A stretch of 64,000 nt of DNA from Psilocybe cubensis (lineage: Eukaryota). The stretch lies in contig CM039008.1 of the NCBI GenBank assembly GCA_017499595.2, forward strand, positions 2,356,001-2,420,000. The letters run 5' to 3'. Positions 1 through 64,000 of the stretch are shown here, piece by piece. Each line of letters begins with the position of its first letter. Position 1 is the first letter of the stretch. The translations under genes and the position numbers were made by a program. Under the pieces are notes generated by a model. That model made no database searches, was not told the DNA's origin, and saw only the letters and a program-made list of their open reading frames with translations.

Positions 1-1335
1 AGACGGAGATATAGAGATAAGGAGGATATGGAGATGATCGAGCGTGCGTCGTCGCGCTGCGGTACACCTACATTTGGCTCCAACACCCGTCTCTCGTCTG
101 TTGAAGAAGCGCTCGCGCGCCTGGGAGGAGGGATCATGCGTGCGAAGACCATGGGCAACTCTGCAAGACAGCTCCCCACAATCACACCGCTCAAGCCAGC
201 TCTGTCACTCTCGACGACGGTGGGTGCGAAGGCAAAGGTGAAGAAGAAGCCGTCGCCGCTCTCTGTCCCGCTGCTACGCTCTGGGTCGTCGCCGTCGCCG
301 TCGCCTGTAGCTTCTCCGCCGCCGTCTTCTAGGAATGTTGGGTTCAAGTCGACGCTGGGGTTACCTGGCTCGTCGCAGGCTGCGAATATGCAGACGACTC
401 CCCCGTCAAGACATACACATTCACACTCGCAGTCGCATCTCTTGCAGCTTCCGCCTCGTTCGCCCGGTGCGAGGGTGATTCCGAGGAGGATGTCGCTGGC
501 GTGTCTGAAGGTCCAGAGCTCGTCGCAGACGCAGACTACCACCAACCCTGTGCAGACATTGCTCGCTTCTCCGCAGAGACAGCTGCTTCCTTCGCCCCTG
601 TCGCCGTCGTATACACATTCTTCTCAGGCCGAGGCAAACGCGCAGACGATTACGTCTCCTAAAGCCCAAGGAGGCCCGGCCAAGATGAAAAGGAGGGCGT
701 CGTACGCGCATCTCTCGCATACACATACGAGCTCAGTGTCGCCTGGTTTCTTTCCCCCGACGAGTATGATACCTGTCAGGGTGCAAGGTGAACTGCACTC
801 CCAGCCGCCTGTGTCGCCTGGGACTGGAACGAGCACCGGTATCAGTGCGAGGTACATGACACCATCAGCAGCATCGACTTTGGCTTCGACGTCGTCGGCC
901 TCCTCCTCTGCGTCAGCGTCGACGGCGTCGTCTATAGCTGGCTCACCGCTTCCTTTTGCAAACCCTCCTTCACATTCTCATACACCGCTTCCTCGTGGAT
1001 CGAAGACACTGGGCCCTGCGCGGAGAGCGTCGAATGCGCATTTGACATCGATGTTCGCTGCGTCTGCGCTTAGCCCTGGGGGAGGAGTGGGTAGGGCAGG
1101 AGGGGCGACGTATCGTAAACGCTCTGGGACGGTCGTTGTTGGCCCGTCTATTAGCTTGCGGCCCGGTGATGCTGTTGTTTTGCGGTCTGCTGGTGATGGT
1201 GAAGCTGATGTAAGGGATGTCGATGAGACGGAAGACGAGAGGAGCGCGAGAGAGTGTGGAAATTTACGTGGCGGAACTGCCTCGAGTACGATTTCGATTC
1301 GGGATATGGATGCATCGCTACACTCGACTCCATAA
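1..1335 (+). CDS. 3' end (last exon) of a Ser/Pro/Thr-rich low-complexity protein; 5' part lies outside the window
   Basis: Open frame from position 1 to TAA at 1333-1335 (435 aa from the first Met). Disordered composition with RRxS motifs, followed by T-rich 3'UTR-like sequence. Confidence 0.65.
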   Translation, partial: RRRYRDKEDMEMIERASSRCGTPTFGSNTRLSSVEEALARLGGGIMRAKTMGNSARQLPTITPLKPALSLSTTVGAKAKVKKKPSPLSVPLLRSGSSPSPSPVASPPPSSRNVGFKSTLGLPGSSQAANMQTTPPSRHTHSHSQSHLLQLPPRSPGARVIPRRMSLACLKVQSSSQTQTTTNPVQTLLASPQRQLLPSPLSPSYTHSSQAEANAQTITSPKAQGGPAKMKRRASYAHLSHTHTSSVSPGFFPPTSMIPVRVQGELHSQPPVSPGTGTSTGISARYMTPSAASTLASTSSASSSASASTASSIAGSPLPFANPPSHSHTPLPRGSKTLGPARRASNAHLTSMFAASALSPGGGVGRAGGATYRKRSGTVVVGPSISLRPGDAVVLRSAGDGEADVRDVDETEDERSARECGNLRGGTASSTISIRDMDASLHSTP

Positions 1336-2228
1336 CCCCTTTGGTGAAAAACGGTGCATGTTTCCTCTCTCGGTTTCTTCTTTATTACTATCCGCGATTT
1401 ATCTCAAAGGCATATTTGAATGCGTGTGTTTCGGGTATGGACTTTACTTCATGCTTTCTCTTTTCGTTCCGCCTCTCTTTTTTTAACTAGGGTTATGGAT
1501 TTGTGGTAACATTATGAAGCCAAACAATGGACTTTTTTTTCTACTTCTGTTTGTTTGCTCGCATTTTTAACACCCGCCTGCCGTCCCTCAAACCCATGCA
1601 TTCCTGCAAGACCCATCAAGCTCAATCTCCGGAGCGGATACGAGTGCGCAACATCCACTTCATCATTGCTTTGCTCACTCTTTGCTCAAACAGTCTTGCA
1701 AGACTCAGCATCGGTTTTTCACTCGTCCTCTCACCCTTCTGCTCCAGGCAGTCATCCCATCCTGGCTCCTCGATACCCGCCTTTATTGCCTTAAACTGAC
1801 CGCTATCCAATCTGCCCACCTCACTTACTCACTCCGCCGGCAGCGCACAAGTCAAAAAGGATCAATAATGACTCCCTCTCCTGTCCCTCAAGATGGCCTC
1901 TCACTTTCTGCACTCGTTCTCTGCCGATGCACTCACCGCCTCCGATCAATTCATCTCTCGAATCGGCCAAAACTTCAAAACAAAGCAAAACGACAGTAAA
2001 CTCACCCGACGCAAGACTTCCGGCCGTACATCCAGCGCTGGCCATGACAGGAGCCATCCAAAGGGAGACCGTACCTTCTCTTCAAGGATTGGGGTGGTGG
2101 TGAGGTCCCTGAACAATATCCTATTCCCAACTCACACTCTGCACGCTGATCACCACCTGCACTCGTTCTTCCCCCCTCCGATCCAATCATCCCTTGATTC
2201 GGTCAAAACCTCAAAACACAGCAACTGA

Positions 2229-3070
2229 CAGCAAACTCACCCGACCCAAGACCCGCGGCGGCACATCCAGCGCTGCCTACGCCAGGAGCCATCGCGATTA
2301 CGTTTTCAGCACATCATAAAACCGAGGTGCAAGAGTTGGAGGGCTCGCAACGACTAGACACTCACAGCTGCAGAAAGAATCGGTCAAATTTCAAAACAAA
2401 GGAGAATGTCAGCGAATTCACCCAACACACCCTGCGCCGCCTACGCCAGAAGCCATTCACAACGACGACGTGTTATTTTGCCGCGCTTACCTTCTCTTCG
2501 AGCGAGGTCTGAGAGTCTAGGAGAAGAGGGAGACACTGACACCTGCAGAACAAATCGGTCAAACCTCAAAGCAGAACGACAGCAAACTCACCCGACACAA
2601 GACCCGCGGCAGCACATCCAGCGCTGCCTACGCCAGGAGCCATCGCGATTACGTTTTCAGCACATCATAAAACCGAGGTGCAAAAGTTGGAGGGCTCGCA
2701 ACGACTAGACACTCACAGCTGCAGAAAGAATCGGTCAAATTTCAAAACAAAGGAGAATGTCAGCGAATTCACCCAACACACCCTGCGCCGCCTACGCCAG
2801 AAGCCATTCACAACGACGACGTGTTATTTTGCCGCGCTTACCTTCTCTTCGAGCGAGGTCCGAGAGTCTAGGAGAAGAGGGAGACACTGACACCTGCAGA
2901 ACAAATCGGTCAAACCTCAAAGCAGAACGACAGCAAACTCACCCGACACAAGACCCGCGGCAGCACATCCAGCTCTGCCCACGCAGGAGCCATCCACAGC
3001 GACACCTTACCTTCTCTTCAAGCGAGGTCCGAGAGTCTAGGAGAAGAGGGGTGAGAGCTCGAAACGACTA
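2229..3070. repeat. 351-bp tandem repeat (~2.4 copies), each unit made of two diverged ~175-bp subunits
   Basis: AGCAAACTCACCCGAC recurs at ~2230, 2581 and 2932. Near-identical ORFs at 2327/2678 and 2406/2757 are offset by 351. A degenerate extra unit lies near 1990. Confidence 0.9.
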
Positions 3071-3134
3071 GACATGCTCTAGTACTCACTGTGCATCGCG
3101 CAGAACGTTCTGTGGTCTGCAACTGCAACTGCGC

Positions 3135-4575
3135 GTCAGAGGGGCTTGTCGGGCGTATGAAAATGGGCTAGACTCACCCTGTTCCGGTCGCTATGGCTGT
3201 CCGTTTGCACATTTAATACCAATCATTAATCTTTTTGTCCCATACTTAGAAGTCTTGGACTAAGTCTTCCGATAAGTATATCTTATGGTGTTCGAAGATA
3301 GAAAAATGGCTTCCAATCATAAAGATCCCATATCCACACATTTGTATATTGCAACCTTTGGTACAACTTTGAGTACCATACATATAGTTTTGGAGCCCAC
3401 ATATATATATTAGAATCCCTTACATAGAAAACTCATGCCCTTTCATACATTTTTTGCTCCCCCACATATATCTACTGGTTCCGGCAATCTTAGATTTTAC
3501 CTGTCGTCGTCCCGAAGATATACAGGCGATTTTCGGCATTTTTTATGCCGAGGCAAGCTTGCCTTCGTGCGAATTCGGCAAATCTCGGCAATCAGCCAGA
3601 CGAATCACAGCACATTGCTGTTTTTTCACCTTGACACTGGCAGAGTAAGCACTGACAAAGTTTCAAATACTAACCGATTGTGAATGCTACAATGTAAGCT
3701 GAATACAGCATTATTTCGTGTTTTTTCTGAGCCAAGCGCTGTGATGACAGCTAGTAGCGGATGTGTTAAGCTTGGTTAAGGTTAAATACACCTGAAAATG
3801 AGGTTATAGGTAGTCAATCTATTCAGTGTCAGCTATACGCACAGGTTTGGTGTTTCTTTTGTCAATCGTGAAATTTTAAATCCATATTGTGAACTTAAAA
3901 CACTCGCCTAGCTGCTCCACGAGTAGCTATCCACCCCAAAGCGGGGTACAAACATAATTCCCACACGGATTCGGCAGTGACGGCACGCACGATGGTCATC
4001 TCAACAACTCTATATCTTTGGAAAAAATGTTAGATATATGGGGAGGTGGTTTCAAAGTATGGTATAAGATTTCCTACGTAGGGGATAGATGCATATATGT
4101 CCGTACCTTTCATTAAAGCTGAAGGTCCTGTACATACAATGATTGGGATGATTTCCTCTATCTTCGGAAGCTATTTCTCTATGATTGGGACACCAATATA
4201 TATAATCGGCATTGTGTAAAAATGTCCTTTATATGTATGGGACAAAAAGATTGATGATTGGTATTAAATGTGCAAACGGACAGCCATAGGTCGCACAGTT
4301 GCCAGTGCAGAGCACTCCTTGAAGCACGTCAGTTTTCCGTGGCGAGTCGCCTGGCCGGCATACTCTGTCAGGCCTTCATTGTTGTCGGTGTGCAGAGAGT
4401 GACTGCGCATCAGAGGGGCTTGTCGGGCGCATGAAACGGGCGCAGACTCACATTTTCGAGGTCGCTCAGTTGCCAGCGCAGAGCACTGCTTGCAGCGCTT
4501 CGGTTTCTGTAGCGAGTTGGTTGACCGGCGTACTTGGTCAGACCGTCGTCATCGTTGTCGGTGTGGACAGAGCGA
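3135..4575. repeat. Diverged ~180-bp tandem duplication, first unit interrupted by the 3192-4288 element
   Basis: CAGAGGGGCTTGTCGGGCG...GACTCAC...GGTCGC.CAGTTGCCAG.GCAGAGCAC occurs split around the element and intact at ~4411-4570. Confidence 0.8.
3192..4288. mobile_element. Non-autonomous TIR DNA transposon (1097 bp), family 1; TATGG termini and 6-bp TSD (IS3EU-like)
   Basis: ~54-bp TIRs TATGGCTGTCCGTTTGCACATTTAATACCAATCAT with one mismatch. GGTCGC flanks both sides (3186-3191, 4289-4294). No transposase ORF. Confidence 0.92.
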
Positions 4576-4626
4576 GTGGAAAGGAGTGGAAAGGAAAGCT
4601 GAGGGGATTAGGGGATGAGTGAAAGC

Positions 4627-5984
4627 TATGGCTGCCCAAGTGGGGAAATATTCCCCGTAAATATAATTTCCTTATTTTTGACAAGTGCGTCAAGTATAAA
4701 ACAAAATTTGCGCGCGGAAACATTTGTTTGGTGCCCAGATTGATTTCAAGGTAACTTTGACGAGTCCGTAAATAAAATTGACTGCGCGGAAACATATTTT
4801 TCGCATAATTTGCAAGCTTGAGTGCACTATTTCTGCTCCAAATTATATTTTTCGTGTAAATTATATGCGCGTAAGTATGGCTGCCCAAGTGGGGAAATAT
4901 TCCCCGTAAACTTATTTATGTATTTTTCTTACTGCGTGAATTTGTAAAAAAAAAGTTGGAGCGCGGAAACATTTTTTGAGTGCGCAGATTGTTTTCTAGC
5001 TTAGCCGTAAACATATTTGACTGCGCGGAAACATATTTTGGGCATATTTTGCTAGCGCACATAAATTTCTACTGCCCTCAATTATACTTAATGCATAAAC
5101 ACTGTGCGCGTAGATACATTTTGTGCCGCAAACAAATCTTTCGAGGCGCGGAAAACATTGTTCAATTGCACTATTTCTAGCCTAAAGTGACCAGCCGTTA
5201 TGCCGAGATTATGTAAAATGATCTACAATGGCACCTCGGCACACCGAAACGAATTCAAGCTCCACCTTTCGGATTTTTGAAGAAAGTGATATCAAGGATT
5301 CTGTAATGCAATTCTAACCCACATTCATTTAATTACAAATTGATTACTATATAATCTACACTCTTTTGAAATATATTAATGTTGCTTTAATCAAGGAATG
5401 TGAGATAATCGCCTTGAAATCGCCTGTGTCGCTTTCTTGCACAGCCACTGATGCGCAATTATGATGGCAGTTGCTAATATTTTACTTTGTACACAATGGT
5501 TGTGGGCAATATTTTGACTTATTCTCGTGGATTTCTATGTAATACATATTTCAACATGTTTTTTCAATGTTACTTTCCCATTTTCGACTCTACCAATGCA
5601 CAAATGCGCTCAAGAATACACTGATTGATGCCTTTCCCACGATTGATGGGGTTTTTTTCACACAATGCTTGAGATGTCTGAAATGGCGCACAAGCTGCGC
5701 TGCTAATGGGGAGACCCCAAATTTACCTGATATGCTCTAATACTACATATAAAGTACTACACAAATTGTTATATCGTCATACGAGGCAGTAATAGATAGA
5801 ATAGCGATGTATTTTGTGTAGGTTTATCGGAACTTGAACTCGTTTAAGGTGTGCCGAGGTGCCATTTTAGATCATTTTACATAATCTCGGCATAACGGCT
5901 GGTCACTTTAGGCAAGAATCAATGGTTGTGAACAATGTTTTCCGCGCATTGGGGGGTTTGTTCAGCGCACAAAATGTACTTACG
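4627..5984. mobile_element. Internally inverted copy of family-2 TIR element: 249 bp of left end, then the remaining 1109 bp in reverse orientation
   Basis: 4627-4875 matches 5985-6233. 4876-5984 is the reverse complement of 6228-7336. CGTAAG (4870-4875) and CTTACG (5979-5984) mark the two junctions. Confidence 0.92.
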
Positions 5985-7336
5985 TATGGCTGCCCAAGTG
6001 GGGAAATATTCCCCGTAAATATAATTTCCTTATTTTTGACAAGTGCGTCAAGTATAAAACAAAATTTGCGCGCGGAAACATTTGTTTGGTGCCCAGATTG
6101 ATTTCAAGGTAACTTTGACGAGTCCGTAAATAAAATTGACTGTGCGGAAACATATTTTTCGCATAATTTGCAAGCTTGAGTGCACTATTTCTGCTCCAAA
6201 TTATATTTTTCGTGTAAATTATATGCGCGTAAGTACATTTTGTGCGCTGAACAAACCCCCCAATGCGCGGAAAACATTGTTCACAACCATTGATTCTTGC
6301 CTAAAGTGACCAGCCGTTATGCCGAGATTATGTAAAATGATCTAAAATGGCACCTCGGCACACCTTAAACGAGTTCAAGTTCCGATAAACCTACACAAAA
6401 TACATCGCTATTCTATCTATTACTGCCTCGTATGACGATATAACAATTTGTGTAGTACTTTATATGTAGTATTAGAGCATATCAGGTAAATTTGGGGTCT
6501 CCCCATTAGCAGCGCAGCTTGTGCGCCATTTCAGACATCTCAAGCATTGTGTGAAAAAAACCCCATCAATCGTGGGAAAGGCATCAATCAGTGTATTCTT
6601 GAGCGCATTTGTGCATTGGTAGAGTCGAAAATGGGAAAGTAACATTGAAAAAACATGTTGAAATATGTATTACATAGAAATCCACGAGAATAAGTCAAAA
6701 TATTGCCCACAACCATTGTGTACAAAGTAAAATATTAGCAACTGCCATCATAATTGCGCATCAGTGGCTGTGCAAGAAAGCGACACAGGCGATTTCAAGG
6801 CGATTATCTCACATTCCTTGATTAAAGCAACATTAATATATTTCAAAAGAGTGTAGATTATATAGTAATCAATTTGTAATTAAATGAATGTGGGTTAGAA
6901 TTGCATTACAGAATCCTTGATATCACTTTCTTCAAAAATCCGAAAGGTGGAGCTTGAATTCGTTTCGGTGTGCCGAGGTGCCATTGTAGATCATTTTACA
7001 TAATCTCGGCATAACGGCTGGTCACTTTAGGCTAGAAATAGTGCAATTGAACAATGTTTTCCGCGCCTCGAAAGATTTGTTTGCGGCACAAAATGTATCT
7101 ACGCGCACAGTGTTTATGCATTAAGTATAATTGAGGGCAGTAGAAATTTATGTGCGCTAGCAAAATATGCCCAAAATATGTTTCCGCGCAGTCAAATATA
7201 TTTACGGCTAAGCTAGAAAACAATCTGCGCACTCAAAAAATGTTTCCGCGCTCCAACTTTTTTTTTACAAATTCACGCAGTAAGAAAAATACATAAATAA
7301 GTTTACGGGGAATATTTCCCCACTTGGGCAGCCATA
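5985..7336. mobile_element. Complete non-autonomous TIR element (1352 bp), family 2; TATGG termini (IS3EU-like)
   Basis: 35-bp TIR TATGGCTGCCCAAGTGGGGAAATATTCCCCGTAAA at both ends. Internal ~65-bp inverted repeat (~6300-6364 and ~6967-7031) and subterminal GCGCGGAAA motifs. No coding capacity. Confidence 0.93.
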
Positions 7337-8188
7337 GATAATCGTCTTGAAATCGCCGTGAACGTTGCTTGAACGTGAAGTGTCGCTTTCTTGCACAGCC
7401 ACTAATGCGCAATTGTGATGGCCGCTGCTAATACTTTACTTCGTACACAGTAGTTGCGGGTAATATTTTGACATATTCTCGTAGATACCTATGTAATACA
7501 TATCTTACCACGCATTTCAATCTTATTCTCCTATTCCCGACTCTCCAAATGCACAAATGCGCTCAAGAATGCACTGATTGATGTCTTTCCCACGATAGAT
7601 GAGGTTATTTCACACAATGCTAGAGATGTCTGAAATGGCACACTAGCTGCACCACTAATGGGGAGACCCCAGAACCACTGGGGATTTGCTAATGCTACAT
7701 GTAAAGCACTGCAGAAATTGTTATTTTGTCCTATAAGGCAGTACTAGATAGAATAACCATGCATTGTGTATACAACTGTCGGAGCTTGAACTTGTTTTGG
7801 TGTGCCGAGGTGCCATGTTAGATCATTTTACATAATCTCGGCATAACGGCTGGTCACTTTAGGCTAGAAATAGTGCAACTGAACAATGTTTTCCGTGCAT
7901 CGAAAGATTTGTTTGGGGCTCAAAATGTTTCTATGCGCATAGGATTTATGCATTAAATATAATTGAGGGCAGTAAAAATTTACGTGCGCTAGCAAAATAT
8001 GTCCAAAATATGTTTCCGCGCAGTCAAATATGTTTCCGCGCAATCAAATATATTTACGGCTAAGCTAGAAAACAATCTGCGCACTCAAAAAATGTTTCCG
8101 CGCTCTAACATATTTTTTACAAATTCACGCAGTAAGAAAAATACCTAAATAAGTTTACGGGGAATATTTCCCCACTTGGGCAGCCATA
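7337..8188. mobile_element. Truncated, diverged relative of the family-2 element retaining one TIR
   Basis: 7337-~7860 resembles 5404-5911 with many substitutions. ~7860-8188 resembles 7030-7336 and ends in the same TIR (...CTTGGGCAGCCATA). Confidence 0.88.
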
Positions 8189-8305
8189 GGTACGGACTTT
8201 GCATTATGATCCTTCTCTTTTCGTTCCGTTTCTCTTTTTCTAAACTAGGGCATGACACTAGGGTTATGGATCTGTGATAACATTATGAAGCCGAACAATG
8301 GACTT
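8189..8305 (+). repeat. Diverged duplicate of 1434-1535 (3' flank of the first gene)
   Basis: Shared blocks GGTA.GGACTTT, TTCTCTTTTCGTTCCG, CTAGGGTTATGGAT and TAACATTATGAAGCC.AACAATGGACTT. Confidence 0.85.
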
Positions 8306-9030
8306 GTTTCTGATTCTGGTCTATCCACAGTTCTAGCAGACCTAAAGAAAGAAGGAGAGGACCGCCAGCCGAAGCAGAAACATCAGCTTTCCCCAGAATG
8401 GCGGTTGAACAACCTATCTCATTGCACAGGATTAGTGTTTCACGTAAGCAGTTTGAAAGCAAAAAGTTCGGTGTAGAAGAAAGGAGGAGGCGGTGGTAGT
8501 CGGACGGCGTCTCCTTCCCCCATGTGAAGACGTACCTATTATTTGGCCACGTCACTCAGCGCACTTCCAGTACGACGTTTGCACGCAAACAATGCGCGTA
8601 GAATACTACTTCTCTTGGAGCCTCTGCGTTGGATCAAATTTTGAACTTGGAATAAACACAAATTTGAAGTAATAGTTTTGTCTTGAGTTCGTTGTGGACT
8701 TCACTTATTTTCTTCCAATTTTGAATCGCCAAACGACAAAGTCAAGCTCCTTCCGGACTCGGATCCACGGACACCGATTTGAAGCAGGCATAGAACACCT
8801 GCAGGCTTATGTCTACATTCGTGAACATTCCTATCCAAGGGAGATGACGCGTCGACGCGTATCTCACAGCATGTGATCGAATAATGATCAAGGTAAATCC
8901 CTAGCATCTTATTAAGAGAGTAGCTCAGACCGACTGCAAACCTAGCAAATCTATGAAATTTCAGCTTCAACCGTGCCCGCCACTGTTAAAATTTGACCTT
9001 GCGATACTTTCTCTCCCGTGTGTTCTCAAA

Positions 9031-10102
9031 ATGCAATTTTCCTCCCTCAAAAACTACGTGTTCTCTTTAGTTCACAAACTGCAACGCATGTTCAGGACGT
9101 CGTCCGATTCTCAGGCATACCTGTACCCCGAACTCTACTTTGGGAGCCATGTAGATATAAGAGGATACCTGTTGCATCTCAGGAATGCCTATGGCTATAG
9201 CTGGCACCCAAAAGAGGAGATGACGGCGTTGCGCGTGGTGAGGGCATCTCTTATGAAGAAACTACATTTGGCGACGTCAGAAAGTGGATCCCTCCTGCTG
9301 GAACTCAGAGACCCCAATGGATGACTACATTACCTCTATTTCGAACGACTCGCAGGAGACACAGACGATTCCACAAGTCCGAGGTGCCAGAGCAAATTCA
9401 ATCTGACGCTGAGTTACCGCCTTCGAGTACAACAAGTTTGCATCATCCGAGTTCGCCTCAAAATTCCCACAGACAACTATCGAGCAACACCTCCTCAAGC
9501 TCGCCCCATTTGTCTTCATGTCATTATTTATTAAAGGAAGGGGATGCTCTTGATACTGTTACATGCGCCAGAAACGGTCCGCGCCGCAGCGAAGTATGCA
9601 TGCGCTCACTTGATTTCAAAAGCGAAGCAACTGGTGACTCAACAAATGTGACCCAAGAGCAACCATCCGTGTACCAAATCGCGGTGCTCGCAAACACCTT
9701 GCACGGACTGCAATCGCAATACCATTTATGGGACGCCAATCGCTACCATTTCTCGGGCATGCTTTACACCATTCTCAAGGAGCTTTATCATCCGCGTGAA
9801 ACTGTTATGCGGGTCCGTGATGGAATCTGGAAGCGCACTGGCATACCCTTGTTCTCTCCGCCACCTATCGAAACCATATTGTCCATCATTGATGATTACC
9901 GTGTTGATCTCGAAAACTTCGAGGCCGAGGTATGTGTTATACTTTTTGTCTGACATTTGGGACTTGATCATGACTTTTCCTCAAGGTTCAAGAAAGACAC
10001 AACAAGAAGCAAGTTGAGGCCGAGGTGAGGGCTGAACAAGCAGAAGCGAGAGTTAAAGCGCTAGAAGAAGAGTTGAAGGCGTACAAGAACGCACAGAAGT
10101 AG
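9031..10102 (+). pseudogene. Pseudogene paralog of the PPPDE-like/coiled-coil gene at 16611-17955
   Basis: Collinear similarity (KEEMTALRVV..SLMK, LLLELRDPNG*LHYLYFER, PSVYQIA, YHL...NRYHF). In-frame TGA at 9322-9324 and a frameshift near 9370. Intron ~9930-9985 is at the same position as in the paralog. Confidence 0.85.
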
Positions 10103-10634
10103 ATCTCGTAAGCGATTCAATTTTAATGTCCACGCCACCGAGTTCATCAGACTCACGATAATATCTCAATGTTGAATATTTTAGAAACTAGAATCAGGAA
10201 TGGTCAGTGTGGTACCATTCTCCAGGGCATTCCTCAATTGAAATATATCACCGTCCTTGTCCGCAGTTTGCATCTACACTCTGAATATGTTTGACGATGA
10301 TCTTTTTTGGTATTTTAAATACATTTATGGCTCGTCGTACGTGTACTATACAAATATGTTACACTCTTCGTTCGGCTGCTTAGATCTTAACACTCATCTG
10401 ATCACACAATCTCCTGTTCTCAGGCTCGTAAATGCACATTGACTTGAATGTTGAACCACTGCTAGAAGAAATAATGTAAGCGGTTCAATATTTTCTTTTG
10501 AACGTCTCCTCGCCAAAATTGCTGTAGAATCCCTGTCAAGTAATATACAAAACCACATGTAACTGCAATGTCACTGAAGATATAATTCATCGCAAGAAAT
10601 CAGATAGAGAAGATGGAAAAATAAGAGATGGCGC

Positions 10635-11282
10635 GCACCCCCATACTCACATCACAGTGTCGGAAACAGGACCTACACACTCGCCACAAGCTGGCCCGCC
10701 GCAGCACCAATGCGACATGTAACAGCTTGGACCGCGGGGTGAGCAGTGACCGATTGGGATTTCGCATTCCCACCACCGCTCTCGTTCACCGGCGTTTCCG
10801 CCTACATACATTGCTGTCGAGGCGGAAGACAAAGGCGCTGGGGAGACATACAGCTGCGAATTTTGAATTGAATGCCTTTGCGCTGCGTTCACCATTGGCA
10901 CCGATACACCCACGCGCAGGCACGGGTGCGCGCGTCCTAGTCAAGATGTGATAACAATGCATCAGCCCGCTGTTCATCAATCCATCCCGCCCCACTATCG
11001 CAACACAAATTGGCTAAGGACACTTTGGTATTTTTTAGAGTAGAAACACCCAATTCCAGCAGTAGAACATGTCCAACATTTCGAATGGTCAGTGGTGTGT
11101 GTTTCATTCAACGTGTAAAATGCACCATTTCATCAGTATCTGCCCACGCTTCAACTCAGCATCACGGTTCGCATTAGCGTCGTCGTCGTCGTCTGAGATC
11201 AGGAGGTGTAAATCCATCTTCTTCGACTCTCTGTGCGTAGGATAACCCCAGCCGGTCAAGAGCGTTTGTCGAGAGCGATGTC
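10635..11282 (-). pseudogene. Decayed 5' fragment of an O-methyltransferase gene
   Basis: Minus strand of 10650-10750 reads VTAHPAVQAVTCRIGAAAGQLVASV*, matching LTAHPAVQAAICRIVAAAGQLAASVQ of the 19575-21610 copy. It carries stop codons. Confidence 0.75.
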
Positions 11283-12377
11283 ATCCTCTCAAAGATAGAA
11301 AATAAAGTTGATGGTTCCGGTATCCAGAGGGCGCATATATGCGTGTTTTAAAGCTCTGATATGCCTCCAGGCTCCGAGATCCAGACCGCCCGCGACCCAA
11401 AGAAATTAAATGAAACTGCACATATAACGAATCCAGCATAAAACGAGCGCGAGAAAAAAATATGGGCTAGGGGAAGAAGAGCAAATGTAGGACACAGACT
11501 CCGGGTGCGCATTCGGCCCACCCAGCCATACAGGGGCACGTACGCACACACCCTCACAGAGGTTGGTCATGGTACTCGTGTGGAGTGGCATATCACTAAC
11601 TCGGCGAGATCACCCAGTCCCAAAGTACTAACAGACAAAAAAAAGAACGTAATTGCAGAAATCTGAAACTCGCCACCGCCAACGCGAAATGGCAGCAAAA
11701 TGCCATGCATGGTTAGCATAGATGACGACGATAGAGACGCCAAACCAAAAGGCTGCTGGGCTGCTGACGTGAGGTAGGGGCAGCAGGGGTTACACCATCG
11801 GTACGGATACAGCGTGTCACATACGTGTGAAAGCACGGAGCAGAAGCTCAGTCGACGTTTGCCAAAACAGCAACAACAGACAGTCTGATTCGGCCTGTAT
11901 TTCAGAAAGTGAGTCAACGCGATATGATATCACAGCCGAGGTTGCAAATCCTTTTAGTTCAGCTCTCGTCAAGTCAAACCGCCACCTGCATAATGACCCC
12001 TGTCGAAAGTCTTATCCGCGTCGGACAGTCAAGTCACGCACAACGCGACATCACTCAGAATCATCAACTTGACTGGAGAATCGGGTTCAAAATACGTATC
12101 ACAGTCACTTTACCTCTGCCTTCGAGGCCTTCGAGTTTCCGGCGTTCTCCCTCCCCAGAGTGCAGGTCTCCAACGCGCCAACTACTGTTTCCTGCAAGTC
12201 TATACGTCTGTATCCAATTAGTATAGCATAGGAAGAAGCACGTAAAGTCAAACGAAAGAAAAGCACAATTGGTTTGAGTGGACTTGAACGTCGAAAATGA
12301 GAAAAAGGTTATTTGTCCCTGTTGTGTCCGTTCCCAGCACGTGTTTATCAATCCTCCTGACTCCTTCTCAGGAAACA

Positions 12378-13667
12378 CATCAGCAAAAGTGCTCGGATCC
12401 CCAAATGCCTTGTCAAGGCATTTGGAGGCGTCCAAAGGCCCCAATGCCCGAAAGGCATTGTGCGGTTCGTAACGAGAGACTCCGAAGACTGAAAGGCTTC
12501 GAATTATTTATTCCAAGGAAATGATTTAGGTAGTACTAAATATAGCCAAATCATTTGGTTAAAATTTGAGAGTGTCCGTAACATTTAGGCAACATTTGGG
12601 AGTCCCAAAAACATTTGGCAAACATTTGCCAGTGTTTAAATGTTTTACACTGTTCACATGGTTCCTTATTTAGTGGATCCCTCAGATTATCATAGCAAGT
12701 AAAAAGAACTTGTTGCATTAAGAAAACTTATACTACAACATGACTCCAAAAGGTACAGAGAAGCGAGAAAGTGGGTAAATAACAAAATGATGCTGAGATG
12801 ATGTCATCAATAGATGTTACCCATGAATTATAGGAGCTACTTTGGTTGCATGATGTAAGCAAGGTGTGTGTGCAGAAGTGCGCATATACTCACCTAAAAG
12901 TTTGGGAACTAGTGAATAATTATATACCAAGCCGGATATCCAGTAGATCTAAGGCAGAAGGAGAACGGTCTACGGAAAGGCAGATACATGGTCAGTTGAG
13001 GATGATCTAATCAGAAAGGAAGTGGCAGAATTACCTGTGAGTTAGATTCAGCTATGATATACGAAGACTTAGAGTTGAAAAGTCCAAGCCCAAGTCCCAC
13101 CAAGCGTCGCCGGAGTAGTGAACATGAGAGTATGTGGAAAGAAAGAAACGGGGGTTGAAAGAGATTATTATGCACAAACAAACAAATATTTGATCTCCGA
13201 TTCACTCCGATTCATGCTGATCGCATTGTGACTTCGTTGACAGTCGAGAAATTGTACAGACCGGGTGACCAACTGTACAGAATTCTAATTAGAACTAATG
13301 TGGCTGTATAGCCAGTAAATTTTGGTGTGGATGAATTATTTCATCAGCATTTGAAAGTCCTGTAAACATTTCTCATAACCGAAGTGTAAAACCAAATGTT
13401 TTGTGACCTCTTTTAATTTTGTTAAATGATTCCTTCAAGGTTGCACAGTCTACGAATTTTTTTTTGTAAATTGTAGTTACTAGAAATTATTTGGTGCTTG
13501 TTTTGTGCTTCAAAAATGTTTGTGGGGCCTCCAAATGACCACCAAATGATTTGAGTGTTCCCAAATGTTGCCCAAATGTTTTGCGTGACATTACTGTGTC
13601 ACGTAAAACATTGGCATGCCTTATAAGGCTCCCAAGGCATTTGGGGGTCTGGTCACTTTTGCTGATG
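12378..13667 (+). mobile_element. Non-autonomous TIR element (1290 bp), copy 1; CA...TG ends, probable 2-bp TSD (CMC/EnSpm-like)
   Basis: TIR CATCAGCAAAAGTG continuing imperfectly into CCCCAAATGCCTTG. Many subterminal CAAATG/CATTTG repeats. Flanked by CA on both sides. Confidence 0.88.
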
Positions 13668-13886
13668 CAGCAGTTCACGTTCAGTTGTGGTTCAGAAGCG
13701 GCGACGTATGTGGACTAGACGTTGATGTTGAGTACGGATCATTGAGATAGAGCCCTTGCACAACAAAATACACGACTGGCTGCACAAAAGCAAGAAAAGT
13801 CCCCTGTTTGCGGGCCCATTGATAGCCGTATTGCCCAAAGTATTGCCAACTTCGTGGTTGTGCTGGTCGCTGTTGTCTTGCCAATG

Positions 13887-15176
13887 CATCAGCAAAAGTG
13901 ACCAGACCCCCAAATGCCTTGGGAGCCTTATAAGGCATGCCAATGTTTTACGTGACACAGTAATGTCACGCAAAACATTTGGGCAACATTTGGGAACACT
14001 CAAATCATTTGGTGGTCATTTGGAGGCCCCACAAACATTTTTGAAGCACAAAACAAGCACCAAATAATTTCTAGTAACTACAATTTACAAAAAAAAATTC
14101 GTAGACTGTGCAACCTTGAAGGAATCATTTAACAAAATTAAAAGAGGTCACAAAACATTTGGTTTTACACTTCGGTTATGAGAAATGTTTACAGGACTTT
14201 CAAATGCTGATGAAATAATTCATCCACACCAAAATTTACTGGCTATACAGCCACATTAGTTCTAATTAGAATTCTGTACAGTTGGTCACCCGGTCTGTAC
14301 AATTTCTCGACTGTCAACGAAGTCACAATGCGATCAGCATGAATCGGAGTGAATCGGAGATCAAATATTTGTTTGTTTGTGCATAATAATCTCTTTCAAC
14401 CCCCGTTTCTTTCTTTCCACATACTCTCATGTTCACTACTCCGGCGACGCTTGGTGGGACTTGGGCTTGGACTTTTCAACTCTAAGTCTTCGTATATCAT
14501 AGCTGAATCTAACTCACAGGTAATTCTGCCACTTCCTTTCTGATTAGATCATCCTCAACTGACCATGTATCTGCCTTTCCGTAGACCGTTCTCCTTCTGC
14601 CTTAGATCTACTGGATATCCGGCTTGGTATATAATTATTCACTAGTTCCCAAACTTTTAGGTGAGTATATGCGCACTTCTGCACACACACCTTGCTTACA
14701 TCATGCAACCAAAGTAGCTCCTATAATTCATGGGTAACATCTATTGATGACATCATCTCAGCATCATTTTGTTATTTACCCACTTTCTCGCTTCTCTGTA
14801 CCTTTTGGAGTCATGTTGTAGTATAAGTTTTCTTAATGCAACAAGTTCTTTTTACTTGCTATGATAATCTGAGGGATCCACTAAATAAGGAACCATGTGA
14901 ACAGTGTAAAACATTTAAACACTGGCAAATGTTTGCCAAATGTTTTTGGGACTCCCAAATGTTGCCTAAATGTTACGGACACTCTCAAATTTTAACCAAA
15001 TGATTTGGCTATATTTAGTACTACCTAAATCATTTCCTTGGAATAAATAATTCGAAGCCTTTCAGTCTTCGGAGTCTCTCGTTACGAACCGCACAATGCC
15101 TTTCGGGCATTGGGGCCTTTGGACGCCTCCAAATGCCTTGACAAGGCATTTGGGGATCCGAGCACTTTTGCTGATG
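13887..15176 (-). mobile_element. Non-autonomous TIR element (1290 bp), copy 2, inverted relative to copy 1
   Basis: Reverse complement of 12378-13667. Mirror ORFs 13011-13205(-) and 14349-14543(+) are identical and share the coordinate sum 27554. Flanked by TG on both sides. Confidence 0.9.
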
Positions 15177-16610
15177 TGCTCAATCTCAACCTCGACCTCA
15201 ATGTCAACGACGCATCGAAGCCTTAACATCGACTCATCAGTTATGAAATTTGAAGGCTTTTCCCCATCATTATATCTCGTGAAGTAATCATACTATGCCA
15301 CGCCTCTGCCCCGATTTTGGGGTGTAACCCACCAAGAGTCTTGCATCTTCAATGCCTCTAGCTCCCCGCGCTCCGCAGCCTGGCTCTGAATACAGCTTTT
15401 CTTGTTCACCCTGTGGAATCTGGAATCTGGGTCCAGCGCACGACACTCATCGGACCAAATTCAGGGAACGGAGGGGTGGCATGCCAGGTAACATATGCTT
15501 TTCTTGTATGGTACAAATGACAAGTGCTCTACTACTTCCACCTCCACCTTCAGTTTACCCATCTCTCGCCGCACCGCGTCATCGCATTACACTAGGAGAT
15601 GATGGGTGAGATTTGTGGGAATGTGTGCGTGTTGCGTGTTGCGCGTTGTATGTTGCGTGTTATGTGTTTCGCCGGTGCGTCGTGGGGATATACAGGTGCG
15701 TGTTATCTGCGTCCTGTAAAGTTGTTAATTTAGTATCAGATTGTGTGGAAGTCATTGAAGCCACTGGACGTAGGGTTAGTATGCACGTGTTATGTGGATG
15801 ACGGGTGTACCCAGGCGTTGCGGGTACAAAGTCAATTTAATTTTACGAGTGCTCATAAGTAGGAGCGCAAGAGCGTATCATGATGAACGTAGATTGCCGG
15901 CGGACGAGGATCCGGACTTGCATTTTCGTGCCGTGAACGTGAAAAGATACTGACTCAAGAAGAGGAAAGCGCGCGGTTTATGAGTGGGTGGAGCCCGAGA
16001 CTGAGAAACTTGCGTACTTTCGAGGAAGTTGAATTGCACGTCTTGGTTGTGTTCCAGTTCGTTGTGTTCCAGTTCTCCTGAGAGCGGTCTAGGAAGAACA
16101 ATAGATGTATAGCCCGAATCTTTCACAGCAGATCTGTGAATCCACAATTTAAAAAAATGCAGATATATGTGTGTATGTAGAGTACATAAAAGTTGGATAG
16201 ATGATGAATCAGTGTGATATGTAATGGATGTGTATATAATGAGGAAAGGATAGAGGCCGAGGAGATGTGCAACCTCCGCACAGGAAGACGAGCAGGTGTG
16301 ATAATCACAAGGTCAATGTGCCGTGAATCAGACGAGTAAGCCATAAATGATAAAAAAATCCATGTCCATCTTATCTCGAACGCAATTGATCGGATGTTGA
16401 AGGACCCGCATGCTGAGGGCGTGAAACGAGTGTCGGCCGGCGAACACTCGGAGTTGACCATGGACTCGCGATGCACACAGGTTTGACGAATAGAGTATAC
16501 AGCGAGCGCCTAAGGTCGCCTGTTCACTTCAAGTGGGACACCTGGGATGTTGAGCGAGGAGAATTTAGACTGGCGAACGAGGAAAGGTGGATAACAGGAC
16601 ATGCAATGAC

Positions 16611-17955
16611 TTACGGACTCTCCTTGAGCATGTTTTTGTATCTCTTCAACTCCTCTTCAAATTCCCTGGACCTCGCCTCCGCCTCTTGCCTCTTCTGCGC
16701 CTCCTCTTGCCTCAAGCGCGCTTCATTTTGAGCGCGCCTTTCCGCCTCTTCCCTCAATCGCGCCTCCTCTTCCCTCCGCCGCGCCTCCTCTTCCCTCAAG
16801 CGCGCTTCATTTTGAGCGCGCCTTTCCGCCTCTTCCCTCCGCCCCATCTCCTCTTGCCTCAAGCGCGTTTCGTTTTGAGCGCGCTCGTCGGCCTCTTGGG
16901 CCCTTTCTTCGGCCTCCCTCTTGGCCTTATCCCTCGCGACGTGGAGATTCTCAATCTTGAGCAACAGTCAGCATGGAGGTCCAAACAACCAATAAATTGT
17001 TGAAAATTGTGACACGTACCTTGGTGTGAAATTCTTTGCGAGCGTCGCGATACTGATCAATGATGGAGGCAATTGTCTGCGCCGGATCTTTAGCATACAG
17101 AGGAAATCTCTTCCATTTTCCATTCAGTTTCTCCAAGATGGTTTCGCTCGGATTGTACAGTTTATTAAGAGTGTCGTAAAGGAGACCGGCGAAATGGTAA
17201 CAATTGCTTTTGAAGAGGTGGTAACGCGGCGCCTCCTTGGTCAAGATCTCTGCAATCAATGCAATATCGTATACAGACGGTCGTTCGTGTGGGACGCCCG
17301 GGACGTTGCCAGTTCCTTCTCTCTCGAATTCTAGCCGGCACATGCACTTCTCGCCCAAGCGCCGGCCGTCGGGAACACATGTCACGGTATCAGACGCCGT
17401 GCTATCCTTTGCGCAAGAATTACTGACGGAATCGGAAGCACTAGAAGATGCGGTGCTCAGCGAAGATATCGTTTGGTTCAATAATAATTCCGACTGTCTG
17501 CGAAGTAGGCTTTTCTGTCTTCGGTTTTTCTTCCTGGAACTCACACTCGGAGAGTAGCTCGGTGTCGGGCCTGCAGACAATTGCTCAGTGTCAGGCGGTG
17601 GTTGCGCCGGACCCGACGACCTGGGCTCGCCATCATTAACGTCCCGTGTTCGTTCAAAGTACAGGTAGTGAGCGCCTCCGTTGGGGTCCCTAAGTTCGAC
17701 CAGGAGGGATTCGTGCCTTGATTTGGTCTTTACATTCTTCATCAGCGATACCTTCACCACACGTAACGCCGTCATGTCTTCTTTGGAACGAGAACCATAG
17801 ATGTCGATGAGAAAATCCAGGTATCCTTTCGAGCTCATCGTGCTTCTGTCGATGAGTTCTGGGTATCTCGTCGACTCGGCTTCTGACGACATTTTGAAAA
17901 AACGGTGGAGATGGTTAACGAAGGAGGACCAGTAGCTTTTGAGGGGGAATTTCAT
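16611..17955 (-). CDS. Putative permuted papain-fold (PPPDE/DeSI/LRAT-like) His-Cys hydrolase with a C-terminal E/R-rich helical repeat tail, ~426 aa
   Basis: Exon 1 17955-17020 (312 codons), GT-AG intron 17019-16956, exon 2 16955-16611; a further small intron and exon may follow. Motifs RHESLLVEL..HYLYFER and YHLFKSNCYHFAGLLY. Confidence 0.8.
16690..16895 (-). repeat. Coding tandem repeats (63-84 bp period) encoding EAERRAQNEARLR(Q/E)EE
   Basis: CCTCAAGCGCG.TTC.TTTTGAGCGCGC at ~16710, ~16794 and ~16857. Confidence 0.85.
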
Positions 17956-19574
17956 CGCGAGAAAAGTGATGGATAAAAGGGACTTGAACTAAGGGTTGAA
18001 CGTTGACGCTGCACGTTGTTGGAGTGTGAGGTTTTCACCGCTGCTAGATAACGCGTGTTGAACTTTGCGCAACGAGGCACAACGATCGGGAACTCTGCGC
18101 TAAAATTAGAGTCGTCCGGATGCTATAGATTTGTGGCAGTTGCCGGAGGTTTCCCACCATGTCAAGTGTGCCAATGGCCTCGAGTTTATCTGGCCAAAAT
18201 ACCTTAGATATATGTTTTTAATACAACTACATAGCTGACATATAGTCAGGCGCTTGCTGTTGACAAACATTAGAAACTTGAACACATGTGTACATTGGCA
18301 ACTTGAAAACATCCTCGAGATTCGCTTCATGTACGCCATTTTGTCAAGGCACTGATGATAATCGATACTTTGTTGAAACTAGTGATTTGCTCTACATGCG
18401 GCACCTATTTTAACACAAATCGTCATTTACGAATCGTAATTATTTTTTACTACTTTGACTGCAGCCACGATCATTCAACCTCCTCGCCTATTGATTTTCT
18501 TGTACACAACCTTGAAAACTCCAGATGGCTCGTAAAGTTATTGTTGAGCATATAATATACATTACGCCCAATATCAGTATGATATGATATATTGAAACGG
18601 CGCTACTATGCTTCGGATATGACGGCCCCTTGTTAATTTACGGATGCAAATATCTGTGCATGTAAAAGGCCAGCATAGGGCGTGTAAACGCATAACAAGT
18701 CAATTCGATTGCTGTGTTTGAGTAGCCAGTTGGGATTTTACCCTGGAAGGATGTGTATATTCCCCAAACGATCATAGAGCTTACCATTTGTCTGTGTATG
18801 CGGAATGTTGCGTAGCACGATCAAAACGTCTATACCACGCTGTAAGAGGACAGTTAATTAAACAGGATCAGCTATATATCAGCCAAATCTTTTGGACACA
18901 CAATCGAGTGATGAAGGAGAAACATGCAATGCAAAAGGAGAATTAGGGCCTCCTTGCGGCGGCCACACATCTACTAGTCCTCCCCAATGTGGTACGACGG
19001 GTTCATAAACTTAACCTGATTGACAAAACCATATTTCGCCGACCGGAAGCCGATGTATTCGTATCCAGTCACGTCTCGATCCAACCCACGTAGTTAATTC
19101 GGGTCGTCAATGGTTTTTTTGTACACTTTGGCCAATACAATCGTCTGATGTGCTTTCGTGTGATTGATCCCTTCATTTATTGCATAGATTAAGTGTATTT
19201 CCTGATGTGTGTGAAGCACTTCAAATATCGACACCGCAGTTTTGTAGCCTTGTTGCAAACGCGTTGATAACTAATATTAATGTAGATCGTACTATTCTAA
19301 GCCTAGGAGGCACAATCTGACCGCCCAAAAAACACATCGTGGAGGATCAGGATACACCAAGTTGTGGATCAATTGACCGCCCATATTTAAAAGGTAGCAG
19401 TGATTTATTTTAGAATTCTAGACGAGCCTTTCGGATTGATTTTAGACACAGCCATGCAAGCCGACTTCCCCCTCTTACAAATATACTTGGGTTTAAGTGT
19501 ATTTTTAAGCAACGTATATTCGCGTCTATAGCGCAAGACGCCACCGAACGTACAACCGCCAAAAGAAGACATTA

Positions 19575-21610
19575 CAGCATTGCGGGTACTGGAAGACGGC
19601 CACGCAGCAGTGGAACAGAAAGCAGAAAGCGGTGGGATAGAAAACATACCAAAGCCCCACGAGCGCAGCAACGCCATTTGTATCCCGCCCAATATTTCAC
19701 CGCCCAGTATTTCATCTCTGGCCCAATCATATCAAACGCGTTGGTGTGTCCAAATCAGCACCCTTGCAAAAGCAAAAAAAGGCATACGAAAAGAAAACGC
19801 AAACAAAGACGCAATCATATGAAATAAAAATAAGAAAAAAAGAAAAGAGAAACATACACCCCATTCTCTTGAAACCTCCTCAACTCCTCCACACTCTTCC
19901 CAGAATCAACCATCGACGAAATCCGATCCAGCGCAAACACATCCGGGGAAATTTCACGTAGTATAAGATGCGTCGCGAGTAATCGTAGGACGTGTGCTGT
20001 AAGTGAAAATGAAAATGAAAATGAAATTTAGAGGAGGGTGAAGGAAAGGGAAAAAACCGAAAAGAAAAGAAAAGGGACAGAAGGGAAAGGGAGGAAAGGG
20101 AAGGGAGGAGGGGGGGACATACCAAGATTGGAAGCCTGCACACCATTCCGCTTCGAAATTCCATCCACATGCATCCCTCTCTCCCCAGCCTCACGCAAAA
20201 TCTCAACAACATGCGACCCCTCTACCAACCGCATACACGACGGTAAGTGATACTATCAACGCCCATTTCAGATCAGATTTAACCTCTCCAAGACGAAAAA
20301 TCAAGAATCAAGAGTGAAAAGGGAAACGGGGAAAGTAAAATCAAGACTCAAGAAAACAAAAACTAAAAAAGATAGCAACACGCACCCTCAAACCAGCATC
20401 ACAAAGCGTCAAAAACGGAACCTGCACACTCGCAGCGAGCTGACCCGCCGCAGCGACAATGCGGCATATCGCAGCTTGCACCGCCGGGTGCGCTGTCAGC
20501 GCCTCGCTGAGCGAGCTTGGGTTGTAGGGGTTGTCTAGGGAGGGGAAGTCGGGTGTATGTGGGTTTGGAGGTGGTGGTGATGGTGGATTTGAAGTTGGTG
20601 GTGGTGGTGGTGGTGCGGGTGGTGGTACGGGTACGGGTACGTGTTGTGGTAAAGACGCGGTGGGTTCGCATGTAAGAGGTGCTGATACTGGCGAGACGCG
20701 CCTTGACGTGGACGTCGATACAGCGTGCAATATTCCTGTTCCAGGTGGTGTACACTCCGTCGTAACAATCCTCGGATTCTCAAATATCCCATCACCATTC
20801 CCATTCTCCTTCCCATCGCCCTCCTTCTTGTTCTCAGCGTTCTTAGCGGGCGTCTCCACTCCTACTTCAAGAGACGTAGCCGTAGCCGCATCCGCAGCTG
20901 CATCTGCAGACATGTATATATATATATATGTATATGCAGAAGGCAACGGAGGCGGAGAAACATACGCCTGCGAATTCGGGTTCGAGTGTCTATGCGCGTG
21001 CTGGTACGCGTGTTGGTGCGTATGCGCATGTGTATGTGTATGCGTATGCGCTGGAACAAACGCTGACCCTGACGCTGAAACAGACACCGACGATGGCGAT
21101 GGAACTAAGACGCACATACGCGGGTGAGACTGCGTTCGTCCTGGCGTGCCCGGCGGGGGGGATTGTGATTGTAGCTGTCGTTGTAGGCGTAGTTGGAATT
21201 GTGGTTGTGGTTGTAGCTGTGCAAGTTGACGAAGCATCATGGATACCCCGCGCCCGCGCGCCATCCTTCTGCCCCAGACCCAGATTCGCGTCCTCACCCT
21301 CACCCTCATTCTCATGAACCCGATCCGTGTCGCCGTCATTCTCGTTCTCGTTCTCATTCTCATTCTTGTTCTCAAGCTCGATTTCGTCCTCCAAATCCGT
21401 CTTCGACTTCAAACTACCTCCATCCATCCTCGCTTCCCAGTCATGCTGCGGCTCCGGTGTCCTCGAGCGAGGCGAGCTAATCCCAGACCCAGACATAACC
21501 CCAGACCCAGACGCCGCCTCTCCACCGCGGTACGCAGCATACACCCTCTCGATATCCGCTATCGTGTCGCCTATGATAGCATCCAGACTTTTCAGCGCCG
21601 AGATCGTCAT
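19575..21610 (-). pseudogene. Truncated basidiomycete O-methyltransferase-family gene: N-terminal/winged-helix part only, with a large low-complexity insertion
   Basis: MTISALKSLDAIIGDTIADIERVY...DFPSLDNPYNP..LTAHPAVQAAI.RIVAAAGQL | YHLPSCMRLVEGSHVVEILREAG | HVLRLLATH.ILREISPDVFALDRISS. Frame change near 21160-21280 and a frameshift at a 15-bp duplication near 19685-19715. No SAM-binding domain follows. Confidence 0.75.
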
Positions 21611-24600
21611 TCCTTTCCAATATGAGGCACAGGTAGACGGGTGGTTGGATGACTTGGTTGTTGATTCCTTGTCCAAATTGCAATCCAGCGAGCGTGTATA
21701 TGTGTGTATATGCGCTGTTTGTCAAGCATGATGTGTGGTTCAGATCTGATCTAGACTCCACAGGACTTAAGTAAGAGAAAAGCGAGCACAAGAGAGCAGA
21801 AAAGACGGAAAAGTGATATAACCGCCGCTGCAGAGGTAGAGCCAGATTCAGAGCCCACGAGATCCGGGAAGGAGGACTGGGAATGGAGATAGGGGCACGG
21901 AATTGAGGAGAACGGAAGGAGAAGGTGCAGAGCAGAAATCAGGATCCAGGATACGTATCACATTGACAGTCAATTTGCCTTTGCCCTTTGCTTTGCTTTG
22001 CTTTTACTTTTCCCTCCCTAGAGGAGCGTAGGACCCGATTTTGTCAAATAAGCCTAGTAGCAGACACAGTCAGACAGAAAGACACCAGAATCAGAAGCCG
22101 ATGCACGATGGACCCAGGAGAACACAACACAACACACAACATCCGACCCTTTCGCGTTTCGCATTCAGACTAGCAGTAGCATACATCAACACAGGCACAA
22201 GAATCCAGCAAAGGATAAAAAAGCAGAGCTGCCTTCAAGCTTCAAGTCGAACGAACGCATAGATGAAAAAAGATAAATAAAGAGACCGAGAGAGAATCCA
22301 CTTCAGAAAGGGAAGAAGAACCTGCCCTAAATCATGTTGCATGAAGCATGACCAAAAAGGGTTATTTGTCCCTGTTGACCAGCGCGTCCGTTGAATCCTC
22401 TTCGCGAATCACGCTGACTATCGTCGTATTCACTCTCCCTCTATAAGCTACACTGAGTGCTCTAATCTATCACGCGTTCCTCGCACCTCAGCCAGTGATT
22501 CCGAGTCCAAATCCCATTCGCAAATGGTTCCTTGCACCTGTCATGTCATTCGAATAGCGTAGATGCTCTACGGAGTTCTCCAACCAAATCAACACGGTGC
22601 GTCACTCTGAACTCTGAATTTTGAATCTTTGAATCTTTGAAAAGTGGTGGCCGATGAAACAGAGACGGGCATCTCGAGCGCGCAAGTAAGTGTCGGCTAA
22701 AGTCGTATAACGGATTCATCGCGAATTCAGTAGAAAGATATTACTATCAGAACAAGCATCCTAACTTGAATCCTGAAGCCACCGAAGAGATCTGCACAGC
22801 AGGACCGCGGGTCTGCGTGCGCGATCCACCCATTTGCATTGACATCTATATCTGGGTCTGCGCCATGGCCACCTGTCTGTCTTCTCTGGAGCTGCGTCAA
22901 AAAAGTTCAAATCAAGTTGGGAATACACTCTCATATATCATATCACCCTCGCCTTCACCCTCACACGCACACGCACATCCCACCACATATCTAAATTCCA
23001 ATCTCCAAATTCCAAATTCTAGAGAACCTTGAGCGCTTCCGAATTAATTCATATCTGAATTCTTCCCAAGTCGGTAGCATACAAGCGCCTCCGCACGGAT
23101 CGTGGAAACTCTCCTGTGACATATCTATCCCTATCGCTGTGTATGATCTCCTTCCCAGACCGTCAGCTTGGGATACCCACGACTCTCCGATGCTTGATTG
23201 GATTGCTAGTAGCTATTTGGATAGTGCCTGGGACTTGGGATACTCCACGGCGCGCCGCCGCCGCTGCCATCGCAAGACATAGGCATGGGCATAGGCATGG
23301 GCATTGTCACAGGCATACGGTTCGAAATCGGAATCGCAATTGGAATTGGAATCAACCCAACTCTCCTTAAACTTGTTTTTCTATTTATCTATTTTGTACC
23401 CAAACAAACAAACGACGAGAGCGGCGAGCCGTACGACGGCTTTCCCATCCGTAATCTACTCACATCACATTCAGCAGGATCGACGTCAAGTTTCAGATTT
23501 CAAATTTCAACTTTTCGTCCATACTCACTAGCACTGTTCTGGCTGAGCGCCACCGTAACGGACAGACAGACACAGACACAGACGCGCCCACCCACTCACT
23601 TCCACACCCACCACGCACCTCCACTTCAAGTTTCACACACCCATCCACACTCATGCGCCTCCATCCACACTCATGCGCCTCCATCCACATGCACATGCAC
23701 ATGCTCGCACACACACGCCCGTCTCATAACCTCTCCCACTCCCTTAGCCTCATTCTCTTCCTTAGTCTTCCTTAGTTTTCCTCTGCATCTACGTCCAATT
23801 GGCAGATCCGCGCCACAGCTCGGGAGGCTGCTTCTACTGCTACTGCTAGACCTCTACCTCTACCTCTACCTCTACCTACACCCCGAGTTGTCAGACGCCC
23901 GACGGCCGCGACATGCCATTAGCGCAGGGCCTGGGCTGGGTGGGCCAACAGCGACAACAGATTCAAGCACAAGTGCAAGCGCCTAGAAAGAATAAGCGCC
24001 AACGCCGGGAGAGCGCAGAGCAGGGGCAGGTGTAGTATTGTATGATATGATATCATTCTCTGTTTCTCTGTTTCCCTGTTTTTCTGTTTTTCTGTTTTCC
24101 TCAACGATAACTCGTGCTCAGTGTCAACATTAGTCTCCACTGTACCTTTACTGAATTTATTGAACCTCTATCACTACTCAGTAGTCAGTACTCAATCAAT
24201 ATTCAAGTACGCAACCTCGACCTCGACCTCAATCGCAACGACGGCCCAAGGCCTCAATGCCGCCTCCAAGTCATCGTTTATGAAATGCGAATATCATGCA
24301 GCCACATTCCCTCTCACATTCCCTCTCACGTTCTCTTTCTTTTTTCTTCTTCTTCTTCTTTCTCTTTCTAAATTCTGACCCATTGTAAAGGTATAACTGC
24401 ATCAGATTGTATCTCGTCAAATGATTGTATGATCAGTGATGATGCGATGATGCGACGGTGCGACGCCTCTGCCCCAATATCTGGGGTATAAATCAAGGGG
24501 TACCCGAGAGTCGTAAGTTGCTGATGGATGCCTCTAGCTCTCCGCGCTCCGCGGTCTGGATCTGAATACAGCGCTTCACGTTCACCTTTGGAATCTGGAA

Positions 24601-27600
24601 TCTGGATCCAGCGCACCGACGCTCGTGGAACCGAATACGTGGAACGGAGGCTGGGCATGCTATTACTGGATCACTCGCTCGCTCGCTCATTCATTCATCT
24701 ATTTTCGCAGAGTTCGGAGCCCAGAGCTCGGAGTTCGTATCTCGGTGGGTAAAAAATCAGGATAATGTACGCTTTTCTTGTATGGTGTAAATGTTTCCAC
24801 TTTACTTTGGCCATCTCTCGCGGCACCACGGCACCGCGTTGTGACACATCGTATGTGCACCGTCTGCCAGCCATAAATAATACGACGAACGCACCTCTCG
24901 ACGCCTTGTTTCTTGATTCATTGTGTGGACTTCAACTTGCGTGCCGTGAACGTGAAAAGATAGGACTCAAGCAGAGGAAAGCGCGCGGTTTTTGAGTCAG
25001 GGGAGCCCGAGCCTAAGAGACTCACGTACTTGCGAGGAAGTTGGACATTAATTAATTTGAATCTTGTTGATTGGTTGTTCCAGTTCTCCCGGGGGTGGTG
25101 TAGAAAGAACAATAGACATACAGCCTGAATCTTTTACACCGGATTTGTGAATCTACAATCAAAAAATTTAGATAAAAATGTGTGTGTGTGAAAAATACAT
25201 AAAAACTGGATGAATGACCAGTTAGTATGATATATGTAATATATGTGTATGCAATGAGAAAAGGTCAAGATTGAGGAATCCATCTTATCTTGAATGAATT
25301 TGATTGGATGTCCGACGTACGTCGAAGACTCGATGAGACTGTCCGCTCGCTGTGTACGTGATATGAGTGTCGACCAGCGAACACTCAACCATCAGGCTCC
25401 GACTAAGGTTGCCTATTCAATTCAAGCGGGATGCCTGGGATGTTGAGCAAGGAAAATTTAGACTGGCAAAAGAGGAAAGGTGGAAAAGAGGCCATGGTAT
25501 GACTTACGGAATCTCCTTGTGCATGTTCTTGTACTTTTTCAGCTCCTCTTCTAATTCCTTGAACCTTGCCTCCACCTCTTGCCTCTGCTGTGCCTCATGT
25601 TCAGTGTGCTGCCTCACTTCAAGCGCGCTCTTCGGCCTGTTGCCTCTGCTCTGCCTCACTTCGAGCGCGCTCTTCAGCCTCCCTCTTTTCCTTGTCCTTG
25701 GCCAAGTGGCATTGCTTGTTCAGGGTGTTTGCAAGTAGTGCAACTTGAATATTGTAGTCATAGACAGATAATTGTTTGTGAGGGGTGCATTGGAGGTTGC
25801 CAGTGCCTTCATTCTCAAATTCTAGGCAGCACATGCATTCTTCACCTGAGCGCTGGTCTTTGGGAGCCAACATAACAGATAAAAGGAACTTTGAGGGTTG
25901 AATGTTGAAGCTACACGGAGTTGCAGCAGGAGTAGTTTCACTGCTGTCAGATAACGCGTATTGATCTTTGCGATTGGGAACTTTGCGCTAAAATTAGAGT
26001 TGTCCGCATGATATGGATTTACGGCAGTGGCTGGATATTTCCCACTATGTTAATTGTGATAGTGGCCACCACTGGCAATGCCTTCATATAACTATACGGT
26101 GTGCAGAATCCAGATGTGAGTAACAACCTAGATAAACGCATAAATCTGACTACGTATCTAATATATAGTTAACCTAGCTGATTTGATAAAAAAAAACTTG
26201 AACATATGCGTACATTGGCAACTTGAAAACGTCCTCGAAATTCGCCTCATTGCACGTCATTCTGTCAAGGAATTAATGATAAGTAGCAAGTGATTTACTC
26301 CACACGCGGCACCTATTTTATCACAAGTCCACATATAGGGATCGCACTGCAGCCTGATCATCTGCTGCAGTCCAGATGTCTTCGGATTACTGATCAAGCT
26401 GATTCTATCGCAAAAATTCTCGCAATGTTTATCCGAGCTCCTCTCCTCCTATCTATATTTTCTTATACACAACCTTGAAATTCTGGATGACTCTTAATAA
26501 TTGTTAAGCGTATCAATTGCAAGTTATTCCAAATAGTACTAGTATGATGATATCTTGAACGTGCGCTACCCCTCGGATATGATGGCTTTATTACTTCGCA
26601 GACGCAAATATCTATGCATGTAGAAGGCCAGCCATGGGCGTGTAAACGTGTAATACGTCAATGCGATTGCTGTGTTTGAGTACTCAGTTGGTATTTTTTT
26701 CTCCTGGAAGGAAGGGAATGTTCCCAAAAAGATCATAGAGGTTACCTTTTTCTCATTATGCGGTATGTTCCATAGCACGATCGAAGCGTCTATACCACGC
26801 TGTGAGAAGGAATGGATTGATTAAACATGATAAGCAGTGTATCAACCAAATCATCAGCACACATGTTTTCATCGATAGTAACACAATCGAGTGCTGAAGA
26901 AGAAACGTGCGATACAAGGGGAGAATTAGGGACTCCTTGCCGCGGCCACATAAGTATTAGCTCTCTCCAAGATCATACGATAAGTTTATAAACTTAACCT
27001 GATTAACCATACCATAGTATGTAGAAAGAAGTATCCGATATACCTCTGTTAACAGCAGTTCTAACTGGTTTACCAAAGGAATATTCTCGTATCAAATTTC
27101 GAATGGGTGGATCATATCCAGACCGACCATCTTGTGAAGCGGAATTCTCGAAAGCTAATTACGTCTCGATCCAACACTACCAGGTAGTAATTTGGGGTCG
27201 TCAAAGTATCATCTTTTTACTTCCGCCGTGTATGATTGATTCCTCCATTTATTTCATAGAATAAGTGTTTCTTCTGACGTGTGTACAGCACTTCAAATCT
27301 CGACACCGTGGTTTTGCAGCCTTGTTGCAAACGCGTTGATAGCCAAAGATAAATATAGATCGCATTTCTGCCAGGCGGCACAATCTGACCTCCCAAAAAA
27401 ACCCATCGTGGAGGATCATCAGGATACACCAAATTGCGGAATCAATTGACCGCCCATATTTAAAAGGTAGAAGGGGTTTATCTTAGAATTCTAGACGAGC
27501 CTTTCGGATTGAAATTAGGCACAGCCTTACAAGCGGACTTTCCCCTCTTATAAGTGTACTTGGGTTTAAGTGTATTTCAAAGCAATGTATATTCGTGTCT

Positions 27601-27630
27601 ACAGCGCAAGATGCCACCGAGCACATCCGC
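20390..27630 (+). repeat. Segmental duplication, copy B (paralogous to ~10635-19560)
   Basis: Same collinear matches as listed for copy A. Similarity ends at GCGCAAGA.GCCACCGA (19531/27604). Confidence 0.85.
25503..25873 (-). pseudogene. Internally deleted remnant of the PPPDE-like/coiled-coil gene
   Basis: EECMCCLEFENEGTGN..PHKQLSVYD matches EKCMCRLEFEREGTGN..PHERPSVYD. It is fused directly to the AKDKEKREAEERA tail. The N-terminal His segment and the NCYHF segment are missing. Confidence 0.85.
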
Positions 27631-27891
27631 CTGAATTTTTTTTGCTCCAGGAGCTTGACGGCGTTGAGACTGGTGTGTTCGGAATGTCTGTGAAACTGGG
27701 CGCCAAAATCATGGGCCCTGCTAACACTGCCAAACAAGCCAGGAACGCCTGGCCCTTGCCGCCAACCATCTTTTGTTATCCACCGACTGCGACCCAAAAA
27801 CCTGATACTTGCCATAACTCTATCCTTATCGCGCTCTGGGCCTCCATATACAGGCATACGACTTGACGAATCTCCCTATTGAGCGCTTGCG

Positions 27892-30573
27892 ATGTCGGGC
27901 AGTACCAACAGGCACCACCATTCTGGTTCATTTTCAGGACATACCGCAGGCCCTACCCAGCAACAACCGTCAGCGTCCCACCACGCGCTGGAGAGCCACG
28001 AGGGCAAGGACTTTTCGAAGCGTCCAGTTCCGCAGGTACGCCCGCGATGGCCCATGATCTTCAGAGCGGAAGCTAATCGATGGAGATCTTCTGCGTCCTC
28101 CACATCGTGTTCGTTTTTTTTTTGTTTCTTTCTGGCCGGCGCGTGGCCTGCATAGGTCCCCCCACCCGCGACGCACAAGCCATCCGATCACGACTTCTAC
28201 GTATACGACGGTGGAGAGCGCAAAGTCAATCATGAGTATCTCAAGAAACACTTTTACCGCGAGGGACGTTTGACCGAGGCGCAGGCGCTGTATATCATTG
28301 AGCACGTCACCAACATTTTCTCAAGGGAGCCAAACATGGTACCGCTCAAAAGTCCAGTAACAAGTGGGTCCACTCAATGCCGATTCAGGGTCATGTATGA
28401 CGGAGACTAATGATGGGCTGGTTGGGCTGTCGTTGTTGTTGCAGTATGTGGAGATATACATGGGCAATATGTGAGATTTTCGTTCTCTCGCTTGCTGCAT
28501 ATCTCATGAGAGGGCTCTTCGTGATCAGTACGACCTAATGAAGATGTTCGAAGTGGGAGGGAATCTGCAGGACAGTTTGTATCTTTTCCTGGGAGATTAT
28601 GTCGATCGGGGGGACTTTGGTATTGAGGTGCGTGTATCGTTTTCCCTTACGTATTCATAGAGATTCACATCCAGCATTTGACGCTGCAGTGTCTACTGTA
28701 TCTGTACGCTCTCAAGATATCCAGTCCATCGCGGATAGTGCTACTGCGGGGGAACCACGAATGTCGACACCTTACAGAATATTTCACCTTCAAGCGTGAA
28801 TGTGCGTATCCATATCATCTCACCCTACCCCACCTTCCATATATCCTTCTTCGCTTCCACTTCTTTTTTCATACATCAACATCGTCGTCATTGTCACTGC
28901 CTCAGTCCTTCTAACCGGTAACTAACGCCACTGGTTTTTGCCAGGCCTCCACAAATACTCGGAAAAAGTATACGAAGCGTGCCTGCGTTCGTTCTGCGCC
29001 CTTCCTATCTCCGCTTTGGTTGACGGCAAGTTTTTCTGCGTGCACGGAGGCATCTCACCAGAGCTCATCAAGCTCAGCGACCTTGACCACGTATGTCTGC
29101 TCTTATCTTTCCATTCTTCCTTTTATGTCTCTCTGTGCACGGCGAAGCCTAGTTCCTGACGCGAATAATAGATAAATAGATTTACGGAACCTGGGTCGCA
29201 TGGATTGTTGTGTGACCTGTTGTGGTCGGATCCGATCGTCAACTTTGGGCATGAGAACGAGCCTGCGCCCACGGGGCAGGGCGTCACTCCAGGGACGACG
29301 TTCATGCACAACAATACTCGCGGATGTTCGTATTTCTACACGTGAGTTCTAGTACTGATTTGGGTTTTTTCTGCGCGAGGTGGATGTGGCTAATGGATAC
29401 CAACTTCCTCCTTTTCTTTCCTCCATCGCAATCGAATTGATGTAGCTATGAAGCTGTCTGCCAATTCCTGGAGCGGAACAACCTACTCACTGTTATTCGC
29501 GGGCACGAGGCGCAAGACGCAGGCTACACCATGCACCGCAAAACACCGAAACGCAACTTTCCCTCCGTGATCACCATATTCTCCGCCCCCAACTACCTCG
29601 ACGTGTACCACAATCGCGGCGCGATCCTCAAGTACGCGAATAAGAACATCACAATTCGGCAGTATAACTCCACAGCACACCCCTTCTGGCTACCGAATTT
29701 CATGGACGCGTTTACGTGGAGTTTGCCATTCGTGGGGCAGAAGAGTGAGTTGTTCTGTATTGCTTGTTATGGAGGTGTTCGATGTTGATTGAGATGAAAC
29801 CTTTTGAAAGTTACGGAGATGTTGCTTGCTATTTTGAGTATATGCAGTAACGACGAGCTGGCGGAGAGCGATTCGGATGGCGAAGAGGCACAGGCGGCGC
29901 CTGCAGATCTCGCTGCACGGAGACAACTCATCAAGAACAAGATTTTGGCGGTGGGTCGGATGCAGAAAGTGTTCCAACTGCTTCGGTGCGTTTCGTTTTC
30001 CTGTATCTGTTTCTTGTTATAGCGTTGACAGTGTGTTTGTTTTTTTTTGTCTTGGGATAATAGAGAGGAGGCAGAAAACGCGACGGAGCTGGATGGTGTC
30101 ACGGCTACCTCGACAGCTGTCAGTAAACCCGGTGCAGATGCACTGAGTGTCCAGGGCGCGAGACTGAACAAGAGTATTCGAACTTTTGCAGACGCGTACG
30201 TCCTTTTCCCTCCATTCCTCCTACAATCTAACCATTCCAACCCTTCTCCCAACCCTTTCTCTTATTTGTTCTGTAATCGCCTTCATATAAACATCCACGA
30301 CCCAACAGTCGCCGCTCAGATATGGCAAACGAACGTCTGCCCGAGTTCAACGAGCAGCAAAAGCCGACTATCTTCCCAGTGCCGAGCATGCGCAACACGA
30401 GCCGGCGGTCGTCCGCCGAAGGCTTGGACATGGAGGACCTCATCAAGCGCGCGCTCGAAGACGACTCGGTTGTCGACGACGGCGGCGTCGTCGAGATGCT
30501 TGCGGAGAAGATTGCGCGCGGGCGGAGTGTGACAGGCAGACCAGGGGCGTTGAAGAGGCATGAGACGACTTAA
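27892..30573 (+). CDS. CNA1: Calcineurin A (PP2B) catalytic subunit, divergent paralog-like; multi-exon
   Basis: [42 protein letters not shown] and SAPNYLD motifs. CnB-binding helix [16 protein letters not shown], CaM-binding [21 protein letters not shown] and autoinhibitory-like [15 protein letters not shown]. About 10 GT-AG introns. Confidence 0.95.
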
Positions 30574-30907
30574 TGAGATTTGTGTGGTGGTAATTAATAC
30601 TAATGTTTGTGTATGTGGAGTGGTGGTGGGTCGTGCTGTAAACTTAGTGGATGGTGTGTGTATGGATAGGATATCCCTGATGACCGGAATGTTTTGTATA
30701 CCGTTTTTTTTCTTCCTTCCTCCAGCTAGTTTTACTTTCTTTTCTTTGTCACATCGCCATTCGTGCTATCTGTGCTCGTCTACGATCATTGTTAACTATT
30801 GAATACATACATTATTGCTGTGACATTGTTTTGACCTTTACCTTGCACGTAAGATGCAAAGGGGTAAGGGGTGGGTATAGTTCCACGCGCATGTGCTGTT
30901 GGTACAA

Positions 30908-31580
30908 TTACACTGCCATGCCCGTCAATCACCGTGTGTTCTGAGCCAATGGCGAAACATGAAAAGACAACTCACTTTCCTGATAGTCGGCTGCGAGTAA
31001 TCTTTTGTTTTTTGAAGACAAGTATCGGGTTATTACGTATTCATCAAAGAACATCTAGGCGAGAGACGTACAATTCAAGGATGATTTCCGGTGGAATGCG
31101 TTCGAGAAACTCGTTCAGTGGGATCTCATCTTTCGTGTTGATCGACTCGTAGTACGTCTTGAAGCTCATATATTCCACCAGCTTCTCGACAATTATTCCT
31201 CTGTTTCAGAAATGGTAAGTCTCCTGCTAGCAATGCTGAAACTTTTACGACGGGATGTGAAATTCAACGCACCTCTCTTGAATCTCGCATACACCATTCA
31301 GAGCCTCTGCGTAGCCACCTAGGCAGGAGAAAGACGATGTATTAAGTTGTTTTGGTGATTGATAGGTATTCTAACCTTCTGGGTCTAGCATGTTGCGTAT
31401 CGTCCCGCTCGCCTGTGCGACTTTTCGTTTTACGAGGTAGGAAAACCCATCTGTGCTCTGAAGGCGTACCCAGCCTTCTTTGTTCGTCGCAAGAGCCGCT
31501 GTGGTATATTCAGAGGTTGCCCTGGTTGAAACTTAGTTTTCAGGGAAGTATTTCGGAGGAAGATAGGCTTACATGGGCAT
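30908..31580 (-). CDS. ELC1: Elongin C (Skp1/POZ fold); small exons, absent from the ORF track
   Basis: Spliced by eye: WVRLQSTDGFSYLVKRKVAQASGTIRNMLDPE|GGYAEALNGVCEIQE|RGIIVEKLVEYMSFKTYY...IPPEIILE|LLLAADYQE. Confidence 0.9.
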
Positions 31581-31764
31581 TGCTGTCACTGTCGTCTTTC
31601 AAGGGGCAGCTTTGCCTGGTTCCAGCGATGAGATTCGATATTGTTCGTATCACGTGATTTAAATGAACGCGTCGCGTAGACGCGTCTTTCGAGGATAGGA
31701 GAATGGCAAGCTGAAAATTAGCAAGACTAAGGAGTTATAATTAATTTGATGGTAGAGATAATAT

Positions 31765-32835
31765 TTATAATATCTCAGAGTGACTGAACTGTATACTAGA
31801 TTCTCTATTTCTAACCGAATTGATTGAAGAATATGCCCTGCCTTGGGCAACTCTAAAAATAATGAGCAATGGTGATATGACCTGAAAGGCTCAATTAAAT
31901 TAAGCGTTCATTTAGACTTTATAGCTTTAAAAACTTACACATATGTGCGGGAGGATGAATAGTGCAAATGAAATATATATGCCAAAGGATGCGAATGCAC
32001 ATACGATAAAAATCGTGCCCACAAGGACAATCAGGATGGAAGATTCCACGCATATAGTGACAATTCGGTTGTAATTCGAATTAAGAGACTCGTGATTGGC
32101 CATTCCAGTCTGTCTCAAAGCTCGATCGTAGTGAATTATTCGTAATGCAACGAGTCCGGATAGAACACTGTTGCAGAGAACTGTTGACATTGCAATGATG
32201 GATACGCCTGTTCCTCTGCTTATTTTGCCGAGATGCAGAGGGGAAAGAATTATGATGTCACCACCTTTGAAAAATGTCTATTAGGTTGCGCGACGTAGCT
32301 TAGCCATTAAGGATAACCATGCCAACAAACTTACCAATTGTAGCCAGCGATATAATTGCTAGCGTTCCGTATAATATGTATTTGGAAGTTGAAGAGATTC
32401 CCCTGTAGAGAATTATACATCTCCATATCTATCGAAATATATAGAATAAGAACATTTGTAAACGGCTTAATATAGACGCACCAATACGCCATCAGCACCC
32501 CACATGGTGAATGGAAGCGTAAGTGGAATACCTTTCAAGGATGCCAACACTACCATTAACGACTGAGCATCTCCTCGCTCCGCACTTGTCGACAGAACGT
32601 CTCGCATCAAGTATATGACCTCTTGGATCATTGCTCCAGTGCTGAGTGCCACCATGACGCATGTGTAGGCCAACATATATGTCCTCATTCGTTGCTCCTT
32701 GGTCCTAACGACAAGCCAGAATGTGTTGAAAAATAGCATGAGGACAATGCCGTAAGCTATTCCTGACACCACGATTGCCAGCGCTTCAATTCTGTAGCCA
32801 TTGCGGTCTTCATCGTCGATGAGTCTCAGTGGCAT
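31765..32835 (-). CDS. Agaricomycete multi-pass (7TM, GPCR-like) membrane protein 1
   Basis: Four exons. Motifs SGIAYGI, WGADGVL|IWRC, RIVTICVESS and LPHIC|VISPLLIIFRVAQGRA. Confidence 0.8.
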
Positions 32836-33312
32836 GTTTGGAGAGATTTTTGGGGTGATTGGAATAACATGAGAAACGTGTACACAGTCAATATTGGCAT
32901 ACTTATAATTTTTGAACATGACTGCGAGAATGACAATTTTGACAGCTAAGAGCAATTTGGTTATATATACCTGTAAACACCATCGTGAGTAAAATCTTTG
33001 ATGGATACTACAATCGAAATTCTGACAGTGGCCATTGACAAGACATGGACGCGCCCATGATGTCCGTGACGCATGGGCGCTGAGCGCGAGCATAATCAGA
33101 CCTGCAAATTTTATTGGTCAAAAGCAAAAGACTTCGTTGAAGCATCGATATTAATGAGACGCTGTTGCTCATTCCGTAAGCCTGACTCAAGCTCGAATCT
33201 GTCAAAACACAAAATAGAAACTATGTTCTTTATGTATATTGGTATTGCTCCCGGTCTGAAGCTTGCGACGCGTAAGGAATTTATAGTAGCCTAACGAGCC
33301 CTAAAGTATTGG

Positions 33313-34395
33313 TCATGTTGCTACTCCGTTTCCCTTGTGTTCCCGGAAATGTGTTGATTCGACTGACGGAATTGTTGTCCTGTCAAAATGAATACTAGAC
33401 TGGATTGTATGACGATGGGTGTTCACTAAGTTGGGAATACAATTTTGTTCCAAATCAGTCCTTGAGTGGCCTCGAGCGACTCGATAAATAATAAGAAGGG
33501 TTGCTATAGACTTTGAACACCAAGATTCATTAGATTTACATCTACTTTAAATAAACAATGACCTACGGGTACGTGTGGCAAAGTCAGAATAAATGCTGAC
33601 CTTCCGGTGCTTTCTAACCCGACCAAAATAAGATATGGAATCTGGATGAAAAGGTTCAAAGCGGCGGATTCAACAGTCAAGGTTATGACCCTGCTGTAAG
33701 GTGAGGAGTATCCTTCTCCGAGAACACTTTTGAGATATTGCTGGTGAAATAAGAGGCGGCAGACTATCAGTAATGTGAGGAGAACGTTAATCCCTGTGGA
33801 CAGAGCTACGAAGATGATTGATGGAAAACGTTTTTGGGCCTTCATATACAGTGCGACCCCGCCAACTGTAATTTTATAAGCCTCTAATAAATGATGTCAG
33901 AGTATTAACTTTAATCCTTACCTATGGATCCAAGGTACAATAGCATTACCAATACAAAAAGAGGATATTGAATGCGTTTCGACACCCCATGGTAAATAGT
34001 AAAGCAACGCCATATCTAATAATGCGTGCGTTAATGTGAACAACAATAATAAGCAACTATCTTACCATAAAGCAATCGTTCATCCATAGTGCAACGGGTA
34101 AGGCGTACGTCGCTCCTCCGTACAGGGATGGGAAAGTGTATCCACGAAATATTGCCGTCAAAACGATTAACGTTCCCTGGATGAACGAAACAGTGCTTAA
34201 AAGCAGTAGTGACCCGACGAGCGTATACAGATATTTCCTCATCCCGTTGACTGGAGATTTATTTCTTCCCTCAGAGAAAACTGCAAAGCAGCCACATGCT
34301 AACATCAGGACAACACCGTACGCCACTGAGGAAATAATAGTTCCAAGCGCCTGCATCTCGAGGTAGACATTCGCTCCGGGAACTAGGGTGGGCAT
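33313..34395 (-). CDS. Agaricomycete multi-pass (7TM, GPCR-like) membrane protein 2
   Basis: Same four-exon layout. Motifs SSVAYGV, WMNDCFM|IWRC, SPYSRVITLTVESAAL and LLIIYRVARG. Confidence 0.8.
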
Positions 34396-34722
34396 GGGGG
34401 TATGGCCCTGGGTTGTGTAAATGGGAAAGACGAAAGCTAGCAATAACCTTTGTGAGCTTATCGTATGCTAATGCTCAGTTAACTCCCCGGAATTGTGCTG
34501 TAATACGTATACGGGGAACAGGGCACTGCATTATTAACCTGATCGTCATATTAGATATTCGTAAGTGATCTTACCTATTTGCCCGTCCAGTGCGGGAATA
34601 TCTCTCGAAGGTATATACCATACACATGGATGTTCATTTTACAAGTATGATGATAAAAGTACAGTGGTAAATGGGTATTTACTTGACATTGTGTTGTACA
34701 AATGGATTAGCGCTCAGCATGG

Positions 34723-35839
34723 TCACGGAAAACCGTTTTCCGGCTCTGATGGCTTGTCATCAGATATGCAGAAACTTTGGATGGATGAAAGACTGATAGT
34801 TCGGGTTTTGAATTGAAGACTTCCAAGGTTGGCCTCTATATCATTATGATTCGGGTTCCCGTCATCTGGCATTTGCATTGCCGCTCTGCCTTGAGCGACT
34901 CGGTTTATGATGAGCAAAGGGGATATTGCCTTGAAGAATCCAATAAGCACGTATTATTATCTCAAGAAAAAAATTTGCATACACATATCTGAGGTAGAAG
35001 CTGAAGAACAAACATTGAGCCATTTGAGTTCTGGTATGCAACCAAGAACATATATGGTATGCCCAACAAAATGAGCAACGCTGCGGATTCGACAGTCATT
35101 GCCATTATCCTTGTGTACGGTGATCCGTGGCCAGGGCCAAGGACACTTTTGAGGTACTTTTTATGTAGCATGAGACGTCCAACTATGAGGAAGCAGATCA
35201 CGATATTGAAAACGGTGGAAAATATAACGATAAGAAGAGTTGGTAATCGCCCAGATTGACTGTCTACGAATAAGGATATTCCGCTTGCTTAATTTTAGGT
35301 TACGTGTCAAAAAAGGATATCGTAATTTTGAAGCAGAACGCACCTATGGCCGCCATAAAAACTATAGAAATAAAAGACAGAAGCACCACTCGGGCACCCC
35401 TAGATACACCATGGTAAAGAATTGCACAACGCCATAGCTAATTCATTGGTCAGAAATATAGTGTATATGATATCATTCGGCTTACCATAAAGCCATCTGC
35501 TGTCCAAATGCTCACAGGCAGAACGAAAGGAGCACCACTCGACAGTGACGGAAAACTCTCGTCGCCAAATATCGATGTAGCTGAAACCAAAAATCCTTGA
35601 AGGAGAGAAAGTGTGCCCAACAGCACCATAAACAAAGCGAAAAAGATGAGAAAATACATCCTTCTTGAAGGAATTGCAGCACTTTTGTGAAGAAGTAGTT
35701 TGAAGGAATCGATAAAGAGATTGAAGAGAAAACCGTATATTATAGCCGCAACCATCGTCCCAAGCATCTGCGTCTCAAGCAGATCATTGGGCCCTGGTAC
35801 CAGCCCAGACGGTTGGGAGACGGGGAGCCCGTTAAACAT
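34723..35839 (-). CDS. Agaricomycete multi-pass (7TM, GPCR-like) membrane protein 3
   Basis: Same layout. Motifs AAIIYGF, WTADGFM|LWRC, SPYTRIMAMTVESAAL and LPQIC|AISPLLIINRVAQGRA. Confidence 0.8.
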
Positions 35840-37095
35840 CGAGAATGTGAGCCTGTGAGGTATGTCAGATGCGGCATATATGCAGGTATATATGTGTGAT
35901 CAACAGTACACCCTGAGATCTCGAGAATCGGAGCTTCTACCCCAGGTGGACCGGAATTGGCGAGCTAAGTATAGCAAACCGAGAGATTCGCAGCCATGTT
36001 CTACATAAATACCAAGGCAACGTGATGAATGAGACAGTAGCTTGATCTTTCGTTCCAGCGATGGATACAGCAGACATGTACTGAATTTTCCGACAGGTCA
36101 AGGAGCATGGAGGTATATAAAGCGACGACAGTTAGATACCGTAATAGCTATGTATACAGTGCATGATAAAATTTGAAGTGTTGCGATCTATTTTTATACA
36201 CAGGGGTAAGCTGTGAGCAATACGCGTTCGATGAAAAGAACAAGATTGAAGCATAGAGAGAGAATAGATGTTCAAAGTGAAACATCATTCTTTCCCTAAG
36301 CATAGAGTCTTCATACCAAGCCATGGAGTTAGGCACAGGATGACAGTCGCCATCAAAGCCCTCTCAATAAGTCCATAGCCTTGGTAAACAACTCAGTAAT
36401 ATACAAAACCACTAGCTGTGTTTCTCAGAAGTCAACCAAGAGGTCCTAAGAAGAAGCATAGAAACATCAGGATGGTCATTGAAGATCGGAGAAATCAAAC
36501 TTGATTTTGATCATCTGTTTGGCAATTAGTCCCTCAAGAATTACCTTAGAAAAACCTGCAACGAGGAGGGAGTCTTTTCAGTCATTATCTCAGTATCAAC
36601 TAGGCCTAAACGGGGTACAGGTTAAGTTAATATCCTTCTTTAGCAGGAGAACCTTCAGCGTCCACCGTATTTGATCAGCACCCCCAGAACGTTTTGGCAC
36701 GTCCATGGTGTGAGAGACAAGTGTTGACAAGAACAATATAATAAAGTCCATTCGTGACATTTTCCACAGTTATGACGCAGGCTATGGGAGTCTCTGTGCG
36801 ATAACCCAAGGTTATCCATTGCACTGCATTTTGATCACAGATACCATAATCAAAAAGTGATGCTACTTACAAGGGGATAGACTTCTATAATTTCACTTTG
36901 GGCGACTGGTCACTGCTCCGCTCTGCCCGAAGATTAAGGGCAAATTTCGACTACACGGCTTCATCGGCCTTGATTTCTTCTAGGACTTTTTTAAAAACAT
37001 ACTCCTCTCTGCTCTAAAAAGCGAAGCGCTTTCAATGAACAGTCATAGCGATAATAAATGCGGAAAATCATACTATACTTGCCATTAACAAGTTT

Positions 37096-37978
37096 CTATA
37101 CAACAAGCCAAAAAGACAGCAATGACGTAGCGGAGAACAGAAGCACGATGTATAAGCTCCCAAGGCCCAATGGCAGGCTCACGCTGCCTGCGCTCGTGCT
37201 TCCTGGAGTAACCGTGGCTATGGGCTGGAGGCCGGCGCTGTACTTGATATGGTTGACAAGGTGTATGTCGATGTAATGCACACCGTCCACGCCGACCAAC
37301 ACATCTACACTGCCATTATATGTAACACAGTCGGCTTTCATATCGTCGGTGTTCATGTCGCATGATATCTTAATCTGCAGTGTATACACCTTAAGGCCCT
37401 GAGATACCTGGGGTGTTGCGTTGATGAACACTCGAGTCGCATCTTGTTCGAGGACGACTGATATTCACGTGTACATGGACGTTGCGATCATGTAATCTGT
37501 TAGGGAGATCGTTGAGAACAACAAACATACACTCACGGGTTGGAGGCGTCGGATCGGACAGCGCACGGAGGGATGGTGGTGAAAGCTTGTTGAGTCTGCG
37601 CTACACAATGTACGGGAGGCTATCGACGTGGTCACGTGACTAACGACCGAATCCCCTAGTACAGGGTCTGTATGGCGGGAGTGCTGAGGGCAGTGAAAAA
37701 TTGACCTTGATCGTCTTTGAACGCGAACAGACTGTTGATGATCTCGACTTCGTATCGCGTCACACCATTTTCAAGGGTCGTCAGAGCAGATACACGAGTG
37801 GTTCCCTCCTCTTTGAACCTATCCGTGTCAGGACAGGCATATAAACGGTCGCAACTGTGGCAGCATGAACTGTAGACCGAAAATTTAATGTTATCAACTG
37901 AACCCAACGAGAAGCTAGTCAAAACGTACCGGCCTGGAAAAGAATTGCACACGCACAAAGTGTCTTTATGTTAAGCAT
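37096..37978 (-). CDS. Small secreted, possibly GPI-anchored protein (paralog of 42716-43491); apparent frameshift, may be a pseudogene
   Basis: Signal-like MLNIKTLCACAILFQA|VHA, then GTTRVSAL...VTRYEV, two Cys, LQPIATVT and a hydrophobic C-terminus. Frame break near 37820-37840. Confidence 0.6.
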
Positions 37979-38109
37979 ATTCACGAATCGACAACGTTCA
38001 GAAGAACTCGATGAAGGGCACGAGAAGTAAATCAAAATTAGTGGCTTTTTATACAGATAACAAGATTCGCCAAGAGTTCCAAGGCCGAGTTAGATATCGT
38101 TAAGGTATT

Positions 38110-39345
38110 TCAACACGATTTACGCGTCATGATCAACGCGACGGGCCATTCCACGCGGACCACATCGTTGATCCCTACCGTCGCACCAGGGGATGTCTTT
38201 GCCGCTCCTTCACGGAGGTCTTTCCAGAATCGAATAGCAATGTCCCCTCCTCGTACGTCGCCTTTGCACGAATCAGCCGACATGCAGATAACGAACACGA
38301 CAAGGCACTTACTCGTGTCCTCCGAATCGCTGGAGAGATCTTCTTCGAGGAATCTGGTATCCTCAGGAGAAGTCAAATCCTCCGGATATCGTTCGTGGTA
38401 AGTATGTAACGCGCTCCATGTCCTGAAGTAAGCTAGTAGGTCCCGCCATCGCATCTCTGTTCGCATGAGAACAGGGTGTATAGGAGATTCTTTGGGGACA
38501 AAGGGCGGAACCTCGTCACCTATTGCTCGTTAGATACTGTGTCGTCGAGAGATATAATGCTTACCACAGAAGAACACTCGGTGTAGAGGCTCCAGCTTGA
38601 CACCAAATTCAGAGGGTTCCGGGACATCTACCAGGTGCCTTTCGAGGATAGTTCGTCCTGGACGTTGAAAATGGCTCCCTACACTTGCTTTGGGGTCGGT
38701 ACCCTGGGCATACGCAGTGATTTTCTCGCCCAGTGTTGGAAACTGGGGCAGACGAAACTCGGCGTAAATCTATAACAATAATCAGCGTGTATACCTATAT
38801 GAATTTCGTGTGTTGTACCCAGAATGCGACAGTTCCTCCTGGACGGAGAGCGCGGTAGGTCTCTGGCCATACTTTGCTCCAGTCGAACCAATGTGCAGCT
38901 TGAGCTGCAAGCACACGTGTTATTAAAATTCTTAAAACCTAGGGAAGACATACCCGCAACGATAAGATCAGCACTGTTCTCTGCTATCGCTTTGCTTGTA
39001 TCCTCGGCTGAGCCTTGGACGAATTTGAACTTGGATGGATCTGCCACTTTGGATGCGGCATAGGCACGCGCTTTTTCAAGCATACCAGCAGACGGTTCTA
39101 CTCCAAGGACTTCTTTGAACGGATGTAGTTGCAATGTAGCTTGTCCTACGAACAGTAAGTTATCTTTCTTCATCCAAAGAAAAACACGTACCTGTCCCAC
39201 ACCCGAGATCCGCTGCTCTTTCCCATTGCGCGTTCTTCCCCGCTCGATGGAACGCGAATATATGCTCAAAGAGCTCTGTAGGATACGTAGGACGAGATGC
39301 CGAGTATACAAGTGCGTTAAAGGTTGATTTAGCGAACGTAGACAT
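38110..39345 (-). CDS. Class I SAM-dependent methyltransferase, trans-aconitate methyltransferase (Tmt1/Crg1)-like
   Basis: F...YSASRPTYP, ADLGCGTG|QAT, GVEPSAGML, AQAAHWFDW, LRPGGTVAFW and YFRTWSA motifs. Five introns. Confidence 0.9.
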
Positions 39346-40314
39346 CGAGGTTGAAGTTCAAACTAGAGATGCTTTTGGGTTCAAGCTCGAACGGTTATAA
39401 ACGATCATTAATATTATTTATAGACTTGCGAGGGAAACGGCGACGGTTCATCCAATTTGCGGGGTGTGAGGAAATGAAATCCAATGTCGATCTTTGACCG
39501 ATAAGACTGGGAACTACAGTCGGATGTCGGTCTGAAATCCGTAAACCGATCTAGAGCGAACACTAGTCCGATGAGAAGCAAAAAGAACTGTGTAATGGTC
39601 TTACCTCCGGGATATTCGTGGGTCAACATTTACTGATTGTAGGTGGTTACATTGTAAGTTGTTTGGAATGGCGAAATCGTTCGAAATAAGTCGCAGAAAC
39701 CATTGACATTGGCTCACATTCGCTAGTCATGAAAAGTCCAGGAGGGACGTGCACGGAGAACCCTTAATTGAATCTCCATTTTAACATAAATATTTCGTTA
39801 ACCGACCTTCAAACGGTTTTTCATCTGGATCTTGACCATGCTTGCGCAACATAAAATTAGCATTAGTCTGTAGCAACCTCTTCTGAATTCATCGTCAAAT
39901 ACAATGTCCCAGCCAGTGCTTCAGTGCTAATAACACCAATTTTAAATTTTATATCCTTAGTTCAAGTCACATAAAATTAATTATTTTGATGAAAGTGATG
40001 GCCAGTTCGAAAACAAATGTAAATATATAGAAAATTTTCTCTATCTGTACTGCGATGAATAATGCGCAACAATATTTAGTAGTAAAGGTACCAACATGAA
40101 AAGGTTTGTCTTCCCGATGTAACCCTCCAACATTAAAGGGTTTTTCATCGTATTTACATTAGAATTTATATTTGATACCATATATAGATTTTAAGAGTTA
40201 AGTCTGTAGTCACATGACCTTGATCCGGCAAAACTCTGACCACGGTAAGGTAAGCAAGCACCTGGTGTTTCTCCAGTGAACATTTCTTCCTTCTTCACCC
40301 TCACCTCCTGCGAT

Positions 40315-42268
<1,954 letters not shown>

Positions 42269-42715
42269 ACGTATACCACGAGCACGCGGCCGCCTATCTT
42301 CATTGACGCTACCCTTATGTCTTAACGAGGACCGTGGAGTCGATACCCGTCTGTCACGATTGGCAGGAATCGGATGAGAACCCAGCCACTTTCCCCGTTA
42401 CCCATTCCTCCTCCATTGTTTATTCTCTCTTCTTTCACCACCCTTTCCTTTTGTTATTTTTTTGATTCAGGCATATCCTAACTCTATAGACGCATTCACA
42501 TTCGTCCATGTAACCCATCAACGGATGTACTTGTCCCCACTTACCGTACAAAGAATAATCTTTTTTATGCTCTGCCCTGCGCTTGGGTTTATGGAACTCA
42601 ACACGTTCCCGAGTTACAACAACCTCGATAACATCTGTAGGCTGCGATGACTTGGCTGACTACTCCAACATTTGTCCATTATGGTATATGGATACAACTT
42701 AATAAGTTACGAACT

Positions 42716-43491
42716 TTACAGATACCTAGCAAAGGCCGTCGCGAAAAGCATAGTTGCAACAATGCCAATATTTCCGCTTATCGCCTGCTTTGCACCGCTG
42801 GTTGTTAAAGTAGCTATAGGAAAGAGGGTGCCAGTAAACGTAGATGTCGACTCGTAAGTCCTTGTTTGAGTTGTGCTTCCAGCCGAATCCGTGCGATATT
42901 CAAATCGATAAATATGCTTCTGCACACATTCACCAGACTGCTTCTCTATATCGAGTTTACAGTTCTGAGAAAGCGCAGTAACGGGCGGGTCGTACTCCGT
43001 TACGATCTGGTGTAGCTTCATCTCTGTTTGATTTTCCTCGAAGTGGACTATGATTAACCAAAGTTATTTTTAGTTCGTATATGAATGGGTATCCGACCCT
43101 TGATCGGCGGGAAAGGCATAAAAGATTTGGCGCTCACATTTGTTCGTGGTTGGTTCGCTGAGGACAGTGACCGTGCTGCCACGGATGTCGGCCACGAGGA
43201 GGCTCTGCACCGCGTCCATTTCATATTTCGTCCGTCCGCCCTCACCGGTGCCTACCGCTGAGACGTGTGTTGTACCTAGGTAGGTGACGACAGAGATGTC
43301 TGGCTCGGTCGTGGTGGGTCTTGGTGGATCGACGAGGTAAACAGTTACTACACCGGCGAAGGCTGCGATAGGAAAATCCGGGGTTAGTGATCTGTGGGGT
43401 TGAAATGCCAGTGAAGGTTATGGTAGAGGTAATTACCGGTGTGGGCAGCGAATGCCAGAATGCATAATGAACGCATAGTAGCACCAAACAT
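42716..43491 (-). CDS. Small secreted Thr-rich, possibly GPI-anchored protein
   Basis: Three exons: MFGATMRSLCILAFAAHT|AFAGVVTVY...GTTHVSAVGTGEGGRTKYEM...|..HFEE...C....C...LFPIATLT, with a hydrophobic tail. Confidence 0.75.
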
Positions 43492-44483
43492 CGCGATTTG
43501 CTAGTATCAAGAACTTGGGGTATAGGGTTGTATGTACAGACGCCTGACAACGAACAACGACAATCTGTTTGAATTCAACGCGTCTTTTATAAGAGTTTAA
43601 AGCTTGAAGAGCGGCAATTTACAGCCGGTGCTCGAAAAGGTACATCCCAAGAGCCAGCCAAGAGCAAACATTTTATTTTGATGCAATTTGATGCCCAAGA
43701 GTCTAAAAGACTCAAAAAAGTGCTTAAAAGGGGTTTTACTGGGTATCCCGGAGACCCATTTTGATTTACTGTTTGTTTTTCCTGGATAAAGCCTGATAAA
43801 GCTCGGTCGATAGAAAAGCCACTCCTGAGATTGAAAGATGCTAGTATCACTACATTCTTACAACAGAACTTTGTACATATATACATATTTTGGATGGCTG
43901 TAGTAAAAATGTCACTGCTGTCACTAGACTGGACTGACATAGTTTTTTGTACCGGTCCTATACACCTGTTTTTATTTTTCTGCCAAGGAGTATGCTATTT
44001 CCTACTACAACCCACCTTCTATGGGCTACTCTTTTGTACAGCATTATGCCAATGATCATATCGCACATATTACTTGGGTCTAGAGGCGCATAGGAAATGA
44101 GCACCGTGTACGTCTCGTGATCATGAGCATTGGAATGCATAGCCATGTTATTTCGCTTGTAATCGCGATACCTTCTGCGAAGACTGTGGTAGACGGCCTT
44201 TTGCATTTTCCATGTGCAGCCGCACAGCAATAGAGAGGTTCCAGGAAGTATTAGAGCACAATCGGTTTGCCAAGTACTAGTAAGGGTGACGAGTTGAGGT
44301 ATGGTACACAATAATGGGAGAGCTGAAAAATTTGCACGGTTTTCCAGACCGACAACTCTCGGAAATTGGGAAACGCCGCTATCCACGGAAGTTGTTATTC
44401 CACAAGAATGTACTCCACCCAACACAAAGAAATAGCCACAAGATTTGGTGGGAGTACTGCGACAAATCAAATACACCTTCGAC

Positions 44484-45309
44484 TCAGAACGCCATCGAGA
44501 ACCCAACAATCGCAGGCCACACCATAAACACCAGTCGAAACTTGATCATCTCTAAATCGAAATAAAAGCTTCTTTCACTGTAACCGTGAGCAGTACGAAG
44601 CCTCCGCCCTTTTAGCGCCCGCACCATCCGCGGCACACCCTTCGACGATTTGCTCGTGCTTGACGGCAACACACCAGATTGAGAACCAGAAATTCGTGAG
44701 ATTACAGTGCTGGTGACGGTTATGATGCTGACAGGCTTGGAACTAGACACGGCATTGCGCGATGTGGGGGATGGAGGGGCAACGTAAGGGTTGGCAAGGA
44801 TGTTAAAATCGGCAGTGTAAATGATTTGAGGAGGTTGAGTTGTTATAAAACGAAGGTTGCTGTTTGAGAATGTAGATGGATGGTTAGGTGAGTGAGGTTT
44901 AATTGGATCCAACGAGGAAACACGAACAAATGGTGGAAATTGGCGGGCACAGACATAGGTATGTAGACTGTAGTAAAGAGCGAGCGGGGGTCCGCGTCTT
45001 TGGAGAGTGTGGCGATATACGTCTGTAATTTGTAGCATACGATGTTGAGAGGGAGCCATTCAAAATAGATCAGCTATACGGTGTTGGATAATTCACCTTA
45101 TTTCCCGCATAAAGATCGATTTTAAAACCAATGGTGGTGTTCAGGAACGGTTTCCGGCCGTCCTCAATCCAGGTGACTTCTGCAGGCTGGCCGGCTGTGT
45201 ATGTCGTGCTCGAGATTGGCTTAGTTGGGTATAAGGAAGCCTTGGTATACCGAGAGTACTGGGAGAGAAAACAGATCACCAGGACCACAAAAAAGTTGAA
45301 AGACAGCAT
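44484..45309 (-). CDS. Secreted Ser/Thr-rich cell-wall protein with Kre9/KNH-like N-terminal Ig-like domain and hydrophobic C-terminus
   Basis: Signal peptide, LYPTKP...YTAGQPAEVTWIEDG...IDLY, IYTADF, an S/T-rich linker and KFRLVFMVWPAIVGFSMAF. Internal splicing is uncertain. Confidence 0.7.
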
Positions 45310-46009
45310 AGCACAAGAGCTCCCGTAACTCGTTTACTGTGATTCAAATCAAAGCCCGCTTTGGTGGAAAGATCTTGGATTTACTCCAGAGCACCTTCCT
45401 CTACTAATCACGGCGCAGACTCGTCGAGTCACGACAGTGTCAATTCATACACAGACGCGCCGGTTCAGAAACGCCAGGTTGTCGCCACCCCGCCTAGTAT
45501 GAATATGCTTTATACTTCAGAGCCCTGCCAGGGGTCCTGCAAAATTCCGAGCCTCGAGGCGAAGTAGACAATGTGGTTTAACGACCGTGACCCCCTAGGG
45601 TGGTGAAAGGAATCTTTGTGTCAAAAAATATCTTAGGTTGAGTGGATATACAAGAATTAGGTTGCTGTACAAGTGAGCGTCTCTTAGCTTAATAGATTGG
45701 AGAAGTCCTAGAAATGTAGTTTCGAGTTTGTAATGAACGTTGAAGGGTTGAAGCATGAAGATTGAACGTGCACAGACGCGTTACATAATCAATGTTGATT
45801 TAAATATTCTCACGGTCTATGGCCATCATTCTCACGTGCATACTTGGCACGGCTTCAGCCTAATCCTCAACCTTTGACTCCTTCCTGAACATCGTATAAC
45901 ATCTTATAACATTCTTGGGGTCTTTTTTCGCCCCACTGGGCATTTGTAAAGGTATATATTAACATAACGTATAAGTTTGTTAATCGTCAAAGCTGCAATT
46001 GGAATAGAC

Positions 46010-49000
46010 ATGGCACAATATGACTCCGAGGCCGAGTCGATCCAAAGCGTCGCTTCACCATCGCAAAAGTTCGTCCCAGAGGAAGACGACGACGAGAACT
46101 TGTGGGAAGTTGAGTGTATTACGGCAGAGAGGAACAATATGTTCAAGGTCAAATGGGTTGGCCTCGATCCTATGACTGGGAAACCATGGGCGCAGAGCTG
46201 GGTTCCAAAGAAGGACTGCACACCCGACCTTGTGCTCGCGTGGAAATTGAAGAAGAAACAAGAAGAGAGGAGGAAATGTAAGTGACACTCAAAGGCCATT
46301 AACATTTTCCATCATGTTCATATCTTCGTCGCGTTCTATTTCTAGCCACCGCGTCGACTAAGGGACGCTCATCTGCTGCATCGTCGTCTACTGCCGCACC
46401 ACGAGCATCTACGTCTAAACTCGCAGAAGCCCGCCAATCGACTTCCACTACGCGTGAAGCTACGACTGCGAGACGCGGCCGGTCAAGCGGCGTGTCAATA
46501 CCAACCACCAATTCCCCAGACAATGTCACGAAATCCAAACCCAAGGTCGCACCACTGCCTATTGCAGAAGCCGATGTTGAAATGGAATCTGAACAAGAAC
46601 GAGAAGATATCAAATCCAAGGGGAAACGCGCAACTACGACGCATGGGAAGAAACACAAGCTTAACGAGGCACAGAGCGTCAACAATTCTGCTCGCATGCA
46701 ATCCAAATCCAAGGGCACACCTGATGTTGAAATGGAATCCGAACAAGAACAAGAAGACGTTAAGTCCAAGGGGAAAGGCGCGACTACGACGCAAGGGAAG
46801 AAACGCAAGCTTCACGAGGCACGGAGCGCAAACAACTCTGCTCACACGCCTACTGTCAATGTCAATATTAATGCAGGGATCGATAACGAGCAAGAGCCAC
46901 CCACGACACGCGTCGTTTCGAGACCAAAGAAGAAGCGAAAGGTAGAGGTCGATACGGTGAAACCGAAAGTTGCGGAGAAGGAGGAGGAGGAAGAGAGCAC
47001 CCAAGAAGCGGAAGCTTACTCTTCACGGGTAGCCAATCGAAAAGAGCTCGTCGAGTCAGAGGAGGAGGAAGAGCGCCTGGTCGAAGAGGTTTTATCGCAG
47101 GGGATTCCCACACCGCCTCGTCATGATAGCGATTCCTCTGTGCAGATTGTTGACGTTGGCGGCAAGGGTGACCACAATGAGGATGAGATTGACGAATTGG
47201 CCGACGACGATTCCGTAATTATTGTTTCCCAGCCACCTCCCAAGGCCAAGTCTACTACCAAACCTACGAATCCATCGCCGAAGGAAGCACCTTCCCCTCC
47301 TCGGAAGCCATCGCCCAAACCTCGCCCAGAAACTTCAGCAGCCTCGACTTTGAAAGCGACGCATACCAAGCGCGTATGGTCCGGACAAGCGATGCAGGTG
47401 AATACAACGCCCCGCAGGCTCAGAGTGGTCGACTACTCCAATAGAAGCGAAAGCAGCAAAAGCGACAGCGAGGAGAGCGAAAGTACAAGCAGCAAGAGTA
47501 GGAGCGAAAGGACCGACAGTCAGAGTAGAAGTAGAAGCAGCAGAAGAAGCAAGCCCAGTAACAGTGAGAATGATGATGACAGCAGCCACAGCGATCATCC
47601 ACAACACTCGTCGTTGGCGAAACCGCGTTATGGACCGCCGACGGAAGAGAGATCCGTTTTTTGGGAGGGTCCAGTTGATCGTGATGCGCTCCCGGATGAA
47701 GAGCGATTGACGCCGCGCAGCCTTGCTCGACTTAAGCAATTTGATAGGGAGATGGAAGCGTTGGAAAAGGAAGAAGAGCTGAATAGGCGCAGATTGCGTA
47801 AAGAACCAAGCGCCGTCCAAGGATTGTTGAAAGGAGCTGGGACATCGAAGAGTAGTGTGGCGCAACCCTCGACGTCTGGACATAAACAGGCTGTTCCGTC
47901 TTCATCCAAGGGCAAGTGGAAGGACAGGATAGTGGAGCTCATCAACGTCGACACGGAGAGCGAGAAAGACCTTGTACCGCCTACGAAGCAACCTATGTCC
48001 GTTCCTGATAAATCCTCAACCCTTATGAACCCTTCGAGTTCCAATGAAGCCGTCGAAAAACCACATTCCAAACCAGACTCGACTCATCCTATCACGACCT
48101 CTCTAATGCGAGAGGCTGGCGACGCAGACATACGTCCTATCGCTTCCAAGGCATCAAAGCAGACCGATGGCTCTTCTAAGTTGACAAATGCAACCAAACA
48201 GCGCGTCCACAAACCTCCCTCCAATTCTTATGAGCACGAAACCATTCCGGAGACAGAGGCTGAAGAATCTCAATCCCAGGAGAAAGGAAAAGGCAAGGCC
48301 CGCGATATTGACTTGACGCCTCCAGGACAGACTTACCCTACCCTCCTCCAACCACCGACGCCTTCCACTCCAGGGGGGCGAGCTACCCTCAGATCGAAAA
48401 TGCGACCAAAGACGCCACTGTCTCGAGGTCAATCCATGTCTGTCACGGGTAAACCCCTCGGTCCCATTCCTCAGCTCACACCATCGATCTTCTACCCCCA
48501 TCTTCCGCGTGCGCAACAGCCGGCGTCGTCGCTGCCTGAGAGTATCTCCGATGTCGTCGATTCTGTGAAGCACCCAAGCTCGAAGATCAGCACACAGATA
48601 GACAACGATGGCGATGTGCAGATGGAGTCCATTGAGGAGTTTGACTCGCCTGAGAAACCTCTGAGACCAGCAGCAGCGGCAGGTTCTGGGTCTGGTGCAA
48701 ATGGACATCGCGTAGGAAGTGCAGAGCAGATATGGGAGTCGGAAGTGGTGAAGAGGGGTCAAGAAATTGCGGAGGCTGCAAAGAGGAAGGCTGCTGCTGA
48801 AGCGGGTTTGCCAGCACCAAAGCCGAAGAAGACTCTCGATGATATCCGTGCAGCGCATAGTCGGAGGAATAGCAATACCAGCGATACCCATGGACAACGA
48901 GCGGGCCCAGGCGGTCTCGTTCATCAAACTATTGTGGAGGAGGACGAAAATATACAAGATGCGTCGACCATAGCCATTCCACCTGCTTCGGGACCACGGA

Positions 49001-50625
49001 TGGAAGACGAAAGTGCGACTCTCCGCGAGATGGAAGCTGCCTACGTTGATCTTGACGGCGGTGATTCACAGCCAGTTCCACCTCATGTTGCGTTGAGACA
49101 AGAGGAAGAGGAGTCGACGCAAGACGCTATGCAAACCAGGATGGACGATGCGTTGTTCCAGGTCTCGAAGACTTCGTCCTCGGAGAACGCTGTCTCGCAA
49201 CTGGTCCTTGGGTCTGATCAAGAAACCAACGATGGTGGCTTGGAGAACATCCCTAAGGTATTAATCATTTTTTTGTTGTCGATATAACATTTTACAAAAT
49301 GTTTTTCATGATTAGATTGTCGTGCAGGATCCTAGCCGGCCAGCTTCTCCCCGTCCGTATTCGGATGATGGCTTGCAAATGGCCAACATGCGCACCACCA
49401 GATCCCGTTCCAGGTCGCAAACTCCAGCTGTAGTCCCACAACCATTCAAAGGCCGGGGCAAGGGTAAGGCAAAGGCCACGCCAGCAAATAGTAGGGCAGG
49501 ATCTCTTGCGCCGCCCTCTAAGGCTTCTTCGTCTACGGTTAGCATTATCATCCCGCTAGTATTTCTTTCTGATTTCACTGAAAATATTCATGCAATTCTA
49601 TAGAGTCAACATCGCGACGATCTTCAAAATCGTCTTGATACTGCCCTCGCACTTGTTGAAACAAAGTCACAAGAGATAAAAAATCTTCAAGCTCAACTGG
49701 TTTCTGAACGAACCGCGAGTGCCGCGGAGGTCGAAAGGCTTAAAGCTCTGAATGAAACGCAGGAAAACATGATCGCCTCTTCGGCATCACGAATGACCGA
49801 CGCACAGGAGGAGTTCAAGCAACAGCTAGCTGAAGCTGAAACAAGGAACTCTCAGCTTCTCGCGGAGAAGGAGGAGTGGGCAGCCGAAAAACTCCGTCTG
49901 CTTGCACAACTAGATGCAGCTACGAAAAGTAGGGAAAGCGCAGACAAGGATCGCGAGTTCTTCCGTGAGCAGTATGCCCAAGCCTCCGGATATGTCACCT
50001 CCGTACGGGAAGACAACAAAGAGCTTGAGAAGCGTATCAAGATTGCTGAGGAGCAGGCGCAGTCTGGTGTTGCGCTGATTAAGGCGACATTTGAGATGCG
50101 CGTCAAGAATTTGGAAACTGATCTGAAGTCGTGGAGACGGATGGCGGAGTTTTTGATTGAGAAGGACAAGCGCACAGATAACGATGAACTTAGGCGCCGA
50201 GCAGCCGAGTACCCAGAGTTGGCTTCACGCTGTGAACGCCAAAAGAACTCGATTGAAGTCCTAGAGGAGGAATATGACGATCTAAAGGAAGAAATGGACC
50301 GTGAACGGGCGGCTGACAGAATGCACATTGAACGATTGACGAAGCAAGTAACGAGGCTGAATGTAGAGCTGAATGAAGCTCTGACTAAACTGGACAGGCT
50401 CGGACGAGCAAACGCTGAAGACGAGAGTGCAGATTCAAACCCTAGTGCAAATGAATTTGTTTACCCTTGTCAATGGAGAGATTATGATGGCGTTGAAAGT
50501 ACTCCTTGTTTGGAGGTCTTTCCAACTATTTCGGTATGTTCTGTCTAATTTATTAGTTTTTCGTTGCACTCATAATCACCTAGGAACTCGAGCATCATCT
50601 ACTTTCTGGACATCTTCATACCTAA
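46010..50625 (+). CDS. Large nuclear protein: N-terminal chromodomain-like module, long disordered region, coiled coil and C-terminal C2H2-like finger
   Basis: WEVECITAE...FKVKWVG.DP.TGKPW..SWVP...CTPDLV.AW. A 931-aa ORF, a heptad-rich region (49600-50400) and YPC-x12-C-x12-H-x4-H across the last intron. Confidence 0.8.
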
Positions 50626-51054
50626 CTTATTACCCTTGTTGTATTATAGTCATTATTCATCAGGATTTCCTTTTGCAACATCAAACTTGCGTGAAAATTA
50701 GCTGTATCTATACTTCTTGGTGGTAAATATTCTGCTTCTACCAGAATGTCTTTTTTGATTGTTCGTGCTTCTAATTGTCGGGATTGAGGACCTGACCGAA
50801 TTAGCGGACCGAATGCAAGACGCCATCTCAACTGATCACACCCCATCGTCCTTTAGTCATCCACTACCCTCAGATAACAAATTCAGGACCTGACCGGATG
50901 ACCACCCGCGCGCATCACATCTATGGTATTTTTTCGACCGTGCGATCGACTATATAAACCTTGAGATGAATGACCTAACCAAGACTCTCTTTCCTCTTAA
51001 CCAGTCTCACAAGCTAGCTTGAATTCCCATCCCAACAGGAGCAATTAATTATCG

Positions 51055-52913
51055 ATGGCTCAAGTTTCAAAAAGACAATTCAAGGTGCCTTATGGTAGGT
51101 GTAAAACCGAATGTTCTCCTTTGTGCCACTGCTTAAATCAAAGTGTACAGTCCGCTTGGGCAATTCTGGCTTGAAGGTTTCAAAGATAATCCTGGGGACC
51201 ATGCAATACGGTACATCAAAATGGGCTGATTGGGTCCTGGATGAAGACGCTGCATTGGAACACATCAAAGCAGCGTAAGTTTACATATCTCAATATACTG
51301 ACTTGGAGTACTTACTCATCGACACTCTCCAGTTACGAGGCTGGGATACAAACCTTTGATACTGCCAATGTAAGTTTTGAACGATTCTATGCGTGTTTTA
51401 GCCTGCATTGCTTACCGCGACTGTTTGAAATAACAGGTATATTCTTACGGGGAATCTGAAAGAATTTTAGGCAAGGTTATTAAGAAATTGAACCTACCTC
51501 GCGATGAGATTGTTATCTTGACGAAGGTAGTTCGAGACATTGTCACTTGATTAGTCCCTTTTTCCAAAACATATTATAGCTTCACGGGGTTGTGGCCAGA
51601 GAGTTTGGCGTCAGCTACTGGGGAGAAGGAAATAAAGCCGATTCGGATGGATACGTTAACCAACACGGTCTCAGTCGAAAGGTGAGTGTATTCAAGAATT
51701 TTAAACTAAAATCAGAACTTGACGGTGGTATTTTAGCATATTTTTGAATCCGTGAAACACAGTTTGGAACGGCTTCAACTTGATTATGTTGATGTCCTAC
51801 AATGTGAGCAGGACTGAGATTCGCTGTTGTATCTCCCCATCAACCTCTAATTATACAGGCCATCGGTTTGACCCTGAAACACCCATTGCGGAAACCGTGA
51901 GGCTACAGTATTCACAATGGGCCCTTGGAATTAATCTGAAAATATCCAGATGCAAGCTCTTCACGACGTAGTGCAAGCAGGCTATGTGCGATATATCGGA
52001 ATGAGCTCGTGTCATGCATGGCAATGTATATTTGCTTTTCATCTTCCGCTGCGTCTGTACTGACTCAATAAACGTTTAGTCCACGCGATGCAAAGTTGGG
52101 ACGTTTTTTGTAATCTTTGATCATATACTCATGCAGATGCTGCCATTCTAGATTATGCTATCAACAACAAGCTTACACCCTTCATTTCAATGCAAAACCA
52201 TTACAGCCTTCTCTATCGCGAAGAGGAAAGGGAAATGTTCCCAACTCTCAAAGTGAGTGATCTTCAGGCGTATTGACGGATTGGAATTCATCTTTGATTA
52301 TGATCAGTTATTCGGGGTCGGGTCCATTCCCTGGTCACCAATTGCCAGAGGTGTTTTAACTCGACCATTTGGCGAAACAACGAAGCGTATGAACTCGGAT
52401 TTGTACGTCTTGTTATTTTTTACCTTTTTTCAGGAATGTCTGTACATAATTATCTGACCAACAAACACAGAGCGACTGGACGCTATCTGAAAATGCAATC
52501 CACCCCAGAGATTTTGAAAAGGTCGGCCTGATATATCTGGAACATATTTTGTATGTTAATAAACTTGACATTCGGCACAGAGTTGAGGAAGTCTCCAAGA
52601 AGCTGGGAATCAGCATGGCTCAGGTTTCTGTAGCTTGGATATTGTCGAAAGAAGGTGAGACTCAGTTTACATTTTTTGTACCACATGAATGATTAAATTT
52701 AATCCTTAGGTGTGAGCGCTCCAATCGTGGGTACCACCAGCTTGAAAAACCTTGAGGAAATCATTGGTAAAATGGATTATTACATGATAACGAATACCAA
52801 CCGACTAAATTTCTCGTTCCAATCCAGCCGCAGTCGACGTCAAATTGACCGAAGAAGACATCAAGTATTTAGAAGAGCCATACGTACCGCAAGAAATTTT
52901 TGGTCATTTCTAA
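51055..52913 (+). CDS. Aldo/keto reductase (aryl-alcohol dehydrogenase-like), many introns
   Basis: [94 protein letters not shown] and APIVGTT. Confidence 0.95.
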
Positions 52914-53222
52914 CGGACGAATGGCTGTATACGTATTTGACTACCTCACATTCAGCAAAGAAGAAAACGGAAAATGAGAACCTCTTCCATGATTATATAA
53001 ACATGAATTGTCCAATCAGAAGGCACTGAGCCAACATGAAATAGACCATGATTGGTACTTGGTACCTGAAAGGGTGAGAAAACTTATAATTATCCCTTGA
53101 CGGACAAGGAAACACAATATGCACTGAAGTTCGCACAAAAGAAAAACGAAAAGTTAATGCCAAAAAGACACCTACAATCCTTCATAGGAATGCAACTTGA
53201 CGTAATCTTTCCAAGAGGTTAC

Positions 53223-53303
53223 TGTCGGTAACTGGAATCGAACCAGTGGCTCTTCGGAATGATTGACCACAACGAAGTGATTTAACCCCTAATCGATACC
53301 GAC
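53223..53303 (-). tRNA. tRNA-His (GUG) with a 9-nt intron
   Basis: Cloverleaf: acceptor GTCGGTA/TACCGAC, D stem GATT/AATC, anticodon stem CTTCG/CGAAG with TT-GTG-G, intron TCAATCATT, T arm ACTGG-TTCGATT-CCAGT. Confidence 0.93.
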
Positions 53304-53509
53304 GTTAAAGGGACTTTGATATAGACCAATTTAGCGCCTATCCACATTTGTACTTCAATGTGCAGGTTTAAAGTCATCGAACTAAACGAAAATATGTAAA
53401 TTTTGAACAACCAAAAGGCTTGTTCAATGGTTTCTACAATTTATGAATACCTCAAATATTGTCTGACGATACAGTTGAAGCAGAACAGAGAGGTACAAAA
53501 ATATATATT

Positions 53510-53590
53510 TGTCGGTAACTGGAATCGAACCAGTGGCTCTTCGGAATGTTACACCACAACGAAGTGATTTAACCCCTAATCGATACCGAC
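53510..53590 (-). tRNA. tRNA-His (GUG) with a 9-nt intron, second copy
   Basis: Mature sequence identical to 53223-53303; intron TGTAACATT. Confidence 0.93.
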
Positions 53591-54163
53591 CATGCATTAC
53601 CTACGAACTAGAGTAGTAACGACGTGGGCATCAATGAATGAATGCTTGCCCAGCTTGGTTTGACTGGATTTGAAAGTTCGATGAGGCAGGACTGTTGATT
53701 GGGACGCGAGTAAATATTTCCTCTTTAACACAATATCGTCGAGAGATGTAATATATAAGAACACCACGCATCCGCAAATAACAGAACTCTAGTGCCTTCA
53801 TGAATACGACTCGAATATCAATATCAAGTTTGTAATCCTACGTAGATTTCCATGACTCATCAGAGTTGTGAATATGAAAGTATTCGTGAAAAGCCACTGT
53901 ATCAACCTTTGAATTTGAGTGGTCATGGAAAACTGACGCGTATCATTTTACCGTCTTCGACCAACTTCATAGATAAACCGCCGAACGGTAGAAGTTTTGC
54001 CTTGCGACTGACGACTGACCTGGAGCGAAAACTCAGATAGGGTTGAACGGCGGTGGATGTATCCTTCACATGAGCGTGAGACGTCCTCAGCAAAATTCCC
54101 CATACCAATACCAGTTTGGGACAGATATGATCTGCCAACAAAAAGACACAAGCCACCACTCAG

Positions 54164-56453
54164 TTACTCCTGCGAAATTTTGTTGAAGTTATTCAATAAC
54201 CACCGCCAGTCCTTTTCGGAATAGACCTCCCAGTAGTCCAACCACCATTGTTCACGAAGTAGCACTGCTGATGGTCCACCTAGAGTTTCCACCTGATCCT
54301 CCAAGGAGTGCACAAGTGAGCGGGCTTTCATCATGTCGGGACACACGCCCTCCAGCCATTGGAGGTTGACTGAAGGCGGGAACAACGTCAACATGCCCTC
54401 TGCGCATAGCTTGACTCTGTCGAGCCGACCAATCTCCTTACCGCGCGTCATCCACTGCTCGAACTCTTCAAACATGCTACAGGCTAGTTTCAGGTGGTCG
54501 AGGTTCACTACCATCGCAGCGACACCACCGCGGTCATCTTGCGAGGCTGCCGATAGTGCCGGTGATATAAGGCGATGCAGCAGGGCCCACGCCACAACGA
54601 TGTCGTGAATCTGCAATCCGTATTTACGAGGTAGAAGCGATTTAACGCAAAGAAGAATTTGGACCGTTATTTCAGGTTCGAGTAGCGCCAATGATGATGG
54701 ACTAGCTGAAGATGGTGATGTCGATGCGAGGTCTTGCAAAATCTCAGAGAGCCAGTCGTAAAATGGCTGGGGTACATCTTGTGAGTTCAGGATCCTAATA
54801 ACAGATTCAACATATGCAGTTTTAAGGATGGGATGTGTGTCCTGGTGGACATGGAGGTAATATGCAGAAACAATATCGCGCTTCTGAGGGACTGTCGGAG
54901 AGAATCGGTCATCCAACATCACTCGCATCGTGGCATTGTCGAGTAGGCCATCTAGGTAGAAGCCCGATATTGTAGTTGCAGCAGTGATGACGTCCATGTC
55001 AGCGAGACTGTGGTAAATAGGATAGACGGCGTCCACATTTTGTGAGAACGTAGAGTTTATCCACTGCAATCCATGTATAAGATCTGCTGAGTCTTTTAAA
55101 ACGCGTGCAGTCCCTCTGACAACCTCTTGCGCATCACGGAACTGTCTCCAGCGCATATCAAACGACATCCAGTTGAGGTCCCCTGCCGACTTGAGAAGAC
55201 GATGAAAACGAGGTGCGTCGAGCTCTGCCCATGGCAAATTGAATGAACTGAATATCCAAAAAAGGGTGTGACCCGTAAGGTAGAATAACCAGGATTGTGG
55301 GGATTTGTATGGACACTGAGGAACGCGTAGGTGTTTATCTTTAGAGAAGGCGTGCTGCATCGCAGGAAGGGCGGTAGTAATTCCGACGAAGAGCATGACG
55401 ACGCCAACTGCACCAGTGACGCAAGCCGCTACTGCTATGTTCCGCGCCCACAACAAGTCAAGAAGACCAACAAAAAAGAGGATGAGGGAAGTTTGAAGAA
55501 GAATGGGAAGAGCGGTGAGGATGTCTGGGACCCTCCAGTATAGCAATCCCTCGTATCGCATTTGTCGAAGGGCGACAGCATCTTTGTGCGGAAGTGAGGC
55601 ATCTCGCTGATATTCGCGCAGCCATTGTAAACAAAGTATACCGATCAGCACAGTGGTGAGCGCGAGTGTGAGACTGAGAAACCAAACCGCATTGATGCGT
55701 ACATCGGAAGAAGTTACTGAAAATGGGGATGGAAGGAGGTCAGATGGGACGGATACAGTCGCATTTGAGGCTTGTTGAGCCATGAAAGCTAGTAAGCGAA
55801 GGGACACATCGTCGTTATCCTCTGACAACCATTTGTACGACTCAATGGTGAAGGCTGTTATGGTTGCCGAGAACAAACCAGCCTACATATGCATTTAGTT
55901 ACATCTTTAGAGAGATAGAGAAGAACTTGATTAACAAAGATAAGCAACTTGTCAACTTCGTCCTTCCATGCATCACACATCTCATTGTCGTACTTTTCGA
56001 CGATACTATGGCACTTCTTCCATGAATCGTCCTTTTTCGGAATATTATATCGATGTGGGTCGCTGCAGCGCCAAGGAACATTGCCAAACTGGAATTTCCC
56101 AACAGTTGAGAAAGGGTTTGGAGAGGTTCAAAAGTACTACATACTTACTTGTTCTTGATACTCAGATTGCGCTCCTGGAATGGGTGATGATCCTTTCAAA
56201 TTTGGAATCCTTGATTGGCGTCGGGGTGCCTTGTCGTCAAAATGTATAAGAGTTTTGTGTTGATGTGACCAGATACACCTACTGGGTTATATGGGTGATC
56301 TTGTATAGACGGTCGACTTTGAGTGAAGCTGATCCCACGGTACTTCTCCTCAGGGTACCCGTGTTCATTGACCGAGGCGAACTCTTCTTGATCTTCAATC
56401 TTCGTCGCGTCGCTGTCCAGACGCACCGGTCGTCTCTCTTGGTCTAATGACAT
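54164..56453 (-). CDS. DUF6535-domain membrane protein with a long helical C-terminal region
   Basis: W..C...V..YDNEMCDAWKDEVDKLLI|AGLFSATITAFTIESYKWL, VRINAVWFLSL, LCLQWLREY and LPILLQTSLILFFVGL..CPYKSP. Confidence 0.88.
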
Positions 56454-57292
56454 CGCAGTCACATTCAGGGAATTAAATGAGAGTTATGGGTAGTAGAAAG
56501 GTGTAGCATGACCCTGGAGCGCTGAGTGTTGGCGTCGTCCAGCAGCTGTCTTCCACGTCATCCCCATTCGGTCAATTGCGTTGTTGTCTATTAGACACGA
56601 TTGCTTGTACAGTGTTAGTTGCGTTGGTCTGCTTCGAATCTGTAGGTCTAAATCTTGTCTGGAAACAGTTCAACTGGGAACATTTCATCGATGAATATTG
56701 GCGATGGCACTTACAAGTTGGAGTTACCAAATGGACAGTTGGGATTTGATAAAGTACGGTGAGATTGCTGAAATTTTCTCCCAAGTTGTTTATAATCTGA
56801 AGGATATCTAAATGTGCGGCCGTTGAACGTTGAACAGACTAATATTCACGTATATATGCGAACGCCTTTGATTCAACATGAAGGTTGATGAAACCTTTGA
56901 AGGACTGCAACTGAATCTAAGTTTTCACGCGGAGCTTGAAGAAGAATGGGAGCAAGTCCATCTGTCCCGAGTATCCTTGAATTTCTCTATAATCTTGATA
57001 TTCATCTCTCTGACAACGCAAACTTCACAGCGTTATAGACCATCAAAATCATTGAAGAACACTTTCAAGCTCATTAGTGCCAGCAAGAACCGAAGTAAGC
57101 TGCAGGTTTTTATCACATGTGTGCCTTAAACGTATAGCCGAACCGGTTGAAGCCAGGCCCCTGAACGTTGTACTCAAACTTGTCAAATCATTGGGGTTGC
57201 TTTGAGGCTCCTCGATTCTTCTTCTTTCACAGTCTATTGTCTTCAATCGAGTGCTTAACTTGAAATTCCAACGCTTTGAAACATTGGTGGAA

Positions 57293-58519
57293 ATGACAAC
57301 GTCGTCGAAACACGCACAGGAGAAACAGAAGATTGTAGATCAAGACGACGACCTCGACGATCTTGACGGTAAGCATGTTATTATGGTTTGTTTTACAGGT
57401 AACGTACTTACTTGTCATACAGATGTTTTATCTGAATTCAATTCTTCATCGCAATCGCCACCTCCAAGCGCTCATCCAATAGCGCCTCACGGCCGGCCGA
57501 GAAACAATACGCGCGTCGATGCACCTCCACCTTCAATACCCGGATCAGGGAGTGCCCTAGATCCAACGAGCGAAGCAGACGAGGATGCGCTCTCTTCTGA
57601 ATTTGCGAAGGAGCTTGCACTGGGAATGGAGAGTCTGATGCGCGAGATCACTGGCGAGGTGTCTAAGAGCGACGTGGATGCTGATGGATCAGAAACAACG
57701 GAGGATGAAAGGGCTCGGGCTTTCAAGGCTGCATGGGAGGCGATGCTGATTGAGGGTATGGATGCGAATATCGCCGGTGCAGGAGACGCGTCCGCGAAAA
57801 AGGAGTCTTCCTCGACATCTACGGCTGGTGGATTTCAGGATAAGATCAAGCAGGCGATGGAAAAGTTGAAAGAAAGTGAAACAAAACTAGTGCGTGTTTT
57901 CATCTTACTGTCTATACCCATCTAAACGTAGGTTTAGGGAGGTTCTACATCAGGGGCGGGTGCTCCGAGCGATCCTGAATCGTTAGAAGCGTTATTGAAG
58001 TCACTGGGAGATCTCGGGTTAGGAGAGGGTGAAGACGACGAAAAAGAGCTTGCTGGGTTCCTCGAGAACATGATGGGACAGCTGATGAGCAAAGACGTGC
58101 TTTACGAGCCGTTGAAAGAACTAGCCGATGGGGTGAGCAAACCAACAGTGTTATCATCATCCTAATAATAATGCCACCTCCAGTTCCCTCCATATCTCGA
58201 GAAACCTCCGTCACCACTCTCGGCCGAAGACAGGAAAAGATACGAAAGCCAGCTAGTTTGCGTACGCCAAATTCTTGCTGTGTTCGAAAAAGATGGATAC
58301 AGCGATACCAACGCGGAGTGCAACAAACAAATTGTCGATCTCATGAGCGAGGCGAGTTTCAAATATCATCTGCCTTTGCTTGAGAAAGTAGCTGACGACC
58401 GTTACCAGATGCAATCGTACGGATCTCCTCCCTCTGAAATTATGGGCCCACTTCCCGCTGGCCTTGACGGCGCAGGTGGCATTCCCGGACTCAATGATGA
58501 GAACTGCACCATCGCATAA
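57293..58519 (+). CDS. PEX19: Peroxin 19 (peroxisomal membrane protein import receptor)
   Basis: DDDLDDLD|DVL, FQDKIKQAMEKLKES, MMGQLMSKDVLYEPLKEL, MQSYGSPPSEIMG and C-terminal CaaX (CTIA). Confidence 0.95.
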
Positions 58520-60288
58520 TCCTCGCACAAACAATCTCCCTCATCTTCCGAGCATCGGATCTGCACTTGTTCAACCCCTGGGTCTCATTTTCTTCACTAC
58601 TACTACCACCACCACCACACTAAGCAAGACTACGCATGCACACTGCACGCAACATCAGCATTCTGATTGGACTTCTTCTGTCTCTGATCGATTTGATTTT
58701 CGCCTTCGACTTCAATTTCGACCGAGCGTAGTTTGTAAATCTGCTGGGAGAATCCTTGTTGCGCGAAGTTTTCATTTCTTCGCGGCGATGGGCATTGGGG
58801 AGCGCGTGTGCGTTTATTTTATGTTCTATCTCAAGCACGAATGTTACCGTATGCTGCATAAATATCTCATACTACCGATCTACGGTACAGTATGACGCCC
58901 TGTTGCGTTACGTTCCACGGTTGCCAGTCGAAGCAGGATCAACCTGGATCGACGTGATAGCCTTTATGTTCGCCCTGCTTCCCGTCAGATCACACGTGTG
59001 GCTGGGAAGAAAGAAGGTGAATGTACATAGTCGCCCAACGTGAGCTGTCGGCTTAAGCGCCAGCTTTCCCATTGATTGAGTATGGAGCGCGAGCATTTAT
59101 TGATTGCGGCACACATGCTGCGTCTTTATTTCTGACATATCATGCGACTGGTTGGTAACTCCTGTGTTGCATTTACTAGAAGGTGTAACATTCGAGGTAA
59201 AGAAAATTTGTCTGCATATTAAACCCTCTTGATGACATCGGCGTGCGTCACGCCATACTCTTTGACGTCCATTTCATTGGCGCACCGGCTCCAAAATGCT
59301 CGACAGAAGGTCGCGGCGGAACGTATCCTCCTCGCTGTTTTGTTCCGTCTAGTTTTCCCACCTCTAGTATAAAAATATCGCCCTCTCTAGCATTACCAGG
59401 CATGACCGTACGTCGAGCGTAACTCTGATCCGTAGGCGTATACATATGATGTGAGGTAATAATAAAAATGCATAACATGTCCGATTTTGTTTGTGTGGCG
59501 TTGAAGGCTTCAGACTTACTTGCATTTGACAATATTTCCAATAACATTATATACTATCAATGAGGAATAGTGCGAGTGTATAATATGCTCTAGATCCCTC
59601 ACGCACCAGCAGACCCTACCCGTCACCTACATTAATGAAAGTCGTTCTACAAACGCTTGAAAAGTGCAAACCGGGAAATCTTGTACCGGTGTACTTACTT
59701 CTGAGGCTACTTGCATACCAACGTTTTATTTTTGGCCCTTCTTTTTCCTACGCGTTGCAACTCTTCTGAACGAGAACCTATTTTAAGGTCAAAATTTTGG
59801 GATCCCAGACTCCACTTTGCATAACTTTCATAACATGGCAACATAGGCATGTGTATTCCTCTATTGCATAATAGCGTCAAGTGTGACGTTCTCTCGGGGC
59901 CCATGTATTCCCATGATTTGGTGTGGTGGCGTCCGAGCAACTGCGGAGGCGACTTAATGTGGTGAAGCGTAAACTTCGACAGCCGAAGCTGTCAGACTTT
60001 CATATTGCAGAGGGAAAAAGCCACACAACCTAAGCAGAACCAATGGAGAACATTTAAACTTTCTTAAAGGAAAAAAGTCATTTCATTCATTAAGAATTAA
60101 AACCGTTGGGGTCCTCGGGTATTCGTAACATATGCGTGATGATGATGCGATGCATGGAGAAGAAGAGAATTTTGCAAGGTGGAAAATGTCCGATGGAAAT
60201 GAGTATGAGAAAGCTTCAGGATCGGATAGAAGGTTGCAAAATGTTTTCGGCATGAGAAAGGCTATGAAATGAAGCGAGAAAAAAAAGA

Positions 60289-61134
60289 TTATACGGCGCT
60301 CGACTTCTCGTTCTCCGAAATGGTCTCCTTCTCGTTCATGGAAGCCTTTGAAGGGCTTGAAGGTTCTTGCTCGGTAACAGCGACAGCGTTCTGCTTCTTA
60401 GCAGCGATCCAAAGGGCAGCAGCGGATATCCAGGTAAGGACAAGATTGAACCAGGGAATGACGGCGACAAGGCGGACTAAAAGGGGGAGCCAGTCATTAA
60501 TTTCTAAGGTTGTTTAGATGGTTAGAAGTGAGGCTTACGATATCCGATATCTTGTAAACTCTCGTCGATCCTGAATTAGCTTCAACAGCCTTGACGGCAG
60601 AGTCGGGAAGTTGCACGGATCCAATGAAGGCTTTCACATCGGCTTCGCCAGTAGCAAAGAAGACAACAAAGGGAATAAGACTTCCGAGCAGGAATAATGA
60701 GGCAAGGCCGAGGATAATCGACTGAGCTCGCAGAGTTCTCGCTGCAAATGATTTGGTAAAGGGGAGGTAGGGGGCGATGATCAATTTTGAGAGGATAACA
60801 GCGATGAGCAGGGATGCTGTGGTCGCTACGATTCCGGCATTGTATATGGCTATGGGAATAATATTAGCAGGCGTGCAAGTGAATGTAGCGAATACTAACA
60901 GTCGGTGTTAATCTCTACAACGGAAGGAGGGGGAGCGAGCTTCTTCAACCGAGATTTATCTTGGTTGGACTTGATCAAAGCATTCAGACCTAGAATACGT
61001 TGGCGAACATGATTAGTATTGTCTCCTGGGCATCTGACGAGTGGCTACTAACCAACAGACGATGCAACAACAGCGATACACCAGGTCACGGTGAGGAGGA
61101 GGGTGCGAGATAGGGGGACGGAGGTGGAAGACAT
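60289..61134 (-). CDS. Four-TM (MARVEL-like) fungal membrane protein
   Basis: Four exons with hydrophobic segments (LLLTVTWCIAVVASSV|GLNALIKSNQ, AGIVATTASLLIAV, IILGLASLFLLGSLIPFVVFFA, VAVIPWFNLVLTWI) and a polar tail. Confidence 0.75.
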
Positions 61135-64000
61135 AGTGCCTGAAAAGACGATTATGCTACAACGAGGATGGATAGGAGGAGGAGGAGGGTGGAGGGAGAG
61201 ATCCTGAGCGAAAAACACATAGGTGCATTCTTATTTAGCTTGTCGAAAATCCAAGTGCCAACTCGTCCCCACATTCTCGTAGACATTAATTCCCTTAATT
61301 CCAAATACATATTTCTTGCACGCGATCATTCGACATGCAAGCCAGATTTGGTCCATCGCGATATGCATCTATGAGCGGATCTAGGATAGTCAAGACGATC
61401 TTCCTGCAACCCATGTGGACGGCCATTCCTGAGAAGGAACTGTTGGGGCATCCTGGGGGATCACCTGGGGCCCATAAGTACCACATGACAGAACGGAGAA
61501 CGTTAACTGGATGTTATGTACTTTCCTGTGATAAAACATTTCTTACCGGGTTTGTGGGAAAGTCAACTCTTTGTCAACTTGAATTGAGATAACTTGATGG
61601 GTGTAGTACACCGACCTGTGAGGCTCGATATACTCGAAAAGTGGTCGCCGTAAAGGTGCAAGGCAACCCAAAGTTGTGACCGTTGGAGTGACTGACGTCG
61701 TAAAGCCAAGACCCTTCCAAGAGTCCAAATATGGGCATATTTTCCTTAATTGGATACTCCTCCAAAATTTTAATGCAAGCATGATCCTCTGGATCCATTT
61801 CCCACGACTTTTTAAATGCAAACACAGCTCTTCCTCCACCCCTCTCCATAACTTGTAGCATTCCAATAAGGCTATCTTCAAGTCCATTTTCACGTCAAAA
61901 GCCAAGCAGGTCCTTTATCACTTAGCGAGAGGAAATTCAAGGAGGACGAGACCCCCTCAAGCATCAAACTGCCTCCATTGAGCGGGAAAGTTCCGAAGGA
62001 GCCCCTATCCTGTTCAAAAAGCCTCACTTCACGGAGATTGCCCACAAAGGTATATTATGACCTATCGGACCTCCGTATCAGGCCAAAAAGTATATGGACA
62101 ATCACGAGTGTATCGAAACTTGTCCTCCAACCAGTCGGGTACTTGATTCTGAACTGGTACGACTCTCACAGAATCAGATATCTGTGACTGCTTTGGAATT
62201 TCAACGTTTTCAGGCTTGAAGACGAAATATTCAAACGTTTCGATCGTACCCTAAAAACAAAGAAATACAGCTCATCAAGTTAGCCCATTAAGGCCTGGAT
62301 CGGCTCCTCATCCTTCTGGATGGTGAACAACGTCGTAATTCAAAGAAAAACAGTACTTGAGTTGAAATTATTGCGTCTGCAAAAATATTGTATCTGGAAG
62401 TGCACACCCAGTGTGATATCGTCACTTTTCGGGGTACGGGGACAATGCTTACATCAAAATATTTGATTACTTAACGGACCGAATGCTCGCGACAGTGCCT
62501 GACCACCTCAAGGTTCGTCGTCAATATTGACCGATCACCGATGGAGAAGAAAGATATCACTTCAACAAGTCGTAGACAAGTTGGATGTTGACAGGGGAAA
62601 ATCTAATGCTACATGTGCTGCGAAGGGCTGAGTATACGTACATGGAAAAGTCTTGTGCAGATTAATGATAGGTAAACGACTTAAAGGTCTTGGACATTTT
62701 AAAAACCAAGGTCATCAGACCCTGGCTGTTTAGGCGCCTAAAGCTTGTGATACCGTCTTGCTTACAAGTAAACATACACGAACATTGGATAAAGTCGACT
62801 GTAAACGAACAAATGAAAGTCCCAGCTTCGCCTCGCTGGGTATGTTGTTCGCAATAGGCTAAATCCTGCTAAATCTGATCAGAAAGTTGAAATGATAATG
62901 TGGAAACTTACCATCACCTTCGTATTTTGATCCATGTGCGGATGCCCTTCCCCGCTCACTTTCGGTTAACATTTATTTCACCATCCTGCCCGTTACATTG
63001 TTGGGTTACAGATTATCCACTCATAAGTAGTTTTAATACAACGCCATTCCCCATCCACTGGAGGCAGCCTGTGTGCCTGGCATCTGACTACGTTATACCT
63101 TTGGTACACCTTATGAAAGTCCACACGACGAACATAAAGAATAAGCTTGAGCTTCACACACAATGTCAAAAGCCTGTTAGTGACCTCCTGAATAATTTCT
63201 CTAGGCAACGGTAGCAATAACCAAGCTGGTCCCCAAAGAGGCTTGGCCTGCATTCGCTATTAATAAGCCCCTCTTGCAAAGCAGAGCGTCCGAACCGTAT
63301 GGGTTCGCGGGATGGACGGGAGTTGATAGAGCAGTATAGGGCTCAACCATGGAGAACGCGTCCCGCATCTGGATACGTGGCCTGATGATGGCTGTAGTTA
63401 TCTGGCACCAAATTTCGCGAATCGGACTGCGCAATCTCTGCGCATTTCCTCTCACCGTAGGTTATTACAAACACGCCTAGGTCATCGAATCATTTGGAAT
63501 AGCGAAAAAAAAGGTCTTCTCGATCTTCTCAAGTGTCAATAATAAGAAGACTTTAAGACCTTTAAACACTCCTTTTTCTGAGAAATGATGGAATGCCAAT
63601 AGGCTGAAGGTTATCACCTCGCCCAGGCAAGTTTTTACTCCTCTTTTTCTTGTAAGCTTGTAATACCACTTCAAGAAGGTATGTCTTCAAACGGTAAAAA
63701 AATATCGGAGTTCCCATTTTTGAAACTCTTCCGAAATAAGTATTCTGATTCAATTTGTAGTAGTTCATCTCGGGTCTATTTGCGGAAGCTTTGTGAATAC
63801 TTCAACCCACACTGAGCCATACTCTGCCATACTGCAGACGTGCGCTTAGACGCCTTCATCAGAATTATTATCAGAAAGCTTCGACGCAGATCAACTATAA
63901 ATAATGTAACCCGTCTGCACGTCAGATCTATTGGAGCAATGGGCCGCTGATATCGTGTCTGTTATTTCAAGGTAGAAGAGTCGGTAGTTTGAATGTTGAA

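Follow-up and report, generated by a model that had tools for sequence, protein, structure and literature searches.

A near-perfect palindrome of an IS3EU/GingerRoot-like element in Psilocybe cubensis and its possible origin in a reversed-ends-type transposition

Within a 64-kb stretch of Psilocybe cubensis DNA (contig CM039008.1; 64,000 nt, hereafter called the window), the region 4627-7336 consists entirely of one transposable element, arranged in such a way that most of it forms a palindrome. The question raised by this locus is which kind of event brought about the arrangement. In maize, rice, and Drosophila, alternative transposition has been studied extensively as a cause of inversions, deletions, and duplications, and much work has likewise been devoted to IS-dimer reactions of bacteria. 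Natural fungal footprints of the process have mostly only been suggested, and a paper on Colletotrichum merely speculates about it. A preliminary description of the locus had proposed a recent reversed-ends transposition with the element itself as the target, had drawn a parallel to Ac/Ds and P elements, and had postulated an active transposase. Here, we describe the anatomy of the locus to the base, assign the element to a likely superfamily, and weigh the routes by which the palindrome may have been formed.

Layout of the palindrome complex

The element at 5985-7336, which is 1352 bp long and is designated E, served as the reference copy. A repeat search and a blastn comparison of E with the 64-kb window resolved the region 4627-7336 into E[1-249], an inverted E[244-1352], and a full E[1-1352], in this order. 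The complex has a length of 2710 bp, corresponding to 2 x 1352 + 6. Its parts and its immediate flanks are as follows.

4621-4626, no strand: left outer flank GAAAGC, without a TSD partner (direct reading)
4627-4875, plus strand: X, partial copy E[1-249] with left terminus, TIR, and subterminal repeats (repeat search, blastn)
4870-4875, plus strand: target hexamer CGTAAG (E244-249), adjoining junction J1 (direct reading)
4876-5984, minus strand: Y, inverted E[244-1352], the left palindrome arm, starting with the right-end TIR (1108/1109 complementary to 6228-7336)
5979-5984, minus strand: inverted hexamer CTTACG, adjoining junction J2 (direct reading)
5985-7336, plus strand: Z, complete non-autonomous E of 1352 bp (repeat search, blastn)
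5985-6227, plus strand: 243-bp spacer between the arms, E[1-243] (repeat search and derivation)
6228-7336, plus strand: right palindrome arm, E[244-1352] (repeat search)
7337-7342, no strand: right outer flank GATAAT, the first bases of the neighbouring element G, without a TSD partner (direct reading)

Positions 4627-4877 matched E[1-251] (5985-6235) in blastn with an identity of 250/251. The sole mismatch between X and Z, a C at 4785 versus a T at 6143, is located inside a subterminal GCGCGGAAACAT motif. In reverse complement, the left arm (4876-5984) matches E[244-1352] (6228-7336) with an identity of 1108/1109, and the single mismatch falls into alignment column 973 (A at 7200, paired with 5012). 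Direct reading of the junctions gave CGTAAG followed by TATGGCTG at J1 (4875/4876) and CTTACG followed by TATGGCTG at J2 (5984/5985). Both junctions adjoin the first base of the terminal repeat (CGTAAG/TATGG and CTTACG/TATGG), and the hexamer E[244-249] precedes each of them, reading CGTAAG at J1 and, inverted, CTTACG at J2. The direct match of X extends 2 nt further, to 4877, because E[250-251] is TA and matches the first two bases of the TIR; the 6-bp reading is unaffected. The preliminary description had given this layout correctly to the base, including the position of the new junctions exactly at a TIR, the inverted 6-bp duplication, and arms with about one mismatch per segment, for which we counted 1 in 251 nt and 1 in 1109 nt. 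The 19-nt terminus occurs five times in 64 kb against an expectation of 0.01, and a chance origin of the repeat structure of the complex is excluded. Apart from fragment G at 7337-8188, blastn revealed no other E-like DNA in the 64-kb window.

The outer flanks show a different picture. GAAAGC and GATAAT carry the same base at just 3/6 positions and thus do not represent a TSD. Two simple readings of the complex were rejected. Transposition of the whole 2710-bp unit as a composite would have left an outer TSD, which is absent. If Z had been inserted into a full inverted copy, E[249->1] would follow from 7337 onward, where G is found instead.

The window contains a second near-perfect palindrome, formed by an unrelated transposon, at 12376-15178, with arms of 1294 nt that lie 215 nt apart. 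It consists of two complete, tail-to-tail copies of an element of 1290 bp that has CATCA..TGATG termini and is flanked by CA at either end. The element fits the description given for PlavakaB, which has 2-3-bp TSDs (PMC12730594). Coding continuity across the spacer of this palindrome would have indicated whether the spacer had been inverted, and no usable ORF was found there. The occurrence of two TE palindromes within 10 kb suggests that recent insertions clustered at a local hot spot or that inversion, hybrid-end or replicative, took place repeatedly.

Element E, its neighbours, and its representation in public reads

E is non-coding. Its long imperfect terminal inverted repeats comprise ~390 nt (77%) and include a perfect TIR core of 35 nt. 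The subterminal repeats GCGCGGAAACAT yielded 11 matches versus 0.19 expected, all of them within these elements. The window has sparse ORFs, with one DUF6535 protein and one Pex19 fragment, in keeping with eukaryotic, fungal DNA, and no transposase domain was detected in the scanned window ORFs of at least 150 aa. The DUF6535 family is typical of mushroom-forming fungi. Two pieces of the TIR, 29 nt and 22 nt long, were searched for in metagenomes, with 0 matches each. Two neighbouring elements are relevant to the interpretation of E.

7337-8188, plus strand: G, a truncated, diverged relative of E (blastn)
3192-4288, no strand: H, a 1097-bp element of a family other than E (terminus, TIR, and TSD)

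G starts abruptly, with a position homologous to E824 in reverse complement, and, compared with E, it has its middle segment turned round. Over the terminal ~400 nt it is of the right-end type, with 89.5% identity to E[965-1352], whereas the value for the left end is about 77-79%. In the 64-kb window, blastn revealed no trace of the half that G lacks. H and E have the 8-nt terminus TATGGCTG in common. The TIR of H measures 60 nt at 95%, and the element is flanked by a perfect 6-bp TSD, GGTCGC, at 3186-3191 and 4289-4294. A paralogous repeat unit of ~171 bp contains GGTCGC once, near 4460-4465, and represents the empty site for H. The TSD length of 6 bp that had been proposed for E is thus corroborated by an element with the same terminus and by its paralogous empty site. 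A reading of the termini with a TA TSD, as in Tc1/mariner-like elements, was rejected, as it would leave 8 unexplained bases at J2 and the TSD of H is 6 bp.

The ends of E, G, and H read TATGG and CCATA. Elements of the IS3EU/GingerRoot superfamily are described as having TA..TA termini and usually 6-bp TSDs (PMC10045372, PMC12730594), and the fungal IS3EU families described from Pucciniales end with TAYGG..CCRTA and have TIRs of >30 bp (PMC12730594). E and H show these termini, with TIRs of 35 nt and 60 nt, respectively. A 6-bp TSD is seen at H, the one complete same-terminus element in the window, and is matched by the 6-bp overlap at the E junctions. The enzyme that mobilises elements of this superfamily is an IS3-like DDD/E transposase. 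Judged by the sequence hallmarks, E looks like an IS3EU/GingerRoot-like non-autonomous element and not like a hAT or P element. The parallel to Ac/Ds and P elements holds for the anatomy of the junctions, which fits a two-ended integration, but does not extend to the superfamily.

Four of the 12 public runs found were compared with the window over 3800-6300, a stretch picked beforehand so that each arm occurs once. In run X11, which consists of raw reads, 8882 reads were placed, 1293 of them at at least 99%, 3251 at 95-99%, and 4338 at 90-95%. Loose ends before the right terminus at 4876 were observed in 440 X11 reads, with a consensus agreement of 0.39. Such a variety of flanks at the right terminus indicates that the E family sits at many sites, that is, it is multi-copy. 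Unitigs from the interior of E were identical in runs X1, X2, and X5 and had ~3-12 times the depth of the flank unitig, which is a rough sign of several copies, depth not being copy number. The flank unitig covering 4262-4654 showed no differences in X1 and X2 (4263-4654 in X5) and extended only 28 nt into the TIR, which is under the 31-nt rule. At 4755, 226/226 X11 reads had an A where the window has a C; at 6113, 56/56 reads had an A versus C in the window; and at 6143, 69/69 reads had a C versus T. All four runs were devoid of the window alleles at several E positions and thus derive from other strains. Neither a progenitor nor another haplotype of the complex was seen in the four public runs compared.

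Routes to the complex

We prefer the explanation that the complex was made by one reversed-ends-type event between two linked direct copies, and we give this reading about an even chance of being correct. The progenitor would have carried two near-identical IS3EU/GingerRoot-like non-autonomous copies as closely spaced direct repeats. E1 would have occupied a site with GAAAGC at the end of its left flank, and E2 would have lain at GATAAT inside the diverged relative G. The two facing ends, right in E1 and left in E2, would have been paired by the transposase and inserted together into a 6-bp staggered target at E1 positions 244-249. Such an insertion would invert E1[244-1352] and leave the hexamer in inverted form at the two termini. 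The DNA between the copies, comprising the right TSD of E1, the left TSD of E2, and the left part of G, would be lost. The predicted product is E1[1-249], inverted E1[244-1352], E2[1-1352], and the rest of G. The junction anatomy, the 6-bp stagger, the hallmarks of the superfamily, the mismatch of the outer flanks, and the truncation of G are observed, and the two-copy progenitor and the chemistry are inferred.

Reversed-ends transposition (RET) should place the breakpoints exactly at element termini and produce an inverted TSD of the length typical of the family, and this is what we observed at both J1 and J2. The result supports the view that the two junctions are what a transposase-made two-ended integration into a 6-bp staggered target within the element would leave. 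RET should also leave outer flanks that stem from two different insertions, with loss of the DNA between the transposons. At the present locus, the flanks are GAAAGC and GATAAT, and G is truncated at 7337. Both features are consistent with RET but not exclusive to it, as unequal recombination gives the same result. We prefer this reading because one event between two copies explains all four features at once: the inversion, the hexamer in inverted form, the mismatch of the flanks, and the truncation of G. The same outcome is described in the legend to Figure S1D of a paper on Galileo (PMC2775673). The inference of a reversed-ends transposition is therefore retained in its neighbouring-copy version, which explains the junctions, the flank mismatch, and the truncated G, but the arrangement is not a unique footprint of such an event.

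Exactly the same internal arrangement also arises by an inverted nested insertion followed by a flip of the spacer, so that only the flank mismatch favours the two-copy model. On this possible, though clearly less probable, route, an E copy would have been inserted in inverted orientation into another copy at E244-249, with a direct 6-bp TSD, and recombination between the arms would later have inverted the 243-bp spacer. The intermediate, consisting of host[1-249], an inverted complete copy, and host[244-1352], would also be 2710 bp long. According to our derivation, spacer orientation is the sole difference between the complex and a simple inverted nested insertion, and the flip yields identical length and junctions. 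As the flipped J2 is its own reverse complement, one crossover between the 1109-bp arms interconverts the two isomers, and short reads or k-mer contigs cannot separate them. Inversion of spacers by recombination between palindrome arms has precedents, spacer orientation being different in approximately half of the determinable human-chimpanzee and human-macaque comparisons (PMC8327919). Moreover, G has its middle segment opposite to E, as is found in long-TIR Galileo copies (PMC2775673), an insertion of the E family into a relative is already present at J3, and nested insertion with a flip would be the simplest route if IS3EU elements move by copy-out-paste-in. The price is three events (nested insertion, flip, and flank event) instead of one, all of them within the time of only 2 substitutions, unless gene conversion masks the age. 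The outer flanks in particular need a further event, for instance a deletion that stops at the terminus or unequal recombination involving two direct copies, and nested structures of the Ds type were reported to be rare in maize B73 (PMC3260210). A double Ds has a contiguous inner copy with a direct TSD and a host with its own matching TSD, whereas the first 243 bp of the inner copy are in opposite orientation here and the host flanks differ. Contiguity would be restored by one spacer inversion. On the other hand, ordinary unequal recombination of two direct copies is another possible source of the flank mismatch that favours the two-copy model. Since such recombination is common, our preference for the two-copy event over nested insertion is moderate.

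Two further explanations carry considerably less weight. One is a single copy acting on itself, either by joint insertion of the left and right ends from sister chromatids into E244-249 (hybrid element insertion or sister-chromatid transposition, SCT) or by replicative intramolecular self-insertion, with one flank replaced later. Our derivation for this route gives exactly E[1-249], inverted E[244-1352], and E[1-1352], and X and Z share the C at 4755 and 6113, seen in 0/4 runs, as would be expected of sister copies. SCT-made inverted TE duplications have been documented in maize (10.1101/2020.01.07.897926). We nevertheless consider the route rather improbable, because it predicts an intact outer 6-bp TSD, which is absent, and requires a second rearrangement exactly at the terminus. 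The sister-copy version of the original proposal is not supported on these grounds, as it predicts matching outer TSDs in place of GAAAGC and GATAAT. The other explanation, which we regard as very improbable, is an assembly artefact with chimeric junctions or with an arbitrary orientation of the 243-bp spacer, in which case the true structure would be a plain nested insertion. A mis-join of repeats would fall into homologous sequence and not at exact TIR termini with the 6-bp overlap typical of the family. The second palindrome is just 5 kb away, which might point to a local assembly problem, but it is likewise bounded by exact termini, and these belong to an unrelated family. No piece spanning J1 or J2 was present among the 24 pieces listed, out of 644 contig pieces, for the four runs, which are from other strains, and the orientation of the spacer is beyond the reach of reads shorter than ~1.4 kb. 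A plain mis-join is unlikely; spacer orientation is the part that an assembler could get wrong.

Whichever route was taken, the age of the complex is of interest. The direct repeat formed by X and Z, which is outside arm conversion, differs at 1/251 positions and fits a young event. Closely spaced inverted arms, however, can stay identical via gene conversion, so that the near-identity of the arms may in part reflect conversion, and the assignment of the event as recent is not secure. As for the postulated active transposase, the formation of the junctions required the action of such an enzyme, and the family is multi-copy according to the many flanks in the reads. We conclude that a transposase has been active in the species.

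Chemistry and comparison with known systems

For the two-copy event, two chemistries may be considered. One would be the cut-and-paste mechanism known from reversed-ends transposition of Ac/Ds. Cut-and-paste is described as a prerequisite of classical RET (PMC8225341), whereas new copies of the IS3EU element Styx from Zymoseptoria, which have 6-bp TSDs, were reported to appear with the parental copies kept (PMC10853768). By analogy, these two observations would count against a two-copy RET for the IS3EU-like E. The other chemistry could apply if IS3EU elements work like bacterial IS3/IS30, in which case an IR-IR junction between the two copies would be formed and resolved intramolecularly. The bacterial IS3, IS30, and related families are described as moving by copy-out-paste-in, and IS30 joins the IRs of two, sometimes distant, copies, the IR-IR junction leading to deletions and inversions (PMC9333248). 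Reactions of IS30 dimers include inner IS sequences as targets (PMC9333248). An IS-dimer route would, by this analogy, leave the same product, and the sequence appears compatible with either chemistry. In its boldest form, the analogy would make the locus a fossil of a prokaryote-style IS-dimer pathway in a eukaryote, in which the facing IRs were joined, the intervening DNA was deleted, and the junction was inserted into the element itself; the resulting hairpin-forming palindrome of 1.1 kb could additionally silence the family through small RNAs, in the manner of the 'killer' loci Ac killer and Mu killer of maize. We consider this proposal doubtful.

RET and SCT in maize and rice, hybrid element insertion in Drosophila, bacterial IS-dimers, double Ds, and the Ac killer/Mu killer palindromes are already known. 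What is new about the present case is that the element is IS3EU-like, that it resides in a mushroom-type fungus, and that the target is the element itself, by which an inversion becomes a transposon palindrome. In the literature searched, we found no description of alternative transposition for IS3EU/GingerRoot, and the sole paper on the superfamily among the matches listed (GingerRoot) cites alternative transposition for Ac/Ds alone. If the two-copy reading is true, the ends of different IS3EU copies are usable together, which would bear on the movement of a little-known, IS3-related eukaryotic superfamily and on the reshaping of mushroom genomes. A more general caution concerns any TE palindrome with a short spacer, in which alternative transposition and nested insertion become indistinguishable through flipping of the spacer. 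Such footprints therefore have to be judged from their flanks and from other haplotypes.

Among the known systems, the RET of Ac/fAc in maize resembles our preferred two-copy event most directly. There, too, two copies in direct orientation contribute their facing ends to a joint insertion, which inverts the stretch from one end to the target, places the TSD at both termini, and eliminates the DNA between the transposons (PMC8225341, PMC3744419). In contrast to Ac/fAc, the target here would be inside one of the participating copies, so that what is inverted is itself transposon DNA, yielding a palindrome. Furthermore, Ac is a hAT element with an 8-bp TSD, whereas E is IS3EU-like, has a 6-bp TSD, and resides in a fungus. 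The IS-dimers of the IS30/IS3 families share with the proposed event that the IRs of two copies are joined or used together and that inner IS sequences are possible targets (PMC9333248). IS3EU transposases are related to IS3. Unlike the IS30 dimers, which belong to a bacterial plasmid system, the E locus is known from its sequence, which does not by itself demonstrate a chemistry.

The double Ds of maize likewise contains two copies' worth of element at one site, in inverted orientation and as a result of self-insertion (PMC3260210, PMC7584900). Its inner copy is described as contiguous, whereas a 243-bp end is in opposite orientation in the E complex and the outer flanks carry no TSD. Ac killer and Mu killer are, like the E complex, natural long inverted duplications of transposon ends, and the Ac case is attributed to alternative transposition (10.1101/2020.01.07.897926). 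According to that source, these loci give dsRNA and siRNAs and silence their families, whereas E is a non-autonomous element. Galileo of Drosophila buzzatii resembles E in being non-autonomous, in its very long TIRs, and in having its middle segment in both orientations, and it raised the same question, ectopic recombination versus hybrid-end transposition, which was judged by the TSD pattern and by chimerism (PMC2775673). Unlike E, Galileo belongs to the P superfamily and has a 7-bp TSD, and ectopic recombination was favoured for a chromosomal inversion in that case (PMC2775673).

Element H and the adjoining repeat array

The left neighbour of the E complex, that is, of the rearranged, palindromic double copy of the 1352-bp transposon E at 4627–7336, is element H, which belongs to a different family and carries the same 8-nt terminus. 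Its insertion site lies within a single unit of an array of ~171-bp repeats. The array, composed of ~170/351-bp units, spans positions 2199–4578, is broken by H, and ends ~50 bp short of the E complex.

Element H and units of the repeat array
3192–4288: element H, 1097 bp, 60-nt TIR, 6-bp TSD GGTCGC
2199–2994: repeat array (TRF), period 351, 97%
2486–3050: repeat array (TRF), period 169
3100–3190, 4288–4405, and 4459–4578: more array units

In the raw-read run, the terminal ~30–57 bp of H were of very high copy number, with ~600 per direction versus 40–60 in the adjoining flank bins, and 1003 loose-ended reads were found behind the H end at 4288.

Relatives of E

Contigs from X2 and X5, two public sequencing runs of other strains, contained E204 joined to E336 (mapped positions 4830, 5892, and 6188), which represents a family variant with a 131-bp internal deletion. 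In other copies, divergence sets in at E336. X11, X1, and X5 also show another locus, with a conserved sequence adjoining E on its left-end side; this flank is the most common one among 282 reads (agreement 0.61).

Relative to E, its truncated relative G (7337–8188) has a 21-nt insertion near the start and a tandemly duplicated subterminal repeat unit (20 nt, 2.5 copies, 8006–8055). Given the right-end-type terminus of G, its middle segment is oriented opposite to that of E.

Other features of the window

On the minus strand, ARAGORN returned two predictions of 81 nt each (53223–53303 and 53510–53590), 287 bp apart, labelled "tRNA-???" and having an anticodon of two bases. These probably represent a short repeat present twice, not tRNA genes. 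A 931-aa open frame at 46492–49287 had no match in Pfam. The region in which it lies is strongly AT-skewed (0.29) and holds several overlapping ORFs of 160–270 aa on both strands; it may represent coding sequence that is repetitive or of low complexity.

A second palindrome formed by element K

The repeat search revealed a second near-perfect palindrome at 12376–15178, whose arms are 100% complementary and lie 215 nt apart.

Components of the second palindrome
12376–13669 and 13885–15178: arms, 1294 nt each
12378–13667: complete element K, 1290 bp, one copy per arm

The two K copies are arranged tail-to-tail around a 219-bp spacer of unique sequence. They could stem from two independent local insertions, or else from an inversion, of hybrid-end or replicative type, that took place 219 bp away. 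Read in element orientation, both sides of each copy are CA; since every flank is the same, the flanks do not discriminate between these origins. K has a 35-nt TIR (89%), the termini CATCAGC..GCTGATG, and CCAAATG-type subterminal repeats. Its termini and 2-bp flank agree with the description of PlavakaB in PMC12730594.
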